A stretch of 64,000 bases of DNA, taken from the IMG/VR virus record IMGVR_UViG_3300008255_000007, positions 1 through 64,000 of that record, one strand, 5' to 3'. This DNA is from a virus. Taxonomy: Duplodnaviria > Caudoviricetes. A program made the position numbers and the translations under genes. The notes beneath the pieces were generated by a model, which had not been told where the DNA came from, did no database searches, and worked only from the letters and a program-made list of their open reading frames with translations. Positions 1 to 64,000 of the stretch are shown piece after piece (positions within the stretch are counted from its first letter, which is position 1; the number at the start of each line of letters is the position of its first letter).

Positions 1-315
1 AGCCCCAGACAAGTTAGCCTCAGACAAGTTAGCCTCAGACAAGTTAGCCCCATACAAGTTAGCCTCAGACAAGTTAGCCTCAGACAAGTTAGCCCCAGTC
101 AAGTTAGCCCCAGACAAGTTAGCCCCATACAAGTTAGCCTCAGACAAGTTAGCCCCAGTCAAGTTAGCCCCAGTCAAGTTAGCCCTAAACAAGTCAGCCC
201 CAGTCAAGTTAGCCCTAAACAAGTCAGCCTCAGTCAAGTTAGCCCTAAACAAGTCAGCCTCAGTCAAGTTAGCCCTAAACAAGTTAGCCCTAGACAAGTC
301 AGCCCTAGACAAGTT
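1..315. repeat. 15-bp tandem repeat, 21 copies (AGCCYYAGACAAGTT-like), coding for the pentapeptide repeats
   Basis: Direct inspection; period 15 with no spacers. Confidence 0.95.
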
Positions 316-405
316 AGCCCTAGTGCCTTTGACTCTACCTGAGTCTAACCAAGCCTTGTGCTGGGTTAGTATTAGTGTTAGTTCTTCTTCTGCTTTAGTT
401 TTCAT
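1..405 (-). CDS. Pentapeptide-repeat protein (3' end runs off the window; not in ORF track)
   Basis: ATG at 405 reads [50 protein letters not shown]..., then tandem A[ND]Lxx units with no stop to base 1. Confidence 0.9.
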
Positions 406-409
406 AATA

Positions 410-562
410 TTATCTCACTGTACTAAGGTTTAAGTAACTAGTCAAGCCCTCTTCTGAAATCCAGACTTTACGTCCATTTCCCATATCTACCAAATAAGAA
501 GTCTTTCCAAATCCGGTTTCTACTTTATCAATAACTTTACCTAAAAATTCTTTATTTTCCAT
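410..562 (-). CDS. Small hypothetical protein (50 aa, [10 protein letters not shown]...), not in ORF track
   Basis: Hand translation; fills the gap between 564..848 and the pentapeptide gene. Confidence 0.7.
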
Positions 563-563
563 A

Positions 564-848
564 TCATTCTCCTATCAATTCTATTAAATTATCTAAATTG
601 CCTACTTTATATTCACATTCTACTTCATGGTCGCCGCCGTCTTGGTCTGCAGCAAAGCCGCTACCACAAAGCCACCACTCTCCGTCTATTAGCACTGCAT
701 CGCCTTCAAAGCTTTCTATAGGCCCATAAAGGTTATGATTACGGTCGTTAGCTTCTACAGGTACCTCGGCTACGCTAACGTCCTTAATAGTAGGCATGCC
801 GTTTTCTAGTATAGCCTCTAATCCTATTAGTCTATCATCTAGTTTCAT
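564..848 (-). CDS. Hypothetical acidic phage protein
   Basis: ORF track; tightly packed with neighbours. Confidence 0.7.
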   Translation of the reverse strand: MKLDDRLIGLEAILENGMPTIKDVSVAEVPVEANDRNHNLYGPIESFEGDAVLIDGEWWLCGSGFAADQDGGDHEVECEYKVGNLDNLIELIGE

Positions 849-849
849 T

Positions 850-921
850 TTATACTCCCATCATTGTAAAGATTATATAAAAAGTTAATAACATTATTAA
901 GAAGCCTAATCCGTTTAGCAT
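850..921 (-). CDS. Putative 23-aa single-TM peptide (MLNGLGFLIMLLTFYIIFTMMGV)
   Basis: Hand translation; start overlaps upstream stop and its stop abuts the next ATG. Confidence 0.45.
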   Translation of the reverse strand: MLNGLGFLIMLLTFYIIFTMMGV

Positions 922-1061
922 AAATCATCCTCATATTCCTCTAAAAAGTCCTCATAGTAGCCGTCTAGTTCTTCGTCGTTAAGCGTAGGAAACTTATCCT
1001 CTAGTTCTTTATAGATAGCGTCCATATCTACTAGGTCGTTAAACTCAGTTACATTTTTCAT
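915..1061 (-). CDS. Small very acidic protein (48 aa, MKNVTEFNDL...EEYEDDLC)
   Basis: Hand translation; D/E-rich, packed between neighbours. Confidence 0.7.
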   Translation of the reverse strand: MKNVTEFNDLVDMDAIYKELEDKFPTLNDEELDGYYEDFLEEYEDDLC

Positions 1062-1062
1062 T

Positions 1063-1710
1063 TTATCTACAACCTTTCACTTGTTTTTCAATTACAATCC
1101 AGCCTGAATCTCCCATCATATTAACAGGTCGATCAAGAATAAAACCTATCATCGTACTTAAACAAGAGCTTCTATCAAGGAGTAAATTTACGTATTTTAA
1201 AGCGGCTTTTTCTGTTTTAAATCTTAGGTAGCTAAACTCAGTGCCCTTTCCTTGTTGCGCTGCTACTGTTCCATATTAAGGATTTTCAGTAATAACTAAA
1301 GCTTCTTTAGCATTAAATTGTTCTGCAATTTCGTCAAAACCTCCATTAATGGCATTAGCTAATACATGGTCTACTGGAATATTTCCCATATGGCTATTAC
1401 AATCGTATATTAGGTCTTTGATAGTAGGCTTTTCGTTATCGTCTAATTCATTAAAGCTTTTATGTGGTTTAGCGGCCATAATGCCAAAGCTTACTACAAA
1501 AGGAGCACTCTTATATTCTCTCTCACCAGTAGCCTGATACATATCTAAAATCTCAATATACAGTCCAAAGTTACGTCTTTTTTCATCGTCTAGTACAAAC
1601 ATCCAATCAGGATTAGATGCAAAGTAATGTCCCTCTGTAATCTCGTCTAGTACTGTTAGATCTAGACTATATGTTTTAAATTCAATGTTATTTAATTTAG
1701 CTTCTTTCAT
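1063..1710 (-). pseudogene. Hypothetical protein interrupted by an in-frame TAA at 1276-1278 (144 aa, stop, then 70 more open codons)
   Basis: Frame of ORF 1276..1710 stays open after its stop down to TAA at 1063-1065, two bases before the next ATG. Confidence 0.55.
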
Positions 1711-1725
1711 TTTATATCCTTTCTT

Positions 1726-1914
1726 TTAAGCGGCGGCGTCTTCACTATCAGCTCTTAGAGCTTTACAGTCATATACCAAACATCCTAGTATAGTATCAAA
1801 TCTTTTTAGCAGGTCTTGGTCTGCTTTTTCTAAGCCTACATCTTGAATAAGCTCAAATAACCTACTTAATGTTTTAGCACTCATTATTACGTTTTCTTCT
1901 GCTTTAGTTTTCAT
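1726..1914 (-). CDS. Hypothetical protein (starts MKTKAEE like the pentapeptide gene)
   Basis: ORF track; AAAGGA RBS upstream. Confidence 0.7.
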   Translation of the reverse strand: MKTKAEENVIMSAKTLSRLFELIQDVGLEKADQDLLKRFDTILGCLVYDCKALRADSEDAAA

Positions 1915-1961
1915 AATATTATTATCCTTTATACTTTTCTATTAAACAAGTGACGTTTAGG

Positions 1962-2348
1962 TTAACTTTTATACCTTTCTATAGCTCCACAAAGGCATCC
2001 TCTAGCCATTATAGTATTCATAGGGCAGTTACAGCTTTTAGGCTGTACAGGTTCAGCTACTGAGCATATCGGTGGGCTTTTAAAAGGTTCATTAGGTGTA
2101 TAGTCAAAAAGTCCTGTAGATGCCTTAGTAATATGTACTGAGTCAGTATACTGAATATAGTTACCTTTATGCATGTAGGCCTCAAAGTCGTTACGCTCTT
2201 TAATATCTTTAATAAACCGCTGGTTTAAAGCTTTAACACTATAAGCAACGTAATGTATATCCGCTCTTTCTACTGTTATAACCGAATCATAGTTTTTAGT
2301 TCCGTTTCTATTCATTTTTATAAACTTATCACCTTTTTTAATATCCAT
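1962..2348 (-). CDS. Hypothetical protein with C-terminal CxC...CxC motif
   Basis: ORF track. Confidence 0.65.
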   Translation of the reverse strand: MDIKKGDKFIKMNRNGTKNYDSVITVERADIHYVAYSVKALNQRFIKDIKERNDFEAYMHKGNYIQYTDSVHITKASTGLFDYTPNEPFKSPPICSVAEPVQPKSCNCPMNTIMARGCLCGAIERYKS

Positions 2349-2350
2349 GA

Positions 2351-2659
2351 TTATTCCTGGTTAGCCTTTCTTAAAGCATTTTTAGCTAAACATAAATGTT
2401 CAAAGCTTAAATCAGTGCATTCATCTACTATAATTTCTAGAGCTTCCAGTAAATCAGGAGCGGCTACTATTAAATCAGCTAAATGATTAGAAAAATCATA
2501 AGTTAAAGCGTTTTTATTATGTTTTATTTGAATATGCAGTCCTCTATCATCATAAATATGAGTACTGTTAGGAGTATCTAATCTTCTAACGTCAAGTCCT
2601 ATAGAATTATCATCTATATCTACCGTATCTGTATTTTTATTTATATTCCAGTATTTCAT
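2351..2659 (-). CDS. Hypothetical phage protein (C-terminal LIVAAPDLLEALE helix common in phage early proteins)
   Basis: ORF track; AAAGGA RBS. Confidence 0.75.
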   Translation of the reverse strand: MKYWNINKNTDTVDIDDNSIGLDVRRLDTPNSTHIYDDRGLHIQIKHNKNALTYDFSNHLADLIVAAPDLLEALEIIVDECTDLSFEHLCLAKNALRKANQE

Positions 2660-2675
2660 CTTATATCCTTTCTTT

Positions 2676-3539
2676 TTATGTATAAAAATTAATACCAGTA
2701 ACCATAGTAAGCCTTTTAGCTTGTTCTTTATTAGGCTTTATTTCTAAAGTCTTAAATGGTACATTGAGTTTATTTAATTTAAGTTCTAGTCCTGAAAGTT
2801 TAGACTCTTTAAAATTGATACTTTTAAAATCTACTAATCTAACTCTAACATCAACGCCTTGACTTTTAAGCTTCTCTATAGCATGCATTCTACGTCCTAT
2901 ACTAGGCACTCCTGGTTCTAGAGCCCTAGCCATTTTCTCACTACCTCTAATAGGCATAGTAATTATAACAATGTGCCCTTTTAATAGTTCTATATAGTCA
3001 TCCGTAGCTACTAGGTCGCTTTTAGTATAGATTTTTAGTTTAACATTATAAGAGTTAGCTAGTTTTAACGTAGCCTTAGCTACTCCATACTTGCGATCCA
3101 TCCACATAAAAGCATCGCTATTATGCCCTAATCTAAGCGTCTTTCCTTTAGATTTACTAAGTTTAGCATGTATACTAGTTATATTTACAGGAAAAGGCAT
3201 AGGCCTATTCCAATTATTTAAGTTATTAAGCATAGAACTACAAGCGCTACAATTAGCTATGCAGCCTCTTGAATAAGCCTCTAAGGTGTTTTGTTTTGTA
3301 TTAAAATATCCTACTACTCCACTTATAGGCTGCATATCTCCAAACCTAGCGGCTATTTTATCGTAAATGCTTAAATCAAAGTTAATCTTTTCAATTGAAC
3401 TAATAGTTTCTTTAGAACTACTTAGCCTTAGTTTTTTTTCAATAGGCCCCATTAAATCAAATTCAGGTTTTAATTGACTATTAGGCCTGATTTGAGTTTT
3501 AACAGGCTTTTTAGTAAAGATATCTATAACATTACTCAT
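2676..3539 (-). CDS. Radical SAM protein, spore photoproduct lyase-like (SplB/Rv2578c-type)
   Basis: CxxxCxxC (CIANCSAC), IYTKS and LEPGVPSIGRRMHAIEKL segments typical of SPL-like radical SAM enzymes. Confidence 0.75.
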   Translation of the reverse strand: MSNVIDIFTKKPVKTQIRPNSQLKPEFDLMGPIEKKLRLSSSKETISSIEKINFDLSIYDKIAARFGDMQPISGVVGYFNTKQNTLEAYSRGCIANCSACSSMLNNLNNWNRPMPFPVNITSIHAKLSKSKGKTLRLGHNSDAFMWMDRKYGVAKATLKLANSYNVKLKIYTKSDLVATDDYIELLKGHIVIITMPIRGSEKMARALEPGVPSIGRRMHAIEKLKSQGVDVRVRLVDFKSINFKESKLSGLELKLNKLNVPFKTLEIKPNKEQAKRLTMVTGINFYT

Positions 3540-3554
3540 AATATTGTCCCCTTT

Positions 3555-4133
3555 TTATAAAGTATTAGATACTTGTACAATTGCAGGTTCTTGTACTGTT
3601 AAGTTTAGGCCTTTGACTCCGCTACCTTGGTAGTAATGCACTCTAAGCTCATGTACACCTTGAGTCAAGTTTACAGTTTTAGTCTTAAGTTGCATGGCAT
3701 GGGCGCCACCGTTATTAATAATTCTAGTCCCATTTAGATATAATTCGCTACCATCGTCCGATTCGAGACTAAATACATGGTTTCCATTAGTCTTTACTTC
3801 AAAGCTAAGGCTACACCTTAAGGCGAAGTTACTAACTACGTCAAAAGCATCTGTATTTAGAAAGGCTTGAAAAGGCATAGAGCTATTAGACTCAACACCT
3901 AGACTCATGGAGTCTAGTTCTATCTCTAAGTTACCCTTTACTTGATGCGCGGTAGGTAGGGTAGTCTTATTCCAGGTAGTAAAGACTTGACATATTACTG
4001 GAGAAGTTTCTACTGGTACTTCTTTAATAACCTCTACGAATTCTGTATGGTATTCAGTATTAGTTACATGTTTAGTACGTTTTCCACAAGCTACTACGAT
4101 TAGCAAGGTTATTAATATAATTAAGTTTTTCAT
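3555..4133 (-). CDS. Lipoprotein with PA14 domain
   Basis: Hydrophobic signal ending VVAC (lipobox-like); SDDGSELYLNG...GVHELRVHYYQG PA14 signature. Confidence 0.8.
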   Translation of the reverse strand: MKNLIILITLLIVVACGKRTKHVTNTEYHTEFVEVIKEVPVETSPVICQVFTTWNKTTLPTAHQVKGNLEIELDSMSLGVESNSSMPFQAFLNTDAFDVVSNFALRCSLSFEVKTNGNHVFSLESDDGSELYLNGTRIINNGGAHAMQLKTKTVNLTQGVHELRVHYYQGSGVKGLNLTVQEPAIVQVSNTL

Positions 4134-4161
4134 GTTATTATCCCTCTTTCTGTTTAAGTTA

Positions 4162-4509
4162 TTAGTCTAGTATAGGTGATATATCGCCGCGTTCGTTGCA
4201 AAATATAATCCAATTAAAAACGCCTTGTTTCTCTTGATTATCCTTAATAGCTTTTAAAGCATCGTCGTATTCTGTAAAGTTACCTAGGGATTGACCACTA
4301 GACTCCGCGTAGTATCCCCCTCTAGTCCAATCCTGAATAACGTCGTATTCGCCTATACAGTAAAGAATAGCATCGTTATTAAAATCGCATTCAACAAAAT
4401 CATGTTCTCTAAGGATATCAGCTAAGGCTTCTTTAAGATCTTCAAAGGCCTGATCTATTCGTTCTAATTCTAGCTTTCTAGTATCTTTTAGTCTTTCAAG
4501 TGTTCTCAT
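4162..4509 (-). CDS. Hypothetical phage protein
   Basis: ORF track; GGAG RBS. Confidence 0.75.
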   Translation of the reverse strand: MRTLERLKDTRKLELERIDQAFEDLKEALADILREHDFVECDFNNDAILYCIGEYDVIQDWTRGGYYAESSGQSLGNFTEYDDALKAIKDNQEKQGVFNWIIFCNERGDISPILD

Positions 4510-4610
4510 TATAAATCTCCAGTCTTAACGTTAATATATCTAGATTCCCATTTAGGGCAGTCTGTATTGCCTATAAACTCCATGCCTAAGGCCTTAGCTC
4601 TAGTTAAGTT

Positions 4611-4781
4611 TTAATTAATTTCCTCTACCCAAAATTCACTCATCATATCATCGAAGTCTTCTTCGGGTAGATGGTCAAATTCTTCGTATAGAGCGCCCCA
4701 TGCGTCTTCAAAGTCTTCGAATTCACCATAATACGGAGTCTTGTCGTTACCAGCCCAATCTTTAATTATGTACTTAGTCAT
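4611..4781 (-). CDS. Small acidic hypothetical protein (likely start MTKYIIKDW at 4781)
   Basis: AAAGGGG RBS before ATG 4781; first gene downstream of a sigma54-type promoter. Confidence 0.7.
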   Translation of the reverse strand: MTKYIIKDWAGNDKTPYYGEFEDFEDAWGALYEEFDHLPEEDFDDMMSEFWVEEIN

Positions 4782-4826
4782 AGTATATATCCCCTTTGGT
4801 TTAATGTTACGGTCTACCAATATAGC

Positions 4827-4842
4827 TGCAACAGGTGTGCCA
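4827..4842 (-). promoter_or_regulatory. Sigma54 (RpoN) -24/-12 promoter, leftward
   Basis: Minus strand TGGCACACCTGTTGCA; GG and GC separated by exactly 10 nt. Confidence 0.7.
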
Positions 4843-5244
4843 AAAGGTAGTGTTCGGCCTAAGTGACTAGTTACCTTAGAGAAGCGGGGTATTTATAAAG
4901 ATAGTGTTAATAGGTATAGGTGTAGAACTAATAAACGATAGTATAAAAGAATACTAATAAAAGGTATAAAGTATAATAAATATATAATACTTAGAAGTGA
5001 TGTAGAACTATTAGACAGTATATTGACAGTGTATAAAAGCTATACGATAGTACCCAATAAGGTATAGCATAGAGGATATAGGTTATAATAGGTCTAGATA
5101 GGGTATAGTATACGGTTTAGTATTGAGTATAAACTATAAACTAAGGCTATAGGCTGATATATAAGACGCTTGAGGCAGGTTATAGCCTGATATAAGTTAT
5201 ATCAAGGGTTTAGGTACAGGATAAGCCTGCAGGAATTAGATAGG

Positions 5245-5284
5245 AATAGGTGAGAATAGGGGATAATAGGTGAGAATAGGGGAT
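5245..5284. repeat. Perfect 20-bp tandem duplication AATAGGTGAGAATAGGGGAT x2
   Basis: Direct inspection. Confidence 0.9.
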
Positions 5285-5353
5285 AATTGAACATGTTCTA
5301 CCAATCCACTCCCAATCCACAAAATAAAACACATACCCCATACAGGAGGTTAT

Positions 5354-5400
5354 CTTAACACGATCTTAACTTGACTAGTTACCTAAATACCTGTTATTCT
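5354..5400 (+). promoter_or_regulatory. Sigma70-type promoter immediately preceded by a CTTAAC-N5-CTTAAC box
   Basis: TTGACT at 5371-5376, TATTCT at 5395-5400, box at 5354-5370. Confidence 0.45.
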
Positions 5401-5564
5401 ACATCAAATGGTCTTTTTTTATATATAAAGTGATTCTCATTCTATACATTGTCTATTATAAGCTATGCTTGGAGGGATTGTTAAGGTTCGGTTAAGGCAG
5501 ATTTAGGTCGCTACTACCATTATACCATAGAAGCCTTAAAAAACCTAATTAAGATTTGGTTAAG

Positions 5565-5585
5565 AAAATGCCTCATCCTTGAGGC
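5565..5585 (-). terminator. Intrinsic terminator for the leftward 6308-5595 genes
   Basis: Minus strand GCCTCA-agga-TGAGGC followed by ATTTT. Confidence 0.55.
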
Positions 5586-5594
5586 TAGGGGGGA

Positions 5595-5726
5595 TTATTT
5601 AATAAGCTCTAAGGCCTTAGCATTATGCCTATGCAGCTTATAGTGTAGATCGTTATATACTCCATAACCGATCATAATAGTACCTAGGACAATTAATAGG
5701 ATACCTGTTAACTTAATAGTGCTCAT
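5595..5726 (-). CDS. Small single-TM protein (43 aa, MSTIKLTGILLIVLGTIMIGYG...), not in ORF track
   Basis: Hand translation; GAGG RBS. Confidence 0.7.
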   Translation of the reverse strand: MSTIKLTGILLIVLGTIMIGYGVYNDLHYKLHRHNAKALELIK

Positions 5727-5736
5727 GTTATACCTC

Positions 5737-5991
5737 TTAAAACTCAAAGCCTAGTGCTTTTGCTAGACTAGGGTTGGCTTGTAAAAAATAGGCCATATCT
5801 AATATTTCCTGGTCTTCAGGTCTATACTCAGTATCTACTATACTATTAATGATATCATCTGTATTCCGCAGATCCTCAACCGTTAAGGCATTGAAATTAT
5901 CCTCTATCCAGCCTCTTAGTATAACCGATACGGCGGCTATATTGCCATAATGTATTGCTCTAGGTCCTTTGTTATGTATGTACTCTTTCAT
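5737..5991 (-). CDS. Hypothetical protein (likely start MKEYIH at 5991)
   Basis: GAGGGG RBS before ATG 5991. Confidence 0.7.
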   Translation of the reverse strand: MKEYIHNKGPRAIHYGNIAAVSVILRGWIEDNFNALTVEDLRNTDDIINSIVDTEYRPEDQEILDMAYFLQANPSLAKALGFEF

Positions 5992-6056
5992 CTTATATAC
6001 CCCTCTATGTTTATATAGTACTCCGATATGCAGTACCAAATCAAATCAAGTTACTG

Positions 6057-6308
6057 TTAGGCTACTAGCTTTAAACTTCTATACATGTGGAATGCCTTGA
6101 CTCTATTAGGTGCGCTCATAAGCGTTACCAGGCTACCATCGGGTCTAATAGCCTCAATGATATACCTAGAGTCACCACTATACCTATTAGGTGATCTATG
6201 CAGATTTACCATAATGCCATTGTTTAGTATCTTAGTTATCGTTCTTTTTGTACGTATCATACTATATAGGCTGCAACTCCCATGCCACTGGTAACTATAT
6301 GTAATCAT
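6057..6308 (-). CDS. Hypothetical basic protein
   Basis: ORF track. Confidence 0.6.
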   Translation of the reverse strand: MITYSYQWHGSCSLYSMIRTKRTITKILNNGIMVNLHRSPNRYSGDSRYIIEAIRPDGSLVTLMSAPNRVKAFHMYRSLKLVA

Positions 6309-6522
6309 TGGTATGTTAAGATTATGTTATGTAGAACTACTAGACGATTGTGCATAAGTCTATGATATTATTACTGTAGAACTTATATACACTGTATAAA
6401 AGATATATACTAGGGGGTTGCTCTATTATATAAAAGTCAATACCCCCTTTATTAAATTTGTGTTAAGGTTATAATTGTGGTATAGTTATTGCAGGATGTT
6501 TAGGATTGTTAAGATATTGTTA

Positions 6523-6538
6523 TGGCATAGAAATTGCT
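6523..6538 (+). promoter_or_regulatory. Sigma54 -24/-12 promoter, rightward
   Basis: TGGCATAGAAATTGCT with correct GG-N10-GC spacing. Confidence 0.6.
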
Positions 6539-6541
6539 ATA

Positions 6542-6557
6542 TGCAAAAGTCATGCCA
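6542..6557 (-). promoter_or_regulatory. Sigma54 -24/-12 promoter, leftward
   Basis: Minus strand TGGCATGACTTTTGCA with correct GG-N10-GC spacing. Confidence 0.65.
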
Positions 6558-6789
6558 ACTTATGTTAAGAATGTGTTAAGGGGAGGGGGTATCCGCCACT
6601 TGAGTGTCTGTGACAAGGCCTTTAGTGTCTCTAACACTCCCATGAGTTTCTATAGACTAGTTACCAGCAGTTAACTCTTTAATTTTACAGGAATCCCATA
6701 AATCTCAAGTCCATGATCTATATCAATTTTAGGATAATTATCAAGAAATAACCTTAATTTAATTTTAAAGTCTGTGTAGACTAGTTACT

Positions 6790-6984
6790 TTATAAAGAGG
6801 GGCTATCATCGTCTATGAGATACTCGATGTAGGTTACGTCTTTATTTAATATGTCTAATAGCTCCCAGGTATCCATATTAGCTACTGCGTGGTTTATGAG
6901 GATCTCTTGTTGATACTTTAATACTTGGGTTACTTTATCCCTGGCTTCTTTTGGGTTTATAGTTAAGGTAGTGATTATACTCAT
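6790..6984 (-). CDS. Hypothetical protein
   Basis: ORF track; ATGA overlap with upstream gene. Confidence 0.7.
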   Translation of the reverse strand: MSIITTLTINPKEARDKVTQVLKYQQEILINHAVANMDTWELLDILNKDVTYIEYLIDDDSPSL

Positions 6985-7244
6985 TTTAAAACTCCGTCTC
7001 TAGGCTTAATCTTATAATATAATACTATGGCTACAAATACTAAGTTAGCTAAGTAATTAACTATTAAAGGGATATGTCCTTTAGGTACTACGTAGATGAT
7101 TGAACAGATCTCTCCTATAAGCCATAGGATCAAAAGACTCCAAGTCACGCCTACTGAATGTCCCTGCTTGTAGGATAGCCACGCCTGTGGAGCGCCGCAT
7201 AGAGCAAAACAGATAGAACCTATCCAGCCTATAGTTTCTATCAT
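6981..7244 (-). CDS. PQ-loop / SemiSWEET-like 3-TM transporter (likely start MIETIGW at 7244)
   Basis: Three hydrophobic helices with APQ after TM1; ATGA overlap with upstream stop. Confidence 0.8.
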   Translation of the reverse strand: MIETIGWIGSICFALCGAPQAWLSYKQGHSVGVTWSLLILWLIGEICSIIYVVPKGHIPLIVNYLANLVFVAIVLYYKIKPRDGVLK

Positions 7245-7474
7245 GGTGTTTGATTCCTCTGATAAGGTAGCCAATTCTTTAGGTCTTCGGTTTTGATGTT
7301 GTTCATATGCTGTCCTAGGTACAGGGGCTTACATCGGGGGATTAGGCTAGACCAGTGTATGTTGTACATGAGGTAGCCTACGGCTAAAGAACCATTATAA
7401 TTATCTTTTACGGTATGCACAAAGATCATTAAGTCTCTACCATCCTTATGCTTGTAGTAGCCGCCTTGTTTCAT
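7241..7474 (-). CDS. Hypothetical protein
   Basis: ORF track; overlapping start/stop chain. Confidence 0.7.
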   Translation of the reverse strand: MKQGGYYKHKDGRDLMIFVHTVKDNYNGSLAVGYLMYNIHWSSLIPRCKPLYLGQHMNNIKTEDLKNWLPYQRNQTP

Positions 7475-7758
7475 GAGTTGCTACCTATCTGACAAAAGCC
7501 AGGCATTAGTACTGAATTAAACCAGGCCTTGTGTGAGTCCATGAGCATGATGGCACTAGGCAATGGCGTATAGCCATCTAGGCTAAGTCCTTGTAAGGCT
7601 TCTGTAGTGCCTATCTTAATAGGAACCCAAGTAGCTTCTGGAGTCTGTATAACTCTACTATGATAATACCAGGCAGCTTGATCTAAGCTCTTAACTAGAG
7701 TACTTTGAAAGGTCTCTAGTTCCTCGAAGTCTTGGTATACGATTGCGTAAGTTTTCAC
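7471..7758 (-). CDS. Hypothetical protein
   Basis: ORF track; GAGGA RBS, promoter upstream. Confidence 0.7.
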   Translation of the reverse strand: MKTYAIVYQDFEELETFQSTLVKSLDQAAWYYHSRVIQTPEATWVPIKIGTTEALQGLSLDGYTPLPSAIMLMDSHKAWFNSVLMPGFCQIGSNS

Positions 7759-7778
7759 TATTAAGTTCCTCTAGCTCT

Positions 7779-7808
7779 AGTATAGCATAACAGGTAACTA
7801 ACGGTCAA
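7779..7808 (-). promoter_or_regulatory. Sigma70-type promoter
   Basis: TTGACC-N18-TATACT on minus strand, TAGTTAC in spacer. Confidence 0.6.
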
Positions 7809-7847
7809 CTATAAAAAAAGAGCATAGAATACTAAAAACATTAGTTT

Positions 7848-8063
7848 TTAACTTCTTGGTTTATCGGTATCTCTTTTAAGATGGTCTTTTAGATTTCTAA
7901 CTTCAGGAGGAAAGTTTAGCAAGGGAGCTGAAGTAAACTTAGGACTTTCAAATAGTTCTTCTAGTGCTTTGAGCACTTCCTTAGCTTCTTCTAAGGAAAA
8001 CTCCATTAACTTCTCTTTACCTGCTGGTCCATAAGTCAGTGTAATTTTTTGTATCTTAGCCAC
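7848..8063 (-). CDS. Hypothetical protein
   Basis: ORF track; GGAG RBS. Confidence 0.65.
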   Translation of the reverse strand: MAKIQKITLTYGPAGKEKLMEFSLEEAKEVLKALEELFESPKFTSAPLLNFPPEVRNLKDHLKRDTDKPRS

Positions 8064-8067
8064 GGCT

Positions 8068-8385
8068 TTACTCTCCTAGCTTCTCTAGCTTATATAAACT
8101 GTTCTTAGTTTTAATGATCCAGTTACTATCATCCTCTTGTGTGATCTCCTTAATAGTCGAAGTCCACAGGCTATTTCTAAGATCATGAACGTGCAGACTG
8201 TCTCCCACGTCAGGAAAGTGCATAATGGAGCCTTCAAAGGTCATCCCTTCTACTACAGCGTAGAGTCCTGAAATCATAGCTTCATTTTCAAATAACTTAC
8301 TGTTAACGGCTTCTAAATCTTCGTTACTTTTCTTATTATCAGCGTCTTCTCTAACAGAGAGCTTAGTGGCTTTATATCTTGTCAT
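8068..8385 (-). CDS. Hypothetical phage protein, apparently leaderless
   Basis: ORF track; TTGCAA-N17-TATAAT ends 6 nt before ATG. Confidence 0.75.
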   Translation of the reverse strand: MTRYKATKLSVREDADNKKSNEDLEAVNSKLFENEAMISGLYAVVEGMTFEGSIMHFPDVGDSLHVHDLRNSLWTSTIKEITQEDDSNWIIKTKNSLYKLEKLGE

Positions 8386-8422
8386 GTGCTTATTATAAAC
8401 CCTTGGGTAGATTTTTGCAAGC

Positions 8423-8644
8423 CTAATCTTTAAACCTGTATAAAGCTACCTCGTCAACAATTTCCATTAGTTCGAAGAATAGTCTATTAGATGCTATAAA
8501 GTCTGCAGGAGTTACTGGATTAAGGTAATCGAATTCTTTAGCTCTAGTAGGTACATCTATTACGAAAGTCATAGGAGCTGAGTTTCCTATATTTTTAATA
8601 GTCTTTAGTATGTAGCCAGTCTTGCTCAGCAATATTGCTTTCAC
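8423..8644 (-). CDS. Hypothetical protein
   Basis: ORF track. Confidence 0.7.
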   Translation of the reverse strand: MKAILLSKTGYILKTIKNIGNSAPMTFVIDVPTRAKEFDYLNPVTPADFIASNRLFFELMEIVDEVALYRFKD

Positions 8645-9318
8645 TTACGTTCTCCTGTAAGCGATTCTACCACTTCAGGAAAGTTAAGGCAATCTAGCTC
8701 CAATCCGTAGTCTACTATAGCTTTATCGTAGGCTAGAGCTGCCTTATAGTCACTATCATACCTGCCTAGGTGTATCTTTTGTCCTTGTATATTGATTAAG
8801 GCTCTGTAGCGGCCTGTAGCCTCGTCAAAAGAGACTCCAGCATATCCTGTATGGTTTTTACGAGATCGTCCACTAGAGGCTCTCCTAGAGGCCCACAGCA
8901 CGTTGTCTGGAGTATAGCCTAGCATAGTGTTTTTTCTAGCTAGTATATAATTATCCGGTCTTTCGCCCATATCTCGTAGGAAATTTTTGAATGATTTTAG
9001 CCACTTTGAATGTATAGGAATTCCTTTTTCTTTGCTCTTACATTTCATCTGAATCCAAGACTTATAAGTTTCAGTTCCTCTGTTATCTATAATGCAAGCT
9101 CCGTGTTTAGTGCTAGCACAACCTTTACAGGTTAAATAAGTTTTAAAGTCTTGAAATCTTTGAGTCTTGGTAACTCCACAAGAACATTGCCCTACCCAAA
9201 GGGCTTCTTTCTTTACACCATTTTTTAGTCTATATCCACTAAATTTTAGTATGGTCCAACCACCTACTTTATGACCTACTCGATCCTTAGTCCGAGGTCC
9301 TAACTTAGTCTCTGCCAT
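8641..9318 (-). CDS. HNH-like plus AP2-domain protein (homing endonuclease-derived, nuclease motif degenerate)
   Basis: FKNFLRDMGERP...YTPDNVLWA HNH-like core; GVSFDEATGRYRA...HLGRY...AALAYD AP2 domain. Confidence 0.75.
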   Translation of the reverse strand: MAETKLGPRTKDRVGHKVGGWTILKFSGYRLKNGVKKEALWVGQCSCGVTKTQRFQDFKTYLTCKGCASTKHGACIIDNRGTETYKSWIQMKCKSKEKGIPIHSKWLKSFKNFLRDMGERPDNYILARKNTMLGYTPDNVLWASRRASSGRSRKNHTGYAGVSFDEATGRYRALINIQGQKIHLGRYDSDYKAALAYDKAIVDYGLELDCLNFPEVVESLTGERK

Positions 9319-9694
9319 GTAATGGGCAATCCTGCCTAGTTATGTAGAATCCAGTGGGATAGCTATCTGAGTTATCAATCTTAGGACATATACATTTAGG
9401 TCTATTCCAAAAAGCGTGAAACTTTGCATTTCTCGGGAATCCCCAAGCGTCTTGTAACTCAAACTCTATCTGTGTGTACTCAAGATCCATAGCTTTCAAT
9501 AGCTTAGGATCATCGGTAGCTTTCATTTCGTCTTCTAGATGCAATCGTAAGCTGTGTAGAAGAAGTATTAGTTCTAGGTTATCCCAAGCTAATTGCTTGT
9601 CTAACAAGTGTTTATTCAGTAATAACACTTCTTTACCATTATGCTTAACTACAAGCATTGCAGAAGGTACGTGTAATGGATCGTGATACATCAT
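9305..9694 (-). CDS. Hypothetical phage protein with Cys/His motifs (WGF...H..W..PKCxCP...CPLHG)
   Basis: ORF track; likely zinc binding. Confidence 0.7.
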   Translation of the reverse strand: MMYHDPLHVPSAMLVVKHNGKEVLLLNKHLLDKQLAWDNLELILLLHSLRLHLEDEMKATDDPKLLKAMDLEYTQIEFELQDAWGFPRNAKFHAFWNRPKCICPKIDNSDSYPTGFYITRQDCPLHGRD

Positions 9695-9867
9695 AGTACT
9701 ATCTCCCTAAGAGCTTTTAAAATTAAGCGTTTAGTAGCTTTACGAGCTATTCTCATCTTTCTGGATTTAACTCCGGAGTGTCTAGCTATAAATCGGTATT
9801 GGGCTTTAGTAAAATATAAATATCCATTTTCATCTACTGTAAATATTCCTAGTAGTTTAGTATTCAT
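9691..9867 (-). CDS. Small basic protein (58 aa, MNTKLLGIFTV...), not in ORF track
   Basis: Hand translation; ATGA overlaps at both ends. Confidence 0.75.
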   Translation of the reverse strand: MNTKLLGIFTVDENGYLYFTKAQYRFIARHSGVKSRKMRIARKATKRLILKALREIVL

Positions 9868-10079
9868 AATTCTGTTACTTTCTTTTTACAATGAAGGCAT
9901 TGTAGCTCATCACCTTCTTGTTGTCTAGTCCAATCATGTCTTTTAGACTCAGCACAAGTAGGTCTATTAATATCTAGGTTAACATCGCCTTGTAGAAATT
10001 CAACTAGAGTTGAGGCTAGTAAGTACCAAACTACTCCAAGTCCTAATAAGCTAGCAGCTATCCAAAACTCGTTATCCAT
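9864..10079 (-). CDS. Small TM protein with C-terminal Cys/His motif
   Basis: N-terminal hydrophobic helix; C...HDW...CLHC. Confidence 0.7.
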   Translation of the reverse strand: MDNEFWIAASLLGLGVVWYLLASTLVEFLQGDVNLDINRPTCAESKRHDWTRQQEGDELQCLHCKKKVTEL

Positions 10080-10387
10080 TATTTAATCTTGGCTTGTTCT
10101 AGTAAATCTGTCCAGCCTAAAATCTCGTAGGAATCAAAGTACTCTTTAGGTACGTTTCCAAAAGGCCTACTTGGATCTTTATACTTAGCTATACTTTTAA
10201 GCTCTATAAAATTGTATTCGTCTTCTTTATAAGCATTCTCATCCACAGAATACCTTACTTTATATTTACCTGGATTAACTTTCATTATATGCTCGCAGGC
10301 TTTTGCATATCTCTGCCATTTAAGGTGTCGTTCAGATTCTTTAAACTTCCTTAAGACTTCTACGTATGCTTTTATATCAGTTCTCAT
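10079..10387 (-). CDS. Hypothetical protein (likely start MRTDIK at 10387)
   Basis: GGAG RBS before ATG 10387. Confidence 0.65.
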   Translation of the reverse strand: MRTDIKAYVEVLRKFKESERHLKWQRYAKACEHIMKVNPGKYKVRYSVDENAYKEDEYNFIELKSIAKYKDPSRPFGNVPKEYFDSYEILGWTDLLEQAKIK

Positions 10388-10553
10388 TTGGTCTCCTAAT
10401 AGCGTCTTAACTATGTTGTCATCTTGCCAACATGCGCCATTTTCTAGGGTAGCTAGCAGCAACCTCACCACTTAATTAAGGCAAAGATAAGGAGGAGGGG
10501 AACTCGAAAGGAAACGTGCTATTTACTAAGGCAGGTGACGCCTATATACAACT

Positions 10554-10582
10554 ATTATATCTTATAACTAATTCTATGTCAA
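10554..10582 (-). promoter_or_regulatory. Consensus sigma70 promoter
   Basis: TTGACA-N17-TATAAT on minus strand. Confidence 0.85.
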
Positions 10583-10667
10583 GCTACCCATTTATTTTTA
10601 GATTCAGGCTTCTTAATTAAGTCTCTTACTTTTTTATAAATACTTATAATTTTTACTGCTTTTTTAT

Positions 10668-11393
10668 TCATTTACGTAATCTCCTACTTAGTTTTGCTGT
10701 GTATTCTCCTGTAAATATAGCAGTAGCTTGGGATGTTCCAGTCATTAGAACTCCACCATAATCTCCTTCTACATCTACTCCTACTCTCCAGACATCTACT
10801 AGCTCTCCATAGTTACTTGAAGGGTAAACATCACCGTTAGGGTATTTATTCCCTACAACGTACACTCTCTTATCGTATCCGGCTGGATACTGGTTGTATT
10901 TGCTACAGTTTCCATTTCCACTACAATACATAGAGTTTAACATCATGCCATCATTACCAGCGGCTGCTATGATTACAATACCCATATCTAATAACTCTTT
11001 GATAAGGTCATGCTCTCTTGAATAATATCCAGATCCTGATGAGCTTATATTAATAATATCCGGCTTTATTTCTTTAGCGTACTCTAGAGACCTAATCATA
11101 TTAAAAAGAGAAAGCTCCTTAGTGATTCCTTTATTATAATATTTTACTACTATTTGACAATAATCATAGTGTTTAGCATACTTATGTATAATTCCTGATA
11201 CATTAGTGTCATGTCCAAGGTCATCATCTAACCCACTAAACGTAAAATCCTTGTGGCCTGTTTTACATAGACCATTAGTACCTGGTATATATTTGTGTTT
11301 ATTAATTCCAGTATCGATTACTAATACCTTAGTAGTATCCGCACATACATAATTAGCTAAAGCTAGCAACATAAATAAAAATAAGTATTTCAA
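10668..11393 (-). CDS. Secreted subtilisin-like S8 serine peptidase
   Basis: Signal peptide; VLVIDTG, GHDTNV, AAAGND, GTSQAT catalytic and oxyanion motifs. Confidence 0.85.
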   Translation of the reverse strand: MKYLFLFMLLALANYVCADTTKVLVIDTGINKHKYIPGTNGLCKTGHKDFTFSGLDDDLGHDTNVSGIIHKYAKHYDYCQIVVKYYNKGITKELSLFNMIRSLEYAKEIKPDIINISSSGSGYYSREHDLIKELLDMGIVIIAAAGNDGMMLNSMYCSGNGNCSKYNQYPAGYDKRVYVVGNKYPNGDVYPSSNYGELVDVWRVGVDVEGDYGGVLMTGTSQATAIFTGEYTAKLSRRLRK

Positions 11394-11671
11394 AGTGCTT
11401 CCCTTCTAGAGATAAGAACTCTAGCTATTTGGGGAAACTCCTTAGATAGAGAAACTAGTTTCTGCTCTACTTCATGGTATAGTTCGTGATTACCTGCTAA
11501 AGCTACTAGCACTCTTTTATTATCTTTATTATCTTCTAAGATAGTCAATTGTACTTCTTTATTATCAGTATTTCTAGCTAAGAACATTACATTCTTAGAA
11601 TCCTTCTGCTCTGCTATTTCTTTTTGCAATTTTGGATTAGTTACCATTGTAGTATCGTTTTGAACTTTCAT
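11390..11671 (-). CDS. Hypothetical protein
   Basis: ORF track; overlap chain. Confidence 0.7.
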   Translation of the reverse strand: MKVQNDTTMVTNPKLQKEIAEQKDSKNVMFLARNTDNKEVQLTILEDNKDNKRVLVALAGNHELYHEVEQKLVSLSKEFPQIARVLISRREAL

Positions 11672-12069
11672 TATCTCACCTTCTCTGATAGAAGCATAAC
11701 TAGTTTAGTTATGGAATCTATGGCTTGTTCTGTATAAACTATTAGAGTTCCTTGATCTTGCTTAGTTAGAGCTGGATGGTCTGATAAGTCTTCCCTAATT
11801 CTAGAGGCTAGATAATTAGCTCTATTTATAGCATCTACATTAGTATTTTTCGTTACTTCTTTATCTCTGTTCTTCTTTTCAAATCGTGAATTTGAATCTA
11901 AGGCCTGCATGTAGAGATCGTACAAAGCTCTTTCTAGCTTTTCTTTTTTAAACTTAGAGATGCTTTTTAGTTCTAATTCTAAACAGATCTCATCAATAGC
12001 TAGTCTGATATGCTTACTGATTACTTTTTTACTTTTCCGGATTTGAAAAACCGTTGATAGGAAGCCCAT
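11671..12069 (-). CDS. Hypothetical helical protein
   Basis: ORF track. Confidence 0.7.
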   Translation of the reverse strand: MGFLSTVFQIRKSKKVISKHIRLAIDEICLELELKSISKFKKEKLERALYDLYMQALDSNSRFEKKNRDKEVTKNTNVDAINRANYLASRIREDLSDHPALTKQDQGTLIVYTEQAIDSITKLVMLLSEKVR

Positions 12070-12436
12070 TAGTCTTCATCCTTTCATACTCTTCTGGAGA
12101 TAGTGTAAGTATTTTTAAATCCTCTGGGGGGTTATCTAGTAGCGATAGTACCTCTCTTGCTGACTCAATTCTATTATCTCTATTAAACCCTTTAGCTACT
12201 ACAGTTAGGTGTAGAAACTGACTATCAAATAATACTAAACCATTGAATCTAGAAAACAGTCTATTATAATAGAACATTTGAGGTTCTATATAAGTAGACA
12301 TAGGAAGTACTACTTTCTCTACAGTAATTCCTCCTGGAGTACATTCAAAATTCATCTCCGAATCTATAGGCTCAATATCATCTAAGTTTTCTTCTTTTTT
12401 AAAAATGCTTAAAACTTTATTTAAAAGCTTTCTCAC
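12029..12436 (-). CDS. Hypothetical protein
   Basis: ORF track. Confidence 0.7.
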   Translation of the reverse strand: MRKLLNKVLSIFKKEENLDDIEPIDSEMNFECTPGGITVEKVVLPMSTYIEPQMFYYNRLFSRFNGLVLFDSQFLHLTVVAKGFNRDNRIESAREVLSLLDNPPEDLKILTLSPEEYERMKTNGLPINGFSNPEK

Positions 12437-12696
12437 TAATTGCTTCCTTTTAAATTAAGCACTGCTTTACTTCCAAAATGCTCAAGTGCTTTAGTATCAT
12501 AGGCAGCCGCAGCTAGCTCTTCAGTATCGTGATATCCTAGTTGAACTAACTTATTCTCTATTTTAATATAAGCTCTCCACTGCTTACTCTTCTTATTCTT
12601 ACAAAAACTAACACCTTTATAAGTAGAAGACGTATTCTTTCTTACTTTCGGCTTTAAGCTCATAGTTAAAGATCTTTTATTATTAGCTACACTCAT
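12436..12696 (-). CDS. Stand-alone AP2-domain DNA-binding protein
   Basis: SSTYKGVSF...QWRAYI...LGYHDTEELAAAAYDTKALEHFG. Confidence 0.85.
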   Translation of the reverse strand: MSVANNKRSLTMSLKPKVRKNTSSTYKGVSFCKNKKSKQWRAYIKIENKLVQLGYHDTEELAAAAYDTKALEHFGSKAVLNLKGSN

Positions 12697-13277
12697 ACCT
12701 TAACCTCTTTGACTTGTCCTAATATAAATAAGTCATATAAACTTTGGTGAATTCTTACCAAATCAAAATTATGATCCTGTAGATACTTCTTTAATTGAGC
12801 TTCAAAGCTCCTTACTTTATCAGTAGTCTGAGCTTCTATCTCTAGAAATATATGGTCAGAATCCTTCACTTTATATACACTAACATTTTCTTCTTTCTTA
12901 TTCAAGAACAAAACCGAATAGTCTTTAAATATACTTCCTGCAGGTTTTCCTAATGCCATGATCTGTAGTTTTTCTAATTTATCAGACTCATTTCCTGAGA
13001 AGTTTACATCTATTTCAATTCTATCAAGCATATACCCTTTATCTTTCTTCTTTACAGTAAGTGTGGCAGGCTCTGTTTTAGTAGATGGGTATCTTAGCCG
13101 TACAAAGTCACAGGTAGATTTCTCTACTGGATGCCAATATACGTCTTTGCTGGCTCCTACTACTTTTTCTATATTTTTATTAGTATATGCTTTGTATAGC
13201 AAAGCTTCTACTTCTTTAATAGAAGTAGCTCCTTTAACTATAAACTTCATTTCTTTTTCACGGTCTTGAAAACCCAT
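12693..13277 (-). CDS. CYTH / triphosphate tunnel metalloenzyme
   Basis: EKEMKF (ExExK-like), DVYW, FVRLR, LTVK, RIEID, FLEIE. Confidence 0.75.
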   Translation of the reverse strand: MGFQDREKEMKFIVKGATSIKEVEALLYKAYTNKNIEKVVGASKDVYWHPVEKSTCDFVRLRYPSTKTEPATLTVKKKDKGYMLDRIEIDVNFSGNESDKLEKLQIMALGKPAGSIFKDYSVLFLNKKEENVSVYKVKDSDHIFLEIEAQTTDKVRSFEAQLKKYLQDHNFDLVRIHQSLYDLFILGQVKEVKV

Positions 13278-13295
13278 AGTTACCTCTTAGTAACT

Positions 13296-13325
13296 AATAT
13301 AGCATATAAAGTAACTAGTAGTCAA
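13296..13325 (-). promoter_or_regulatory. Sigma70-type promoter with overlapping TAGTTAC sites
   Basis: TTGACT-N18-TATATT; inverted repeat TAGTTAC-N6-GTAACTA at 13277-13296. Confidence 0.6.
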
Positions 13326-13505
13326 CTATTTACCATATACGAAGTCTTTTACAGCTTCATCTATCTCTTCAACAGTCCACTTATTTTCAATAAGTTTCAT
13401 AAGCTCGTCTTCATGGTCTTCAGGAACATCGTATTCTCCCATAGCCCTAACAACCTCATGTATAGTTATTCTATCTTTTTCTATCTCCAAGCACATCAAA
13501 CACAT
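13326..13505 (-). CDS. Small acidic protein (59 aa, MCLMCLEIEKD...), not in ORF track
   Basis: Hand translation; fills gap on the gene-bearing strand. Confidence 0.75.
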   Translation of the reverse strand: MCLMCLEIEKDRITIHEVVRAMGEYDVPEDHEDELMKLIENKWTVEEIDEAVKDFVYGK

Positions 13506-13506
13506 A

Positions 13507-13893
13507 CTAATTTCCCCACTTATAAGTCATACTTACGTAATTCTGATTTAGATATCTGCCTCCATTATAATCAAAATTATGAATACTTCGGTGATGTAAT
13601 CCTAAGTCTAGCTTATTCCAAGAAAGTTCTAGCCCAAATAAGCCACCCCCTTGCGAAAAGTAAGTAGAGGCTTGTCCTTCAGCACCTACATAAAATTTAC
13701 CATCAGGTAAAGACCTAGTTTGAAAGTTCCAAAGATCCCATCCATTCTTAAGAACTACTCCATAATTAATATTCTTACCTGTGTAGTCTAAATATTCTGG
13801 ATAGTGGCTATTAAAGTATCTCCTAACTTCTAAACTTCCGTTATAAGCAAAGCTATTTAAGCTAATAACTAATAAAAATAAATACTTTTTCAT
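13507..13893 (-). CDS. Exported beta-rich protein, possible small outer-membrane beta-barrel
   Basis: Signal peptide; alternating aromatic strands; C-terminal YVSMTYKW. Confidence 0.5.
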   Translation of the reverse strand: MKKYLFLLVISLNSFAYNGSLEVRRYFNSHYPEYLDYTGKNINYGVVLKNGWDLWNFQTRSLPDGKFYVGAEGQASTYFSQGGGLFGLELSWNKLDLGLHHRSIHNFDYNGGRYLNQNYVSMTYKWGN

Positions 13894-14162
13894 TATTTTT
13901 TACTATCCTGTTCTTTTATAAATCCATTATACCATTCTACGTGGCTTTTAGATCTATTTTGCATATTAGCGTAGGCTTTTTTAGGATCTTGTCCTTTATT
14001 AGTGTAATAACCAGCTTCAATAACTGCCACAATACCAGAAATACATCCGGTATAGAAAGAGCTTAACATAAGCTCCCTGTCTCTTTCAGAGACTCCGCTA
14101 GCATAACTAGTTGAAATAATTAAACAAAGACTAAAAAGACTTGATATTAGTATAGTTTTCAT
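13893..14162 (-). CDS. Exported hypothetical protein (likely start MKTILI at 14162)
   Basis: Signal peptide-like N-terminus. Confidence 0.6.
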   Translation of the reverse strand: MKTILISSLFSLCLIISTSYASGVSERDRELMLSSFYTGCISGIVAVIEAGYYTNKGQDPKKAYANMQNRSKSHVEWYNGFIKEQDSKK

Positions 14163-14232
14163 GTTAAAGTGAGTATAACAAATTTCTATGTACAAAGCAA
14201 TACAGTTACTTTTTTTATTATGGTGTTTATAT

Positions 14233-14952
14233 ATGAATGATTTTAAAGCTTCTAAATTATCTAACCTCTCTAAAGAGCTTCAAAAGCCTGAGTCTTATAA
14301 AATGGAAGAGTTACAAGAGCCTGCAGAAAATCCTATAGAACTTCAAGATAACGAACAGCGGCAGTTTAGAAAGCTACAAAACGAGCTTAAAAGCAAATAT
14401 CCATCTTTAGATGAAATGAATTCTGAGTTTGGTAAGCATCAATCAGATCCTTTTCTTTTAAGTATTAGTAAGTTAGAATCAGACCTTGGTGGGAATACTG
14501 CACATGCTCAAATGAAACATGGGATGCATAAAGGAAATGCTGCTATTGGTACTTATGGCTTAATGCCTAATACTATTCAGGATATAATGTCTAACTATGA
14601 TAATAAGCAGTCAGCTCTTAGATATAGACTAGGTCCTGACTACCAAGATCCTGAAATAGAAGCTTTAAGGGATATGGACAAAGAAGCTTATGCTGAGTAT
14701 ATAGCTAATAATCCTCAAACTGAGACTAAACTAGCTAGATACTTGTCTTTAATGTTAGCACAACGTATGCAGGATGACCCAAGGAGAATGGCTTACGGCT
14801 GGAATCAAGGCTCTTCTTATAGAAAGAAAGATGTATCTGATTCTACTCTAAATCAGCATCCATACGTTAAACGATTTGACGAGTTTTCAAATCTTTATGA
14901 GTCAGATCCTAGATTTATTTCAGAATCTGAATTAACTTCTTCTGAAGATTGA
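14233..14952 (+). CDS. Lysozyme-fold / lytic transglycosylase-like protein (likely start MNDFK at 14233)
   Basis: LES catalytic Glu motif, AIGTYGLMP, MAYGWNQG...YVKRF. Confidence 0.65.
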   Translation: MNDFKASKLSNLSKELQKPESYKMEELQEPAENPIELQDNEQRQFRKLQNELKSKYPSLDEMNSEFGKHQSDPFLLSISKLESDLGGNTAHAQMKHGMHKGNAAIGTYGLMPNTIQDIMSNYDNKQSALRYRLGPDYQDPEIEALRDMDKEAYAEYIANNPQTETKLARYLSLMLAQRMQDDPRRMAYGWNQGSSYRKKDVSDSTLNQHPYVKRFDEFSNLYESDPRFISESELTSSED

Positions 14953-15245
14953 TCTTGTTCTACTGTTTGAGCCTCTTTTAGAAGCTTATTAAACTCAATA
15001 GTGCCAGTAGCTACTCCAGTTTCTAAATCTCTTTGTAACTCTTCAAACTTCTGTAACTTCTTCTTTTGCTCACTTAAAGAGAGCTTAAGCATTCCATCTA
15101 CAAATCTCTTATGGTTATTAATAAGCAATGGACTTTCTTTTTTAGTTACAGGATCGGCTTTCCATACTAGTAATGGGGTATCGAAAAATCCCATAGAGTC
15201 TGCGATTTCTTTAAATTTCTTTCTATAGAGGTATTTAGATTTCAT
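14895..15245 (-). CDS. Hypothetical protein
   Basis: ORF track. Confidence 0.7.
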   Translation of the reverse strand: MKSKYLYRKKFKEIADSMGFFDTPLLVWKADPVTKKESPLLINNHKRFVDGMLKLSLSEQKKKLQKFEELQRDLETGVATGTIEFNKLLKEAQTVEQDQSSEEVNSDSEINLGSDS

Positions 15246-15361
15246 AAGAAAACTCCTACTAAGATCACTCCAGCTACTAAGAACATTAGAATTGCTAATA
15301 AGGGGCTATTTAAGCCTATACAGGTCCATCCACCTAGTACCATTAGATTACCTACTAACAT
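15242..15361 (-). CDS. 39-aa hydrophobic membrane peptide, not in ORF track
   Basis: Hand translation MLVGNLMVLGGWTCIGLNSPLLAILMFLVAGVILVGVFL; ATGA overlap downstream. Confidence 0.6.
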   Translation of the reverse strand: MLVGNLMVLGGWTCIGLNSPLLAILMFLVAGVILVGVFL

Positions 15362-15371
15362 CTTGCTAATT

Positions 15372-16139
15372 TTAGAGTTCAACACTTACTACCTCGTCAC
15401 TAAAATTAAGGCGTACTGCCTCTTCTTCAGACAACCACAAATCTTTAGAAGTTAGGTTTCTGTAATCTTCTAAAGACATTCCAGCTCTATCAGCAATCTC
15501 TGATGAGAATCTATCTACATACTTTTGAACCATTTCAATATAAGATTTTATTCTTTCTACATCTCCACTTGTACCTGTGGTAGCAAAGTGAGACATTAGA
15601 ACTGATCTATCAAACATTAAACGCTTATCTCCATATTGATGAATAATAAAAGCCATAGAAGCACATAACCTAACACAAATCGTATAAACTGGAGACTTAG
15701 CATGTTGCATAGCAGCAACAACTCTAGCTCCAGCAAAAACAGAACCTCCTGGAGAATCAATTAAAATATAAATAGGCTTATGGCTTTTAGAATCTAGCAC
15801 TTTTATAGCATCAGCCACTACTAAAGTAGTATCACTTACTTCACCTGATATTGAGAGGACTCTAGAAAAGTCTAATCTAAGCATATTTCTTTTAATTTTA
15901 AGGTTTTTCTTTTTAGAGCTTTTAATAACTGGATTATTTTTAGCTTTCATCATTAACTCAGGTACTTCAATGACAAGTTTAAGTTCAGGAACTTTAATAG
16001 GTTTCTTAGTTTCTTGTTGTTTTATTTTATTATAAATTCCCTTATTAAAGTTTAAATTCGGTTTTGTATTTTTGTTAAGACTTACAACAGAAAGTCCTAA
16101 AGCTAGCAAAGCTACAGCAATTGTTAGATATTTCAACAT
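15372..16139 (-). CDS. ClpP-like serine protease with N-terminal membrane anchor
   Basis: IDSPGGSV, CASMA (catalytic Ser), LMSH (His), DLWLSEEEAVRLNFSD; hydrophobic N-terminus. Confidence 0.85.
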   Translation of the reverse strand: MLKYLTIAVALLALGLSVVSLNKNTKPNLNFNKGIYNKIKQQETKKPIKVPELKLVIEVPELMMKAKNNPVIKSSKKKNLKIKRNMLRLDFSRVLSISGEVSDTTLVVADAIKVLDSKSHKPIYILIDSPGGSVFAGARVVAAMQHAKSPVYTICVRLCASMAFIIHQYGDKRLMFDRSVLMSHFATTGTSGDVERIKSYIEMVQKYVDRFSSEIADRAGMSLEDYRNLTSKDLWLSEEEAVRLNFSDEVVSVEL

Positions 16140-16158
16140 ATAATCTCCTATTTCCTAC

Positions 16159-16205
16159 AGTATAAAGAAAAAAGGCTTGACTGTCAACGTATTTTACAAT
16201 AGACT
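16159..16205. promoter_or_regulatory. Divergent sigma70 promoters sharing a palindromic -35 (TTGAC-T-GTCAA)
   Basis: Minus TTGACA-N17-TATACT; plus TTGACT-N17-TAGACT. Confidence 0.6.
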
Positions 16206-16308
16206 TTTAAAAAAAACGCTTTCTGGGGTGTGGGGAAGTGCTATTTTTAAAATATATTAACTTTCTATTAGAATCTCTAATGATCTACAGTATTTAATAT
16301 ATTAGCTA

Positions 16309-16338
16309 TTGACAAAGATAGGGTAAATATGATATAAT
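16309..16338 (+). promoter_or_regulatory. Sigma70 promoter with extended -10
   Basis: TTGACA-N18-TATAAT with TGn before -10. Confidence 0.7.
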
Positions 16339-16477
16339 CAGCTTATTCATTTAAAAGTAAGCTATAATTTACTTTATCTTAACTTAATATAAAATATAAT
16401 TTATATTTAATCCATATCAAATTATATCATCTATATGATAAGCGACGACATCTATGTCTAAATAAACAAATAATCTT

Positions 16478-16663
16478 ATGAAACTCAGTAAAGTAGGCTA
16501 CTCAGACGAACAAAAAGAGAAGATGAAGAGGTTAGAAAAAGGCTTTAAAGAGGGTAGTGGTAAGTCTGCTTGGGACCACGCTAAAGAGTTTATGGGTATA
16601 TCAGATGAGTCTAATGAAAAACGTGAATCATTTCCTAGGCTTAGAAAAAATATGAAGCGTTAA
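16478..16663 (+). CDS. Small charged protein, candidate internal virion protein
   Basis: ORF track; preceded by AACAAAT motif. Confidence 0.65.
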   Translation: MKLSKVGYSDEQKEKMKRLEKGFKEGSGKSAWDHAKEFMGISDESNEKRESFPRLRKNMKR

Positions 16664-16968
16664 GCTTCTACTTTTTTACCTGAAAATCTAAAAGATAATT
16701 CGTCTAATTCCTTAGCTTCAGCATCTAAGGCATTTTCTAGGTCTGTAAAGAAAATATGCTTTTCTTCATCAGTGACTAGCTTACTATATTTATCAACTAA
16801 AGTAGCTGATATCATAGAAGTGAAGGAATAAGCTACGCAATAGCTTTCTTTTTCAGAATCATTCTCTAAATCTTCTAGGTTTTTACAAAACTCTAAGCTA
16901 TTTTTCAAGTTATTTAAAATAGCGTCTTTTAAGTTATTCATATTTATGTACTTTACATATTTTATCAA
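16660..16968 (-). CDS. Hypothetical acidic protein
   Basis: ORF track. Confidence 0.65.
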   Translation of the reverse strand: MIKYVKYINMNNLKDAILNNLKNSLEFCKNLEDLENDSEKESYCVAYSFTSMISATLVDKYSKLVTDEEKHIFFTDLENALDAEAKELDELSFRFSGKKVEA

Positions 16969-17151
16969 TAATAGACCTCCGAGTCAACAAATTATAAAGA
17001 GCGATTATCAATACAGATGACCCAATTGGGAAATTAATAGGCTATGTGAGCCTAGTAGAGCTGGTTAAACGATATTAAAGCTTATACCTACCGTAAGGCG
17101 GTATCAATTTACACTTACCTCTTTATAGAGATAGTGAAAAGGAGATAAAAA

Positions 17152-17403
17152 GTGAAGCAATACAACCCTATTGATTTAGTCAATGCTCCTCAAGATTTAA
17201 AAGACATTGATAATCAAATTAAAAAACAAACGATCTATCTACAAGTAGTAAGTCAAGGTCAATACCCAGGAGCTTTTTCTGAGCACCTTACCAACTTAAA
17301 AGTCTTTCTTTCTGAAGTAAGAGATCAATTAATTACAGCTTTTGATGAGCATCCTCATGTAACTCAAGTAAAAAGCGTCGTACAACCAGAAAAGAGTGAA
17401 TAA
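17152..17403 (+). CDS. Hypothetical protein, first gene of packaging operon
   Basis: AAGGAG RBS with GTG start. Confidence 0.75.
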   Translation: MKQYNPIDLVNAPQDLKDIDNQIKKQTIYLQVVSQGQYPGAFSEHLTNLKVFLSEVRDQLITAFDEHPHVTQVKSVVQPEKSE

Positions 17404-17675
17404 TGAAGTATTTTAGTGCAGAAAACTTAGCAATTGTAGCTTTTTTAGCCATTATAGCAAAGGCTTCAGTATTTTCTATCAATTTAGCAGAATCTTTAAT
17501 TATATTTAGTATGGTTTTAGGCTTTGGATTAGAAAAAATACTAGCTTTTAAACGAGAAAAAGAAATTAGCATGTCTGATAAGCTTCAAAAAGACATTATC
17601 AACTTAGACGAGCGTGTTAAATCAATGGAAGCTAGAAGTAATTTAGATAATTTTGCTAGGACTCAAAGAAAATGA
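17403..17675 (+). CDS. Two-TM membrane protein with C-terminal coiled coil (holin/spanin-like)
   Basis: Two hydrophobic segments then heptad-like tail. Confidence 0.55.
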   Translation: MKYFSAENLAIVAFLAIIAKASVFSINLAESLIIFSMVLGFGLEKILAFKREKEISMSDKLQKDIINLDERVKSMEARSNLDNFARTQRK

Positions 17676-17956
17676 GTAAAAAACCTAAAAAAGAGCAGTT
17701 AGTTACTATAAGTAGTCCTGCTTTAGATATAGCAATCATAGAATTAAATAGATTAAGAGAGAGAGCTATATCCACAGGTCTTAGTTTAGACGAAACACGT
17801 CAATACGATTTATTATGTAAGAATTTAAACCTCTTAAATGGAGATCCTACTTCAATAGAAGCTGAGTTTACTAGAAGACTAAGTAAATCTGATGAAAAAA
17901 AGCTAATAGATATAGCAAAGCAGATAGAGAAAGCCCCTAAAACAGATAATGAGTAA
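17672..17956 (+). CDS. Probable terminase small subunit
   Basis: Helical 94-aa ORF overlapping the start of the terminase large subunit; positional inference. Confidence 0.45.
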   Translation: MSKKPKKEQLVTISSPALDIAIIELNRLRERAISTGLSLDETRQYDLLCKNLNLLNGDPTSIEAEFTRRLSKSDEKKLIDIAKQIEKAPKTDNE

Positions 17957-19442
17957 TACTAATAAACTACCTTCTAGGAGACAAGCTGTTGATAGGCTTT
18001 GGAGAGAAGGTATCCTCTATTGGAAGCTAGATTCAGCTCAAAAAGATATATATGATACGTATAATGATAGCTCCTATATTGCTCCAGTTTTAGAAGTATC
18101 TCGTCGAGTAGGTAAATCCTTCACTTTATGTATTTTAGCAGTGGAGACGGCTATTAAAGGTGAAAATAGGACTATACATTACGCATGCCCTACAGCGGTA
18201 ATGGCTACTAAGATTGTAGTTCCTATTTTAAGAGAGATACTAAAAGATTGTCCTAAAGATTTAATGCCTAAGTTTTATAAACATGACAGAGCTTTTGTAT
18301 TTCAACATAATGGTTCTAAAATTCAAATCGAAGGAGCAGATGATGGTAATGCTGAGAGACTTCGAGGTACTGCTACTCATTTAGGTATCGTAGACGAGGC
18401 CGGATTTGTTAAAGATCTTAAGTATTTAGTAAATGATATCTTAATGCCTCAGTGTTTGACTACTAAAGGAAGACTACTACTGAGTAGTACGCCTCCTCCT
18501 GATTTAAATCATCCATTTATTAGTGACTTTATATTTAGAGCACATGAGAGTAAAGCTTATTTTAAGTTAACCATTGATGATTACTTAGAAAAAGTAAAGA
18601 ATGACCCAGAGCATTTCAGAGATCGTATTACTCCAGAAGGGCTACAGTTAATTATAGATGCACTTCAAGGAGGACGAGAAAACCCAACATTTAGAAGAGA
18701 GTATATGTGTGAACATATAGCTACTAATGAAGGATCTGTTATACCTGAATTCACTCCAGAGTTAGAAAAAGAAATAATTAAAGACTGGATAGCTCCAGAA
18801 GCCTTTGATTCTTATATATCAATGGATATAGGAGGCTCTAGGGATTTCACAGCAATACTATTTGCATATTATGATTTTAAAAACGCTAAGTTAGTAATAG
18901 TAGATGAGTATATGTGTCGATATGAGGATTCTAATTCACAAAATATAGCTCTTGTTGTGAAATCAAAAGAATCAGACCTCTGGAAAGATGATAAAGGCAA
19001 TCCAAAACAGACTTATTTAAGAATAGCAGATAATAATGCTCCTATCCTACTTAACGATTTGATGTTACAGCATAATTTACAATTTATACCAAGTAAAAAA
19101 GATGAGAAAACTGCTCAGATTAATGATCTTAGAGTTCGTATGATGCAAAAGAATATAATAATAGCACCTAACTGTGTGAATTTAATAGACCACTTAAGAC
19201 ATGCAACTTGGCATCCCAACGGTAATACATTCAGACGTACTGTAGAGTATGGACACTATGATTTTGTAGATGCCTTAATATACCTAGTTAGAAATGTCCA
19301 GTGGCATAGAAACCCATATTCCCAACAAAAAGTACCATATGGCTGGTTTAGGTCTCCTAAATACGAAGACTTTAATACTAAGTCAGCTAAAGCATTAAAG
19401 AAAATGTTCAATCTAAACAAATATAATAAGAAAAGGTTTTAA
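17949..19442 (+). CDS. terL: Terminase large subunit
   Basis: Walker A SRRVGKS, Walker B GIVDEAGF, LLLSSTP coupling motif, nuclease MDIGG and DFVDAL. Confidence 0.93.
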   Translation: MSNTNKLPSRRQAVDRLWREGILYWKLDSAQKDIYDTYNDSSYIAPVLEVSRRVGKSFTLCILAVETAIKGENRTIHYACPTAVMATKIVVPILREILKDCPKDLMPKFYKHDRAFVFQHNGSKIQIEGADDGNAERLRGTATHLGIVDEAGFVKDLKYLVNDILMPQCLTTKGRLLLSSTPPPDLNHPFISDFIFRAHESKAYFKLTIDDYLEKVKNDPEHFRDRITPEGLQLIIDALQGGRENPTFRREYMCEHIATNEGSVIPEFTPELEKEIIKDWIAPEAFDSYISMDIGGSRDFTAILFAYYDFKNAKLVIVDEYMCRYEDSNSQNIALVVKSKESDLWKDDKGNPKQTYLRIADNNAPILLNDLMLQHNLQFIPSKKDEKTAQINDLRVRMMQKNIIIAPNCVNLIDHLRHATWHPNGNTFRRTVEYGHYDFVDALIYLVRNVQWHRNPYSQQKVPYGWFRSPKYEDFNTKSAKALKKMFNLNKYNKKRF

Positions 19443-19443
19443 A

Positions 19444-21492
19444 ATGTCAAATATTGGAGAGAGAAATAATCAGTATTTTGCTAGTAAACCTGCCTCAGAA
19501 TGCGCAGCGACATTAGTACAAAAATCAGAACAATGGGATCAAGGGTTAATGTCAAATTCCCATTGGGAGAAGATAAGAAAAGCATGGCAATATTACCATG
19601 GTAGATTCGTAAATGATGTATTTGAGGATAATCATGAAATAAGTTTTACAGGAGATAATGGAGAGTTAGTAAATTTTCCAGTAAATCACTTTAGAAATAT
19701 AGCTCTGCATCTACTCAACATGACAGTAGCACAGCGTCCAAAAGTTAGCGCAGTAGCGGTAAATACGGATTACAAATCACTAACTCAAGCTATCTTAGCA
19801 GATGGTTTATTAGATTACTATCTAAGAGATAAAAGACTAGAAGAACATCTTAAAACAGCAGCTGAACAAGCTATTGTATTAGGCGAAGGCTTTATTAAAA
19901 TGGAATGGGACGCTACAGGTGGAGACGAGTATGGAGTAAACGAAGATACTGGATCTGTTGTATATGAAGGCGACGTAAAATTTACTAATCTATCTACTTA
20001 TGACGTAATTAGAGATATTAATAAAGATAATTTCGGAGATGATGATTGGTTACAAGTTCGTAGTTTTAAAAATAGATTTGATCTTATTGCTAAATATCCA
20101 GAATTTGAAGAACAGATACTATCTATTAAGACTAAAGAATATCAAGAAGCTATAAAATATCCAGGACTGCTTAATGCAAACACTGATGATATTGCTATTT
20201 ATGAATTTTATCATAAACGATCTGAAGCTATGCCGGATGGTCGTTATATGTTGTACGTAAGTAATGATGCAGTTCTTTATGATGGTCCTCTTCCTTATAG
20301 GGAAATTCCAGTATACAGAATAGCTCCTAGTAACTATTTAGGAGGTCCTTTTGGATATACTATTATGTTTGACTTGCTTCCTACTCAAGAAGCATTAAAT
20401 CTTCTATATAGTACTATTATGACTAACCAACATGCTTTTGGAGTTCAGAATATAATGGCTCCAAAAGGTAATGACATAAACTACACACAGCTTGCAGGAG
20501 GTTTAAATTTCATAGAATATACTCCTGGAATGAAACCCGAGTCTTTAAATCTAACTCAAACTCCTGCTGAAATCTTTAATATGGTTGACCGTATTGAAAA
20601 AACTATGGAAACCCTATCTGGTATAAACTCTGTTACTAGAGGAAATCCAGAAGCTAGTTTAGAATCAGGAGCGGCTCTAGCCCTTGTACAATCTCAAGCT
20701 GTTCAGTTTACTTCTAGTCTACAGCAATCCTATGTATACATAGTAGAAAAAGTATGTACATCTCTTATAAAGATGTTACAAGACTTTGCTGACGTTCCGA
20801 GAGTAGCTAATATTGTAGGAAAGTCTAAAAGATCTTACATGAAAGAGTTTACAGGAGAGGACATTAAAGGTATTAACCGAGTTAATATTGAAATGGCCAA
20901 CCCACTATCAAAAACTACCGCTGGTAGATTAGAGATAGCTAACCAGTTAATACAGATGGGATTAGTCAAGAACTTAGATCAGTATTTTACAATACTAAAC
21001 ACTGGAAAACTAGATACTATGATAGAAGGAGATCAAGCAGAACTCTTATTAATTAAATCTGAAAATGAATCAATGATGGAAGGTAAGGAAGTTCCAGTAC
21101 TTGATATAGATAAGCATCAAATGCATATTAATGAGCATAAGTCGCTACTAGCTGATCCTAACTTACGAGCAGATCCTAATTTAGTAGGTTTAGTACTTTC
21201 ACATATTCAGGAGCATATAAATGCTTTACGAATGACAGATCCTGACCTTCTTATGATGACAGGGCAGCAGCCTCTACAGCCGCCTCCGCCTCCTGGTGGA
21301 ATGCCTCCTCCTGGTGCAGCAGGTGAGCCTCTACCTCCAGTAGATGCTATGCAGGGAGGTCCTGTAGCCGATCAGATGGCTCCAATGCCGGATGGTGCCG
21401 CTCCTGACGTTAACATTCCTAATCTACCGTCGCCTCCAGCGCCGTTTGAAGGAGCACCTTTATCACCTGAAGACGTAGACTTACAAGGTTAA
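19444..21492 (+). CDS. Portal protein (P22/podovirus-like) with Pro-rich C-terminal tail
   Basis: 682 aa directly after terminase; SGINSVTRG...SGAALAL segment typical of this portal class. Confidence 0.85.
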   Translation: MSNIGERNNQYFASKPASECAATLVQKSEQWDQGLMSNSHWEKIRKAWQYYHGRFVNDVFEDNHEISFTGDNGELVNFPVNHFRNIALHLLNMTVAQRPKVSAVAVNTDYKSLTQAILADGLLDYYLRDKRLEEHLKTAAEQAIVLGEGFIKMEWDATGGDEYGVNEDTGSVVYEGDVKFTNLSTYDVIRDINKDNFGDDDWLQVRSFKNRFDLIAKYPEFEEQILSIKTKEYQEAIKYPGLLNANTDDIAIYEFYHKRSEAMPDGRYMLYVSNDAVLYDGPLPYREIPVYRIAPSNYLGGPFGYTIMFDLLPTQEALNLLYSTIMTNQHAFGVQNIMAPKGNDINYTQLAGGLNFIEYTPGMKPESLNLTQTPAEIFNMVDRIEKTMETLSGINSVTRGNPEASLESGAALALVQSQAVQFTSSLQQSYVYIVEKVCTSLIKMLQDFADVPRVANIVGKSKRSYMKEFTGEDIKGINRVNIEMANPLSKTTAGRLEIANQLIQMGLVKNLDQYFTILNTGKLDTMIEGDQAELLLIKSENESMMEGKEVPVLDIDKHQMHINEHKSLLADPNLRADPNLVGLVLSHIQEHINALRMTDPDLLMMTGQQPLQPPPPPGGMPPPGAAGEPLPPVDAMQGGPVADQMAPMPDGAAPDVNIPNLPSPPAPFEGAPLSPEDVDLQG

Positions 21493-21563
21493 AACCCACC
21501 CATAAGGGCGGTTATTTTAAAGCTTACCCTTTATTAAAAGGATAGCAGAAAGAGAGAATAAAA

Positions 21564-22559
21564 ATGAGTGAATCAAATGTATCAACAGGAGCTGCAGAGT
21601 CAGCTTCATCAACCGGATCAGAAGGATTAGCAGTATCTGAAGAACTTAATGCTGTAGTAGGTGAAGATTCTGAACAAGCTGAAGAGGAAGTAGAAGCTTC
21701 AGAGGAAGGCTCAGAAGAATCTAAAGAAGAAGTCGAAGAAGAGCTAGAAAAAGCCTCTAAAGAAGAGGTTGAAAAAGCTAAACAGTCTTTAAAAAAGAAA
21801 TATAAGCTTAAAGTAGACGGAGAAGAGCTTGAAGAAGAACTATCTGACGAAGATATAGTAAGAGAGCTTCAACTAGCTAAAAAAGCTAGAAAAGAAATAC
21901 AGAATTCTACTAATCTTAAAAAAGAAGTAGAAAGTTTCCTAGAAACTCTTAGAAAAAACCCAGCGGCAGTTTTATCAGACCCTTTAATTGGACTAGATCC
22001 TATAGAGTTTGCTCAACAGATCCTTTCTCAGAAGCTAGAAGAAGAGGCTAAGGACCCAGCTACTAGAGAAAAAGAAAAGCTAGAACAGGAGCTGCAGCAA
22101 TTAAGAGAACAGATGAAGTCTGAAGAAGAAAGAATTCAAAGAGAGACTTATGAAAGAGAAGTTATTAGAGCTGAACAGGAGCTAGAAGAGCAAGTATCCG
22201 AAGCTTTAGAGACTAGCGGTCTTCCTAAGAGCCCTTACGTAGTAAAAAAGATGGCAGAAGTAATGATCTCTGCTATGGAACGTAAGATGAATATTAGTCC
22301 TAAACAAGCTATGAATATCGTTAAGAAAGAAATGACTAGCGATATAAAAGAGTTATTTAATGCCAGCCCTGATGACTTGCTAGAGCAGCTTATCGGTTCT
22401 GATAATATTAAAAGACTTAATAAGAAATCATTAGCTAGGATTAAGAAAGTAGCCCCAACAGCTAATTCTATTAAACCCACAGGACAGATGACAAAAACAG
22501 ACACTAATACACAGAAAGAAGAAAAAATCAACATTAGCGACTGGTTAAGACGTAAATAA
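21564..22559 (+). CDS. Capsid scaffolding protein
   Basis: Acidic N-terminus, KYKLKVDGEELEE, coiled coils, position between portal and capsid. Confidence 0.8.
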   Translation: MSESNVSTGAAESASSTGSEGLAVSEELNAVVGEDSEQAEEEVEASEEGSEESKEEVEEELEKASKEEVEKAKQSLKKKYKLKVDGEELEEELSDEDIVRELQLAKKARKEIQNSTNLKKEVESFLETLRKNPAAVLSDPLIGLDPIEFAQQILSQKLEEEAKDPATREKEKLEQELQQLREQMKSEEERIQRETYEREVIRAEQELEEQVSEALETSGLPKSPYVVKKMAEVMISAMERKMNISPKQAMNIVKKEMTSDIKELFNASPDDLLEQLIGSDNIKRLNKKSLARIKKVAPTANSIKPTGQMTKTDTNTQKEEKINISDWLRRK

Positions 22560-22726
22560 TCTAACAAATTAGTGTTATAAAGGAATGCTACAAGGTAACT
22601 TTTAGTTTTCTTTACGGCTCTTAGATACACAAGCTCTAAGATACCAAAAAGATAAGAACAGAAAACCGCGCAGTACCCTATAATAAAAAAGATAAATACT
22701 TAAAATAATAGGAGAATTAAAATAAA

Positions 22727-23974
22727 ATGGCAAACGTACCAAACACCGTATCTACCTTAAATGGTAACTTCAAAGAAGTATATGCGGATAAAATTAAACA
22801 ATTAGTCCCTGACAATGTAATGCTTTTGAACATGGTAGACTTTCTACCTTCTGACAAAGCACTAGGCAATGAATATCACCAGCCTGTAATCCTTGGACAT
22901 GAGCATGGATTCAGCTACGGTGGAACTGATGGATCAGCTTTTGCTCTTAACGATGCAATCGCAGGCGTTGTAAAAGATGCTAAAATCCAAGGTTATGAGT
23001 ATGTTCTTCGTACTCAGATTTCATATGCTGCTGCTAGCCGCGCTGCTGCTAGTAAAGCTGCTTTTGAACGATCTACTAAGCTCATCGTAGCTAACATGAT
23101 TCGTTCATTCGCTAAGCGTCTTGAAATTTCAATGTTCTACGGTCAAACACCTCTTGCTACTGTTGGAGCTGGTACTACCACTACTTCATTGGCAATTCCT
23201 GCTGCTGACTGGGCTGCTGGTGTATGGGTAGGTTCTGAACAAGCTGAAGTTGAACTTTTCGACGGTTCAAGCAACACTCTTCGTGGTTCTGCTAAAATCA
23301 ACGCAGTTGATCTTACAGCTCGTACTCTAGGTCTTGCTTCTGCTATCGCAGGTGCAGCTTCTGGAGATACTTTGTACTTCAAGAGTGCTAAAATCCAAGG
23401 ATCTGCTGGACATAATGACCTTAAAGGTCTTCAATCCATCATCCAAGAATCCGCTACTCTTTTCAACATTTCTACTAGCTCTTACAGCTTGTGGAAAGGT
23501 AACACTTACAGTGCAGGTTCTGCTGATCTTTCTTTCGAGAAGATTCAAGAAGCTATTGCTGTAGCTGTTGAAAAAGGTCTTGATGAAGACGTTACATGTA
23601 TTGTTAACCACAAAACATGGGCTAAGCTTTTGACAGATCAAGCTGCTCTTAGAATGTATGATTCTTCATACAGCCGAGAAGTAGCTGAAAACGGTTCTCA
23701 ATCAATCAAGTTCCATTCACAAAATGGTTCTGTTGAGATTCGTCCTTGTACTTATGTTAAAGAATCCCTAGCTTTCGTACTTCCTACTAAGACTTTGATG
23801 CGTGTTGGTTCAACTGACATTACATTCAAACTTCCTGGTCAAGAGTATGAAGATAGATTCTTCCGTGAGTTGGAAAGTAATGCTGGTTTTGAGTTGAGAG
23901 CCTATACCGATCAGGCACTTTTTTGTGACACCCCAGGCAAACTCGTACTCATAACAAATATAGTAAATTCTTAA
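22727..23974 (+). CDS. Major capsid protein
   Basis: 415 aa after scaffold, strong RBS, biased codons, followed by terminator. Confidence 0.85.
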   Translation: MANVPNTVSTLNGNFKEVYADKIKQLVPDNVMLLNMVDFLPSDKALGNEYHQPVILGHEHGFSYGGTDGSAFALNDAIAGVVKDAKIQGYEYVLRTQISYAAASRAAASKAAFERSTKLIVANMIRSFAKRLEISMFYGQTPLATVGAGTTTTSLAIPAADWAAGVWVGSEQAEVELFDGSSNTLRGSAKINAVDLTARTLGLASAIAGAASGDTLYFKSAKIQGSAGHNDLKGLQSIIQESATLFNISTSSYSLWKGNTYSAGSADLSFEKIQEAIAVAVEKGLDEDVTCIVNHKTWAKLLTDQAALRMYDSSYSREVAENGSQSIKFHSQNGSVEIRPCTYVKESLAFVLPTKTLMRVGSTDITFKLPGQEYEDRFFRELESNAGFELRAYTDQALFCDTPGKLVLITNIVNS

Positions 23975-24000
23975 TTAAATTAAGTATTTAAGATAATCTT

Positions 24001-24040
24001 AAAGACCTTGCTCTCTTAATTGAAGGCAGGGTCTTTCACT
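24001..24040 (+). terminator. Terminator after major capsid gene
   Basis: AAAGACCTTGC...GCAGGGTCTTT hairpin. Confidence 0.65.
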
Positions 24041-24082
24041 TTAGTGTTGACACATTTTACTTTTGTACATTATAATAATATT

Positions 24083-24712
24083 ATGAAAAAGAAAACACTA
24101 ACATTAGAGCACAGAAAAGCACTTAGCGAAGCTGCTAAGATATCAAATTCTACTAGAGTCTTATCTGAAGAAACTTTAAAGAAGATGAGCGACTCTGCTA
24201 AGAAAAGAGAAGCTGCCAAAGAAGATAAAACTCTACCAGAAGGTATGATTAAACGTAAAGAGCATATATGGCTAAAAGATATAGAGTGTAAAGAGTGCTC
24301 TAAGTGTAAAGGAGTTAAACCTTTAACTGAATTTGGAAAAGATAAAAGTGCTAAATGGGATGGACTAAACTACTACTGTAAAGTATGCCATAATCAGAAT
24401 AGGAAAAAAGCATATAAAACTACTAAAAAATATGAAAATAAATATGCAGTTAATAGAAGAAGACAGTTAAAAATAGAAGCTGTAGAATATAAAGGTGGGA
24501 TATGTCAAAAGTGTGGATTAAAACATGAAACTAATCATAATACCGCCGCTTTCCAGTTCCACCATAGAGACCCCTCTAAGAAAGACTTTACTATAGCAGC
24601 GAGGACTACTACGGTATTAGACAATTTAAAACCAGAATTAGATAAATGCGACTTATTATGTGCCACATGTCATCATATAGTCCACTGGAGCCTTAAAAAA
24701 GACCTAGACTAA
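24083..24712 (+). CDS. HNH endonuclease-like protein with Cys4 zinc motifs (leaderless, start MKKKTL at 24083)
   Basis: CSKC, YCKVC, CQKC, FHHRDP...KCDLLCATCH; TTGACA-N18-TATAAT ends 6 nt before ATG. Confidence 0.85.
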   Translation: MKKKTLTLEHRKALSEAAKISNSTRVLSEETLKKMSDSAKKREAAKEDKTLPEGMIKRKEHIWLKDIECKECSKCKGVKPLTEFGKDKSAKWDGLNYYCKVCHNQNRKKAYKTTKKYENKYAVNRRRQLKIEAVEYKGGICQKCGLKHETNHNTAAFQFHHRDPSKKDFTIAARTTTVLDNLKPELDKCDLLCATCHHIVHWSLKKDLD

Positions 24713-24739
24713 TATCTAAAACTATGATATGCTACTCAA

Positions 24740-24873
24740 GTTCCTAGCGGCGTGGAAAGCAGACACGCTAAACATAGTTAAATAAGACTAGGCTTTCTAG
24801 AAGCCGAAAAGAGAGTAGAAGCTATGGTCCGCATCTCGAAGTCTTAGTAGGAGTAGCGACCTACCTAGGAGCA
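24740..24873 (+). ncRNA. tRNA-like structured RNA with a branched insert in place of the anticodon arm
   Basis: Acceptor GTTCCTAG/CTAGGAGC, D-like GCGTG/CACGC, T-like GTAGG/CCTAC, own promoter TAGACT-N17-TATGCT at 24705-24733. Confidence 0.7.
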
Positions 24874-24893
24874 CTTCTTAAACAACTCCTTAT

Positions 24894-25292
24894 ATGGAAT
24901 CTAAAAAATACTTTATATTTAATAAGGGCGAGAAATTTAAGTTATCTGATAATTTCAGTAGTCATGAACTAGAATGCAAATGTTCTAGAGCTGATTGCAT
25001 AGAACAGAAGATATCCGTAAATTTAATAGAAAAACTACAGAAAATAAGAGAAAAGTTAGGTAAGTCTTTAAAGATTACCAGCGGTTATAGGTGCGAAGCC
25101 CATAACAAAGCTATAGGAGGTGCTGCTAAAAGTCAGCACATTCTAGGAAACGCCGTAGACCTTAAAACAGAGGATATGGACTCTCTAGAAGCTTTAGTAG
25201 AAGTTGAATTTGATGCTGTAGGTAATGCCAAGCCTTCCTTCTTACATGTAGATGTAAGAGATACTAAAAACAAACTAAGATGGACCTATTAA
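24894..25292 (+). CDS. Peptidase M15-family endolysin
   Basis: ITSGYRC..HN..IGGA..SQH..GNAVD and FLHVDVR zinc-peptidase motifs. Confidence 0.9.
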   Translation: MESKKYFIFNKGEKFKLSDNFSSHELECKCSRADCIEQKISVNLIEKLQKIREKLGKSLKITSGYRCEAHNKAIGGAAKSQHILGNAVDLKTEDMDSLEALVEVEFDAVGNAKPSFLHVDVRDTKNKLRWTY

Positions 25293-25317
25293 ACAAATAA
25301 TTAAGAGGTTTTTATAG

Positions 25318-25800
25318 ATGAGTATTCCTTTAACCGTTCAGGGTGTAACCTTTCAATATCCTGTATCAGGAGATGAGCTGTGGGGCCGAGAGGCTACTAA
25401 CTGGGCTATAGCAGTAACTAATGCATTAACTACCTTAACGGTTACAGGTGATATTGGTCCTACTACCCTAGCAGCTATTAATAATAATGTGAGCACACCT
25501 ACTAACGTAAGCCAATTAAACGTTAGTGTGGCTAATGTTAGAGCTTTTATGGTGCAATATTATGTATATAGAGGCCGTGGTTCTCCAACTAACGAGGAAT
25601 TAGTAGAAACAGGCACCTTAAGGGCTATATACGCCCCATCAGCAGGAGCTTGGACTCTAGATAATACTTATACTGGAGATTCTGACGTAGAGTTTAATAT
25701 TACAGCAGCAGGACAAGTCCAGTATACTTCCAGTAACATAGCAGGATCTGGTACTTATTTTGGACAAATGAGGTATAGACTATTCGCGCTACCTGTATAA
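25318..25800 (+). CDS. Virion structural protein (paralogous to C-terminus of 32956..35097)
   Basis: Beta-rich; shared TxAGQVQYTS motif. Confidence 0.7.
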   Translation: MSIPLTVQGVTFQYPVSGDELWGREATNWAIAVTNALTTLTVTGDIGPTTLAAINNNVSTPTNVSQLNVSVANVRAFMVQYYVYRGRGSPTNEELVETGTLRAIYAPSAGAWTLDNTYTGDSDVEFNITAAGQVQYTSSNIAGSGTYFGQMRYRLFALPV

Positions 25801-25839
25801 CAAATTAATAATAGAAACCTGGAAATGGAAAGGTAATAT

Positions 25840-26889
25840 ATGGCCAATAGTAAATTTAAAATCAAAAAAGGTCTTAATTTAGACCCTCAATCAAGTGCAG
25901 CAAACTCCACTACTGGAGATTTAGAGGTTTTAGCCTCAGATCAAAGACTACATTACCATGATGGTTCTCAAGACAGAACTTTAGTAGATCAGAACACAGC
26001 AGAAACTCTTACAAATAAGACTATAGACGCCGACAGTAATACTATTACTAATATAGAAAACGCTGATATTAAAGCACTTGCAGCTATTGACGCTACTAAA
26101 ATAGCAGACGGTAGCGTAGACAATACAGAATTCCAACATCTAGACGGAGCTACTGGAAATATCCAAGCTCAGATAGATGAAAATACACAAGCTATACTAG
26201 ATAATGATGCTGATATCCTAGCACTAGAGTCAAGTAAACAAGATGTAGGCGACTATATAACAGACTTGACAGGAGATGTTACTGCAAGTGGTCCTGGAGC
26301 CGTAGCAGCCACTATAGCTAACGATGCAGTCACTAATGCAAAGTTAAATAACATGGCAGCATGGACCCTTAAAGGCCGTAATAATGCAGCTAGCGGAGAC
26401 CCTGAAGATATAGCAGTAGCAGACTTAACAGAAGACGGTAGTCCAGCTACAGGAGATTTCGCAGTAGTAATGTTATCTACTGGAGAGCTTAGAAAAGTTC
26501 AGTTAGGTAATATTCCAGGAACTGGTGGCACTGGAGGAGGTAGTTATGAAGTATTTGATTCAACTCCTCAAGATATTTCAGCTTCTGGTACGATCACTTT
26601 CTCAGATGAGGCTGCAGAGCAGCTCCAAGTACGCAGAGTACAAGGAGATACAGCTTCTACTGAAATTACAGCTAGTTCTACTCCTTTTGGAACAACACCT
26701 CCTACTAATGATGGAGTAACTATTCGATTAATAGGACAAAGTGATACACAACCACTTAAAATAGTACATAATGATGCCTCAGATGGTGCGGTTCTTAATG
26801 GTGATTGTTTACTTTATAAAAATAGTATGTTAGAATTACAATGGGATGCAACGGCTGACCGTTGGATTGAAGTGGCGAGGTCTAGATAA
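25840..26889 (+). CDS. Tail fibre-like protein
   Basis: LTNKTIDAD, LTGDVTASG and VTNAKL fibre repeats, coiled coil. Confidence 0.75.
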   Translation: MANSKFKIKKGLNLDPQSSAANSTTGDLEVLASDQRLHYHDGSQDRTLVDQNTAETLTNKTIDADSNTITNIENADIKALAAIDATKIADGSVDNTEFQHLDGATGNIQAQIDENTQAILDNDADILALESSKQDVGDYITDLTGDVTASGPGAVAATIANDAVTNAKLNNMAAWTLKGRNNAASGDPEDIAVADLTEDGSPATGDFAVVMLSTGELRKVQLGNIPGTGGTGGGSYEVFDSTPQDISASGTITFSDEAAEQLQVRRVQGDTASTEITASSTPFGTTPPTNDGVTIRLIGQSDTQPLKIVHNDASDGAVLNGDCLLYKNSMLELQWDATADRWIEVARSR

Positions 26890-28853
26890 TGTCAAACGTA
26901 AGAACAATGTTAGCTGACTACCTTTTAGGTACAGGCGATTTAAAACGTAACTATATAAAAAACCCTATAGCTGAAAAGAATATACTTAATATTACAGCTT
27001 CTGGAGCAGTAGTTACTAGAAATACTACTAATCCTTTAACTCAAGATGCAGACATTCAAATTGTAATGGATGCCGTAAATGAATATGCTGAATTTGGAAC
27101 TAATAGCCTAGATCGTGCTATGAAGGGGCAAAACTGCCAAGTTAAGTTTGATTATAAACTAACTAAAGGAGCAGGCGCTACAGTACTAGTTCGTTTAATG
27201 GACGGTTCTGCTATAGCCTCTGAATTAGAGCTTATTGATGAAGCAGATGCTAGACCTGTTTCTATGAATTTTGCATGTTCTGATCCTTCTACAGCAGACT
27301 ACACAGTTAGATTTATTCAAACAGTAGCTACTACTGAATCAATTCTTAACGTGACTAATGTTTATTTAGGTAAAGCTGATAATATCAGTAATATAAATCA
27401 GGCTGAGCTATATACAGAAGCTTATATACAACCAGCCTCTAATTGTACGTATTCTGGAGTATCAGATACTTATGCATCTTTTGGACCAGATACTGATTGT
27501 AATTTCTTATCTATTGAATATGGAAAAGGATCTCCCCCTGATACAAAAATACCAGCAATAAAATACGAGCATCTACCTGCAGGTAGGTACAAAGTAACAA
27601 TGAAATTTCAAGTTCAAAATCCTACATCGAATGGCATATGCTTTTTTAGAATTAACGACGGAGTGTCAAATAAAGGAACCTCCATGCATAGGCAATCAGG
27701 TACTGGAGAGTATACAACACAAGTAGTTTCTGGAGTATTTGAGTATGATACTCCTCAAACAAATAAAAAATTCGAGCTTTTTTACCTAGAACCTGCTGCT
27801 ACAACTTGCACAGTTCCTATAGAAGATACTAATAGAGTTTTTCAACTTACAGTAGAGCGCTACCCTCTAGACTCCCAACAAGTTCTTTCAGTAGATGCTA
27901 GTCAGTGGTTAGTGGATGCTAGTATATCAACTAGTAATGCTGCCATCGATTTAGGATTAGTAGACGTAACTACATATACTGAAATAACTGATTCTGCATT
28001 AACATTAACTAATAATACTTCTAAAGGGTCTACTCCTAGCGTTCAGATACCATGTTCTGGAACAGAAGTTCCAAGTTCTAGTACGTGTGGTGGGGATGAA
28101 TCCTTAGGTATAAGTTTTGAAATAATAAAAACAGGATTATATGAAGTATGTTCGAGTTTTACTCATCAATTTAACTCTACTTCAGGTACGAATGACGCTA
28201 CTTTTCAACTAGTAGAAACTCCAACTGATGCTCAGACCATTTTACAATACGGAGGAGGTATGGCCTCTACTAGGTCTTCTGTTGGTGGAAATATAGGATT
28301 TCCTGTAAAAACTTGTGGAACTTTTAATTTTAATAGCGTAGGTAGGAAAGTAATAAGAGTTATGTATGAGCAAAATGAAGCTACTACATTAGCTAATTCC
28401 TTTTTATTAATAAATAAAACAGACACTAATGCAGGAGATAGAGAAGCTTTTTTTACAGTACGTCCTATTACTCAAAATCAGCCAGCAGTAGTACTAGCTA
28501 ATAGTGTTAGTAGTAATGGAACAGGCCCTTTTAGGATTGAGAGCGTTACTTTTGGTGGAGCAAGTGCAGCTACTTCCTGTACTTCAACTCCATGTACTCT
28601 TTATAATGAAACTGGATCATGGGTAAGTAGCGTAGCTAGAAATGCTATAGGCGACTATACTTTAAATATTATTTCTGGAATTTTTAGCAGTGCTCCTAAT
28701 TGTGTAATTATGCCTTCTGAAGGAAGAGATATTGGACTAGATGCAATTTCTACAGCAACTGATGTTAGTTTTAAAGCTAGAGAAAACGCCTCTAATACGG
28801 ATGGAGATACATTCGGAGTAATTATGTGCATGGGCTTAAAAGGAAACGGATAA
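26889..28853 (+). CDS. Cys-rich tail fibre / receptor-binding protein
   Basis: 654 aa S/T-rich beta-sandwich-like modules with many Cys. Confidence 0.7.
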   Translation: MSNVRTMLADYLLGTGDLKRNYIKNPIAEKNILNITASGAVVTRNTTNPLTQDADIQIVMDAVNEYAEFGTNSLDRAMKGQNCQVKFDYKLTKGAGATVLVRLMDGSAIASELELIDEADARPVSMNFACSDPSTADYTVRFIQTVATTESILNVTNVYLGKADNISNINQAELYTEAYIQPASNCTYSGVSDTYASFGPDTDCNFLSIEYGKGSPPDTKIPAIKYEHLPAGRYKVTMKFQVQNPTSNGICFFRINDGVSNKGTSMHRQSGTGEYTTQVVSGVFEYDTPQTNKKFELFYLEPAATTCTVPIEDTNRVFQLTVERYPLDSQQVLSVDASQWLVDASISTSNAAIDLGLVDVTTYTEITDSALTLTNNTSKGSTPSVQIPCSGTEVPSSSTCGGDESLGISFEIIKTGLYEVCSSFTHQFNSTSGTNDATFQLVETPTDAQTILQYGGGMASTRSSVGGNIGFPVKTCGTFNFNSVGRKVIRVMYEQNEATTLANSFLLINKTDTNAGDREAFFTVRPITQNQPAVVLANSVSSNGTGPFRIESVTFGGASAATSCTSTPCTLYNETGSWVSSVARNAIGDYTLNIISGIFSSAPNCVIMPSEGRDIGLDAISTATDVSFKARENASNTDGDTFGVIMCMGLKGNG

Positions 28854-28890
28854 GCCTTGACTATTATAAAATAGTCTAGTATTATTGCAA

Positions 28891-28962
28891 GTAGTTACTC
28901 GAGGTAATGGAAGCTTCCATTGCTTAGAGGACCTGTCCAGAAATGGGGAGGTCCTCTTTTTT
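28891..28962 (+). ncRNA. Candidate ~70-nt sRNA with intrinsic terminator
   Basis: TTGACT-N17-TATTAT promoter at 28857-28885, 8-bp hairpin, 9-bp terminator stem plus T run. Confidence 0.55.
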
Positions 28963-29000
28963 ATTTGACTTATCTAACCTAAATAATATATTATAGTTAT

Positions 29001-29169
29001 ATGATGCGTGACGGCGTATCTCACTTGGTCCAGTGTTTAGGCTCATCGGTTAGTCGGATACAGACTAAGGCTTTACATAGATTGAGCCAGATCAATCTGT
29101 AGTTTGTAGATCTAAAATGCTACATGGCGCAGCTAGAGTCATCAACTCTTGACGAAGAGTCTGCTTTTT
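29001..29169 (+). ncRNA. Candidate ~165-nt multi-hairpin RNA (alternative: 33-aa leaderless ORF at 29001-29102)
   Basis: TTGACT-N18-TATTAT promoter at 28965-28994; at least four hairpins; ends in T run. Confidence 0.45.
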
Positions 29170-29173
29170 AATT

Positions 29174-29539
29174 ATGAAAAAGATAGCAGTAACAGCCATT
29201 AAAACCGTAGTAAAGCAGAATGAATTCGTGATTATATATTGCTACTCTAAACAATGTCAGGTATGTAAAACTTTTACTCCTCTTTTAGAAGAAACTCTTC
29301 TTCCTAAATCAGACATTCCAGCAGTATTCTATAAATTAAATCTACAAGATAAGAGACAGAACCAGGAGCAGTTAAAAGCCTTTGCAGATAATGTCCATCT
29401 AGATTCTATTCCGTTCATGGCTGTGTTTAATCAAGGGAAGTTCATTGGTGCTGATAATTTCAGCAGTGAAGAAGGCTTTCGTAAACTAGAATCAATGATT
29501 AAAATGTTTAAAGAGCGTCAGAATGTCAAGCTTACTTAA
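29174..29539 (+). CDS. Thioredoxin-fold protein
   Basis: CQVC active-site motif, cis-Pro-like SIPF segment. Confidence 0.8.
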   Translation: MKKIAVTAIKTVVKQNEFVIIYCYSKQCQVCKTFTPLLEETLLPKSDIPAVFYKLNLQDKRQNQEQLKAFADNVHLDSIPFMAVFNQGKFIGADNFSSEEGFRKLESMIKMFKERQNVKLT

Positions 29540-29765
29540 AAAAGTACAATACGCTGCTAAAACAGCTAAAGATGTAACTAGTGGTATACTCGATGGAGAA
29601 GAAGTTAAGTGCTCTCCTGAAAAAACTAAAGAACGTAATGAGATTTGTGCAAAGTGCCCTAAGTTGCAGGAATTATTAGGTAGAAGGCAATGTGGAGAGT
29701 GCGGATGCTTTCTAGATTTAAAAGTAACTCTTGAAAAAGCGAAATGTCCGATTTCTAAGTGGTAA
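29523..29765 (+). CDS. Small Cys-rich protein (DUF6171-like)
   Basis: CxxCP...CxxCGC...CPxxKW pattern. Confidence 0.7.
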   Translation: MSSLLKKVQYAAKTAKDVTSGILDGEEVKCSPEKTKERNEICAKCPKLQELLGRRQCGECGCFLDLKVTLEKAKCPISKW

Positions 29766-29781
29766 CAGAACAAATATAATC

Positions 29782-30891
29782 ATGAATAGGAATCAGTTTA
29801 TAAGGCTGGTATTTCAACCTATAGGTTTACTTATACAGCAATTAGTATGGTTTTTATACCCTATCCTAGTGATATTATTTAAATTATTCATAAAAGACAA
29901 GACAGCTATTGCAGTGATGGGAGAACTAGAAGTACAGCAGTATCCTGTAGTATGGGATCTAGATAAGCTCTCAGAGGCCTCAGATGACCTCAGAGACGAT
30001 CTTTATTTAAATGATGATGACAATCATACAGCTATAGTACATGCTCACATGTGGCAATCTGAAGCGTTTAGGGACCGCGGTAGAAGAGCATTAAGTCAAC
30101 TAGTTACTTCTAAAGGGTCTATAGTTCGTAGATATCCAGACGAGACAGCCTGGTATCCAGTTTCTGGAGATTGCTTATCCTCTTGGGTATTTGCTGCAGT
30201 CTTAACTCAGTTTAAAGATCCAAAGGTCATACATAAGGTAGCAGATCATTATATTAAGTCTTCCTTCGGTCTTCAGCACTATAATGCTAAAGTATCAGCT
30301 AGGTGCTCTAATGGAGGTTTAAATCTATGTTTTGATGCCTGGCCTGTAAAAGCCAAGTGGTGGCCTTTTAAATATGGATTTATACAACCAGCGCTAGGAC
30401 CTCAACTCCTAACTACTTTGAGTATATTAGCTCTAGCTGCTAAATCAGGTAATCTTTTAAAGAGGACTTACTATGAGACTATGTATTATAGTACTTTTAT
30501 GCTTTTCCAAGGTCCTTTATTTTTAAAGTGGCCTATAGTTCATACTAAAAAGGATCTATTTTACTATACTCAGCATGTAAGTATGATGAATCTTTATAGT
30601 TTATACAAAATTACAGGAAGTAAAATGTATTTAAAAACTATGAAGACTATATCTGAAGATTTAAGTCCTCATGGAAATATTAATCCATTCTTTTATGCAC
30701 TTAGGTATGATTGTGGAGACTTATCTGAAACTAAAAAACATAAAGCTGAAGAGATTCTAAAACGTATGCCTAGCTGGAACGGTTTCATGTGGCAAGAGAT
30801 TCCAGACGAGTATAACTACTTTCAGAAAGAAAGACCTAGTAAACATCATAACAATGTAGGTGGATTCGTAGCTAGGTTATTCAGAAGGTAA
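29782..30891 (+). CDS. Uncharacterised membrane-anchored protein (likely start MNRNQF at 29782)
   Basis: N-terminal TM, helical aromatic-rich body; preceded by AACAAAT. Confidence 0.7.
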   Translation: MNRNQFIRLVFQPIGLLIQQLVWFLYPILVILFKLFIKDKTAIAVMGELEVQQYPVVWDLDKLSEASDDLRDDLYLNDDDNHTAIVHAHMWQSEAFRDRGRRALSQLVTSKGSIVRRYPDETAWYPVSGDCLSSWVFAAVLTQFKDPKVIHKVADHYIKSSFGLQHYNAKVSARCSNGGLNLCFDAWPVKAKWWPFKYGFIQPALGPQLLTTLSILALAAKSGNLLKRTYYETMYYSTFMLFQGPLFLKWPIVHTKKDLFYYTQHVSMMNLYSLYKITGSKMYLKTMKTISEDLSPHGNINPFFYALRYDCGDLSETKKHKAEEILKRMPSWNGFMWQEIPDEYNYFQKERPSKHHNNVGGFVARLFRR

Positions 30892-31062
30892 ATCTTCATC
30901 TGGTACAATGCGTAAATGACCGTCGAAGTCATAACCACAGCCCTTTAGAAAGTCTTCAAAGTAATCTATTAAATCTGCTAAATGCATGCTGTCTATTTCC
31001 ATCTCATAATCTGCTTTATCATAAACATTAGCAGAGTCTTTTAATTTGGTAAACTTATACAT
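30877..31062 (-). CDS. Small acidic hypothetical protein
   Basis: ORF track. Confidence 0.7.
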   Translation of the reverse strand: MYKFTKLKDSANVYDKADYEMEIDSMHLADLIDYFEDFLKGCGYDFDGHLRIVPDEDLPSE

Positions 31063-31693
31063 CGAGTTTTAAGTACTTAGCTAAGTTATCAATCTTAGTG
31101 TATAACTCTTCTAAGGTTCCTTTATTGTCTATAGCATAATCGAAATTAAAATTATCTAAATCTCTTTCAGAAGGATCAGTAGTGTCTACGGTAGTGAACC
31201 TATTAATTCTTAGAGTATGTATTGGTTTATTAGCTAGTCTACTAAGACTAGAGTATTCAGATTTATATCTAAAATCACTAATTACCACTTTATCTAGTTT
31301 ATTACATTGAGAGCTTACTCTGTTAACCCAGTAATTAGTATCAACTGCTCTATTAACGCTACCTTTTAAGATGCATAAGGCTCTAGGAGTGAAGTAGAAA
31401 TCAGAGTTTCCTGTAGAGGCTATAGTAGAACCATCTAGACGTTTAACCTCATGCTTTAGTAAGTCATGTATCTTTTTTGAAAATGAGTCAAAAGCTTTAA
31501 CAGGATATTGAAGAAGAGGAGCCTCTTTTAAGTCTCTATCATCTAGCCATTCTCTAGGAATATTATACTCATCAGCTACCATGTCTTTTAGGACGCCAGC
31601 AAAGGATAGTTGATTAAAACCATAGACTTCTTTTAGATGAGCAGCCACAGTATCTTTTCCTGAATTCTTCCAAGCGCTAATTAGTAAAATCAT
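31055..31693 (-). CDS. Deoxynucleoside monophosphate kinase
   Basis: P-loop SAWKNSGKDT, LSFAGVLK, VVISDFRY, HxSE-like DPSE. Confidence 0.85.
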   Translation of the reverse strand: MILLISAWKNSGKDTVAAHLKEVYGFNQLSFAGVLKDMVADEYNIPREWLDDRDLKEAPLLQYPVKAFDSFSKKIHDLLKHEVKRLDGSTIASTGNSDFYFTPRALCILKGSVNRAVDTNYWVNRVSSQCNKLDKVVISDFRYKSEYSSLSRLANKPIHTLRINRFTTVDTTDPSERDLDNFNFDYAIDNKGTLEELYTKIDNLAKYLKLDV

Positions 31694-31783
31694 AGAATTT
31701 ATTATAACAAATAAAATTGAAAGTGTAAATGAATAATTAAAAAAGAAAAACTATTAAAATTAATAGTTTATCGGAGTTTGAAG

Positions 31784-31996
31784 ATGCCAGGGTTCATAAA
31801 AGATAAAAAAGATGAAGAAAAGTGGCAAAAAGCTAAGAGAGTCGTAGAGGATCAGTATAGTAAAGCCGGAGGTAAGTCTGAACCTAGTTTTAACGATAGC
31901 GATTGGGCATTAGCTAATCATATCTATCAAAATATGAAAACAAAAGACTCTACTAGATTTAAGAGAGTCAAAGATAAGATAAGAGGGAGGGGTTAA
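31784..31996 (+). CDS. Small ChaB-like helical protein (likely start MPGFIK)
   Basis: EEKWQKAK...WALANHIYQNM pattern. Confidence 0.5.
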   Translation: MPGFIKDKKDEEKWQKAKRVVEDQYSKAGGKSEPSFNDSDWALANHIYQNMKTKDSTRFKRVKDKIRGRG

Positions 31997-32460
31997 TGCC
32001 ATCTAAGTTAGACTTTCAACAGATCATAAAAAAGGTATATGACGCCAACGAAGAAGCTTTAACAGTTACAGGTATTAGTGGAGGTGGAGCAGCCAGTGAT
32101 GTAACCATTACTGATGTTACTGCATCTAATCCATTACCAGTAATCGAAGAGTTTACAGTAATAACAAGCATTGATACTGATAGTGGAAGCATAAATGGAT
32201 CAGCAGGGGCCTTTACTGAAGTAGTAGCTTCTCTAGCCGCAGACTGCGTAATTATAACTCCATATGAAACTACTGGTAAAAAAATAGGAGTCTATACAGG
32301 AGCTGCTGCATCAGAAGTATTGCTTTTTATACTAGGCCCAGGACAGGATACTCCAATGAGGGTAGACTTAGCTGCTGGTACTAGAATAAGTATAAGATCT
32401 ACAGAAGTTACAGGACCTAGTTCAGGTAGTTTAATACTTACTTTTAGTGGGAGATCTTAA
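31996..32460 (+). CDS. Virion structural/decoration protein (KLDFQQIIK family)
   Basis: Beta-rich; N-terminus matches 49559..50089. Confidence 0.65.
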   Translation: MPSKLDFQQIIKKVYDANEEALTVTGISGGGAASDVTITDVTASNPLPVIEEFTVITSIDTDSGSINGSAGAFTEVVASLAADCVIITPYETTGKKIGVYTGAAASEVLLFILGPGQDTPMRVDLAAGTRISIRSTEVTGPSSGSLILTFSGRS

Positions 32461-32464
32461 ATAA

Positions 32465-32938
32465 ATGGCTGCTGTAATATACCAAGGCGATATTGTAAAA
32501 GCCTTAAAAGATGGTATTAAATTAGGAGACGGAGCTACCATTCTATCTGGAAGCTTAGACCCTAGTAGTACTCCAGTATCTGCAGCCGTAGGTGATGTTT
32601 ATATATCTACAAGTACTGGAAAGATATATGTAAAATCAGATTCAGGATTATCTACTAGCTGGGATCAAACTACTACAGTAGCTGACTTGGCATTTGTAGA
32701 TATTTTTGATAATACTGCTGATTGGGGCACTGCAGCAGGAGGTTATTACACCATTACAATAACCCAAGCGACGCACCAAAAAGGAACTAATCCAATAGTA
32801 CAGGTATTTGAAACAAATGGTAGTAGTGACGAATTAATAAATACAGATCTTATCAGCGTAAATACTGATGGAGATGTAAGTTTTAGAGTTAACGAAACAC
32901 CAAACTTGAGATTCTCAGGTAAGGTAGTTATAAAATAA
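32465..32938 (+). CDS. Virion structural protein
   Basis: GDVYIS...GKIYVK fibre-type motif, beta-rich C-terminal module. Confidence 0.65.
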   Translation: MAAVIYQGDIVKALKDGIKLGDGATILSGSLDPSSTPVSAAVGDVYISTSTGKIYVKSDSGLSTSWDQTTTVADLAFVDIFDNTADWGTAAGGYYTITITQATHQKGTNPIVQVFETNGSSDELINTDLISVNTDGDVSFRVNETPNLRFSGKVVIK

Positions 32939-32955
32939 AGGGAGATATAAAATAA

Positions 32956-35097
32956 ATGGCACATAAGTTTAAAGGTGGAGTCCGAGTAGAAGGCTCAGTA
33001 GAGTTACCAAATATAGACTCATCAAGGGCGTTAGAGATTAATGGATCTGGAGAAATTCAATCCAGTACTGTAACCTCAACAGAACTAGGACATTTATCTG
33101 GAGTAACTAGTGCAGTTCAAACTCAATTAGATGGTAAATCAGCAACAGGCCATACTCATGTGGCTGCTGATATTACAGATTTTGATACAGAAGTATCAAA
33201 TAATACAGATGTAGCCGCTAATACAGCAGCTCGTCATGATGCGGTAACTGTCGTAGATAGCTCTGAAATCGACTTTACATTAGTAGGTCAGCAAATTACA
33301 GCCTCTATTGTAGCTTCTTCTATTGATGAGTCTAAGTTAGACGCTTCTGTTAATGCTTCTTTAGATTTAGCAGATTCTGCAAGCCAGCCTGGCCATACAC
33401 ATACAGCTTCTGAAATCACTGACTTTGACGCTGCAGTTACTGGAAACTCTGAAGTTCTAGCTAATAGCGCTGCTAGACATGATGCTGTTACTCTAAATGC
33501 AGATGATGCTACTCAACAAACTTTAAACCTCTTTGGACAAGAAATTCAAGTTAATTTAGCTACTTCTTCTACTGATGGTGCCATGAGTGCTGAAGATAAG
33601 ACTAAATTAGATGGCATTGAAGCCAATGCTACAGCCGATCAATCCGCAGCAGAAGTACCCTTTGCTGCTACTGGAGACTTAGAAGCCACTAACGTACAAG
33701 ACGCTTTAGCTGAATTAGACTCTGAAAAACTAGCACTAGCAGGCGGGACTATGAGTGGCGCTATTGCCATGGCTACTAACAAGATCACAGGTCTTGGAGA
33801 TCCTACAGCAGCTCAAGATGCTGCTACTAAAGCATATGTAGACGCCGTAGCTGAAGGTCTTAAGCCTAAAGAAGCTGTAAGAGTAGCTACTACTGCTGCA
33901 GGAACTCTTGCTTCTAGCTTTGAAGATGGAGATACTGTAGACGGAGTAGTACTTGCTACTGGAGATAGGATCTTAATTAAAGATCAAGTAGACGCTAGTG
34001 AGAACGGTATCTACGTAGTAGCAGCTTCAGGAGCCCCTACTAGAGCCACTGACTTTGACTCGCTAACCCCAATTGATGAGGTTAACGGAGCTTATACAGC
34101 AGTTCAAGAAGGTACTGAAAACGCAGGAAAACTATATGTACAGACCGGAACAGTTTCTACTATAGATACTGACGATATTGATTTCGTATTTTTTAACTCT
34201 ACTACAGGATTAGTAGGTGGAGATGGTATTGACATCTCTGGAAACACTGTTTCTGTAGACCATGATGGCGAAGGTTTAACTTTTGTTTCTAATCAACTAG
34301 CTCTTGAGTTAGATGGATCTACTCTATCTAAGAGTGCCAGTGGCATAAAAGTAGCGGATGCTAGTTTAACAGACGCACAAATTAATGCCTCTGCGGATAT
34401 AGTTTTCTCTAAGATGGAAGCTCTTACTGGAGATAGAGCTGTTATTACTGACGGTTCTGGAGTAGTAACTCAATCTACTGTTACTGCTACTGAGCTTGGA
34501 TATGTATCAGGAGTAACTTCCTCTATTCAAACTCAATTAGACGCTAAAGCTGACGAGAGTATTGAAATTCAAACGGCTGCAGACTCGGGACTTGCTGGAG
34601 GCGGAGACCTTACAGCTAATAGAAGTCTTTCTGTAGATATTACTAATACTACTGAATTAGCTCAAGCTGCCGATGACGCCGATGAGATTTTAATTTGGGA
34701 CGATTCAGCAGGAGCCCTTAGAAAAATTACTAAAGCTAACTTAGTAGGTTCTGTAGATGCTTCCGCTGGTGATATTGAAGAAACTAGCTTCAGTATTGCT
34801 AACAACCAATCAAGTGCTGCAAACGTAACTGGTTTTGCTTTTGCTAACGCAGAAGTACGATCCTTTAAAGCGCATGTTAGTATTGAAGTAGACGCTACTG
34901 CAGATCTATATGAAGTATATGAAATAATGGGAATTCAAAAAGGAGCTTCTTGGGAAATGTCTCAGGTGTCAACTGGAGATGATTCTTTAGTTCTATTTAC
35001 CATTACTTCTGCAGGTCAAGTACAATATACTTCTGCTGATTATGCTGGGTTCTCTAGTGGAGCCATTAAGTTCAGAGCGATTACTACTAGCGTTTAA
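32956..35097 (+). CDS. Long tail fibre protein
   Basis: Repeated VTSTELGHLSGVTS, HTHxAxxITDFD, DAATKAYVD, GDRILIKDQ..ENGIYVV modules. Confidence 0.85.
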   Translation: MAHKFKGGVRVEGSVELPNIDSSRALEINGSGEIQSSTVTSTELGHLSGVTSAVQTQLDGKSATGHTHVAADITDFDTEVSNNTDVAANTAARHDAVTVVDSSEIDFTLVGQQITASIVASSIDESKLDASVNASLDLADSASQPGHTHTASEITDFDAAVTGNSEVLANSAARHDAVTLNADDATQQTLNLFGQEIQVNLATSSTDGAMSAEDKTKLDGIEANATADQSAAEVPFAATGDLEATNVQDALAELDSEKLALAGGTMSGAIAMATNKITGLGDPTAAQDAATKAYVDAVAEGLKPKEAVRVATTAAGTLASSFEDGDTVDGVVLATGDRILIKDQVDASENGIYVVAASGAPTRATDFDSLTPIDEVNGAYTAVQEGTENAGKLYVQTGTVSTIDTDDIDFVFFNSTTGLVGGDGIDISGNTVSVDHDGEGLTFVSNQLALELDGSTLSKSASGIKVADASLTDAQINASADIVFSKMEALTGDRAVITDGSGVVTQSTVTATELGYVSGVTSSIQTQLDAKADESIEIQTAADSGLAGGGDLTANRSLSVDITNTTELAQAADDADEILIWDDSAGALRKITKANLVGSVDASAGDIEETSFSIANNQSSAANVTGFAFANAEVRSFKAHVSIEVDATADLYEVYEIMGIQKGASWEMSQVSTGDDSLVLFTITSAGQVQYTSADYAGFSSGAIKFRAITTSV

Positions 35098-35107
35098 AGG
35101 ATTATAG

Positions 35108-35755
35108 ATGAAAAAAGAAGACATTCAGCTTGCGGCTCTTAAAAACATAAAAGATAAGAACGGTCCTGATTTAGGAGACTATACCAGGACTTTATCTGCT
35201 GATATGCTCCCTTTCGGAGATCAAATAGGCGGTGTTTTAGGCGGAGCTGGAGCCTCTTTAGGTAGATTCGTAGGAGGTCTTCAAGAAGGTGAAGATCTCT
35301 CTACAGCCTTGTCTGAAGGCGCAGGAGCCTTCTCAGAAGGTCGTAGGGACTCAATAGATAGTATAGAGCAGTCTAGAGAAAAGTTACCAGAGAGTGTTCA
35401 AGGAGCTAGTTTAGCTGCTGGCATGCTCATGCCTGGAGGTTTTTCTAAAGCAGGAAAAGCTATGAAGGTTTTAGACGGAGCTAGCGATGCAGGTAAAGCG
35501 GCATTAGCCGCTCAAAAAGCTAAAAGAATGGGCAAGTTTGATAAAGTATCTGATATGATAAGCACAGGGAAAAAAGCAAAAGCAGACGAGCTTTTAGAAA
35601 GAGGTCCTACTAACCTTGGAAAGACACTAAGGAGTAGATCTCCAAGAGACGAATCTTTTATAGAAAGAGTAGCAGGGAGCAAGTACGAAGGACTAGACGA
35701 TGCTTCGAAAGACCTAATAATAGAAAGTGCTATACAAAGAGGAATACTTAAGTAA
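35108..35755 (+). CDS. Putative internal virion protein, partly paralogous to 45689..47767
   Basis: Gly/Ala-rich membrane-like segments similar to ejection-protein N-terminal region. Confidence 0.55.
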   Translation: MKKEDIQLAALKNIKDKNGPDLGDYTRTLSADMLPFGDQIGGVLGGAGASLGRFVGGLQEGEDLSTALSEGAGAFSEGRRDSIDSIEQSREKLPESVQGASLAAGMLMPGGFSKAGKAMKVLDGASDAGKAALAAQKAKRMGKFDKVSDMISTGKKAKADELLERGPTNLGKTLRSRSPRDESFIERVAGSKYEGLDDASKDLIIESAIQRGILK

Positions 35756-35973
35756 TGTGGATTATAGATCCTAAAAATGATAAGCCTTCTGTAACGCTTA
35801 CCATGTTTGTATTAGGTTTTATAATAGGTACGCTTAAGTTACTATTCTCTGGAATTAATGTTTCAGGATTTGAAATAGAATCTTTTAGTGGAACAGACTA
35901 TGCTGCTGTAATAGGAGCTTTAGGAGGCATCTACACTCTTAGGCGCATGAAAAAGGATGAACCCAATGAATGA
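35755..35973 (+). CDS. Small two-TM protein, holin-like
   Basis: Two hydrophobic helices, basic C-terminus. Confidence 0.55.
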   Translation: MWIIDPKNDKPSVTLTMFVLGFIIGTLKLLFSGINVSGFEIESFSGTDYAAVIGALGGIYTLRRMKKDEPNE

Positions 35974-36469
35974 TACTAAAAACCCTAATATAAGTAAATT
36001 AGATCAAAGAGACGCACTTAAGAGGTGTATTGATTCAGAAACGGATGCATTGAGAGTTCAGCTTTTATCAGGAGCTATTACAGCCACAGTAGAGCTATCT
36101 AAAGAGTCTATGGAAATGACTGCTCAGGATGAGTCTGGTAATAAAAAGCCTTTATTATTAAATAGTAAAGGTGAATTAAAAGTAGAACAGTCTACCGAGT
36201 TGATGGAGTTAGTAAAAGAATTACTTAAAAAAGAAGATAAAGAAGTTCAAGTAAAACATGAAGTTATACAACAGCCAATACCTAAAGAGTATTTAGATAG
36301 TCTGGATAAAGCTATTAAAGCATTAGAAGAGTTAGCTGGAAGAGAAGTGATTAAAGAGATTCCAGTAGAAAAAGTAGTTGAAAAGCAAATAGTTATAGAG
36401 AAAATGCCAGTGTGGGCCTGGGTACTCATAGGCGCTCAAGCAGCAGCTCTAGTAATTAATCTGTTATAA
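35957..36469 (+). CDS. Hypothetical protein with C-terminal TM (KLD family N-terminus)
   Basis: SKLDQRDALKRCIDSETDALRV; C-terminal hydrophobic helix. Confidence 0.65.
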   Translation: MNPMNDTKNPNISKLDQRDALKRCIDSETDALRVQLLSGAITATVELSKESMEMTAQDESGNKKPLLLNSKGELKVEQSTELMELVKELLKKEDKEVQVKHEVIQQPIPKEYLDSLDKAIKALEELAGREVIKEIPVEKVVEKQIVIEKMPVWAWVLIGAQAAALVINLL

Positions 36470-36501
36470 CAAATATTTAAGTAAAGAGGTACTATTAAAA
36501 A

Positions 36502-36876
36502 ATGAAATATCTAAAAGAGATGATGAAATCTAAAGAAGATAAAACAGAAAAAAAAGAAGAACGATCTTCTCCAGCAGACAAAGCTCGTATGGATTCTTTA
36601 AAGGCTCTTAGAAAAATGGCAATGGAAATGCTAGCTGATGATGCTATGGCAGGTCTTGGAGATGAAAAAACTCCTGATATGTCTGTTATGGTAGTCAAAA
36701 AGAAAAAAGGAATGCTACGTCCTGATATGAGTGATGAAGAAGATGAAGAGATGATGGGTCCTGAAAGTCTTGAAGACTACGCCGATGATATGACTACTGA
36801 TTCAGAATATGATAACGGTATGAATGACGGCGATGAAGAAGACGAAGATAAACTAAAAAAGATGCTTAAGGTTTAA
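36502..36876 (+). CDS. Low-complexity acidic, Met-rich protein
   Basis: ORF track; GAGG RBS, AACAAAT upstream. Confidence 0.7.
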   Translation: MKYLKEMMKSKEDKTEKKEERSSPADKARMDSLKALRKMAMEMLADDAMAGLGDEKTPDMSVMVVKKKKGMLRPDMSDEEDEEMMGPESLEDYADDMTTDSEYDNGMNDGDEEDEDKLKKMLKV

Positions 36877-36911
36877 TAAGTCTTCTTAAATTATTAATTT
36901 AAGGAGTTTAA

Positions 36912-37841
36912 ATGAGCGGCTATTTGCGCGTAGATAAATTTATAGATAGTGTTAAGAAGCGTGCTGCTGTTCCTACTTCACAAGTAACTTTTACAGACGA
37001 AGACATTATCAGATTTGCAAACGAAGACTTAGAAGAAAACATGATTCCTCTTATCATGGCAGTAAGAGAAGAATTCTTTGTAGAGAGTGAAACCTATACC
37101 CCAACCGTAGTAAATAATAATAAAAGATTAGAAGTTCCAGAAAGAGCTATTGGCACGAAAGTACGATTAATAAATCCTATATCTAATGGAGTAGTGCAAC
37201 CCCCTCTTTCACTAATACCACTAGAGCACGTCGAGTATTCTTCAGGCGGAGGAAGCGACAGAGGGTATTACATGAAAGGTAATTTTATATATCTTCTAAT
37301 ATCCTCAGAACAGGTAGTAGTATCTTACTATCAAAGACCTAATGAGGTAGTTCTATTAGAAAGAGCTGCTCAAATAGAAGCTATAGACAGAGATACTGGA
37401 ATTATAGAAGTAGATGACGTTCCCTCTATCATAGAGGCTGGATCTATTATAGATTTTAATCAAACAAAACCAGGACATCGAGTATATGCAAAAGATGTTA
37501 CTGTAGCTACAGTTAATCAACTAACCAATCAAATTTCATTTAGTTTAGCAGATATTCCAGATGACTTAATAGTAGGTGATTATATATGCTTAGCTGGAGA
37601 AACAGTGATACCTCAAATACCTAGTGATTTGCATAATATGCTAGCTCAAGCAACGGCTTGTAAGATACTAGAATCTATTAATGATGAAAAAGGTTTAAAG
37701 AATGCAACACGCCGCTTAGAGAAAATGGAAACTAAGCTTTTAAATTTAATTGAGAGTAGAGCTGAATCTAAAGGTAAGAAAATCGCTAATATAGAAAGTC
37801 TTCTATATAGGAATAGATTAAGTTTCGGAAAAAGGATCTAA
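36912..37841 (+). CDS. Head-tail adaptor (tail tubular protein A-like)
   Basis: 309 aa directly before nozzle; helical N-terminus, IPSDLHNMLAQATACKIL. Confidence 0.65.
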   Translation: MSGYLRVDKFIDSVKKRAAVPTSQVTFTDEDIIRFANEDLEENMIPLIMAVREEFFVESETYTPTVVNNNKRLEVPERAIGTKVRLINPISNGVVQPPLSLIPLEHVEYSSGGGSDRGYYMKGNFIYLLISSEQVVVSYYQRPNEVVLLERAAQIEAIDRDTGIIEVDDVPSIIEAGSIIDFNQTKPGHRVYAKDVTVATVNQLTNQISFSLADIPDDLIVGDYICLAGETVIPQIPSDLHNMLAQATACKILESINDEKGLKNATRRLEKMETKLLNLIESRAESKGKKIANIESLLYRNRLSFGKRI

Positions 37842-37844
37842 ACT

Positions 37845-40800
37845 ATGGCAAACAAGATAACCTTGAAAGCCAAGGGACTGTTCCTAAACTCAAATAGTCT
37901 ATCAGCTATCCCAGATGGAGGCTTATTAGAAGCTGACGATATTGTAATAGATAAAGATGATATTATAGAATCAAGAAGAGGTTTCTTTCTTTTTGGTGAT
38001 ACGATGGGAATCGATGAGTCTCAAGTAGCTCAGCAACTACTAAATTATCAAGATAGACTCATAAGACATTATTTAATTGACGAATCTAATGGTATACTAG
38101 AAAGAGAGACTGACGACCTAACAGGAGAGTTTGAAGCGTACAATACTCTTATTTGGGAATTTGCAGAGTCTGTAACTGCAGATGGAAACATAGCTACTTT
38201 TACAGGAAGTAATGATTATAACGTTAAAGTCGGAGATTCCGTAGTAATAGATGGAGCTACTGGAACTGATGCCTCTATATATAATGGAACTTTTGTAGTT
38301 ACTTCAGTCCCTAGTGATGTTACTTTCACATATGAGTTAAGCAGCGTACCTTCTAGTCCAGTAGCAGAAGGCTTTCAGATACTACAAGAAAAGACTTTAA
38401 ATGATATCATAGCTCCAGAAGAAGCTATAAAAATAAGAGCAGTTGAAAGTAATGGTAATTTATATTTTACATCGAATAAAGGAGTACGTAAATTAGACGT
38501 AGTAGCTGGTACTGTAACCTTAGCCGGAGGAGTAAAGGCTTTAGATACTAATGTTGAACTCATAAACGAAGCCGGATTCTTTACTACAGATAGTCAAGTA
38601 GCCTATAGAGTACTATGGGGCTATAAGGATGCTAACCAGAATCTAGTATTAGGGGCTCCTAGCCAACGAGTAGTATTAAGTAATGAAGTACTACCTTCTT
38701 TAATTTTAGATATAAATACTATGCTAGAGTCTACTCAGAACGCAGCAGAAGTTGCTACTGGAGGAGATGTATTAGATAATAGCCCTACTGGAGATTATGC
38801 ATTATACACAGATTTAACTTTAGTAGATAATGCTACCATATTCCAAGCAGACGATAGCCTTAGAGATTATTGCACTAAGTTAGAAGCTGATGGAGTTACA
38901 GGATTTGACGATATTGCTAATTCATTTGTAGCGCCTACAGCATCGATTACTACAACAGAGGAGCTTAATACTTTAGTAGATTTTTATGATTCTGTAATAA
39001 ACGGTTTATTAATAAGTGACCAGATACCAAGCTACCAGCAAGAGATAGCGTCTTTCACTTCACATACATCAGGTAAAAAAATAGAAATTGAATTTACCGT
39101 TCCTGATAATATTACAGACGGTTATTTTTATCAAATATATAGAACTCAAGTAGTTACTAATCTTAATGATAGTTTAGTAGCTGGAGAATCAGATATAGCC
39201 GGAGATTCAATGCAATTAGTATTTGAAGATAATCCTACTATACAAGAACTATTTGATAAAAAAGTAACAGTAGTAGATATAACTCCAGACTCTTTCAGAG
39301 GTGCTCCTTTATACACTAATGCTAATCAAGAAGGTATAGTAAATGCTAACGAGGTTATGCCTTATGCTAATGATATAGAAGTATATCAAAACATGTTTTT
39401 TTTAGCTAATACTAAAACTAGACATAAGTTTAATTTCTCTTTCTTAGCTACAGTTAGTCTAAGCTCAAATAGCAATGGAGATGCCTCTACTTTAACTTTT
39501 ACTGCAGATTCTGAGTCATTTACTATAGGCTTTAGAACAGAAGCAGATGGGGGAGAAGATACCGCTAATGGTATAGCACTCCTTAAAACTGATGGAACTC
39601 CAGGACAGAACGTAGATATTACAGCTAGGAGCTTAGTAAAAGTTATAAATAGGTATTTAATAAATGATATAGTATATGCTTATTATTTATCAGGCGTAAC
39701 TGATGTTCCTGGTAAGATTTTAATAGAGACTAAAGATTTAGGAATTTCTCAATTTACTGTTCAAGCTAATAATGCAGCTATTGGAAGTCAATTCTCGCCT
39801 AATTTAACAGCGGCTAAAACTTCAGATAATGAGAAAAAACAAAATAGAGTCTACTACGGTAAATTTCAAGAGCCAGAAGCTTTTACTCTATTACAATATT
39901 TCGAAGTTGGTAAAGAATCAGAACTTATAGAACGTATACTAGCTTCTAGAGATAGTTTATATGTATTAAAAACAGACGGTATATTTAAAATAACAGGAGA
40001 TGACCCTTCTAGTTTATCACTAACTCCGTTTGATGATTCTACTAGAATTGAAGGTCCAGAATCCGCAGTAGTTCTAGATAATAAATTATATTTCTTATCT
40101 GACCAGGGAGTAGCCGCCGCCTCAGAGACCGGAGTAAGTGTAGTATCTAGAAGTATTGAAAACGTACTATTTCCGTTAATGGACCCTAAATACACTAATT
40201 TCAGAAAAGCTACTTTTGGTATAGCTTATGAAACGGAAAGAAAATATATACTGTATACCGTTACTAATGTTGGGGATGAATGGGCTACTCAAGCTTATGT
40301 ATTTAATACATTTACTAGGGCTTGGACTAGATGGACACATTCTAAAACTTGTGGCATAGTAAATCAAAGGGATAATAAGTTATATTTAGGTCCAGCAGAT
40401 ACTAATCAATTAGAAGTAGAAAGAAAAGATTTAACTTTTACAGACTATTCAGATAGAGAATATGATATAAACATATTTGAAGTAACTAGTGAAAAGAATG
40501 GATTAATAACAGCAGTAGCTACAGGAGAAAATCCAGCAATCCAAGTAGATGCTCCAGACCACGGATTAGTTGATGGAGATGTTATAATTATATCAAATAC
40601 GAACACAGTACCTGATATAAACGGTATACCTTTAAGGATTACTAAGCTAGATAACCAAACTATTATAATACCAGTAACTGTAACAGGAGAAGGTTCTCAA
40701 GGAGAATGGAGAAGTGGAGATACCACTATCCTATCAGTAGATACAGTTGAAAATATAGAAGTGGGCGATGTCATACTACAAACTAAAGTAGATCCTACTT

Positions 40801-41294
40801 ATGGATATACTTATGTAGTAGAATCTCCAGTAGTGGCTATTGATGTTCAAAACTTACTAGTTACTATTAATGCCCCTATATTATATCAAGCAGGAGAGGC
40901 TAAAGTATATAAATCTATCTTAAATAGAGTTAGATATGCTCCTCAACATGCTGGAGACCCTTTTATTCTTAAACACTTTAGAGAAGCTAAGATGAGATTT
41001 GATTCATTCATAGGATCTAGCATATCCCTTAGCTTTAACTCTGATTTACAGAAATCTTTTGAAGAGGTAGAGTTCTTTCCTGATACATTAACTCGTTGGG
41101 GTAAGTTTAACTGGGGAGAGCAGCCCTGGGGAGGAGAAGCATTCCCAGCAGCTTTTAGAACTTACGTACCATTAGGAAAACAGAGATGTAGCTTCCTTGG
41201 AGTAGTATTTGAACATAATGTAGCTAGGGAGTCTTGGGAGTTAGAAGGTATAGACTTAGTATTTGAAGTAACTAGTGAAAGGATACAAGATTAA
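37845..41294 (+). CDS. Tail nozzle / tubular protein B-like, with inserted small beta domains
   Basis: 1149 aa; propeller-like body, AWTRW, C-terminal jelly-roll; DHGLVDGDVIII-type inserts. Confidence 0.75.
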   Translation: MANKITLKAKGLFLNSNSLSAIPDGGLLEADDIVIDKDDIIESRRGFFLFGDTMGIDESQVAQQLLNYQDRLIRHYLIDESNGILERETDDLTGEFEAYNTLIWEFAESVTADGNIATFTGSNDYNVKVGDSVVIDGATGTDASIYNGTFVVTSVPSDVTFTYELSSVPSSPVAEGFQILQEKTLNDIIAPEEAIKIRAVESNGNLYFTSNKGVRKLDVVAGTVTLAGGVKALDTNVELINEAGFFTTDSQVAYRVLWGYKDANQNLVLGAPSQRVVLSNEVLPSLILDINTMLESTQNAAEVATGGDVLDNSPTGDYALYTDLTLVDNATIFQADDSLRDYCTKLEADGVTGFDDIANSFVAPTASITTTEELNTLVDFYDSVINGLLISDQIPSYQQEIASFTSHTSGKKIEIEFTVPDNITDGYFYQIYRTQVVTNLNDSLVAGESDIAGDSMQLVFEDNPTIQELFDKKVTVVDITPDSFRGAPLYTNANQEGIVNANEVMPYANDIEVYQNMFFLANTKTRHKFNFSFLATVSLSSNSNGDASTLTFTADSESFTIGFRTEADGGEDTANGIALLKTDGTPGQNVDITARSLVKVINRYLINDIVYAYYLSGVTDVPGKILIETKDLGISQFTVQANNAAIGSQFSPNLTAAKTSDNEKKQNRVYYGKFQEPEAFTLLQYFEVGKESELIERILASRDSLYVLKTDGIFKITGDDPSSLSLTPFDDSTRIEGPESAVVLDNKLYFLSDQGVAAASETGVSVVSRSIENVLFPLMDPKYTNFRKATFGIAYETERKYILYTVTNVGDEWATQAYVFNTFTRAWTRWTHSKTCGIVNQRDNKLYLGPADTNQLEVERKDLTFTDYSDREYDINIFEVTSEKNGLITAVATGENPAIQVDAPDHGLVDGDVIIISNTNTVPDINGIPLRITKLDNQTIIIPVTVTGEGSQGEWRSGDTTILSVDTVENIEVGDVILQTKVDPTYGYTYVVESPVVAIDVQNLLVTINAPILYQAGEAKVYKSILNRVRYAPQHAGDPFILKHFREAKMRFDSFIGSSISLSFNSDLQKSFEEVEFFPDTLTRWGKFNWGEQPWGGEAFPAAFRTYVPLGKQRCSFLGVVFEHNVARESWELEGIDLVFEVTSERIQD

Positions 41295-41296
41295 TT

Positions 41297-41701
41297 ATGA
41301 GTAAGCTTCCTCCTATCAGACGCTTGAGAACAGATGAATTTCCTAGTGAATATCAAGACCTTACTGATAAATTAGTATATGGAATAAATCAGTTCTTTGA
41401 ACCTGTATATAATGCTTTAAATAAAAGACTTAATTTTATTGATAACTTTCAAGCACTTGATGTTGAAGTTAGTTTTACAGCGCCTATAAGTCCTAATAGA
41501 ACAGTAAGTTTTAAGAATGATATAGGATTACCCATAAGAGCAGTTACTATACGAAGAGTCGATAACAATAGTAATTCTGACAGGTTACAAGCAGCACCTT
41601 TTGTAGAGTTTGAAAACGGAGATAGTCAAGTAATTTTAGTAAGTTCAGTTGGATTTACGGATGGTATAACTTACACAATAAGGTTACTTTGTGAACCATA
41701 A
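41297..41701 (+). CDS. Tail-associated hypothetical protein
   Basis: Position after nozzle; LNFIDNFQA motif. Confidence 0.6.
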   Translation: MSKLPPIRRLRTDEFPSEYQDLTDKLVYGINQFFEPVYNALNKRLNFIDNFQALDVEVSFTAPISPNRTVSFKNDIGLPIRAVTIRRVDNNSNSDRLQAAPFVEFENGDSQVILVSSVGFTDGITYTIRLLCEP

Positions 41702-41735
41702 TCAACAAATATTTATGATATTGGGAGTTTAATTA

Positions 41736-43217
41736 ATGGCCTATGTAGAAGACCCTTTAAAGAATACAGAACTTGACGGAGAACAGCAACAAGCTGGTCA
41801 AGGTATGCAAGGTTCTGAAGTTCAGAAGACTTCAGGAGAGGGTGGAACTGTAGGTGCAGGACAACAAGCACAAGCAGCTCCTCAAACAGCAGGAGCGGTG
41901 TCTAAAAGGGCTCCTACATCTTCAGGGCAGTTTACTAATCTTCAAAGTTATATTAAAGCTAATAAACCTGCTGAATTTGGTAAACAAGTAGCTGGTAAAG
42001 TATCTGGACAAGCTCAACAAGCACAACAAGCTCTTCAAAAAGAGCAACAAGGATTTCAGTCTCAAGTAGATCAGCAACGCGCTGGATTTAGAGATGAACA
42101 GAATATTAAAAGTGCATTTGATACACTTAGAGGCCTTACTGGAACTGGAGATATACGACAAGGTTTTGATGCTGAAAAGCAAGCAGCAGAGCAAAGCTAT
42201 CAACAGCAATACACAGGACCTATGCAGTTTGAGAATCTTTCAGCTCTTTCTAGACAAGGTAGAGATTTAGGAACTGTCGCTCAACAGACTCAAGGAGATG
42301 CTGGACAAAGAGCGCTTCTACAAAGATATTATGGATCTCCTCAGTATAGTGCAGGGCAGCAACGATTAGATCAACTGCTTCTTACAGGAGATCAATCAGG
42401 AGAATTAGGTAAGGCTAGACAACAAGCAGCTACTTTTGATCCTAGACTACAAAAGCAATCCGCACAAGCGCAAGCGCAAGCGCAACAAACTAAACAGTTT
42501 GCAGATACTGGAAGAGAATTATCTAGGCAACTAGCAGAAGAAGGTAGGACAGGTGAGCTTACTGAACTAGACGAGCTAGTAGGACAGAGAGCTAAATCTT
42601 ACCAAGATCAAGTAAACAAGTATAAACAGGATTTAGCATATAATAAAGCAGCTAAGCAATATAACTTAGGAAGTTTAAATCAATTACTTGGCGGCGGTAT
42701 TACTAATCAAATGATAGCTAAGAACTTCGGTAAAGCTAAAGATCTAGCTACTATATCAAGAGAAAATGCTGATCCTGCGCAAGCAGCTTTAGCTAACTAT
42801 TTCAGTAGACTTACAGGAGCAGATGATGTAGTACAGAATATTGCAGAGGCTACTCCTAGGGCTGAGGATGTTACATACTACGTAGATCCTCAAGTCAGCG
42901 ATATAGAAAGACAGGCTGGGTTCTTATCAGGACAGATGAGTGATGCGGCTAAGAACTACTACGCAATAAAAGCTCAGCATGATGCTGAAAGAGATGCCTC
43001 TATTACGGCACAACTAGGTCCAGATTGGAAATCAGGAAAAACTAAATGGGGTACTCCTGTAAGTCAACAACAAGCTTTAAGTAAGCAACACGTTAATTGG
43101 CAAACAGGTGAAAAAGTAGGAGCCTCTGAGAAGCAACTCTATAGTTTAGAAGATCAATTAAGAAATTTAAGAGAGAAAGTAGGAGCCGGATATATGGGCG
43201 GTTCCGGTTTTTATTAA
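41736..43217 (+). CDS. Internal virion / ejection protein, Gln-rich
   Basis: Q/A-rich helical low-complexity protein after tail genes. Confidence 0.65.
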   Translation: MAYVEDPLKNTELDGEQQQAGQGMQGSEVQKTSGEGGTVGAGQQAQAAPQTAGAVSKRAPTSSGQFTNLQSYIKANKPAEFGKQVAGKVSGQAQQAQQALQKEQQGFQSQVDQQRAGFRDEQNIKSAFDTLRGLTGTGDIRQGFDAEKQAAEQSYQQQYTGPMQFENLSALSRQGRDLGTVAQQTQGDAGQRALLQRYYGSPQYSAGQQRLDQLLLTGDQSGELGKARQQAATFDPRLQKQSAQAQAQAQQTKQFADTGRELSRQLAEEGRTGELTELDELVGQRAKSYQDQVNKYKQDLAYNKAAKQYNLGSLNQLLGGGITNQMIAKNFGKAKDLATISRENADPAQAALANYFSRLTGADDVVQNIAEATPRAEDVTYYVDPQVSDIERQAGFLSGQMSDAAKNYYAIKAQHDAERDASITAQLGPDWKSGKTKWGTPVSQQQALSKQHVNWQTGEKVGASEKQLYSLEDQLRNLREKVGAGYMGGSGFY

Positions 43218-43230
43218 AGGAGAATTATAA

Positions 43231-44238
43231 ATGGCAGCAGGTGATATTTTAGGTGGCGCAATGTCTGGAGCAGGCACAGGAGCGTCTATAGGTGGACCTT
43301 GGGGTGCAGCTATAGGCGGTGTTGCTGGAGGCCTTCTTGGAGCTTTTGGAGGTAAGAAAAAAGATCCTAAACAAGAGGCTTTAGAACGTATGATGGGTGT
43401 ATATCAAAACTATCAAACACCTTCAGTAGAAGATCGTCTTTTTGAGATTTATGATTTAGAACAGCAAGGAGTATTAACTCCGGAGCTAGAGCAGGCCATA
43501 TTACAACAAGAAACCGAATTAGGAAATATTGAAGTTGATCCTAGACTTAAAAATGCTCAAATGGATGCTCTATTATCTATGCAAGAACGAGCAGGCGGAG
43601 GTCTATCTGCGCAAGAGCTAGCTAATTTGGAACAAATTAGAGCTTCACAAGAAGGACAATCTTCTGCAGATAGAGCAGCTATTATGCAGTCTAGAGCTAG
43701 ACGTGGGATGGGCGGTAGCGGAGACGAATTAGCGGCTCAATTACAAGCGTCACAGGCACAAGCAGCTCAGGCTGGAAGCCGTGGTATGGACGTAGCCTCT
43801 ATGATGGAGAATGCTCGTAGACAGGCTACAGAGCAGTATGGTAGTATGGCTGGTAACATGAGAGGCCAGGAGTACGGAGAGCAGTCGGATAAGTCAAGAG
43901 CCCAAGATCTCATTAATCAATTTAATGTTAATCAACGTGGCGGAGTACAGCAGCGTAACGTAGGTTCTAGAAATGTAGCACAAGAAAAGAATCTAGGTGA
44001 AAAACAACGAATAGCGGACGCTAATCAACAGATAGCTACTCAAAGATCTATGGTAGCTCAACAAGCTAGACTCGGCTATGCTGATGATGAACTTAAGAGG
44101 AGACTAGGAGGAGCTGGTAGCGATTTAGCAAAGGGTGACTTTGGAGCAGGAACTAAAACTGGACCTGATGTAGCTACTATAGGATCTGGAGTAAAAGATA
44201 TATACGGAGCCTTAGATAGCTACAAAAAAGGGGCATAA
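43231..44238 (+). CDS. DNA ejection (pilot) protein
   Basis: N-terminal GxxxG-rich segment GGPWGAAIGGVAGGLLG; Q/A/M-rich helices. Confidence 0.7.
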   Translation: MAAGDILGGAMSGAGTGASIGGPWGAAIGGVAGGLLGAFGGKKKDPKQEALERMMGVYQNYQTPSVEDRLFEIYDLEQQGVLTPELEQAILQQETELGNIEVDPRLKNAQMDALLSMQERAGGGLSAQELANLEQIRASQEGQSSADRAAIMQSRARRGMGGSGDELAAQLQASQAQAAQAGSRGMDVASMMENARRQATEQYGSMAGNMRGQEYGEQSDKSRAQDLINQFNVNQRGGVQQRNVGSRNVAQEKNLGEKQRIADANQQIATQRSMVAQQARLGYADDELKRRLGGAGSDLAKGDFGAGTKTGPDVATIGSGVKDIYGALDSYKKGA

Positions 44239-44246
44239 AGGATAGC

Positions 44247-45689
44247 ATGGCTGATTTAACAAGTTTAATAAATTTACTACAAGAATCTAATAAAAGAGGA
44301 CAGGGACAGTCTGTAGATTCTGCTAGAGCAGAGCAGTTATTAGCTAGAGACGTGGCTGAATCAGAAGGAATGGGAGAAGCTCCTCAACAATCAGTAGAGA
44401 CTGCTAGAATAGAACAGCTATTAGCTAGAAGCCTGCCTAATCCTCAATCAGAGCAAATGCCTGCGCCTATGCCAACTAGACAGCCTATGCCGCAGCCCAT
44501 TAGACAGCCGGTTGCTATGGAAGAAGAAAGACCTTTTGGACAGCCTTTAGAAGGAGTAAGTCAAGCAGAAAGAATGATGACAGATACTACTGAAGTTCCT
44601 GTAATGAGCGAAGGAATGTCCAATGCTGTAAGAGATCCAGCTTCTTTACTAGAGCAGTATAAGCAGCTACAAGAAAGAAGAGCTAATGAGCTAGCAGAAG
44701 CTCAAAGAAAATCTAATATTGATAGACATGCTTATGGTGCTATGCAAGCAGGTAGTATTCTTTCTGGAAGAGGGATGAATCCTCTAATTCAACAAAGATC
44801 GAAAGACGCAAATCTTCCTGTAGAGCAGCTTAAAGAACGAACTGCTGAAGAGCGTTCAGCTAAGAATGATTTTATGGTAGATCAAAGCTTTCAGGATAAG
44901 ATGCAGAAAGATATTGAACTAAAAGATCCTAATAGCTTAATGTCTAAAGTATATAAAGATTTATTAACAGCTTCAGGATTTAAAAACGTTCCTGGAAATT
45001 TAACAGCAGCTCAGATAGAGCCGCTACTTCCGATGCAATTAAAACTTAAAGCTTTAGAAGTAGCTAAGGCTAAAGCACAAGAGCCTAAACTTTCAAAACT
45101 CGATGAATTTAGAGAAAAAGAGAAAATAAAAGAAGATGTTAAAATAAAAAGTGAGAATAGAAAAGAAGCTTCTTCAATAAAAGATGATATAAAAACTACA
45201 GAAAGTCTTCTAGAAGATATTAAAGAAGCTAAAAAAGCTCAAAAAGCCCATAAAGGCTTAATAGGCTTAGGAACAGGACCACTCCAAACTTTAGGAGGAT
45301 TGACTAAGTCACTATCTCCAGAAGAGCAAAAACTTGATGCTCTTTATAAGAAAATGAACTTAGATACTATGGTAAAAATGTTCGCAGGGATGTCTAAAGC
45401 TGTAGATTCAGATGCTGAAAGACGAGCCTTTGAAGCAGCACAGCCAAATTTAGCTAATTATCGTGACGTTAATATGGGTATTCTAGATAAAAGAGAAAAG
45501 ATTGCTAAAGATCTATTAAAGAAACAAAAAGAAGCTCTTAAAAACTATGATAGGCATGGTAATTTTACAGAACAGCAAACTCAATCACAGCCACAAGGAC
45601 CAACTCCTGGTTCTATCGTCAGAATGAAAGATGGTAAACGGTATAGAGTAGCGGAGGACGGAGATACCTTAACTCCTGTAGAAGAATAA
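44247..45689 (+). CDS. Internal virion / ejection protein
   Basis: Helical, P/Q-rich linker; position in ejection cluster. Confidence 0.65.
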   Translation: MADLTSLINLLQESNKRGQGQSVDSARAEQLLARDVAESEGMGEAPQQSVETARIEQLLARSLPNPQSEQMPAPMPTRQPMPQPIRQPVAMEEERPFGQPLEGVSQAERMMTDTTEVPVMSEGMSNAVRDPASLLEQYKQLQERRANELAEAQRKSNIDRHAYGAMQAGSILSGRGMNPLIQQRSKDANLPVEQLKERTAEERSAKNDFMVDQSFQDKMQKDIELKDPNSLMSKVYKDLLTASGFKNVPGNLTAAQIEPLLPMQLKLKALEVAKAKAQEPKLSKLDEFREKEKIKEDVKIKSENRKEASSIKDDIKTTESLLEDIKEAKKAQKAHKGLIGLGTGPLQTLGGLTKSLSPEEQKLDALYKKMNLDTMVKMFAGMSKAVDSDAERRAFEAAQPNLANYRDVNMGILDKREKIAKDLLKKQKEALKNYDRHGNFTEQQTQSQPQGPTPGSIVRMKDGKRYRVAEDGDTLTPVEE

Positions 45690-47767
45690 TGAAACTTAGT
45701 GAGCTTAATCCAGAAGAGTATCAAGTAGAAGAGTCTACTGAAGAGCAAAAGCCTTTACGTCTAAGTGAAGTATCTGTTGACGATTATCAAGTAGAGGATA
45801 TGGAACAGCCTGTTGAAGAGGCCCTAGTAGAAGCTTCTGAACAAGTTCCTGAATTCACTAAACTAGAATCTGCAGGACTGGGAGCAGCTCAAGGACTATC
45901 ATTAGGTTTTGCAGATGAGGCTGAAGGTTTTACTAGAGCTTTAGCTAATCTAGACCTAGATGGTTATAAAAAATATAGAGACATAGCAAGAGAGAGATAT
46001 ACAAAAGCTGGAGAAGTTAATCCTTATAGCTTTGCTGCTGGAGAATTAGGAGGAGGTCTACTACTACCTATACCAGGAGCAGGAGCCGCTAAAGCTACTT
46101 CTTTATTAGGAAAACTAGGAACTACTGCTGCTAAAGGGGCTGCTATTGGAGCTGGATATGGAGCTGGTTATTCTGAAAAAGAAGGACTAGAGTCTCTTGA
46201 GGATGCTGCAATAGGAGGAGCTTTAGGGGGAGTATTAGGCGGAGGTTTAGGAGCTAGCTCGGCTGCTAAAGCGGCACAAGCTACAGGAATTCCTAAAACA
46301 TTAGCTAAAGGAACTACAATGGCTACAGGAATAGGAACTGCAGGATTGTTAGGATCACAATTAGCAGATTCAGATGCATCTCGATTAGATAAAGCTAGAG
46401 CTATGATTCCAGCAGTAGCTGCCGTACCAGCTCTAGCAGGTACATCACTTAGAGGCTTAGGAAAACTATTAGCAGGCTCTAAGCCTGTAGATAAAGGAGC
46501 AGCTTTAGTAGATAGAGGATTTGATATATTCTCACAAAAAGGTTTAGATAAGGCCTATGCTCAATTAAGAGGAGCTTCTGAGGAAGTAGGAGGAGTCCTT
46601 AAAAGCGCTTTAAATGACGTAGGAGAGCGTTTACAGGCCGCCGCAGTAGCTGCAGAGGAAAAAGGCGTTAGAATTCAACCTGATGACATAGCGGCTGTTG
46701 TAGACGACGCTATTACTAGGAACGAAAGCCTACCTCCAGGATTTAAAAAAGAAGTAAGTCGTAAAATAATGGAGTCTCTATACGATGAACTACCAGAGCA
46801 ATATACTAAAACTCAAAAAACAGGACCTAAAGGAGAGAAAGTAGAACTATCAGCTAAAGGTAAGAAATTAGAAGATCTTCCTGAGTTAGAGACTTTAGAA
46901 GGTGCAAGAGAAGTTCCAGTATCTTCTAAGATAGCAAGAGATTTAGAAGCTTCAGGAGTAGATCCAGTTACTGTTGAAAAGCTAAGCTTAGAAACTCCAG
47001 GAGTATTAAGAAGAGATATAACTCCTGTAGAATTAAAAGAGCTTAGAACTAAAGTAAGACAGCTTAGAGATGCTACTACTACAGATTCTGAAAAGTATAC
47101 AGCATTAGATACTCTATATAGAAAAATAACAGAAGAGATTAAATCAGAGGTTCCAGGATTCGATGAACCCAGTGCTCTTTATAGACAAGGTATCGAAGCT
47201 CAAGACGTAGCAGGAATTGATCCTAGCAACAGATTTGCTAAGAAATTAAGTTCAGACGAAATAAAGAAAGTAAACCAATACTTAAAGGAGTATGCAATCT
47301 CTCCAGAAGCTGCTCCTTATGAGGTTTCTGCATTCCTAGAGAAAACTTTAGGAAAAGAAAGAGCTAAGCAGTTACTTGGAGATAAAGCTGGAGCAGTAGA
47401 AGATGTATCATATATTTCTAATCTATTAAGACAAGAAGAGCAAGCTAAGGGTGCTTTAGGCATAGCAGGAGATATCTCTCAACTATCTGGATTACGTGGT
47501 TATTTAAGGCCAGATATCTTAACTAGGACTGGGGTAAAAATAGGAGTAAAAGGTCCTCAATTTATAGCTAATATTGTAGATAAATTAGACGCCTTAAAAG
47601 CAGCCACTACATGGGCAAACAATAAAGGTTACAGTAAGATAGCTAATACGCTTAAGAATATGAATCAACAAGATTCCAAACAAAGAGCCATTACTTTATA
47701 TCTTTTAAATGCAGATCCTCAATACCGTCAACAACTTAAAGAGATGGAAGAGGAACTTGGAGAGTAA
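45689..47767 (+). CDS. Large ejection protein with Gly/Ala-rich membrane-like segments
   Basis: 692 aa, last gene of ejection cluster. Confidence 0.65.
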   Translation: MKLSELNPEEYQVEESTEEQKPLRLSEVSVDDYQVEDMEQPVEEALVEASEQVPEFTKLESAGLGAAQGLSLGFADEAEGFTRALANLDLDGYKKYRDIARERYTKAGEVNPYSFAAGELGGGLLLPIPGAGAAKATSLLGKLGTTAAKGAAIGAGYGAGYSEKEGLESLEDAAIGGALGGVLGGGLGASSAAKAAQATGIPKTLAKGTTMATGIGTAGLLGSQLADSDASRLDKARAMIPAVAAVPALAGTSLRGLGKLLAGSKPVDKGAALVDRGFDIFSQKGLDKAYAQLRGASEEVGGVLKSALNDVGERLQAAAVAAEEKGVRIQPDDIAAVVDDAITRNESLPPGFKKEVSRKIMESLYDELPEQYTKTQKTGPKGEKVELSAKGKKLEDLPELETLEGAREVPVSSKIARDLEASGVDPVTVEKLSLETPGVLRRDITPVELKELRTKVRQLRDATTTDSEKYTALDTLYRKITEEIKSEVPGFDEPSALYRQGIEAQDVAGIDPSNRFAKKLSSDEIKKVNQYLKEYAISPEAAPYEVSAFLEKTLGKERAKQLLGDKAGAVEDVSYISNLLRQEEQAKGALGIAGDISQLSGLRGYLRPDILTRTGVKIGVKGPQFIANIVDKLDALKAATTWANNKGYSKIANTLKNMNQQDSKQRAITLYLLNADPQYRQQLKEMEEELGE

Positions 47768-47768
47768 T

Positions 47769-48098
47769 ATGAGAGATGATTCTTTATACTTGGATCTTTT
47801 AAATAAGATAGCTAATCAGGTAGATGAGACACAGCAGTGCGTTACTAAGCTTGATAAAAAATTAGATCTTAATATTCAAGAAGTTAAACATGAAATAGCT
47901 CTAATTAATGTGTTAGATGTAAGACAAAATGAACTATTAGATGACCATATTAAAAGAACGGCTATCTCTGAAAAAAGATTAGACTACCTAGAAGAGAATA
48001 ATAGATTTAAACATAGACTTAAGAATTTAGTATTAGCTATAGGCGGAGTATTAGGAGCCTTATATACTATATTAAAAGTAATTGAAACTATTAGTTAA
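47769..48098 (+). CDS. Coiled-coil protein with C-terminal TM (likely start MRDDSL)
   Basis: Heptad-like body and LVLAIGGVLGALYTIL helix. Confidence 0.65.
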   Translation: MRDDSLYLDLLNKIANQVDETQQCVTKLDKKLDLNIQEVKHEIALINVLDVRQNELLDDHIKRTAISEKRLDYLEENNRFKHRLKNLVLAIGGVLGALYTILKVIETIS

Positions 48099-48580
48099 TC
48101 CTCTGACTCCGGATCAAATTTACCATTCTTTAAATCTATAAGAGTCAACAAGGCATCTTCAACGCCCTCTTTATCCTCTAAATATACTTTTGATTGCTCT
48201 ATTAAATGATTAAAATACTGAATACCTTTAGAATCTTTACTGTACGAGACTATCATCCCAGTAGCTTTAGCCTTGCTTAGCATGCATCTATTTCTACGAT
48301 TATTATCATCATAGAACTCTTTACGGTTATCCTTATCATATAGCTTCTCGCCTCTATGTTTAAAATTAGTAATTACTGTTTCAGATTGAAAAGAATTTAA
48401 AAACTCTTTCTCTTCATCATTTAATTTATGTAAATAATCAACTTCTAAGTATTCTTTTCTATTAGCTACCTGTCTATTAACATTAAGAGCTGGGTATTTA
48501 GCCTTAGAGTACTTCACATACTTCTCCGATTTTAATACATCTTTTTTAGGTTTTTCTTTTTTCTTAGTTTTTTTACTCAT
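48095..48580 (-). CDS. Hypothetical basic phage protein
   Basis: ORF track. Confidence 0.75.
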   Translation of the reverse strand: MSKKTKKKEKPKKDVLKSEKYVKYSKAKYPALNVNRQVANRKEYLEVDYLHKLNDEEKEFLNSFQSETVITNFKHRGEKLYDKDNRKEFYDDNNRRNRCMLSKAKATGMIVSYSKDSKGIQYFNHLIEQSKVYLEDKEGVEDALLTLIDLKNGKFDPESED

Positions 48581-49118
48581 TGGAGTCTCCGAAGTTTAAA
48601 ACAGCCTGATCCCCAAATGCCATTTTTGCATATTTATCGTATTCTTTAGCAGCTTCCTTTTCATTATAGAAATGCCCTATTAACCTACTACCATGTTCGG
48701 TTTTAAGCCTAGCTACAAAACCTCCTGCAATATCAGGGTAAACTCCTACATATTTACTTTCTTTTAGCTTCTTAGCTTTTTTACTAAATCTAGGGTCTTT
48801 ATAAACACTATACTCAGGAGGAAGTCCAACAGAGACTGGAGTTACAGCGTAGCAGACTAAACCCATTACTTTCTTTCTTTCAAATAATCTATTAAAAATA
48901 TTAAAGAAAATCTGCTTAGTCATTTTTATATTAGAGAAGGCTTTAAATTCATCATATATGATTCTAGCAGGTATGAGTTTATTAGAAGTGTTCATTCCTT
49001 TAGCCTGTATAAAGGAGTTAATTTCGCTAACTTTTGGATCTTCGAAATCATCCTCTTCTTTAGCAGGCTTTTGTCTTGCTATGTTGATAAGTTCTTGTAA
49101 TTTATTTATATCGCTCAT
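48573..49118 (-). CDS. AP2-domain protein with winged-helix-like N-terminal part
   Basis: ESKYVGVY...GHFYNEKEAAKEYDKYAKMAFG AP2 motif. Confidence 0.75.
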   Translation of the reverse strand: MSDINKLQELINIARQKPAKEEDDFEDPKVSEINSFIQAKGMNTSNKLIPARIIYDEFKAFSNIKMTKQIFFNIFNRLFERKKVMGLVCYAVTPVSVGLPPEYSVYKDPRFSKKAKKLKESKYVGVYPDIAGGFVARLKTEHGSRLIGHFYNEKEAAKEYDKYAKMAFGDQAVLNFGDSNE

Positions 49119-49122
49119 TTTA

Positions 49123-49509
49123 TCATTTTGATGCTTGATTAACAGAGTAAGTAAGGCCTACTGTAATAAGTGCTCCTAATCCAAAATACATTAAGTTTTC
49201 CCAGAAGTTCCTACTATCTCTAGAGGCTACTTCTTTAGCTAGATCGGTAGAATGGTTTTTCCATAAAACTACTTGTTCATCTAAAAGCTTTTGTTGCTTC
49301 TGTGATACCTCAAGACGTTTATTAGTAATCTCAGACAACTCTTTATAGTAGTCTAAATCGATCAATTTAAACCTAGTTTCTTTTTCTTTTTCAGGAGTAA
49401 ACAAGTATCCAGTATATGGAGCAGGTTCTCCTTTTTCTATATATCTAACTTGAGCTACTGAGACAAAGCTAAATGTCAATAAAGTAACTAGTGTAAAGAT
49501 TCTATACAT
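49123..49509 (-). CDS. Exported coiled-coil protein with C-terminal TM, possible spanin component (leaderless)
   Basis: Signal peptide, GEPAPYTGYLF, C-terminal hydrophobic helix. Confidence 0.55.
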   Translation of the reverse strand: MYRIFTLVTLLTFSFVSVAQVRYIEKGEPAPYTGYLFTPEKEKETRFKLIDLDYYKELSEITNKRLEVSQKQQKLLDEQVVLWKNHSTDLAKEVASRDSRNFWENLMYFGLGALITVGLTYSVNQASK

Positions 49510-49558
49510 ATGTACATTATAGCATACCTCTGTCTAAAGTGTAAACAACTAAAAGTAT

Positions 49559-50089
49559 ATGTCTCATACAAATAATAGCAAGTTAGATTTTCAACAGATC
49601 ATAAAGGCTGTATTTGATAGCGATAAACATAGGCTTAGGACTGATGGTATCGTCTCTTTTGAAGGCGGCGAGCAAGAAATAATTATAAGCCATCTTGATG
49701 ATTCTATTAGATTAGGGGATGGGACTAACTTTCTAACCTCTACTAATATAGGAGCAGACTACGGATTAGATGTTAATATCATCGGAGGTTCTTTAACTTC
49801 TAGCGATGGAGGTCTAATTGGTGGCTTAGCCAATTCTGCAGTAAATATAACAGATACTCCCACTAAAATACCAGTAAGTGCTTTAACTGATAGACATTCT
49901 ATTAGTATTAGAAATTGGGGGACTAGTAATATTTATTTTGGTACTAGCTCCGTAAGTACTTCTAATGGTTATCCAAAAAGACCTTATGAGGAATTTGTAC
50001 TAAGAGCCGGAGATGCTGCAGCTACTGAAATATACGCAGTATGCGAATCTGGAGAGAGTTCTCAAGTAAGAGTAATTGAGATTGCTTAA
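49559..50089 (+). CDS. Putative virion decoration protein (KLDFQQIIK N-terminus plus small beta-sandwich)
   Basis: Internal paralogy with 31996, 50489, 51720. Confidence 0.65.
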   Translation: MSHTNNSKLDFQQIIKAVFDSDKHRLRTDGIVSFEGGEQEIIISHLDDSIRLGDGTNFLTSTNIGADYGLDVNIIGGSLTSSDGGLIGGLANSAVNITDTPTKIPVSALTDRHSISIRNWGTSNIYFGTSSVSTSNGYPKRPYEEFVLRAGDAAATEIYAVCESGESSQVRVIEIA

Positions 50090-50133
50090 AGTAATAGTTT
50101 ACTCCTTACAAAGTTTATGATAAGATACCACTA

Positions 50134-50448
50134 ATGACTTCATTTGGGCATGGTGCCGCTTCCTTTTCAGGCAATACTCCATTTATTGTAAACATAGCCA
50201 CGCCTACAGCAGCTACTGAGTATAGCTATGCCTTACCTAAGAATACAACTAAGTTTAGTATTAGATCTAGACTTAATGGAAAAGTACAGCTAGCTTACAC
50301 TTCTGGACAAAGTAATACCATATTCATAACTGTAGATGCTGGATTTACTTATGAAATTCAAGGAGTTGAGCTTACTAGCAAAACTTTATATTTTAGGTCA
50401 ACTAAAAATAATGATATTATAGAAATCCACGGATTCTCCCTAAGCTAA
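50134..50448 (+). CDS. Small beta-sandwich protein (leaderless)
   Basis: Beta-rich; TTTACT-N17-TAAGAT ends 7 nt before ATG. Confidence 0.65.
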   Translation: MTSFGHGAASFSGNTPFIVNIATPTAATEYSYALPKNTTKFSIRSRLNGKVQLAYTSGQSNTIFITVDAGFTYEIQGVELTSKTLYFRSTKNNDIIEIHGFSLS

Positions 50449-50488
50449 TAACAAATACTAGTGAACCTTAAAAGGGAGATATAAATAG

Positions 50489-51397
50489 ATGTCTAAACAT
50501 AAAATTTTATTTGATACTACAGATGCTAACACTATTGAAGATAGTGATAGTTTAGGAGCATATTTACGTTCAAGTGATGGTACGCTTCTTACTCATACTA
50601 CAGTAGGCGGTAAAGAGGCTCTTGACGTTAGAGTAGCTGAAGGTATTAACGTAGAAGTTGATCTTGATTTTGCAGATGATAGTGTTGATGTAAGCGGCTC
50701 TCAAGTTGGAATTACTGGAGATGTAAACGTAACTCAAGGAACTGATCCTTGGGTAGTTTCTGCTACTGATCTCGATATTAGAGATTTAGATGCTTCTCAG
50801 GATAATGTAGCTATCAGCGATGGTACTGACACTTTAGAAGTAAATGCTGACGGATCACTTAATGCTGTAGTATCTGCTACAGACTTAGATATTAGAGATC
50901 TTACTTTTGCTCAAGATAAAGTAGATGTTTCTGGTTCTCAAGTAGGTGTAACAGGTGACGTTAATGTAACAGCTACCGATCTTGACATTAGGGATTTGGA
51001 TGCAGCTACTGACTCTGTACAAGCATGGGCTCATGACGGAGCAGGTACTGCTCTTACAAGTACTCTTGTTGGATCAGACCAAGCACTAGATGTTAATGTC
51101 GTTGCTGCTGTTGATGGATCAGTATCTGATACAGCAATTGCTTCTGCAGTTAATTCACTTGATGTTGCTAATACTGCAGAAGATGTAGTGGCTTCTCCTT
51201 TAGCAAATCGTAAGTTATTGTTTATTTACAATAATGGCAATAGAACTGCTTATATCGGAGCTTCTGGTGTAAGCGCAGCTAATGGCTTTCCTTTACCTCC
51301 TGGATCTATCCTAGAGCTTAAAGCAGGCCCTTCTGTAGATATTGAATGGGTCGGACCTAACACTGACCAAGAGCTACGTACTTTAGAACTTTCTTAA
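50489..51397 (+). CDS. Abundant structural protein with ATDLDIRDL repeats and C-terminal beta-sandwich
   Basis: Three ATDLDIRDL units, strong RBS, terminator downstream. Confidence 0.7.
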   Translation: MSKHKILFDTTDANTIEDSDSLGAYLRSSDGTLLTHTTVGGKEALDVRVAEGINVEVDLDFADDSVDVSGSQVGITGDVNVTQGTDPWVVSATDLDIRDLDASQDNVAISDGTDTLEVNADGSLNAVVSATDLDIRDLTFAQDKVDVSGSQVGVTGDVNVTATDLDIRDLDAATDSVQAWAHDGAGTALTSTLVGSDQALDVNVVAAVDGSVSDTAIASAVNSLDVANTAEDVVASPLANRKLLFIYNNGNRTAYIGASGVSAANGFPLPPGSILELKAGPSVDIEWVGPNTDQELRTLELS

Positions 51398-51422
51398 AAT
51401 AGTAATAAAGTTATAGAATTTA

Positions 51423-51455
51423 GAGAGAGGGCCTAAAAACCCCTCTCTTTTTTTT
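51423..51455 (+). terminator. Intrinsic terminator
   Basis: AGAGAGGG...CCCTCTCT stem followed by long T run. Confidence 0.8.
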
Positions 51456-51501
51456 ATTTATAACGTAGACTATTATAAAAGAGTCTGATATACTTCATGT
51501 T

Positions 51502-51717
51502 ATGGATAAAAATGCTTTTAATACTCAGGATAAAGAAAAACTAATAGCTTTCTTAAATCATGTAACAAAGCACGCTACCTTTACCCATAATACAGTACAA
51601 GCTATTGAGTTCTTTAAACTTCTAAGTCATATGCAGCAAGTAATTCTACCAAAAATGGATGCTAATTTATTAGAAGTATTAAGCGTTAAAGAGTTAAAGA
51701 AGGAAGAAGATAAGTAA
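51502..51717 (+). CDS. Small hypothetical protein (leaderless)
   Basis: TAGACT-N17-TATACT ends 7 nt before ATG. Confidence 0.7.
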   Translation: MDKNAFNTQDKEKLIAFLNHVTKHATFTHNTVQAIEFFKLLSHMQQVILPKMDANLLEVLSVKELKKEEDK

Positions 51718-51719
51718 TT

Positions 51720-52007
51720 ATGGCTTTTCAACCTTTAGATGGGCCTGGGGTATATGGAGCACTTGCAGTAACTACTACAGCAATAGAAGTTAAAGTAGGA
51801 GCCAGTACATTAGAAGATAGAGAAGTAGTCACTGTTCAACCTATAGATGGAGATGTATATTATGGATATGACAGTTCAGTATCAGCATCTACTGGGACCA
51901 TAATTAAAAAAGGTCAATTTTTTCCATTTGAAGCAAAAGATACGCTTCCTATCTATTTAGTAGCTGCTTCTGGAACTATAGATGTTAGAATTACGGAGGT
52001 AGCATAG
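51720..52007 (+). CDS. Stand-alone small beta-sandwich decoration-like protein
   Basis: Paralogous to C-termini of 49559 and 50489. Confidence 0.65.
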   Translation: MAFQPLDGPGVYGALAVTTTAIEVKVGASTLEDREVVTVQPIDGDVYYGYDSSVSASTGTIIKKGQFFPFEAKDTLPIYLVAASGTIDVRITEVA

Positions 52008-52496
52008 ATGTCTACTAGACGAGGATCTCCTACAGACGTAGCATCTTCTACTCCTTTTGATAATTCAATTAATGATTTTGATTCTGATAATGTACAAGAC
52101 GCTATAGAAGAAGCAAAATTACTTTCACAAGGATTTCCTAGATCTGGTATAAGAAGTACTGCTAACGGAACTGTAGGTAATAATAACTGGCTAGGGCCTA
52201 ATGAACTACTACCAAATACGCCCATGGCTACTTTTCCTGTTAAGGTTCAAATAAATGAAATAACGTGGTCTAATCAAAATATAGATGTTCAATTTCGTAT
52301 AGAATTTAGAAGCGGAAGTAAAACAGGAACTATTTTTTATACATTAGATGTTGATCCTCCAAATTCAGGTTCTGGATATATTGATGGACTAACATTTGAA
52401 TTTAATCCTGGTGATACTATATGGGCACAATATAAAGATGATGGACAGAATATGTCAGATGCTGAAGTCACTTTATGGATATCGAGGATACCATAA
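52008..52496 (+). CDS. Fibre-like protein (NVQDAIEE trimer motif), paralogue of 53206
   Basis: Internal sequence similarity. Confidence 0.65.
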   Translation: MSTRRGSPTDVASSTPFDNSINDFDSDNVQDAIEEAKLLSQGFPRSGIRSTANGTVGNNNWLGPNELLPNTPMATFPVKVQINEITWSNQNIDVQFRIEFRSGSKTGTIFYTLDVDPPNSGSGYIDGLTFEFNPGDTIWAQYKDDGQNMSDAEVTLWISRIP

Positions 52497-53209
52497 TGTC
52501 TCAGAAAAAGATTATACAAAACGTAAGCGGCACTACAAAGCAGATTCTAAATAGAGATGTAGCTAACGGAGATTCTTATGATGTGCCTCCTCATTTATGG
52601 TCAGAACTAGCTATAGACACTGAAATACATAATGCAGTAACTGCAGAAGAGTATATAATTAATAATGAAATGGTAGACTTAGTAGCTGAAGTAGGATTAG
52701 CACATTTACAAGTTATAGGAGGGGTAGTAGACAATCACTCCGATATAACACTTCTTCCTGCAGTTACCGAGAACGCTCCTGCTGTTATTAGAATATCGGA
52801 TGCTGCTATAGGATTTGATATGGATATAGGAACTGAAATATTTGGACACTCCAGAATAAACAATTATGCTGGAAACGGAGTAAATGTTCAACTACATATG
52901 GCTATTAATAATACAGAAGCAGATAGATGGATACAATTTAATGTTCATTATATAACTACAAATGGAAGAACTGATAAGCAGATGAACTCAGTTAATGGAA
53001 CTCTTCAAATGGGACCTGTAGCAGTACCTACTACGGCTTGGAGAGTATTCGAAGAAGAAGTAACTATACCATCTACTGCTTTTGATAACGGAGAAGTATA
53101 TATTTATATAGGAGTAGAACGAGTAGAGGCTGTAGGTAAAACAGCCCCTACTAATAATCCAGTAGTGTTAAGGTACTGTAAAAAGTACTGGGAGAGATTA
53201 GAATCATGA
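52496..53209 (+). CDS. Structural hypothetical protein (likely start MSQKKI)
   Basis: ORF track frame; beta-rich C-terminal domain. Confidence 0.6.
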   Translation: MSQKKIIQNVSGTTKQILNRDVANGDSYDVPPHLWSELAIDTEIHNAVTAEEYIINNEMVDLVAEVGLAHLQVIGGVVDNHSDITLLPAVTENAPAVIRISDAAIGFDMDIGTEIFGHSRINNYAGNGVNVQLHMAINNTEADRWIQFNVHYITTNGRTDKQMNSVNGTLQMGPVAVPTTAWRVFEEEVTIPSTAFDNGEVYIYIGVERVEAVGKTAPTNNPVVLRYCKKYWERLES

Positions 53210-53847
53210 GTTATAGATTTAAAGGTCAGAAAGTTATTATAGAAGGAGTAGAGAACATAATAGTTCCTACTTCCTTACCTGGATCTCCAGAAGACGGTTA
53301 TTTAGCTGTAGATTCCTCTGATGGTAAACTTAAAGTATACAACGAAACTAAAGCCAGATGGGTAGTTTTAGGAGATGCTGAAGATATAGTATTTAATAAT
53401 ACTTCTAATGGATATACAGCTACAGAAGTACAGTCAGCTATAGAAGAGAGTTTTAACTCTGCTATTTTAAAACCTAGATTTAGTATAGTAACTACCTTTA
53501 ATGGAACTACTGGAAATGAATACTTAGGATATAGTGAACTTATTCCAGGAGATAAAACTCCTATTAGGATTCCTTTAAATTCAGTTCTTAAAGAAATAAC
53601 AGTAGCATATAGAGATACGCTACTAGGATCAGCATCAATTGATGGAACGTATAGACTTTATAAAAATGGACTTTCTAATCCAGGAGATGTAGTACATACA
53701 GAAGTATTTAGTAATCAAAATAACGGAAAATTAATAACAGGCTTAAATATATCATTTAATGCTAATGATTATATGGTAGGACAGTGGGTAGATCAAGGAT
53801 CTAACCCTAAGGATATGGTAATAGTTTACTTCTTTCAGGTACAATAA
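53206..53847 (+). CDS. Fibre-like protein (EVQSAIEE motif)
   Basis: GYLAVD..DGKLKVY fibre motif; paralogue of 52008. Confidence 0.65.
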   Translation: MSYRFKGQKVIIEGVENIIVPTSLPGSPEDGYLAVDSSDGKLKVYNETKARWVVLGDAEDIVFNNTSNGYTATEVQSAIEESFNSAILKPRFSIVTTFNGTTGNEYLGYSELIPGDKTPIRIPLNSVLKEITVAYRDTLLGSASIDGTYRLYKNGLSNPGDVVHTEVFSNQNNGKLITGLNISFNANDYMVGQWVDQGSNPKDMVIVYFFQVQ

Positions 53848-53848
53848 A

Positions 53849-54508
53849 ATGACAAAATATATATATAACAATACACAAAATCAAAAAATCTATATAGGTA
53901 AGATAATAGATGCAGATTCTTATTATCTTATACAGCCTCATTTAGAAATATCCTTTGCTAATAGCAATGAAGTTCTTACAGATTTAGCAGCTTCGGATAT
54001 AGTAATGTCTACTACTACGGACTCTTCTGGACATATTACAGACTTAAATAAAGCTATTGACTATTTAAAAAATAATCTGCCTCAATTGGTAGAAACTACG
54101 TCTACTCCTGCATTTGCAGCTAAAACATTAGTTATTAATGGAGTAACTAAAAAACTATTTGCAAGAAATACAGGATTTCAACAGGCATTAGACCAAGGAG
54201 CTAATACTATCAATTATAGTCTTACATATCCTTGGTGTAAAATTCTAGGAGTAGAAGTAGTAGGTGCTGAAACTTTAGATTATTGTGATTTTGAAGTCTA
54301 TGATAATGCTCAAGGTAGTTACTCTGGTGTCCCTAATTTAAAACTTAATCAATTTGCATACTCTGTTAATATCCCAAAAGATTACTATATTAGACTCTCT
54401 CAATTTGATGCTGATATTTACCAAGGAATGGTTATTAAAATAACTTATAACTCAGTATCTGCTAAGTCTGTGGGGATTAATCTAATAATGAATGAAGTTA
54501 AAGACTAA
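53849..54508 (+). CDS. Structural hypothetical protein
   Basis: ORF track; beta-rich. Confidence 0.6.
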   Translation: MTKYIYNNTQNQKIYIGKIIDADSYYLIQPHLEISFANSNEVLTDLAASDIVMSTTTDSSGHITDLNKAIDYLKNNLPQLVETTSTPAFAAKTLVINGVTKKLFARNTGFQQALDQGANTINYSLTYPWCKILGVEVVGAETLDYCDFEVYDNAQGSYSGVPNLKLNQFAYSVNIPKDYYIRLSQFDADIYQGMVIKITYNSVSAKSVGINLIMNEVKD

Positions 54509-55023
54509 TGAGAACCTTAACAATAGGTTTTTCTAAGCCTATTAATAAAAGATTGCCACTTTTTAGTTGGTTTATAAGACTTTTAGAATGGACTCCTTAT
54601 TCTCATGTATATCTCAGATGGAAATCGGGACGTTTTGAAAAAGATCTGGTATATCAAGCATCAGGTACTACTGTTCATTTTTTAATGGGATGGCGATTTG
54701 ATAAAAAGGCAGAAACTTTAGATAGTTTCGAAATAGAAATGTCAGAAGAATTACACAGTCTATTAGTAGATAAGGCTATGAATTATGCAGGTTCTGATTA
54801 TGGAATAAAACAAGTCTTCGGTATAGCTATAGTAAAGCTTGCTAGACTATTTAATAAGGACATTAAAAATCCATTTGCAGATGGAGAATCTACTTGGGTA
54901 TGTTCAGAAATAGTTAAAGAACTAATAGAGGATTTAGGAATAAGTATCCCTGTTCACAGGGATAATGTAACTCCTAAAGATATATACAATATATTGAAAG
55001 AGGCGAGAGATGGCAACAATTAG
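54508..55023 (+). CDS. Permuted papain-like NlpC/P60 enzyme (YiiX/YebB-like)
   Basis: YSHV (His) precedes YAGSDY and WVCSEIV (Cys), the permuted order. Confidence 0.75.
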   Translation: MRTLTIGFSKPINKRLPLFSWFIRLLEWTPYSHVYLRWKSGRFEKDLVYQASGTTVHFLMGWRFDKKAETLDSFEIEMSEELHSLLVDKAMNYAGSDYGIKQVFGIAIVKLARLFNKDIKNPFADGESTWVCSEIVKELIEDLGISIPVHRDNVTPKDIYNILKEARDGNN

Positions 55024-55204
55024 AAGTAAACCAAAAGTAAAAGGCGTAGCAGGGTTTTTTAATACTCCCCCTAAATCTAAATTATTAAAAGACTATAGAG
55101 CTTTAAAAAGATATAAAGTTTTATTTTATACCAGTTTACTAGTTAACTTGTTTTTATTTTCTGTAATTTTTAAGGAAGAACTCAAGATCTTCTGGGGTTC
55201 CTAG
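55010..55204 (+). CDS. Small basic protein with C-terminal TM
   Basis: ORF track. Confidence 0.55.
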   Translation: MATIRSKPKVKGVAGFFNTPPKSKLLKDYRALKRYKVLFYTSLLVNLFLFSVIFKEELKIFWGS

Positions 55205-55897
55205 TCCCCACATGTTTTCTTTTCCAACATCAAAGCACTCTACATAGCCACCGTCTTTGATTAACTGGTTAAAAGTAGGAGCTACATAGAACTCTCCACG
55301 ATGCCGTATATTAAGCGCTATCATCATTTCAGCAGCTCTTACGAACTCAGAGCCTTGTTTCCAGTTATAGATGCCTACAGTAGCCTCAGAGCTTACAGGC
55401 TGCTTCTCTACAACTTTAATAACTTTATTAAATCTATTACGTACTACAAAGCTCCATTTACTTTCTGTACGCTCCATAGTCATAATAACACCTTCGTAGT
55501 TACTAAATAAATGATCTACCTCTTGTAGGTAGTTATCAATATTATAATCTATGAACTGGTCGCTGTTAGCCATCATTAGAGGGTTAGAATTATTAATATA
55601 ATCTTTAGCTAAGAGTACAGTACAAGCTGCTCCTTCGGTTACAGAATCAATAGGTATAATAACACAGTTATCATTAGTAGCCTTTTTAAGGATATCATAT
55701 CCTCCATAATTCTCTAGATGTTCACGTTGAGCAATGAAGATAAATCTATGAGGTCTACTAGGAGTTAGATTATCAATAACTCTTTCAATCATCCTTTTAC
55801 CTTTAACGTCAATAAAAGGTTTAGGATCTTTATACCCAGCTTCTGCAAAACGAGAACCTAATCCTGCCATTGGCACTACAATATTAGTTACTTTCAT
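55154..55897 (-). CDS. Sugar-nucleotidyltransferase-like protein (GT-A fold)
   Basis: VPMAGLGSRF...PKPFI, TEGAACT, ANSDQ, VEKQ, GLGTPEDL. Confidence 0.85.
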   Translation of the reverse strand: MKVTNIVVPMAGLGSRFAEAGYKDPKPFIDVKGKRMIERVIDNLTPSRPHRFIFIAQREHLENYGGYDILKKATNDNCVIIPIDSVTEGAACTVLLAKDYINNSNPLMMANSDQFIDYNIDNYLQEVDHLFSNYEGVIMTMERTESKWSFVVRNRFNKVIKVVEKQPVSSEATVGIYNWKQGSEFVRAAEMMIALNIRHRGEFYVAPTFNQLIKDGGYVECFDVGKENMWGLGTPEDLEFFLKNYRK

Positions 55898-56525
55898 TCT
55901 CGATCTCCTTAATTTTATTCTTTACGAAATCTAGAGTAACTTGAAATACACCGTCAGTTACTTCAAGAACATGTGCTCCTGAAGCACGAGCAGCTTCTAT
56001 ACCATTTTTATTATCTTCAACGATCAGCACTTCTTCAGGCTTAAGTCCTAGCTTAGCAATAGCAATATTATAAATCTCAGGATTAGGTTTAGCTTTACTA
56101 ACATCCTCATTAGATAGTGTAAAGTCAAAGAACTTACCAAGACATGATACTTCCATAGCAGCATCTACAGTAGCCCTAATAGAATTAGAACAAAGACCTA
56201 GAGCATATCCCTCAACTTTAAGGGTAGAGAGCAGTACTAAGTGTTCTGCTATAGGCTGACACTTCTTCATTACCAGGTTAGAGGTTAAGTCTTGTTTTAG
56301 TTTATTAATGAATTCAAAATCTCTTTTATGAATCCTACCCATACTCTCTAACATTTCTAATTTCTTTTTAGTAGGTAGCCCATCAAAGATAGTTAGATGT
56401 TCTTCTTCACTAATAGGTTCACTTTTATTAAAACTAAGTGCTCTGTTTAAGGCATCTTTGTGCAAATCCTTAGCGTCTAGAAGTACGCCGTCTAAATCTA
56501 GACAAATTGCTTTTATTTTACTCAT
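55884..56525 (-). CDS. HAD-family phosphatase (likely start MSKIKA at 56525)
   Basis: DLDGVL motif I, CSNS motif II, KPNPEIY motif III, EDNKNG motif IV. Confidence 0.9.
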   Translation of the reverse strand: MSKIKAICLDLDGVLLDAKDLHKDALNRALSFNKSEPISEEEHLTIFDGLPTKKKLEMLESMGRIHKRDFEFINKLKQDLTSNLVMKKCQPIAEHLVLLSTLKVEGYALGLCSNSIRATVDAAMEVSCLGKFFDFTLSNEDVSKAKPNPEIYNIAIAKLGLKPEEVLIVEDNKNGIEAARASGAHVLEVTDGVFQVTLDFVKNKIKEIENESN

Positions 56526-57102
56526 TAAAGAATAGTTTAGCAGATTCAGGATATTTTGTACAGAGGTAAATATCAAAATGAGAGTACTCTTTTAGAGACT
56601 TCCAGAAAGCTTTATAAGGCCTTCCATGAAGTTCAGGAGATACTATACAGACTTCTTTATCATCAGATAAATATTCAAGAACAGCTTCTTTATCTACCCA
56701 ATCGTATTGCATCTGATCCATCCAGATCCCATCAGCTTCTTCATAAAAAGCAGGAGTTTCATATTCACTGACTCGTGTAAATACTGTATAACCTTTAGAT
56801 AGTAGCTTTAAGGATTCAGGAACGGCGGCATCAAATATAAAATAATTAAAGGTTTTATTAGCAATATCAGAGGCACTAATAATATCAGACAGATAATGGT
56901 CTAATCCACTGCTCTTAGCATTAATAGCTATAGTCTTGGTAGTAAAACAAGGTAATACGTATCGTAAGCTACCTTGAGTTCTATTAGGATCATGTCCTAA
57001 TTCTAAGTCCTTATAAGTAGCCCATACGTCTACCTCTATACCGTCATAAGGTATAGGATCATTACAATTAAAGTCATTACGTCTATGTGCTAGTATTTTC
57101 AT
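56518..57102 (-). CDS. PLC/GDPD-like phosphodiesterase-fold protein
   Basis: ILAHR, GIEVDV, LGHD, VCIVSPELHGR, LCTKYP. Confidence 0.7.
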   Translation of the reverse strand: MKILAHRRNDFNCNDPIPYDGIEVDVWATYKDLELGHDPNRTQGSLRYVLPCFTTKTIAINAKSSGLDHYLSDIISASDIANKTFNYFIFDAAVPESLKLLSKGYTVFTRVSEYETPAFYEEADGIWMDQMQYDWVDKEAVLEYLSDDKEVCIVSPELHGRPYKAFWKSLKEYSHFDIYLCTKYPESAKLFFNE

Positions 57103-57614
57103 TCAGAGCCTCTCCAGTAATGGGTATTTCTTTTATAGTTTATAGCTCCTCCGGTAGTAAAGTGAGCATCTAAGAATAAACACTCATTATTGGAGGCTGT
57201 AGTGTAATGTCCACTATCCAGCTCTATAAAGTGTAATATCTTTTGCTGCTCTGGATCTTCAGAAAATCCACCATCAAAAAAGTCTATAGAAAACATATAT
57301 CTACCTATTCCATGTTTAGTTTTAACATTATAGTTTCTAAAATATGATATCTCTAAGATGCCAGCTTTATTACCTAAAGCTCCCCATTCATGTATTTCTT
57401 TCTTATCACATTTTAAATGGCAAATAGCCTCAAGAGGTAGTTTAGAATATAAAGCACCTTTAGTCGTATGTACGTGAAATAATAAAGGTCTATTCAGTAG
57501 TACTGTCACAGCTACTACGTAACAATCCTCGTACTCTCCATGACCTGATTCTAAATCATGTAAGTACTCACTTCTAACCTTAGCTTTAAAAAATGGTAGG
57601 TTTAGAGTTTCCAT
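57099..57614 (-). CDS. Hypothetical phage protein
   Basis: ORF track; in overlap chain of the operon. Confidence 0.7.
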   Translation of the reverse strand: METLNLPFFKAKVRSEYLHDLESGHGEYEDCYVVAVTVLLNRPLLFHVHTTKGALYSKLPLEAICHLKCDKKEIHEWGALGNKAGILEISYFRNYNVKTKHGIGRYMFSIDFFDGGFSEDPEQQKILHFIELDSGHYTTASNNECLFLDAHFTTGGAINYKRNTHYWRGSE

Positions 57615-57615
57615 C

Positions 57616-58473
57616 TTATAGATTATACCAACTAGTTACTTTAGCTAACAATTCAGGATAGCTCTTATAACGCTCTCTAAGGGCTTCTTTTACAGGCTCT
57701 ACCCAAGCCAGTAGCTCGGTATTATCTCCTTTTACAGAGGCCTCCAGGCCGTTCCATTGAGCTTCTGCATTAACCCTACGTTTGTTCTCAGCTCCTGGGT
57801 GATCTAGCAAGCCTTTATCCATCTTCACGTCAAACTCTTCCTTACTCATAGTAACATAGTGATGGTTTATAAACCTTTGCATTGGATATGAGGGTTTATT
57901 CCAAGGACTAGTTACTTTGTTATTATACTCATCTACGCAGTAGTTACCTGGAACATAATTAAATATATGAGGACATCCAGCATGTCCTACTGCTTTACCA
58001 GGCTGCACTATAGTTTTAATATGATGGTTAGGCTCTTCAGATTCTGAGGTGAATCTTTCTATAATAAGTCCTGGTTCTTTCTTACCTTTCTTATTAGAGT
58101 TAAATAGCTTCCAGCCTACAGCCACCCCAGCATATCTTTCAAAAGGCTTAAGAGCTTCTACTAGCGATGTTCCAGGAGACCAAATCCTCTCGTCAATAGC
58201 ATGAAAGTGTAGCCATTTGGTAAGCCCCTCTTGTTCTTTGCAGAGGTGATTCATCATCCAGAAGTTATTTCTTTGAGTAATATGAGGAGGATATTGACGT
58301 AGTTCTACTAGTCCTGCTTTAATATAAGGAACCATCATTTCAGCAGTGTCATCTGTAGATTTATTATCATAGAATATAAAACGATCGAAACCTTGTAGTA
58401 TATGAAATTCTATATACTCAGCGAGGTAAGGAGCCTCATCACGTATCCAATAAGCGCCTGTCAAATTATACAT
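57616..58473 (-). CDS. Glycosyltransferase, GT92/GT2-like (GT-A fold)
   Basis: IRDEAPYLAEYIEFH..GFDRFIFYDNKSTDDT, AIDE DxD-like motif, INHHYVTMS. Confidence 0.85.
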   Translation of the reverse strand: MYNLTGAYWIRDEAPYLAEYIEFHILQGFDRFIFYDNKSTDDTAEMMVPYIKAGLVELRQYPPHITQRNNFWMMNHLCKEQEGLTKWLHFHAIDERIWSPGTSLVEALKPFERYAGVAVGWKLFNSNKKGKKEPGLIIERFTSESEEPNHHIKTIVQPGKAVGHAGCPHIFNYVPGNYCVDEYNNKVTSPWNKPSYPMQRFINHHYVTMSKEEFDVKMDKGLLDHPGAENKRRVNAEAQWNGLEASVKGDNTELLAWVEPVKEALRERYKSYPELLAKVTSWYNL

Positions 58474-58780
58474 TCTTAATAGCTCCTTTAATGGTAGCTA
58501 ACTTTTCTTTAAGTTCTTTATTTTCTTTTTCTAAAGCTTCTAAATATTCTTGATCTTTTAATAGCAATCTACAAGATTGTTTTATATCTAATACGTAGTC
58601 TCCTTGACTAGATCTACTAGTAACTAAAGTTTGAGGGCCTTGCTCTATTACTAATAAGCCTCTAGATACTAATTCATTTAATTGCTCTAGTATAATAGCT
58701 TCTTGATGTTTTGTAGCCTTAGTAAGTACTTCTGAGGCTAGATCCGACATATGACTTATTGAATCTTTAAAATCACTCAT
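58466..58780 (-). CDS. Hypothetical coiled-coil protein
   Basis: ORF track. Confidence 0.65.
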   Translation of the reverse strand: MSDFKDSISHMSDLASEVLTKATKHQEAIILEQLNELVSRGLLVIEQGPQTLVTSRSSQGDYVLDIKQSCRLLLKDQEYLEALEKENKELKEKLATIKGAIKNV

Positions 58781-58782
58781 AT

Positions 58783-59436
58783 TTAAAAATGCTTTAGACT
58801 AGGGTCTAAAAACTCCTTTATCTTATTTATATCATAATCCTGTACCCCAGTAAATACAGAAAGAGCCTTTACAGTTTTTACTGTGTCGCTTAGTAGGTCT
58901 CTATACCATATGACTAAGGCTTGTCCTATAGCGTCAGAGTATATCCTAGTCTGGTAGTTCTGATAGATACGTCTAGCTTTCTTTTCATCAAAACCATCCC
59001 TATCCATAAGAGAGGCGGTTACTTCATCCTCAGACCTAAGCACTATAATATATTTAATATCGATACCTAGCTTATCACAAGCAGCTTGGTACAAAGGGAC
59101 GAGCACACTAATACGAGGATCTTTTAATACTAAGTGATCTTTATCTTTAAACTCTTTTTTAAGGAGTCTTTGAAGAGGTGCTCTATTCATAGCAGCTAGC
59201 AGCATATGCTTATCCCACTTACTTACGTCATCCCAAGAGCAGCCCATAAAATCCAACACCTTTTCATTATGCTTATGGAAAGCCATATGCTCGAAATAGC
59301 CTTTAGGGTTATGCTCCGTAGGCGGCATTAGATCATCCCCTAGATGCATACCCATAGCAGCTAGTGTACCAGCAGTAGCACTAGTACCACTTCTATGACA
59401 CCCCAGAACTAGATATAGTGTTTTATTCTTTTCCAT
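58783..59436 (-). CDS. Sulfotransferase-family protein
   Basis: LVLGCHRSGTS PAPS-binding loop, NPKGYFE, LKDPR, VLRS. Confidence 0.85.
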   Translation of the reverse strand: MEKNKTLYLVLGCHRSGTSATAGTLAAMGMHLGDDLMPPTEHNPKGYFEHMAFHKHNEKVLDFMGCSWDDVSKWDKHMLLAAMNRAPLQRLLKKEFKDKDHLVLKDPRISVLVPLYQAACDKLGIDIKYIIVLRSEDEVTASLMDRDGFDEKKARRIYQNYQTRIYSDAIGQALVIWYRDLLSDTVKTVKALSVFTGVQDYDINKIKEFLDPSLKHF

Positions 59437-59716
59437 TATAAAACTTCTCTATGTCCTCTGGGCTCATGTCTTTCTTCTGAGCTGCGGTTTTACGTTTAAG
59501 ATCTTCTGAGTCCTGTTCTAATTTCTCTTGTTCCTTTTGCAGACCACTTTTCTTTTCTTCTAAGATGGCGTCTACAGATTCTGCATCTCCCTGCATTACT
59601 TTAATTAATAATTTCTTATTCTTAGTTACTAAATACACTATAAAACCAGCCATTAACATAAAGGTTATGGTAATTATCTTCCAAACTTTTATAGTACTTT
59701 CTTTTAAGCTATTCAT
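59423..59716 (-). CDS. TM plus coiled-coil protein, possible i-spanin-like
   Basis: N-terminal TM and charged heptads. Confidence 0.5.
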   Translation of the reverse strand: MNSLKESTIKVWKIITITFMLMAGFIVYLVTKNKKLLIKVMQGDAESVDAILEEKKSGLQKEQEKLEQDSEDLKRKTAAQKKDMSPEDIEKFYNGKE

Positions 59717-60168
59717 ACAGTTCTCCAGTATTTTTTATGTATAATTGTACCATCTATCTTACCAAATAGTCCAGGTTTAACTAATTCATAGCCTTCTAAA
59801 TCAGCTACAAGTTCATCAACTATATGAGGATACCGTTTACATGCTATTTGAATAGCTATATTATAAACAAAAGCTTGGTATTTAAATACGAGTCTTTGTA
59901 GCCTAAGTCTGTGAACTACCCTACCTAGAAATAGATCTACTTTATACATCCAGCTAGGCCAAGTATATCTAACATAGCCAGGCTTTACTAGTTGATGTAT
60001 AGCCCACCAGCCTGTATAAAAATAAGGATGGTCTCTAAATGTCCCAAATTTCTCTTTACCATGAGAGCCTATTCTACCGTATCGTCTCCAAAAGTCCATA
60101 ATAAAATTAATAGCCGTATTCAGGCTATTCCAATCAAAGTCTTCGTCTCCCCAATTATGATATGGCAT
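59713..60168 (-). CDS. Hypothetical phage protein (KEKFGTFR motif)
   Basis: ORF track. Confidence 0.7.
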   Translation of the reverse strand: MPYHNWGDEDFDWNSLNTAINFIMDFWRRYGRIGSHGKEKFGTFRDHPYFYTGWWAIHQLVKPGYVRYTWPSWMYKVDLFLGRVVHRLRLQRLVFKYQAFVYNIAIQIACKRYPHIVDELVADLEGYELVKPGLFGKIDGTIIHKKYWRTV

Positions 60169-60169
60169 A

Positions 60170-61180
60170 TTAAAATTCTCCGTCTACGATATTAGCAAAG
60201 TTAGGTCTAATTAAAGAAGCTACTTTAGAATTTAGCTGCTTATATATAAGTTTAGAATCTTTCTTATCTAAAGCATCTAACTCTTCAGATTTATCTTTTC
60301 TAAAGTCTTCAATAACATCTTTATTCATAAGTCCCATAAGCTTTCCAAAGTCCTTATCAGTTACTACTCCTATTTTAGATAGAACATTTCTTAGCCTATT
60401 CTCTATTATATATGAAGCTCCTTCATCTATCAAGCTTTTTATATTATCAGGAAGCTCAGGCTTAGGAGCTTTAGGTTTATGTTCTTTTTCAGTGAATTTC
60501 TCATTTTTATTCTTTATAATTACTCTAGTACCGTCGTAGACGAATAAAGGAGTAATAGGTTTAATGATAGTACCTTCACATGTGTTATCCTCAAGCTCGG
60601 GCAATCCTAGCCTAACAGGGATCATAGTGTTAAAAGTATTAGAATGTTCCAAGCACTCATCAAGAGTCCCACTATACAAAGTTTCGCAGAAAGGTATTCC
60701 ATTATTATATAAGAAGCCATTAACATCCTGCACTGAAAGTAAACGTCCGTCTACTACAATATCAAAGCCTATAAAATCTTGCTCTGGATTATAAAATACA
60801 CCTTTTTGAACAGAAGAGTCTCCAGAGGCTTCTACATCTTTATGCGGATAATGTCCTCCATATAGTTCTCCATATACAACTACTGTAGTATCTTCAATAG
60901 GTCTATGAAAAATACCACAAATATTACTATGCAAGTCGCGTAATCCTTTTTCATACTTACTTAGTACTTTTTTATAATTAAAGAACTTCTCTTCTTCTTC
61001 AATGAATCCGGAACGCTTAGCCACTTTTATAGAGTTTTCATCAATCCAAAAGCTTAAATTAGCACCATGTACTTTCTCTTGTACTATATAAGTCTGAGAG
61101 TCGTATCCAGACTCTTTTATTTTGTTTATAAATTTAGTTCTATATGAGTTTTCTATTGAACTGTACTTTTTAAATTCCAT
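60170..61180 (-). CDS. rnl2: RNA ligase 2 family
   Basis: KYSSIEN, motif I EKVHGAN, GELYG, FIGFDI, EGTIIKP, IKNKNEKF, NRLRNVLSKIG C-domain. Confidence 0.92.
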   Translation of the reverse strand: MEFKKYSSIENSYRTKFINKIKESGYDSQTYIVQEKVHGANLSFWIDENSIKVAKRSGFIEEEEKFFNYKKVLSKYEKGLRDLHSNICGIFHRPIEDTTVVVYGELYGGHYPHKDVEASGDSSVQKGVFYNPEQDFIGFDIVVDGRLLSVQDVNGFLYNNGIPFCETLYSGTLDECLEHSNTFNTMIPVRLGLPELEDNTCEGTIIKPITPLFVYDGTRVIIKNKNEKFTEKEHKPKAPKPELPDNIKSLIDEGASYIIENRLRNVLSKIGVVTDKDFGKLMGLMNKDVIEDFRKDKSEELDALDKKDSKLIYKQLNSKVASLIRPNFANIVDGEF

Positions 61181-62897
61181 TAGTAGCTCCTATTACATTT
61201 GATTTAGGTCTTATAGTTTTCATAACTAATTTATCTAAGTTATCAAACTTTCTATATAGTACAGGCCATATAGCCGCCGCACAAAGACCGTTTATCTGCT
61301 TGGCTTTTAACCCTAGTATCTTTTTAAACTCTTCAGAGCCTACGCTGACTTCAGGGTTATCGCACTTAACTCTATCAATTACTTCTGATGCTCTAAGGAG
61401 TAATACTTGAAAAGTGTCTTGGTAGAGATCCTCTAGTTGTCTAGTAAGCTCATCAGCCTCTTTTCTAAATTCTTCAGGAAGTTGTGTTAGATAGTCTATC
61501 TTAACTTTACCATTCTCCATAGACTCATAGAAGGATAAAGGACTCATTTGAGAAATCATCCTGTGGATTCTGCAGTACTCTGCTCCTTTTATCTTAACCC
61601 TAAGTCCTGATTGGAATCTAACTACGAAGCCTTCTTTATCTTTAGGTAGGGTCTTTTGTAAGGCTACCATCTCACCAATAGTATAATTATACTCTTTTAC
61701 TAAAGGCATACCTGAAGTCTTAGAAATAGTAAGTAGCTCGTCTCTAGAGCACTCCTGCTCTGTGACTAAGTTATTAGCAGCTAGTAAGACCAACTCTTCT
61801 CTATTTCCATAATTAGCTACTATTTTATTATCAGGATAGATAATCTCAGCCATAAGAGTAGTAGTTTTAGGTATACTAGACATATCATACTTTTTAAGAA
61901 TCTCTAATCCTTTAACAGCCTGCTCAGAACTAAAAGCCCCACGAGTAGCTACTCTCCACTCATTCTTATAGTTATAAATAATACCAAGACTTCCATCCAT
62001 CTTTTCAGTGACTACGTAAGGTTCGTCTGGCAGATTACTTAGACTAGTCTCAGACATTTCCCCTAAATTAAAAAACTTGGACATAGCACACGCTACTAAC
62101 TTACCAGTAGACTTTTCAAAGATAATACCTCTACTTATTCTAGTAATCTCATTCCAAGCTCTTTCAAATGTGCACTGATCTGTATAGTTGTATAGTACTA
62201 AATCTAAATCATCACTAACTACTCTTCTTACATTCTTAGACTTTACTTCATTCTCAAATGGCATTAAAGTAAGACTAACATCGGAGCTATATTTATTAGT
62301 AAGTCTAGTAGGTATAAAATATTCTCCAGAGTTTTTAAGCTCTAGTATATCGTCTTCACTAAGAAGTTTAAGATCTGCATCGAAACACACGTCTATCATA
62401 TTTCTTTTTTTACGATAATGTCCATGTAAATGTCCGTGAAGATAAAAAGAGTTAGGATTATTAACTGCCCTATATTCTAAGAACCTATTATCCTCTTCTA
62501 TGCAAGGAGGTAAGTGAGTCATATAAACAGAGCTTCCATCCTTAAGAGTAAGAATAGTATCTGTAAATACATCCTTCCATCCAGCGTCTAAGTATTTATT
62601 TCTTTGTTTAGCTAGTTGATTTTGGTCCTTATGGAAAGTCTTAAATCCAGCATCATGATTACCCAGAATTAAATATTTAGTACCATTTAGTTTATTGACT
62701 AGATAAGAGTCAAACACTTTAGATTTACTTATACTAAAATCTCCTAAGAAAAAGACTTTATCATCAACAGCTACTTGAGAGTTCCACTGAGATATAATAG
62801 CTTCATTCATCTCAGCTACATCATTATAAGGGCGGTTACAAAACTGTATAATGTTCTTATGGTGAAAGTGTAAATCTGACGTAAACCATCTAGCCAT
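61170..62897 (-). CDS. Fusion: calcineurin-like metallophosphoesterase plus RNA ligase 1 family (likely start MARWF at 62897)
   Basis: SDLH, LGDF, GNHD, HGHLH then EKMDGSLG, MAEII, EGFVVRF, RVKIK. Confidence 0.9.
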   Translation of the reverse strand: MARWFTSDLHFHHKNIIQFCNRPYNDVAEMNEAIISQWNSQVAVDDKVFFLGDFSISKSKVFDSYLVNKLNGTKYLILGNHDAGFKTFHKDQNQLAKQRNKYLDAGWKDVFTDTILTLKDGSSVYMTHLPPCIEEDNRFLEYRAVNNPNSFYLHGHLHGHYRKKRNMIDVCFDADLKLLSEDDILELKNSGEYFIPTRLTNKYSSDVSLTLMPFENEVKSKNVRRVVSDDLDLVLYNYTDQCTFERAWNEITRISRGIIFEKSTGKLVACAMSKFFNLGEMSETSLSNLPDEPYVVTEKMDGSLGIIYNYKNEWRVATRGAFSSEQAVKGLEILKKYDMSSIPKTTTLMAEIIYPDNKIVANYGNREELVLLAANNLVTEQECSRDELLTISKTSGMPLVKEYNYTIGEMVALQKTLPKDKEGFVVRFQSGLRVKIKGAEYCRIHRMISQMSPLSFYESMENGKVKIDYLTQLPEEFRKEADELTRQLEDLYQDTFQVLLLRASEVIDRVKCDNPEVSVGSEEFKKILGLKAKQINGLCAAAIWPVLYRKFDNLDKLVMKTIRPKSNVIGATNGI

Positions 62898-63309
62898 TAT
62901 AAACCTCGTATATATCATACTCTATTCTAGTTACAGGCTCATAATTTTCTTCATAGAAATCTAGAATCTTATTGGCTAGGGCTTCATCATTAGCAGCTAC
63001 GGTAGGATGGTTATATCTACTAACTACCCTCTCTAGACAAGTAGCTCTAGGAGTTTTAAATTCTATAATGTGGATTGAGTACCCAGCTTCTCTAGCAGGT
63101 ACGATATAACGTGACCTTTGGATACTATTAAAGTTCATACGATCAATTACTATTAATTCTTCTCCAGAGTCTAGAGCTTCCTTAAATGCCTTACGATGTC
63201 CTTTAGATCCTAGCTCATCTTGATTAATTCTAGTATAGTTAGAGTAGTGTTTACAAGATGTAGATTTACCAGCCCCAATAGGTCCTACAAGGACAACTAG
63301 TGTTTTCAT
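62890..63309 (-). CDS. Polynucleotide kinase-like P-loop kinase
   Basis: GPIGAGKST, RINQDEL, VIDRMN, CLERVVSR. Confidence 0.88.
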   Translation of the reverse strand: MKTLVVLVGPIGAGKSTSCKHYSNYTRINQDELGSKGHRKAFKEALDSGEELIVIDRMNFNSIQRSRYIVPAREAGYSIHIIEFKTPRATCLERVVSRYNHPTVAANDEALANKILDFYEENYEPVTRIEYDIYEVYNG

Positions 63310-63956
63310 TGATCCTCCTCAAAAATAAACAACTCATTGAATTTTCTAAGATGTTCTTCAAGTCCTATATTCTTAAAGCATACATTACCACTAGTTACTT
63401 TGTCAATACCATTTTCTACTCCTACAGCTATAGCGATAGCTAGAGCATCTGTCATGTCATGAGGAGTAGCTCTGGCCTTTCCGGTAATATTAGATAGGAT
63501 AGTCTCAGGAACCTTCATATAAGCTTCCACAGCCTCTCTAGTGGGCTGTTTATAGTCGCGCTTACCGTTAGCATAGCTGGGCTTAATGCCAAGCACGCGC
63601 CTCCAGGAGGGCGGAGGGACCTCTTGCATAGGCACTAGGGTAGGATGCGTACACCTCATTTCCAGTAAGTGGTTGATAGTAGGTACTACCGCTACTCCCA
63701 TACGTAGTTTAGGATTCATAAAATAAGCTTCAGTAAAGACTTGAGCAGGGACTGGAACTATTCCATTTATTAAGTATTCAAATGCATAATGCATATATAT
63801 TAACTTCTTGCCTTTAGACCAGTTAGGTTTAGTCCAGAGCATACCTGCATGATGAATATAAAGTTCTTTATTATCTATCTCAGCTAGAGCATAGGCTAGG
63901 TGAGCTGAAGAAGGATCTATAGCAAGAAATGGAACATTTTGAGGTAACTCTAACAT
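63306..63956 (-). CDS. RuvC-like Holliday junction resolvase (leaderless)
   Basis: LAIDP, TEAY, HDMTDALAIA acidic catalytic motifs; TTGACA-N18-TATACT ends 6 nt before ATG. Confidence 0.8.
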   Translation of the reverse strand: MLELPQNVPFLAIDPSSAHLAYALAEIDNKELYIHHAGMLWTKPNWSKGKKLIYMHYAFEYLINGIVPVPAQVFTEAYFMNPKLRMGVAVVPTINHLLEMRCTHPTLVPMQEVPPPSWRRVLGIKPSYANGKRDYKQPTREAVEAYMKVPETILSNITGKARATPHDMTDALAIAIAVGVENGIDKVTSGNVCFKNIGLEEHLRKFNELFIFEEDQ

Positions 63957-64000
63957 TACCTTAGTATATCAGAAATAGCGGGCCGCTGTCAATTATACTA

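Follow-up and report, generated by a model that had tools for sequence, protein, structure and literature searches.

A cluster of full-consensus sigma-54-type boxes in an aquifer phage, including a tight head-to-head pair that recurs in other viruses

Which genes of a phage would be served by promoter boxes of the sigma-54 type, and whose proteins would read them? The closed complex formed by sigma-54 holoenzyme is stable and silent, and it opens only through the action of an AAA+ enhancer-binding ATPase. Since such promoters need an ATP-driven activator, a phage that uses them would make some of its genes dependent on signalling in the host. The boxes in question lie in the leftmost part of the window (the whole stretch of DNA analysed here, 64 kb), which is the beginning of an 84,152-bp IMG/VR virus record with ~35% GC. 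The record has a terminal repeat of 54 bp, which is an assembly overlap, because a gene crosses the junction in an independent contig, and the start of the window is therefore no genome end. Terminase, portal and tail genes are encoded on the plus strand, and the gene content includes a family-A DNA polymerase, a DnaB-like helicase, RecA and an RNA-repair set. A leftward arm of ~19 kb consisting of small orphan genes runs from ~13.3 kb via the junction to ~78.5 kb. No tRNA genes were found in the phage.

The stretch is present in 18 sequencing runs, all of them aquifer DNA metagenomes, and one strain is shared by several of these, with other copies of the phage being 99.98% identical. Comparing positions 4500-7000 in four runs again returned the same strain, with changes at 6219 and 6239 only. 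The phage stands well apart from those in culture, as megablast against these gave no match and the closest cultured match is the terminase of a Silvanigrella phage (29% identity), the genome of which was scanned and has no box cluster. Neither the radical-SAM protein of the present phage nor its terminase retrieved relatives from IMG/VR. In a search for the host lineage, a host-like HAD phosphatase gave matches ~55% identical that are scattered across unrelated phyla.

The first-pass annotation of this DNA had listed three exact sites, at 4827-4842 (minus), 6523-6538 (plus) and 6542-6557 (minus), the last two facing each other 3 bp apart. These sites are indeed exact and correctly placed, but the count of three, with nothing comparable elsewhere, was wrong, as it missed a further exact box at 6272-6287 (minus) and a near-site at 6478-6493 (plus). 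The five boxes are given below, with predicted starts computed by setting the C of the GC element as -12.

4827-4842, minus strand: P1, exact box TGGCACACCTGTTGCA; predicted +1 near 4816; 45 nt before ATG 4781
6272-6287, minus strand: P2, exact box TGGCATGGGAGTTGCA; predicted +1 near 6261, adjoining ATG 6260
6478-6493, plus strand: P5, near-consensus box TGGTATAGTTATTGCA; predicted +1 near 6504
6523-6538, plus strand: P3, exact box TGGCATAGAAATTGCT, rightward member of the head-to-head pair; predicted +1 near 6549
6542-6557, minus strand: P4, exact box TGGCATGACTTTTGCA, leftward member of the head-to-head pair; predicted +1 near 6531

The motif TGGCAY-N5-TTGCW has four exact matches in the 84,152-bp genome, every one inside 4827-6557, and scanning the whole genome returned no exact match beyond these four. 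Shuffled controls had been proposed with the original claim; dinucleotide-preserving shuffles predict 0.07 matches per window, and four or more were reached in none of 100 shuffles of the window. The near-site P5 (TGGTAT-N5-TTGCA) scores 9.5/11 with GG-N10-GC intact, and the best match outside the cluster, at 46903-46918, reaches 10/11 and is intragenic and antisense. All five boxes fall in non-coding DNA or at the 5' edge of a gene. P1, P2 and P3 point toward ORFs, and no gene is evident immediately past P4 or P5. The boxes can thus be described as non-random, full-consensus elements of the sigma-54 type, intergenic and aimed at genes, as had been proposed.

The genes and terminators around the boxes are as follows.

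410-4781, minus strand: leftward operon headed by P1, continuing over the assembly junction
4781 leftward, minus strand: gene order of the P1 operon, namely 56 aa, 115 aa, PA14-domain, radical-SAM-like and further small genes
3555-4133, minus strand: PA14-domain protein, third gene of the P1 operon
2676-3539, minus strand: radical-SAM-like protein, CxxxCxxC motif intact
5335-5350, minus strand: terminator-like hairpin, upstream of P1
5570-5585, minus strand: intrinsic-terminator-like hairpin with T-run, closing the three-gene cassette and also upstream of P1
5595-6260, minus strand: three-gene cassette downstream of P2 and P4, with ORFs of 67, 84 and 43 aa
6057-6260, minus strand: 67-aa ORF, first in the cassette
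5737-5991, minus strand: 84-aa ORF, second in the cassette
5595-5726, minus strand: 43-aa membrane peptide, third in the cassette
6552-6674, plus strand: putative small ORF downstream of P3, 40 aa from ATG 6552 or 24 aa from TTG 6600

ATG 4781 is preceded by a strong ribosome-binding site, AAAGGGGA, and TTG 6600 by GGGGAGGGGG. Scanning for sigma-70 promoters gave no good match serving the P1 operon. The proteins of the cassette returned nothing usable and no family matches in Pfam, PHROGs, NCBIfam or a protein atlas, and an Rfam search of 4500-7000 matched no RNA family. The first ORF of the cassette, 6057-6260, was missed by public gene callers, and another pipeline called an ORF from ATG 6260.

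The position of P2 suggests that the 67-aa ORF is leaderless, its transcript start abutting ATG 6260. A leaderless P2 transcript is plausible, since the predicted +1 adjoins the ATG and the genome uses leaderless promoters elsewhere. In all six stringent sigma-70 promoters found in the genome, the ATG of a long ORF lies 6-7 nt past the -10 box, and no long-ORF ATG occurs at other gaps when distances of 1 to 30 nt are scanned; by this prediction, the remainder of the genome is a territory of strict leaderless sigma-70 promoters. Sigma-70-type matches also serve the genes upstream in the leftward arm, including a perfect one at 10582-10554 and further ones at 13325-13296, 8420-8392 and 7808-7779. 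Because these upstream leftward genes have sigma-70-type promoters of their own, the claim that the boxes drive an early region, or the first phage genes, finds no support: within the ~19-kb arm, just two internal gene sets are headed by the boxes.

For those two gene sets, we consider it reasonably probable that the five boxes are promoters read by host sigma-54 RNA polymerase and gated by an activator, and we infer sigma-54 binding, the start sites and the host gating from the DNA itself. The phage was searched for sigma-54 (PF04552) and for its activator (PF00158) and encodes neither. The AAA ATPase of the phage at 75064-76059 was considered as an activator and rejected, being of the classic FtsH/CDC48 type rather than of the activator type. 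The earlier suggestion that a host factor activates the boxes therefore holds up in that the host is the simplest supplier. Since both factors are missing from the phage, the target genes would most likely be silent until a host activator becomes active, and the two gene sets probably rely on that activator. Under this reading, P1 would drive the leftward operon from ATG 4781, with its radical-SAM enzyme and PA14-domain protein. P2, possibly reinforced by P4, would drive a self-contained cassette from 6260 to 5595 that ends at an intrinsic terminator. P5 and P3 would send transcription rightward into the small ORF and, in antisense orientation, into the end of the operon upstream. A host AAA+ activator would open the closed complexes, and until then both gene sets would stay silent. 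Finally, P3/P4 could act as a compact two-way promoter that serves one polymerase at a time, given that, on geometry, a single polymerase should fit where two -12 elements stand 3 bp apart.

Enhancer-dependent transcription implies sites for the activator, and further repeated motifs are indeed present in the control region.

4921-4929 and 5001-5009, plus strand: two TGTAGAACT boxes, at -105 to -113 and -185 to -193 from P1; candidate enhancer (UAS)
6330-6338 and 6375-6383, plus strand: two TGTAGAACT boxes between P2 and P5/P3; candidate shared enhancer
6315-6331, 6508-6524 and 6564-6580, plus strand: RTTAAG-N5-GTTAWG direct-repeat pairs that flank or overlap boxes; candidate second-regulator sites
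5354-5370 (minus strand), 5480-5496 and 5548-5564: further RTTAAG-N5-GTTAWG pairs; candidate regulator sites

Genome-wide, TGTAGAACT occurs in five copies, and four of the five lie upstream of P1 or P2. The copies at 6330-6383 are at -69 and -114 from P2, spanning -69 to -122, and at -121 to -219 from the rightward P5/P3. At about 70-190 bp upstream, the four boxes are candidate activator-binding sites, and we infer both this enhancer and the mutual exclusion at P3/P4 from spacing. All TGTAGAACT boxes share one orientation, i.e., they are direct repeats with no dyad, and a canonical dyad-symmetric enhancer was looked for in the control region and not found. The RTTAAG-N5-GTTAWG pairs number six, are confined to 5354-6580 and occur nowhere else in the 84 kb; two of them flank P3/P4. 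Being restricted to the control region and flanking the boxes, these pairs argue for a second regulator acting there. Their use as -35 substitutes of sigma-70 promoters was considered and set aside, as the distance to -10-like hexamers varies (15-24 nt). Among the pairs read in that way, 5484-5455 alone looks convincing.

Conservation in related phages, one of the checks proposed for the boxes, was examined at P1 and borne out there. A homologue of the radical-SAM-like protein, 51% identical, is encoded on L224, a different phage contig of 38 kb, and also on L225, and L224/L225 in addition has one further small gene of the P1 operon. Across the 20 kb of L224 that were examined, just two boxes reach at least 10/11, and both lie in the 615-bp gap before the homologous operon and face it. 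One of these is TGGCACGTGTTCTGCA, and 45 nt separate its end from the first ATG, the same distance as at P1. Seven CTGTAG/CTACAG repeats are found between the two L224 boxes. Longer homologues of the radical-SAM protein occur in bacterial defence islands, without such boxes. The extension GCAGC-N5-TTGGT, which P1 and the L224 box have in common, was tried as the signature of a promoter family and rejected; it has at least 18 matches in IMG/VR, mostly one coding sequence, and none of the matches listed lies near a homologue of the operon.

The head-to-head pair was followed across viruses on its own. For this comparison, counts of viral pairs are lower bounds, densities are not comparable in absolute terms, and genes in other viral loci were called crudely, as longest ORFs. 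With the spacing seen in the window, the pair occurs on more than 119 IMG/VR contigs of 33-66% GC, and by motif matching it is found in hundreds of unrelated viral contigs. When the gap was left free between 0 and 30 bp, gaps of 1, 2, 3, 4, 5 and 6 bp were represented by 6, 31, 17, 16, 22 and 4 contigs among the IMG/VR matches listed, i.e., 96 contig-gap counts at gaps 1-6 versus 35 for the remaining 25 gaps (0 and 7-30). In a sample of bacterial genomes, the distribution of gaps is flat, and 28 of the 122 matches listed are true hairpins with fully complementary spacers. In the viral pairs listed, the spacers are complementary at 1.41 of 5 positions, near chance; since they are not complementary, the viral pairs are not hairpins and are best read as protein sites. 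The 421 viral half-sites listed prefer a purine at position 7 (G 62%, A 35%; 97% together) and T at position -1 (60%), two positions outside the specified search pattern. These preferences agree with the extended sigma-54 consensus that Barrios and colleagues reportedly described in 1999, and such a match over contigs of 33-66% GC points to one conserved reader.

The surroundings of the pairs are also informative. In the low-GC loci listed, half of the pairs are intergenic, with 24% of the sequence being non-coding, and 17 of the 35 pairs with two flanking genes lie between divergent genes, versus a background of 15.5% (matches listed). At P3/P4 itself, the right-hand partner is just the putative ORF of 24-40 aa. 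The idea that the head-to-head pair is a selected architecture is thus upheld by the gap preference, the enrichment between divergent genes and the non-complementary spacers, and pairs at 1-6 bp are, on these motif counts, a recurring viral layout. Text searches of a collection of papers returned no described example of facing boxes with -12 elements 3 bp apart. Loci of at most 50% GC hold at least 225 additional single boxes, which are weakly co-oriented with downstream genes (64 versus 47 among the matches listed, with a crude ORF caller). By the same kind of crude gene calling, roughly one in two boxes of other viral loci, whether paired or single, is intragenic. An ATG inside the opposite box was tried as a general leaderless start and discarded, as it opens ORFs of at least 40 codons in 21% of cases versus 30% for background ATGs. 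On some contigs, three pairs follow one another with a 47-bp period, or pairs are spaced by 43 bp, and these dense arrays look more like binding arrays than promoters.

Promoters read by host sigma-54 would be the simplest reading, and it fits where P1 and P2 lie, their enhancer-like boxes, the L224 recurrence and the precedent of phage YuA. Several observations were counted against it, namely the lack of a direct gene at P4 and P5, the many intragenic viral boxes, the weak co-orientation of single boxes and the dense arrays, as well as the one-orientation TGTAGAACT boxes and an ORF at 6057-6260 that public callers leave uncalled.

Alternatively, the boxes, or at least the pair, may bind sigma-54 holoenzyme without firing, which we regard as unlikely. 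As decoys, boxes on replicating phage DNA would soak up scarce host sigma-54 and blunt sigma-54-dependent responses; as roadblocks, they would insulate neighbouring transcription units. The stable silence of a closed complex without its activator suits such a role, and so do P4 and P5 with no gene directly downstream and the arrays at 47 or 43 bp, which are odd for promoters. No activator is available from the phage nor from the 50 pair-bearing viral records that were searched (19 with a completeness of at least 90%); none of these 50 has a sigma-54 DNA-binding domain, and two gave marginal, P-loop-only matches to the activator family, with no canonical activator in any. However, P1 and its L224 counterpart stand at a typical promoter distance, with no alternative promoter found for the operon, and pairs are enriched between divergent genes. 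In addition, decoys would leave the enhancer-like TGTAGAACT boxes unexplained.

It could also be speculated that tight head-to-head boxes are a widespread, undescribed viral element, at which either a phage factor fires host sigma-54 in both directions or sigma-54 is sequestered, although we hold this bolder proposal to be doubtful. If sequestration were true, sigma-54-dependent stress and repair responses of the host would be disarmed. The arrays in other contigs and the universal lack of an activator are what keep a sigma-54 sink, and likewise a phage factor, alive as explanations.

Less credence still is given to the boxes being read with help from a protein of the phage instead of an activator of the host. 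This may be a DNA-binding protein, or a factor, whose specificity is the same; or it may enable sigma-54 polymerase to open DNA with no need of a canonical AAA+ activator. It would account for boxes being abundant (the additional single ones included) where no canonical activator is encoded, and the phage has candidates in a stand-alone AP2-domain protein at 12436-12696 and many orphan small proteins; the RTTAAG-N5-GTTAWG pairs flanking the boxes, with the second regulator they argue for, point the same way. Yet no protein family is common to most of the 180 pair-bearing loci listed, the commonest neighbour being terminase, within 4 kb in 44 of them. The agreement with the extended consensus over 33-66% GC favours a conserved host factor, and the type of the AAA protein at 75064-76059 speaks against that protein in particular. 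That the matches are chance, or the by-product of a palindromic element such as a hairpin, terminator or packaging site, is very improbable: the nearby terminase genes in other loci and the true bacterial hairpins that fit the pattern lend it something, but four matches never arose in the shuffles, spacer complementarity is lacking both in the viral pairs and at P3/P4 (AGAAA versus GACTT), P1 and P2 are not palindromic, and the terminase gene of this phage is 11 kb away from the cluster.

To our knowledge, YuA is the sole phage documented as sigma-54-dependent. The development of this Pseudomonas aeruginosa phage is reportedly strictly dependent on host sigma-54 (Ceyssens et al. 2008, as relayed in PMC5053324), and one sigma-54-like promoter was re-found by mapping of transcript start sites, according to PMC10914365. 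The use of sigma-54 promoters had been called an unusual strategy for a phage; it is rare, but, given the dependence of YuA on host sigma-54 as these two sources present it, not unprecedented. YuA and the present phage are both lytic tailed phages without an RNA polymerase of their own, both have host sigma-70-type plus -24/-12 promoters (here predicted from sequence), and both lack genes for sigma-54 and an activator. YuA is otherwise unrelated to the present phage (GC 64% versus 35%), and its three annotated -24/-12 fragments are located upstream of or inside structural genes (scaffold, gp57 and gp68; NC_010116.1), none of the three reaching 9/11 consensus positions in our scan. In contrast, the present phage has exact-consensus boxes gathered in one control region of a small-gene arm and including a head-to-head pair. 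The window thereby offers a clean full-consensus example, with defined target genes, a candidate enhancer and a module recurring in a second phage, and how phages open sigma-54 promoters becomes a directly testable question. The boxes also resemble the classical enhancer-dependent promoters of bacteria, e.g., glnAp2/NtrC, nifH/NifA and pspA/PspF, in their GG-N10-GC spacing and TGGCAC-N5-TTGCA consensus, in the repeated boxes 70-190 bp upstream and in the AAA+ activator that is implied. Unlike those promoters, the phage has no activator gene in cis, its upstream boxes are direct repeats instead of dyads, and two of its promoters stand opposed, with 3 bp between their -12 elements.

The stringent sigma-70 pattern TTGACA-17/18-TATAAT marks six promoters across the whole genome, and at each of them a long open reading frame starts with its ATG exactly 6-7 nt past the -10 box; no long-ORF ATG was found at any other gap of 1-30 nt after such a box. 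This pattern indicates that leaderless mRNAs are systematic in this phage. The promoters lie as follows (genome coordinates refer to the whole record):

window 24083, plus strand
window 31693, minus strand
window 49509, minus strand
window 63956, minus strand
genome 67161, minus strand
genome 67191, plus strand

The control region with its sigma-54-type boxes carries repeats of its own. RTTAAG-N5-GTTAWG direct-repeat pairs, six in all and with a spacing of 11 bp, occur nowhere else (window 5354-6580), and their layout suggests a binder of winged-helix or response-regulator type. The stand-alone AP2-domain protein encoded at window 12436-12696 is a possible candidate. Nearby, a 750-bp non-coding gap encloses ATAGG repeats that resemble iterons and recur every 10 bp (window 5078-5285), including ~2.5 copies of ATAGGTGAGAATAGGGGATA, a tract that may be a replication origin or intrinsically bent DNA. 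In the second phage, L224, seven CTGTAG/CTACAG repeats (8737-8921) lie between the two sigma-54 boxes and have a TGTAG core in common with the TGTAGAACT boxes, the candidate enhancer copies of this phage; since this core is too short, no kinship is claimed.

Head-to-head box pairs also occur in other IMG/VR loci, 43 bp apart in L033, L040, L082 and L083, and as arrays of three 37-bp pairs with a 47-bp period in L131, L135, L140, L145, L149 and L152. Such layouts exceed the density needed by any promoter arrangement. A large-terminase gene lies at most 4 kb from the box pair in 44 of the 180 pair-bearing loci (L013 and 43 others), 31 of which also encode a DUF5681 small protein, and the pair may head a packaging operon in this phage group.

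The 9-mer ACTAGTTAC, mostly in the form ACTAGTTACTT, has 19 genome-wide copies against ~0.6 expected, on both strands and in genic as well as intergenic DNA; a modification or nicking enzyme might recognise it. Examples are:

window 434, 4866, 5374, 6656, 6780, 13311, 29574, 40482, 57907 and 63390

A 54-bp 'direct terminal repeat' was rejected as an assembly overlap, as a 219-aa gene runs over the junction (window 1/genome 84152) in L226, an independent contig of the same phage.

An Rnl2-type ligase, a phosphoesterase-Rnl1 fusion and an RlaP-family nucleotidyltransferase form an RNA-repair set, which suggests a host that attacks tRNA:

window 60170-62918, minus strand
genome 79413-80450, minus strand

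Finally, the radical-SAM-like protein (window 2676-3539, minus strand; 287 aa) retains CxxxCxxC and is a short form of ~470-aa proteins (L229, L230, L231) found in bacterial defence islands, adjoining restriction-modification, WYL and GmrSD genes. Its similarity to gp12 of phage YuA was not significant in pairwise comparison, the latter being a 'DNA repair photolyase'.

Follow-up and report, generated by a model that had tools for sequence, protein, structure and literature searches.

A family of predicted tRNA-shaped, nondecoding RNAs with exchangeable inserts in bacteriophage genomes

A noncoding RNA gene of 133 bases, predicted from the sequence and confirmed as real by comparison with its relatives, lies in the window (the whole 64,000-nucleotide stretch of phage DNA that was analyzed, positions 1 to 64,000 of IMG/VR record IMGVR_UViG_3300008255_000007) and belongs to a widespread family of phage-borne elements that are laid out like a tRNA except that an insert replaces the anticodon and variable arms. 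The explanation that we favor, with rather less than even confidence, is that the conserved shell is a stable, tRNA-shaped, nondecoding scaffold presenting exchangeable cargo, in which the shell would provide release and stability and the cargo would act in trans. Neither Rfam nor the literature that we searched has the family, the elbow types found in it, or an organization into scaffold and cargo.

The element lies in a 181-nucleotide gap between genes for an HNH endonuclease and a peptidase M15 endolysin, beginning 27 nucleotides after the HNH stop codon and ending 21 nucleotides before the lysin start (Table 1); this placement, with the major head gene farther upstream, is as the initial annotation described it. 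The HNH reading frame spans 24020-24712, with a likely ATG at 24083. The promoter ahead of the HNH gene is a perfect match to consensus and no terminator was found between it and the element, so that read-through transcription into the element is also likely. A promoter of the element's own had been proposed as well; the sequence in question fell below the threshold of our promoter scan and was not called, and what stands of the proposal is the location, as the TATGCT hexamer agrees in position with a family-wide peak of -10-like hexamers 4 to 8 nucleotides upstream of the helix.

Table 1. Parts of the predicted RNA element and features of its surroundings (positions in the window)
Feature	Position	Strand	Remarks
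Predicted noncoding RNA gene, whole element	24740-24872	+	
Closing (acceptor-like) helix, 5' strand	24740-24747	+	GTTCCTAG; pairs with 24865-24872
Linker CG, 2 nt, at tRNA positions 8-9	24748-24749	+	CG in 206/217 members
D-like hairpin, GCGTG / GAAAGCAGA / CACGC	24750-24768	+	Exact consensus 19-mer of the family
Insert (cargo), 77 nt, lineage specific	24769-24845	+	Replaces anticodon and variable arms
Single A preceding T-like arm	24846	+	A in 191/217 members
T-like arm, GTAGG / AGTAGCGA / CCTAC	24847-24864	+	Stem covaries at 4/5 pairs
Closing helix, 3' strand	24865-24872	+	CTAGGAGC; no CCA afterwards
Portal gene, upstream	19444-21492		
Major head gene, upstream	22727-23974		
Perfect promoter TTGACA-18-TATAAT, ahead of HNH gene	24047-24076		
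HNH endonuclease gene (neighbor, outside the family)	24083-24712	+	phrog_2255, E = 5e-29
Possible weak promoter TAGACT-17-TATGCT	24706-24734	+	8/12 consensus matches; ends 5 nt before the RNA
Peptidase M15/endolysin gene, downstream neighbor	24894-25292	+	PF08291, E = 3e-21; phrog_894 endolysin
Rnl2 gene	60170-61180	-	
Phosphoesterase-Rnl1 fusion gene	61170-62918		
Polynucleotide kinase gene	62890-63309		

The virus record as a whole is complete (84,152 bp, with terminal repeats). The covariance model of the family finds exactly one copy in this 84-kb genome, at 80 bits, the window sequence being included in the training alignment. Phage sequence is present in 12 DNA runs labeled aquifer metagenome, one of which has nearly the whole stretch and may be where it came from, and in no RNA run among the runs listed. 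Searches with neighboring proteins yielded little: that with the capsid protein found one relative, which lacks the element, the M15 peptidase gave distant matches, and the HNH protein found none. Comparison by blastn with GenBank phages returned only a short match to a Pelagibacter phage in a structural gene and a perfect 25-nucleotide match in four Pseudomonas syringae phages, and the latter was the lead to the family.

The minimum-energy fold of 24740-24873 (-41.9 kcal/mol; z = -2.86, with 2 of 200 shuffled sequences equally stable) comprises a terminal helix, a D-like hairpin, a T-like stem, and a central stem that encloses a pair of small hairpins. It reproduces the stack of an 8-bp acceptor stem on a 5-bp T-like stem that had been drawn by eye; one of the 8 pairs is G-U, and no nucleotide separates the T-like arm from the 3' helix strand in the window copy. 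The earlier descriptions of the T loop as noncanonical (AGTAGCGA) and of CCA as not encoded (ACTTCTT follows position 24872) both hold. The D-like hairpin, to which the earlier reader gave little stress, starts two nucleotides past the 5' helix strand, and its GC-rich 19-mer is unaltered in the window despite surroundings of 37% GC. The insert has fared less well, its proposed substructure being possible but unsupported: the two subhairpins assigned to it are present in the predicted fold, but its folding is no more stable than that of shuffled sequences (z = -0.92), and the pseudoknot proposed between CATAGT and GCTATG is at chance level, about one 6-bp match being expected, by our estimate, between a 13-nucleotide linker and the remaining insert.

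The 19-mer of the D-like hairpin, GCGTGGAAAGCAGACACGC, served as the search key and was scanned exactly in IMG/VR, where it has at least 118 matches against a chance expectation that we roughly estimate at one or fewer. Among the matches listed, 107 of 121 instances share the layout of the window copy: a variable strand of 8 nucleotides leads into CG and the hairpin, the insert follows, and after a single A come a 5-bp stem whose loop has 8 nucleotides and the complement of the first strand. The window copy itself has the parts that define type 1, the main type of the family: the helix followed by CG, the D-like hairpin, and the T-like arm. Three distinct family cores of 17 to 19 bases each have at least 118 matches in IMG/VR. 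In species-representative genomes, mostly metagenome assembled, the hairpin 19-mer has 101 matches, distributed over Alpha-, Beta-, and Gammaproteobacteria, Planctomycetes, Acidobacteria, Verrucomicrobia, Cyanobacteria, bacteria of the candidate phyla radiation, and others; a scan of E. coli genomes found no family members and a scan of plasmids found two weak matches. Cultured carriers are phages Persinger, PotUPM1, D14H, Orimi01/Orisa, and POI1126, in whose GenBank records the element is left unannotated. Persinger, PotUPM1, and Orimi01 are Pseudomonas phages, and POI1126 is an Ochrobactrum phage. A 23-mer of the window copy's own T arm and helix has no exact match in IMG/VR, and an 18-mer of its T arm has 11 matches in metagenomes; about five of these belong to the family and carry different cargos, and the others are chance matches or a group II intron.

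The collection of homologs allowed covariation to be assessed, and the outcome supports the fold of the conserved parts, with the closing helix and both stems covarying. In an alignment of 47 members, which were fetched by the hairpin 19-mer so that the first hairpin is invariant by selection, 98.8% of cells pair, compared with 33 to 43% when the partner columns are slid. Two-sided changes occur at 7 of 8 closing-helix pairs and 4 of 5 T-arm pairs, and none of 500 shuffles attained the observed score. The D-like stem was assessed on members retrieved through the other module or through the window T arm; it also covaries (GCGGG/CCCGC, GCGCT/AGCGC, GCATG/CATGC, GCACG/CGTGC, ATGTG/CACAT, and GTGTG/CACAC), and the loop remains GAAAGCAGA while the stem varies. 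The discrete, structured, tRNA-shaped RNA that the initial annotation had envisaged is thus well founded as a prediction, both by this covariation and by the recurrence of the layout.

Across 217 nonidentical members, the terminal helix pairs in 96 to 100% of cases at positions 1 to 7, in 82% at position 8, and in 66% at position 9, beyond which pairing is at the background level of 43%. Judged from these frequencies, the family helix of 7 to 9 bp is ordinary tRNA geometry with one or two extra pairs. The tRNA plan is likewise followed by the 2-nucleotide linker, by the lone nucleotide at the 3' side of the D-like arm, and by the A that precedes the T-like arm (frequencies in Table 1). Because the helix varies in length across the family, the 8+5 count of the window copy is not a signature of tRNA-Sec, to which the element had earlier been likened. 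Bacterial tRNA-Sec, which has a 6-bp D stem, a 4-nucleotide loop, the anticodon UCA, and a long variable arm, was rejected as an identity: the 8+5 count alone fits, and in the window copy only, whereas the D-like arm of the family has 5 bp and a 9-nucleotide loop and there is no anticodon arm.

The loops fall into types that change together. In type 1, with the loop left unconstrained in the search, the T loop is NGTAGCGN in 107 of 110 members, the commonest variants being AGTAGCGC (47 members) and then AGTAGCGA, that of the window (21 members); in none of these 110 members is the D loop GAAAGCAGA paired with a T loop of the type 2 kind. Type 2, which came to light as second copies found by the family model, has the same CG-GCGTG...CACGC frame with the D loop GAAGGA. 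A 17-mer scan of IMG/VR for type 2 gave at least 118 matches, of which 83 members were resolved; at least 72 of the 83 have T loops of the TATCAAGC, AATCAAGC, TGTCGAAT, or TTTCGAGC kind, and none has a GTAGCG T loop. T loops of these four kinds resemble those of tRNA, with a UCRA core, and one further member combines a GG-containing D loop with a canonical TTCGAAT. This all-or-none switching of D and T loops argues for a contact such as that in the tRNA elbow, and we infer that the two loops dock to form one. Within type 1, positions 1 and 8 of the T loop switch between A..C and G..T, which are isosteric wobble pairs and so suggest a sixth pair closing a GUAGCG hexaloop. We considered that both loops might present CsrA-type GGA sites but discarded this, since the A varies. 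Possible further resemblances are to the ribosomal GTPase center, as a mimic, and to an AGC codon pairing with tRNA-Ser.

A decoding function for the RNA as drawn had been discounted from the outset, and database comparison bears this out. ARAGORN found no tRNA or tmRNA either in the window or across the full 84-kb genome, including when introns were permitted and thresholds lowered; no anticodon stem-loop or cloverleaf was detected, and the loops of the element, GAAAGCAGA and AGTAGCGA, are not the canonical D loop (GG) and T loop (UUCRANY), although tRNA-type loops do occur elsewhere in the superfamily. Rfam 15 gave no match for the window element or for typical members, with only noise at E values up to 10, and the tRNA model RF00005 did not match the window element at E values up to 10. 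Neither check asked for earlier, ARAGORN and Rfam, thus assigns the RNA to a tRNA or to a described family. CCA occurs after the family helix at background frequency at every offset, while 78 of 92 neighboring tRNA genes encode it, and this difference argues against aminoacylation. The missing CCA also deprives bacterial RNase P of one of its contacts, which counts against the scaffold reading.

The suggestion that the RNA is a precursor, from which the insert is spliced and the halves sealed by phage RNA ligases to yield a decoding tRNA or a tRNA-Sec-like adaptor, is extremely improbable. It drew on the Rnl2, phosphoesterase-Rnl1 fusion, and polynucleotide kinase genes of this genome and on the 8-bp helix stacked on 5 bp in the window. 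However, no plausible excision leaves an anticodon stem-loop, and ARAGORN run with introns was negative; the element showed no sign of a group I or group II intron or of a bulge-helix-bulge motif; of 49 other records with the element, only 2 encode an RNA ligase; CCA is absent even though the neighboring tRNAs encode it; and the family helix is not fixed at 8 bp. A decoy for anticodon nucleases, also suggested earlier, fits poorly with an insert that lacks an anticodon-like arm and with main elbow loops that are unlike those of real tRNAs.

In the scheme that we favor, the terminal helix of 7 to 9 bp would stack on the 5-bp T-like arm, the D-like arm follows after the 2-nucleotide linker, and docking of the D-like and T-like loops would make an elbow. 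With closed ends and a compact L shape, the RNA could be released from phage transcripts or transcribed from a promoter at the helix, it would afterwards resist nucleases in the manner of a tRNA, and the exchangeable cargo would be an effector binding an RNA or protein of the host or of the phage. Processing of the RNase P type at the 5' end and trimming at the 3' end are putative steps, suggested by the tRNA-like geometry and by the spacing of 2 to 28 nucleotides between some members and tRNA genes.

Inserts of type 1 members range from 44 to 270 nucleotides and are nearly all unique, with 83 singletons among 107. Most records have one copy of the element and about a fifth have two or three; on one contig with two copies, the inserts differ. 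In a few members the insert is itself a complete tRNA, oriented like the element. One insert family is kept across five different terminal helices, with a shared CACCUGA loop and 3' block, which indicates that some cargos are under selection. Short words common to cargos are only mildly enriched, chiefly GGCTTT/AAGCC-type hairpin words. Against the scaffold reading, most cargos fold barely better than shuffled sequences (family mean z = -0.46) and could be tolerated filler instead of effectors. The window cargo, in which stop codons are abundant, has no relatives in the scans of family inserts, IMG/VR, and metagenomes, and no antisense target above chance in its own genome, the lack of a detectable target there also counting against a scaffold.

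A mere scaffold, moreover, would need no loops and stems so invariant across phages of many phyla, and this points to a specific partner of the shell itself. The main rival explanation, which we consider unlikely overall, accordingly treats the conserved shell as an active mimic of tRNA shape that binds or titrates a factor common to diverse bacteria, with the insert as a tolerated variable arm; candidates for the factor are RNase P, the ribosome, an enzyme that binds tRNA, and a defense protein of wide occurrence that senses tRNA. It would better account for how extremely GCGTG-GAAAGCAGA-CACGC, the CG linker, and GTAGCG are conserved among phages with hosts of many phyla. The retention of the GC-rich 19-mer in the AT-rich window region, the weak structure of most inserts, and the lack of a phage-encoded partner close by also speak for it. 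Three elbow types, one of them canonical, are nevertheless interchangeable, which shows that no particular loop sequence is essential; selection acts on at least one cargo family; and the main loops do not copy those of real tRNAs, as a decoy for tRNA enzymes should.

The genomic behavior of the family bears on whether the elements are RNA genes in their own right. No conserved neighbor protein occurs within 3 kb of members, the commonest neighbors (methylase/helicase, cI-type repressors, LuxR-type regulators, and ERF) each being found at 8 loci at most; in temperate phages, the element often adjoins the integrase or the immunity region. tRNA genes lie less than 1 kb away in 10 to 20% of members and are invariably on the same strand. 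The -10-like hexamers ending 4 to 8 nucleotides upstream of the helix are about fivefold enriched and occur in about a fifth of members. A terminator lies within 100 nucleotides downstream in only about 4%, so that many members may be mere internal parts of mRNAs; in phage Persinger, a terminator follows the element. No coupling to a downstream start codon was found, a start lying within 60 nucleotides in 15 of 76 cases.

The scarcity of terminators would suit a distinctly unlikely third explanation, that of a cis-acting processing or insulating element at which tRNA maturation nucleases cut a polycistronic transcript, separating or stabilizing the flanking mRNAs (in the window, those of the HNH endonuclease and the M15 lysin), with the excised RNA having no role of its own. 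Members placed between co-oriented genes, as in the window with its close spacing on both sides, and the perfect HNH promoter with a terminator-free path up to the element also fit. The broad distribution of distances to the next start speaks against such an element, the -10-like hexamers at the helix and the Persinger terminator suggest independent RNA genes, and the invariant loops and conserved cargo families would be left unexplained.

A self-cleaving or otherwise catalytic RNA of a new kind, modeled on the twister or hammerhead ribozymes with their optional peripheral domains, is less probable again, and we regard it as very unlikely. The invariant loop and linker nucleotides would form the active site and the insert would be an optional peripheral domain. 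Like small ribozymes, the elements are scattered in phage genomes without gene association, and they have few invariant nucleotides, covarying stems, a domain of variable size, and often several copies per genome. No Rfam ribozyme model matched, even at E values up to 10, and the group I and group II intron models likewise produced no match at the gathering score, with mere noise up to that limit. The detail in which tRNA is copied (linker, abutting T arm, and helix length) also weighs against catalysis, and loops that can be swapped for tRNA-type loops are hard to square with a fixed catalytic core.

Among known systems, the closest architecture is that of T4 species 1 RNA (rnaC), a stable RNA of the T4 tRNA cluster. 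Its terminal helix is of 7 bp, its T arm adjoins the 3' strand directly, a large structured insert stands in place of the anticodon arm, and it sits among co-oriented phage tRNA genes. The octamer GAGUAGCG, which matches the family T-like loop, occurs twice in rnaC, one occurrence being inside a predicted stem, so that the match may be coincidence. Unlike the family, rnaC carries the canonical T loop UUCGAAU and lacks the GCGUG-GAAAGCAGA-CACGC hairpin. Over the T4 tRNA region the family model scores no higher than 6.1 bits (E = 1.1) and recognizes neither rnaC nor rnaD, the species 2 RNA; on this model-based comparison, the relationship is one of architecture and not of demonstrable homology. 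YrlA and other Y RNAs (RF02553) are also nondecoding, have a tRNA-like module, and are borne by phages near tRNA genes, but their terminal helix is the Ro60-binding stem, their tRNA-like part is internal, and they are linked to Ro60/Rsr, whereas the family has no Rfam match and no conserved neighbor and the window genome has no Ro60/TROVE (PF05731) gene. The earlier idea of a mimic resembling T4 species RNA or YrlA therefore survives in its first half, as architecture without homology, and not in its second.

In tmRNA, the 5' and 3' ends also form an acceptor helix, and a D-loop analog and a T arm are present with a very large insert between them; tmRNA differs in its canonical T loop, G-U identity pair, CCA, and tag reading frame, while the third closing pair is G-U in just 1 of 47 family members. 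It was rejected as an identity on the negative ARAGORN result, the absence of an encoded CCA, and an insert rich in stop codons. The C4 RNA of P1 and P7 and the CI RNA of P4 are small antisense immunity RNAs excised from phage transcripts by RNase P, and they provide a precedent for tRNA-like processing that yields a trans-acting phage RNA. Many family members similarly lie in immunity or early regions beside cI-type repressors or integrase; they differ in having no sequence or Rfam match to these RNAs, and the window phage has no complementary target sites. The engineered tRNA scaffold of Ponchon and Dardel reportedly keeps the acceptor, D, and T arms and replaces the anticodon arm with an arbitrary RNA, and the chimera is said to be processed and stable in bacteria. 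That scaffold is man-made from a real tRNA with canonical loops and a CCA end, whereas the family is natural, has elbow loops of its own in the main type, and does not encode CCA.

Noncoding phage RNAs with tRNA-like features are known, T4 rnaC, rnaD, and YrlA among them, and the present family is apparently uncataloged. Our searches of published text returned no description of it. A 2023 catalog of 10,006 unnamed candidate RNAs from IMG/VR may include the family (PMC10690425).

In summary, the family context makes the element interpretable. A family so conserved and so widespread, with no protein partner, indicates a function needed by phages of very different hosts, which may be a general route for making or stabilizing small RNAs or an engagement with universal host tRNA biology. 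On the scaffold reading, the family would be the natural counterpart of the engineered tRNA scaffold. The broadest form of this idea, a natural tRNA-scaffold system extending across many phyla, with at least three elbow types, cargos (tRNAs included) swapped by recombination, and a universal host factor, is possible but doubtful; if true, it would constitute a major undescribed class of phage noncoding RNA and would also explain the 50-year-old species 1 RNA of T4. The cultured carriers Persinger, PotUPM1, Orimi01, and POI1126 offer systems in which the role of T4-type "species" RNAs could be approached.

The upstream neighbor of the window element, an HNH gene, is preceded directly at its ATG (24083) by a perfect sigma-70 promoter, and the gene looks like a self-contained insertion separating the head genes from the lysis genes. 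The window also carries a complete RNA-repair set of three genes (60170-63309, minus strand) resembling the Pnkp/Rnl kit with which T4 counters anticodon nucleases. Despite this T4-like set, tRNA genes are absent from the phage.

Coordinates of features in the window and at two other loci
Feature	Location	Strand	Remark
Sigma-70 consensus promoter	window 24047-24076	+	TTGACA, 18 nt, TATAAT; perfect match, 12/12
Rnl2-type ligase	window 60170-61180	-	RNA-repair set
Calcineurin-like phosphoesterase + Rnl1-type ligase fusion	window 61170-62918	-	RNA-repair set
Polynucleotide-kinase-like protein	window 62890-63309	-	RNA-repair set
Element of Pseudomonas phage Persinger	L318 2483-2630		starts about 10 nt past integrase stop codon
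Hybrid member (L367)	G027:C1:4296-4467	-	family 5' frame, GG-containing D loop, canonical T arm

Sequence matches to parts of the T-like arm also occur outside the family. The octamer GAGUAGCG, identical to the T-like loop of the family, is present twice in T4 species 1 RNA (rnaC; L489 1409-1547, minus strand), but this match may be coincidental because one copy falls within a predicted 10-bp stem. The 18-nt T-arm sequence of the window, preceded by GTAGTAGTC, is found in two homologous metagenome contigs (L326 and L332), in the second of which it lies about 170 to 190 nt upstream of group II intron domains V/VI (Rfam RF00029, 53 bits); this match is probably due to chance.

The cargos held by the tRNA-shaped shell include genes that are themselves tRNAs or tRNA-like (Ser-CGA, Leu-CAG, and Pro) in members L094, L122, L187, and L116, nested in the same orientation as the enclosing shell. 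One cargo family is common to Pseudomonas-type phages (L024, L038, L061, L063, L104, L110, L125, and L319, the last being PotUPM1) and comprises a covarying hairpin, whose loop is invariably CACCUGA, together with AAAGGCUUUGUCGGCCUUUGAGGAU, a block conserved at the 3' side; the loop and the block resemble anti-Shine-Dalgarno and Shine-Dalgarno sequences. On a Rhizobiaceae MAG contig (L146), the element lies in an array whose genes are all on one strand, in the order tRNA-Met, element, tRNA-Ser, tRNA-Ser, and tmRNA, with gaps of 9 to 208 nt. The Persinger element has a clear intrinsic terminator 9 nt downstream; this terminator and the proximity to the integrase stop codon make Persinger a good cultured system in which to map the RNA.

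A sister family, type 2 (L364, L366, and L371 to L460), yielded at least 120 exact matches in IMG/VR and, among the matches listed, is equal in abundance to type 1. Type 2 shares the CG-GCGTG...CACGC frame of type 1, but its D loop reads GAAGGA and its T loop, either TATCAAGC or TTTCGAGC, is close to canonical. In the hybrid member, the T arm is fully canonical (GCCGG-TTCGAAT-CCGGC), and this member is a link between the family and ordinary tRNAs.
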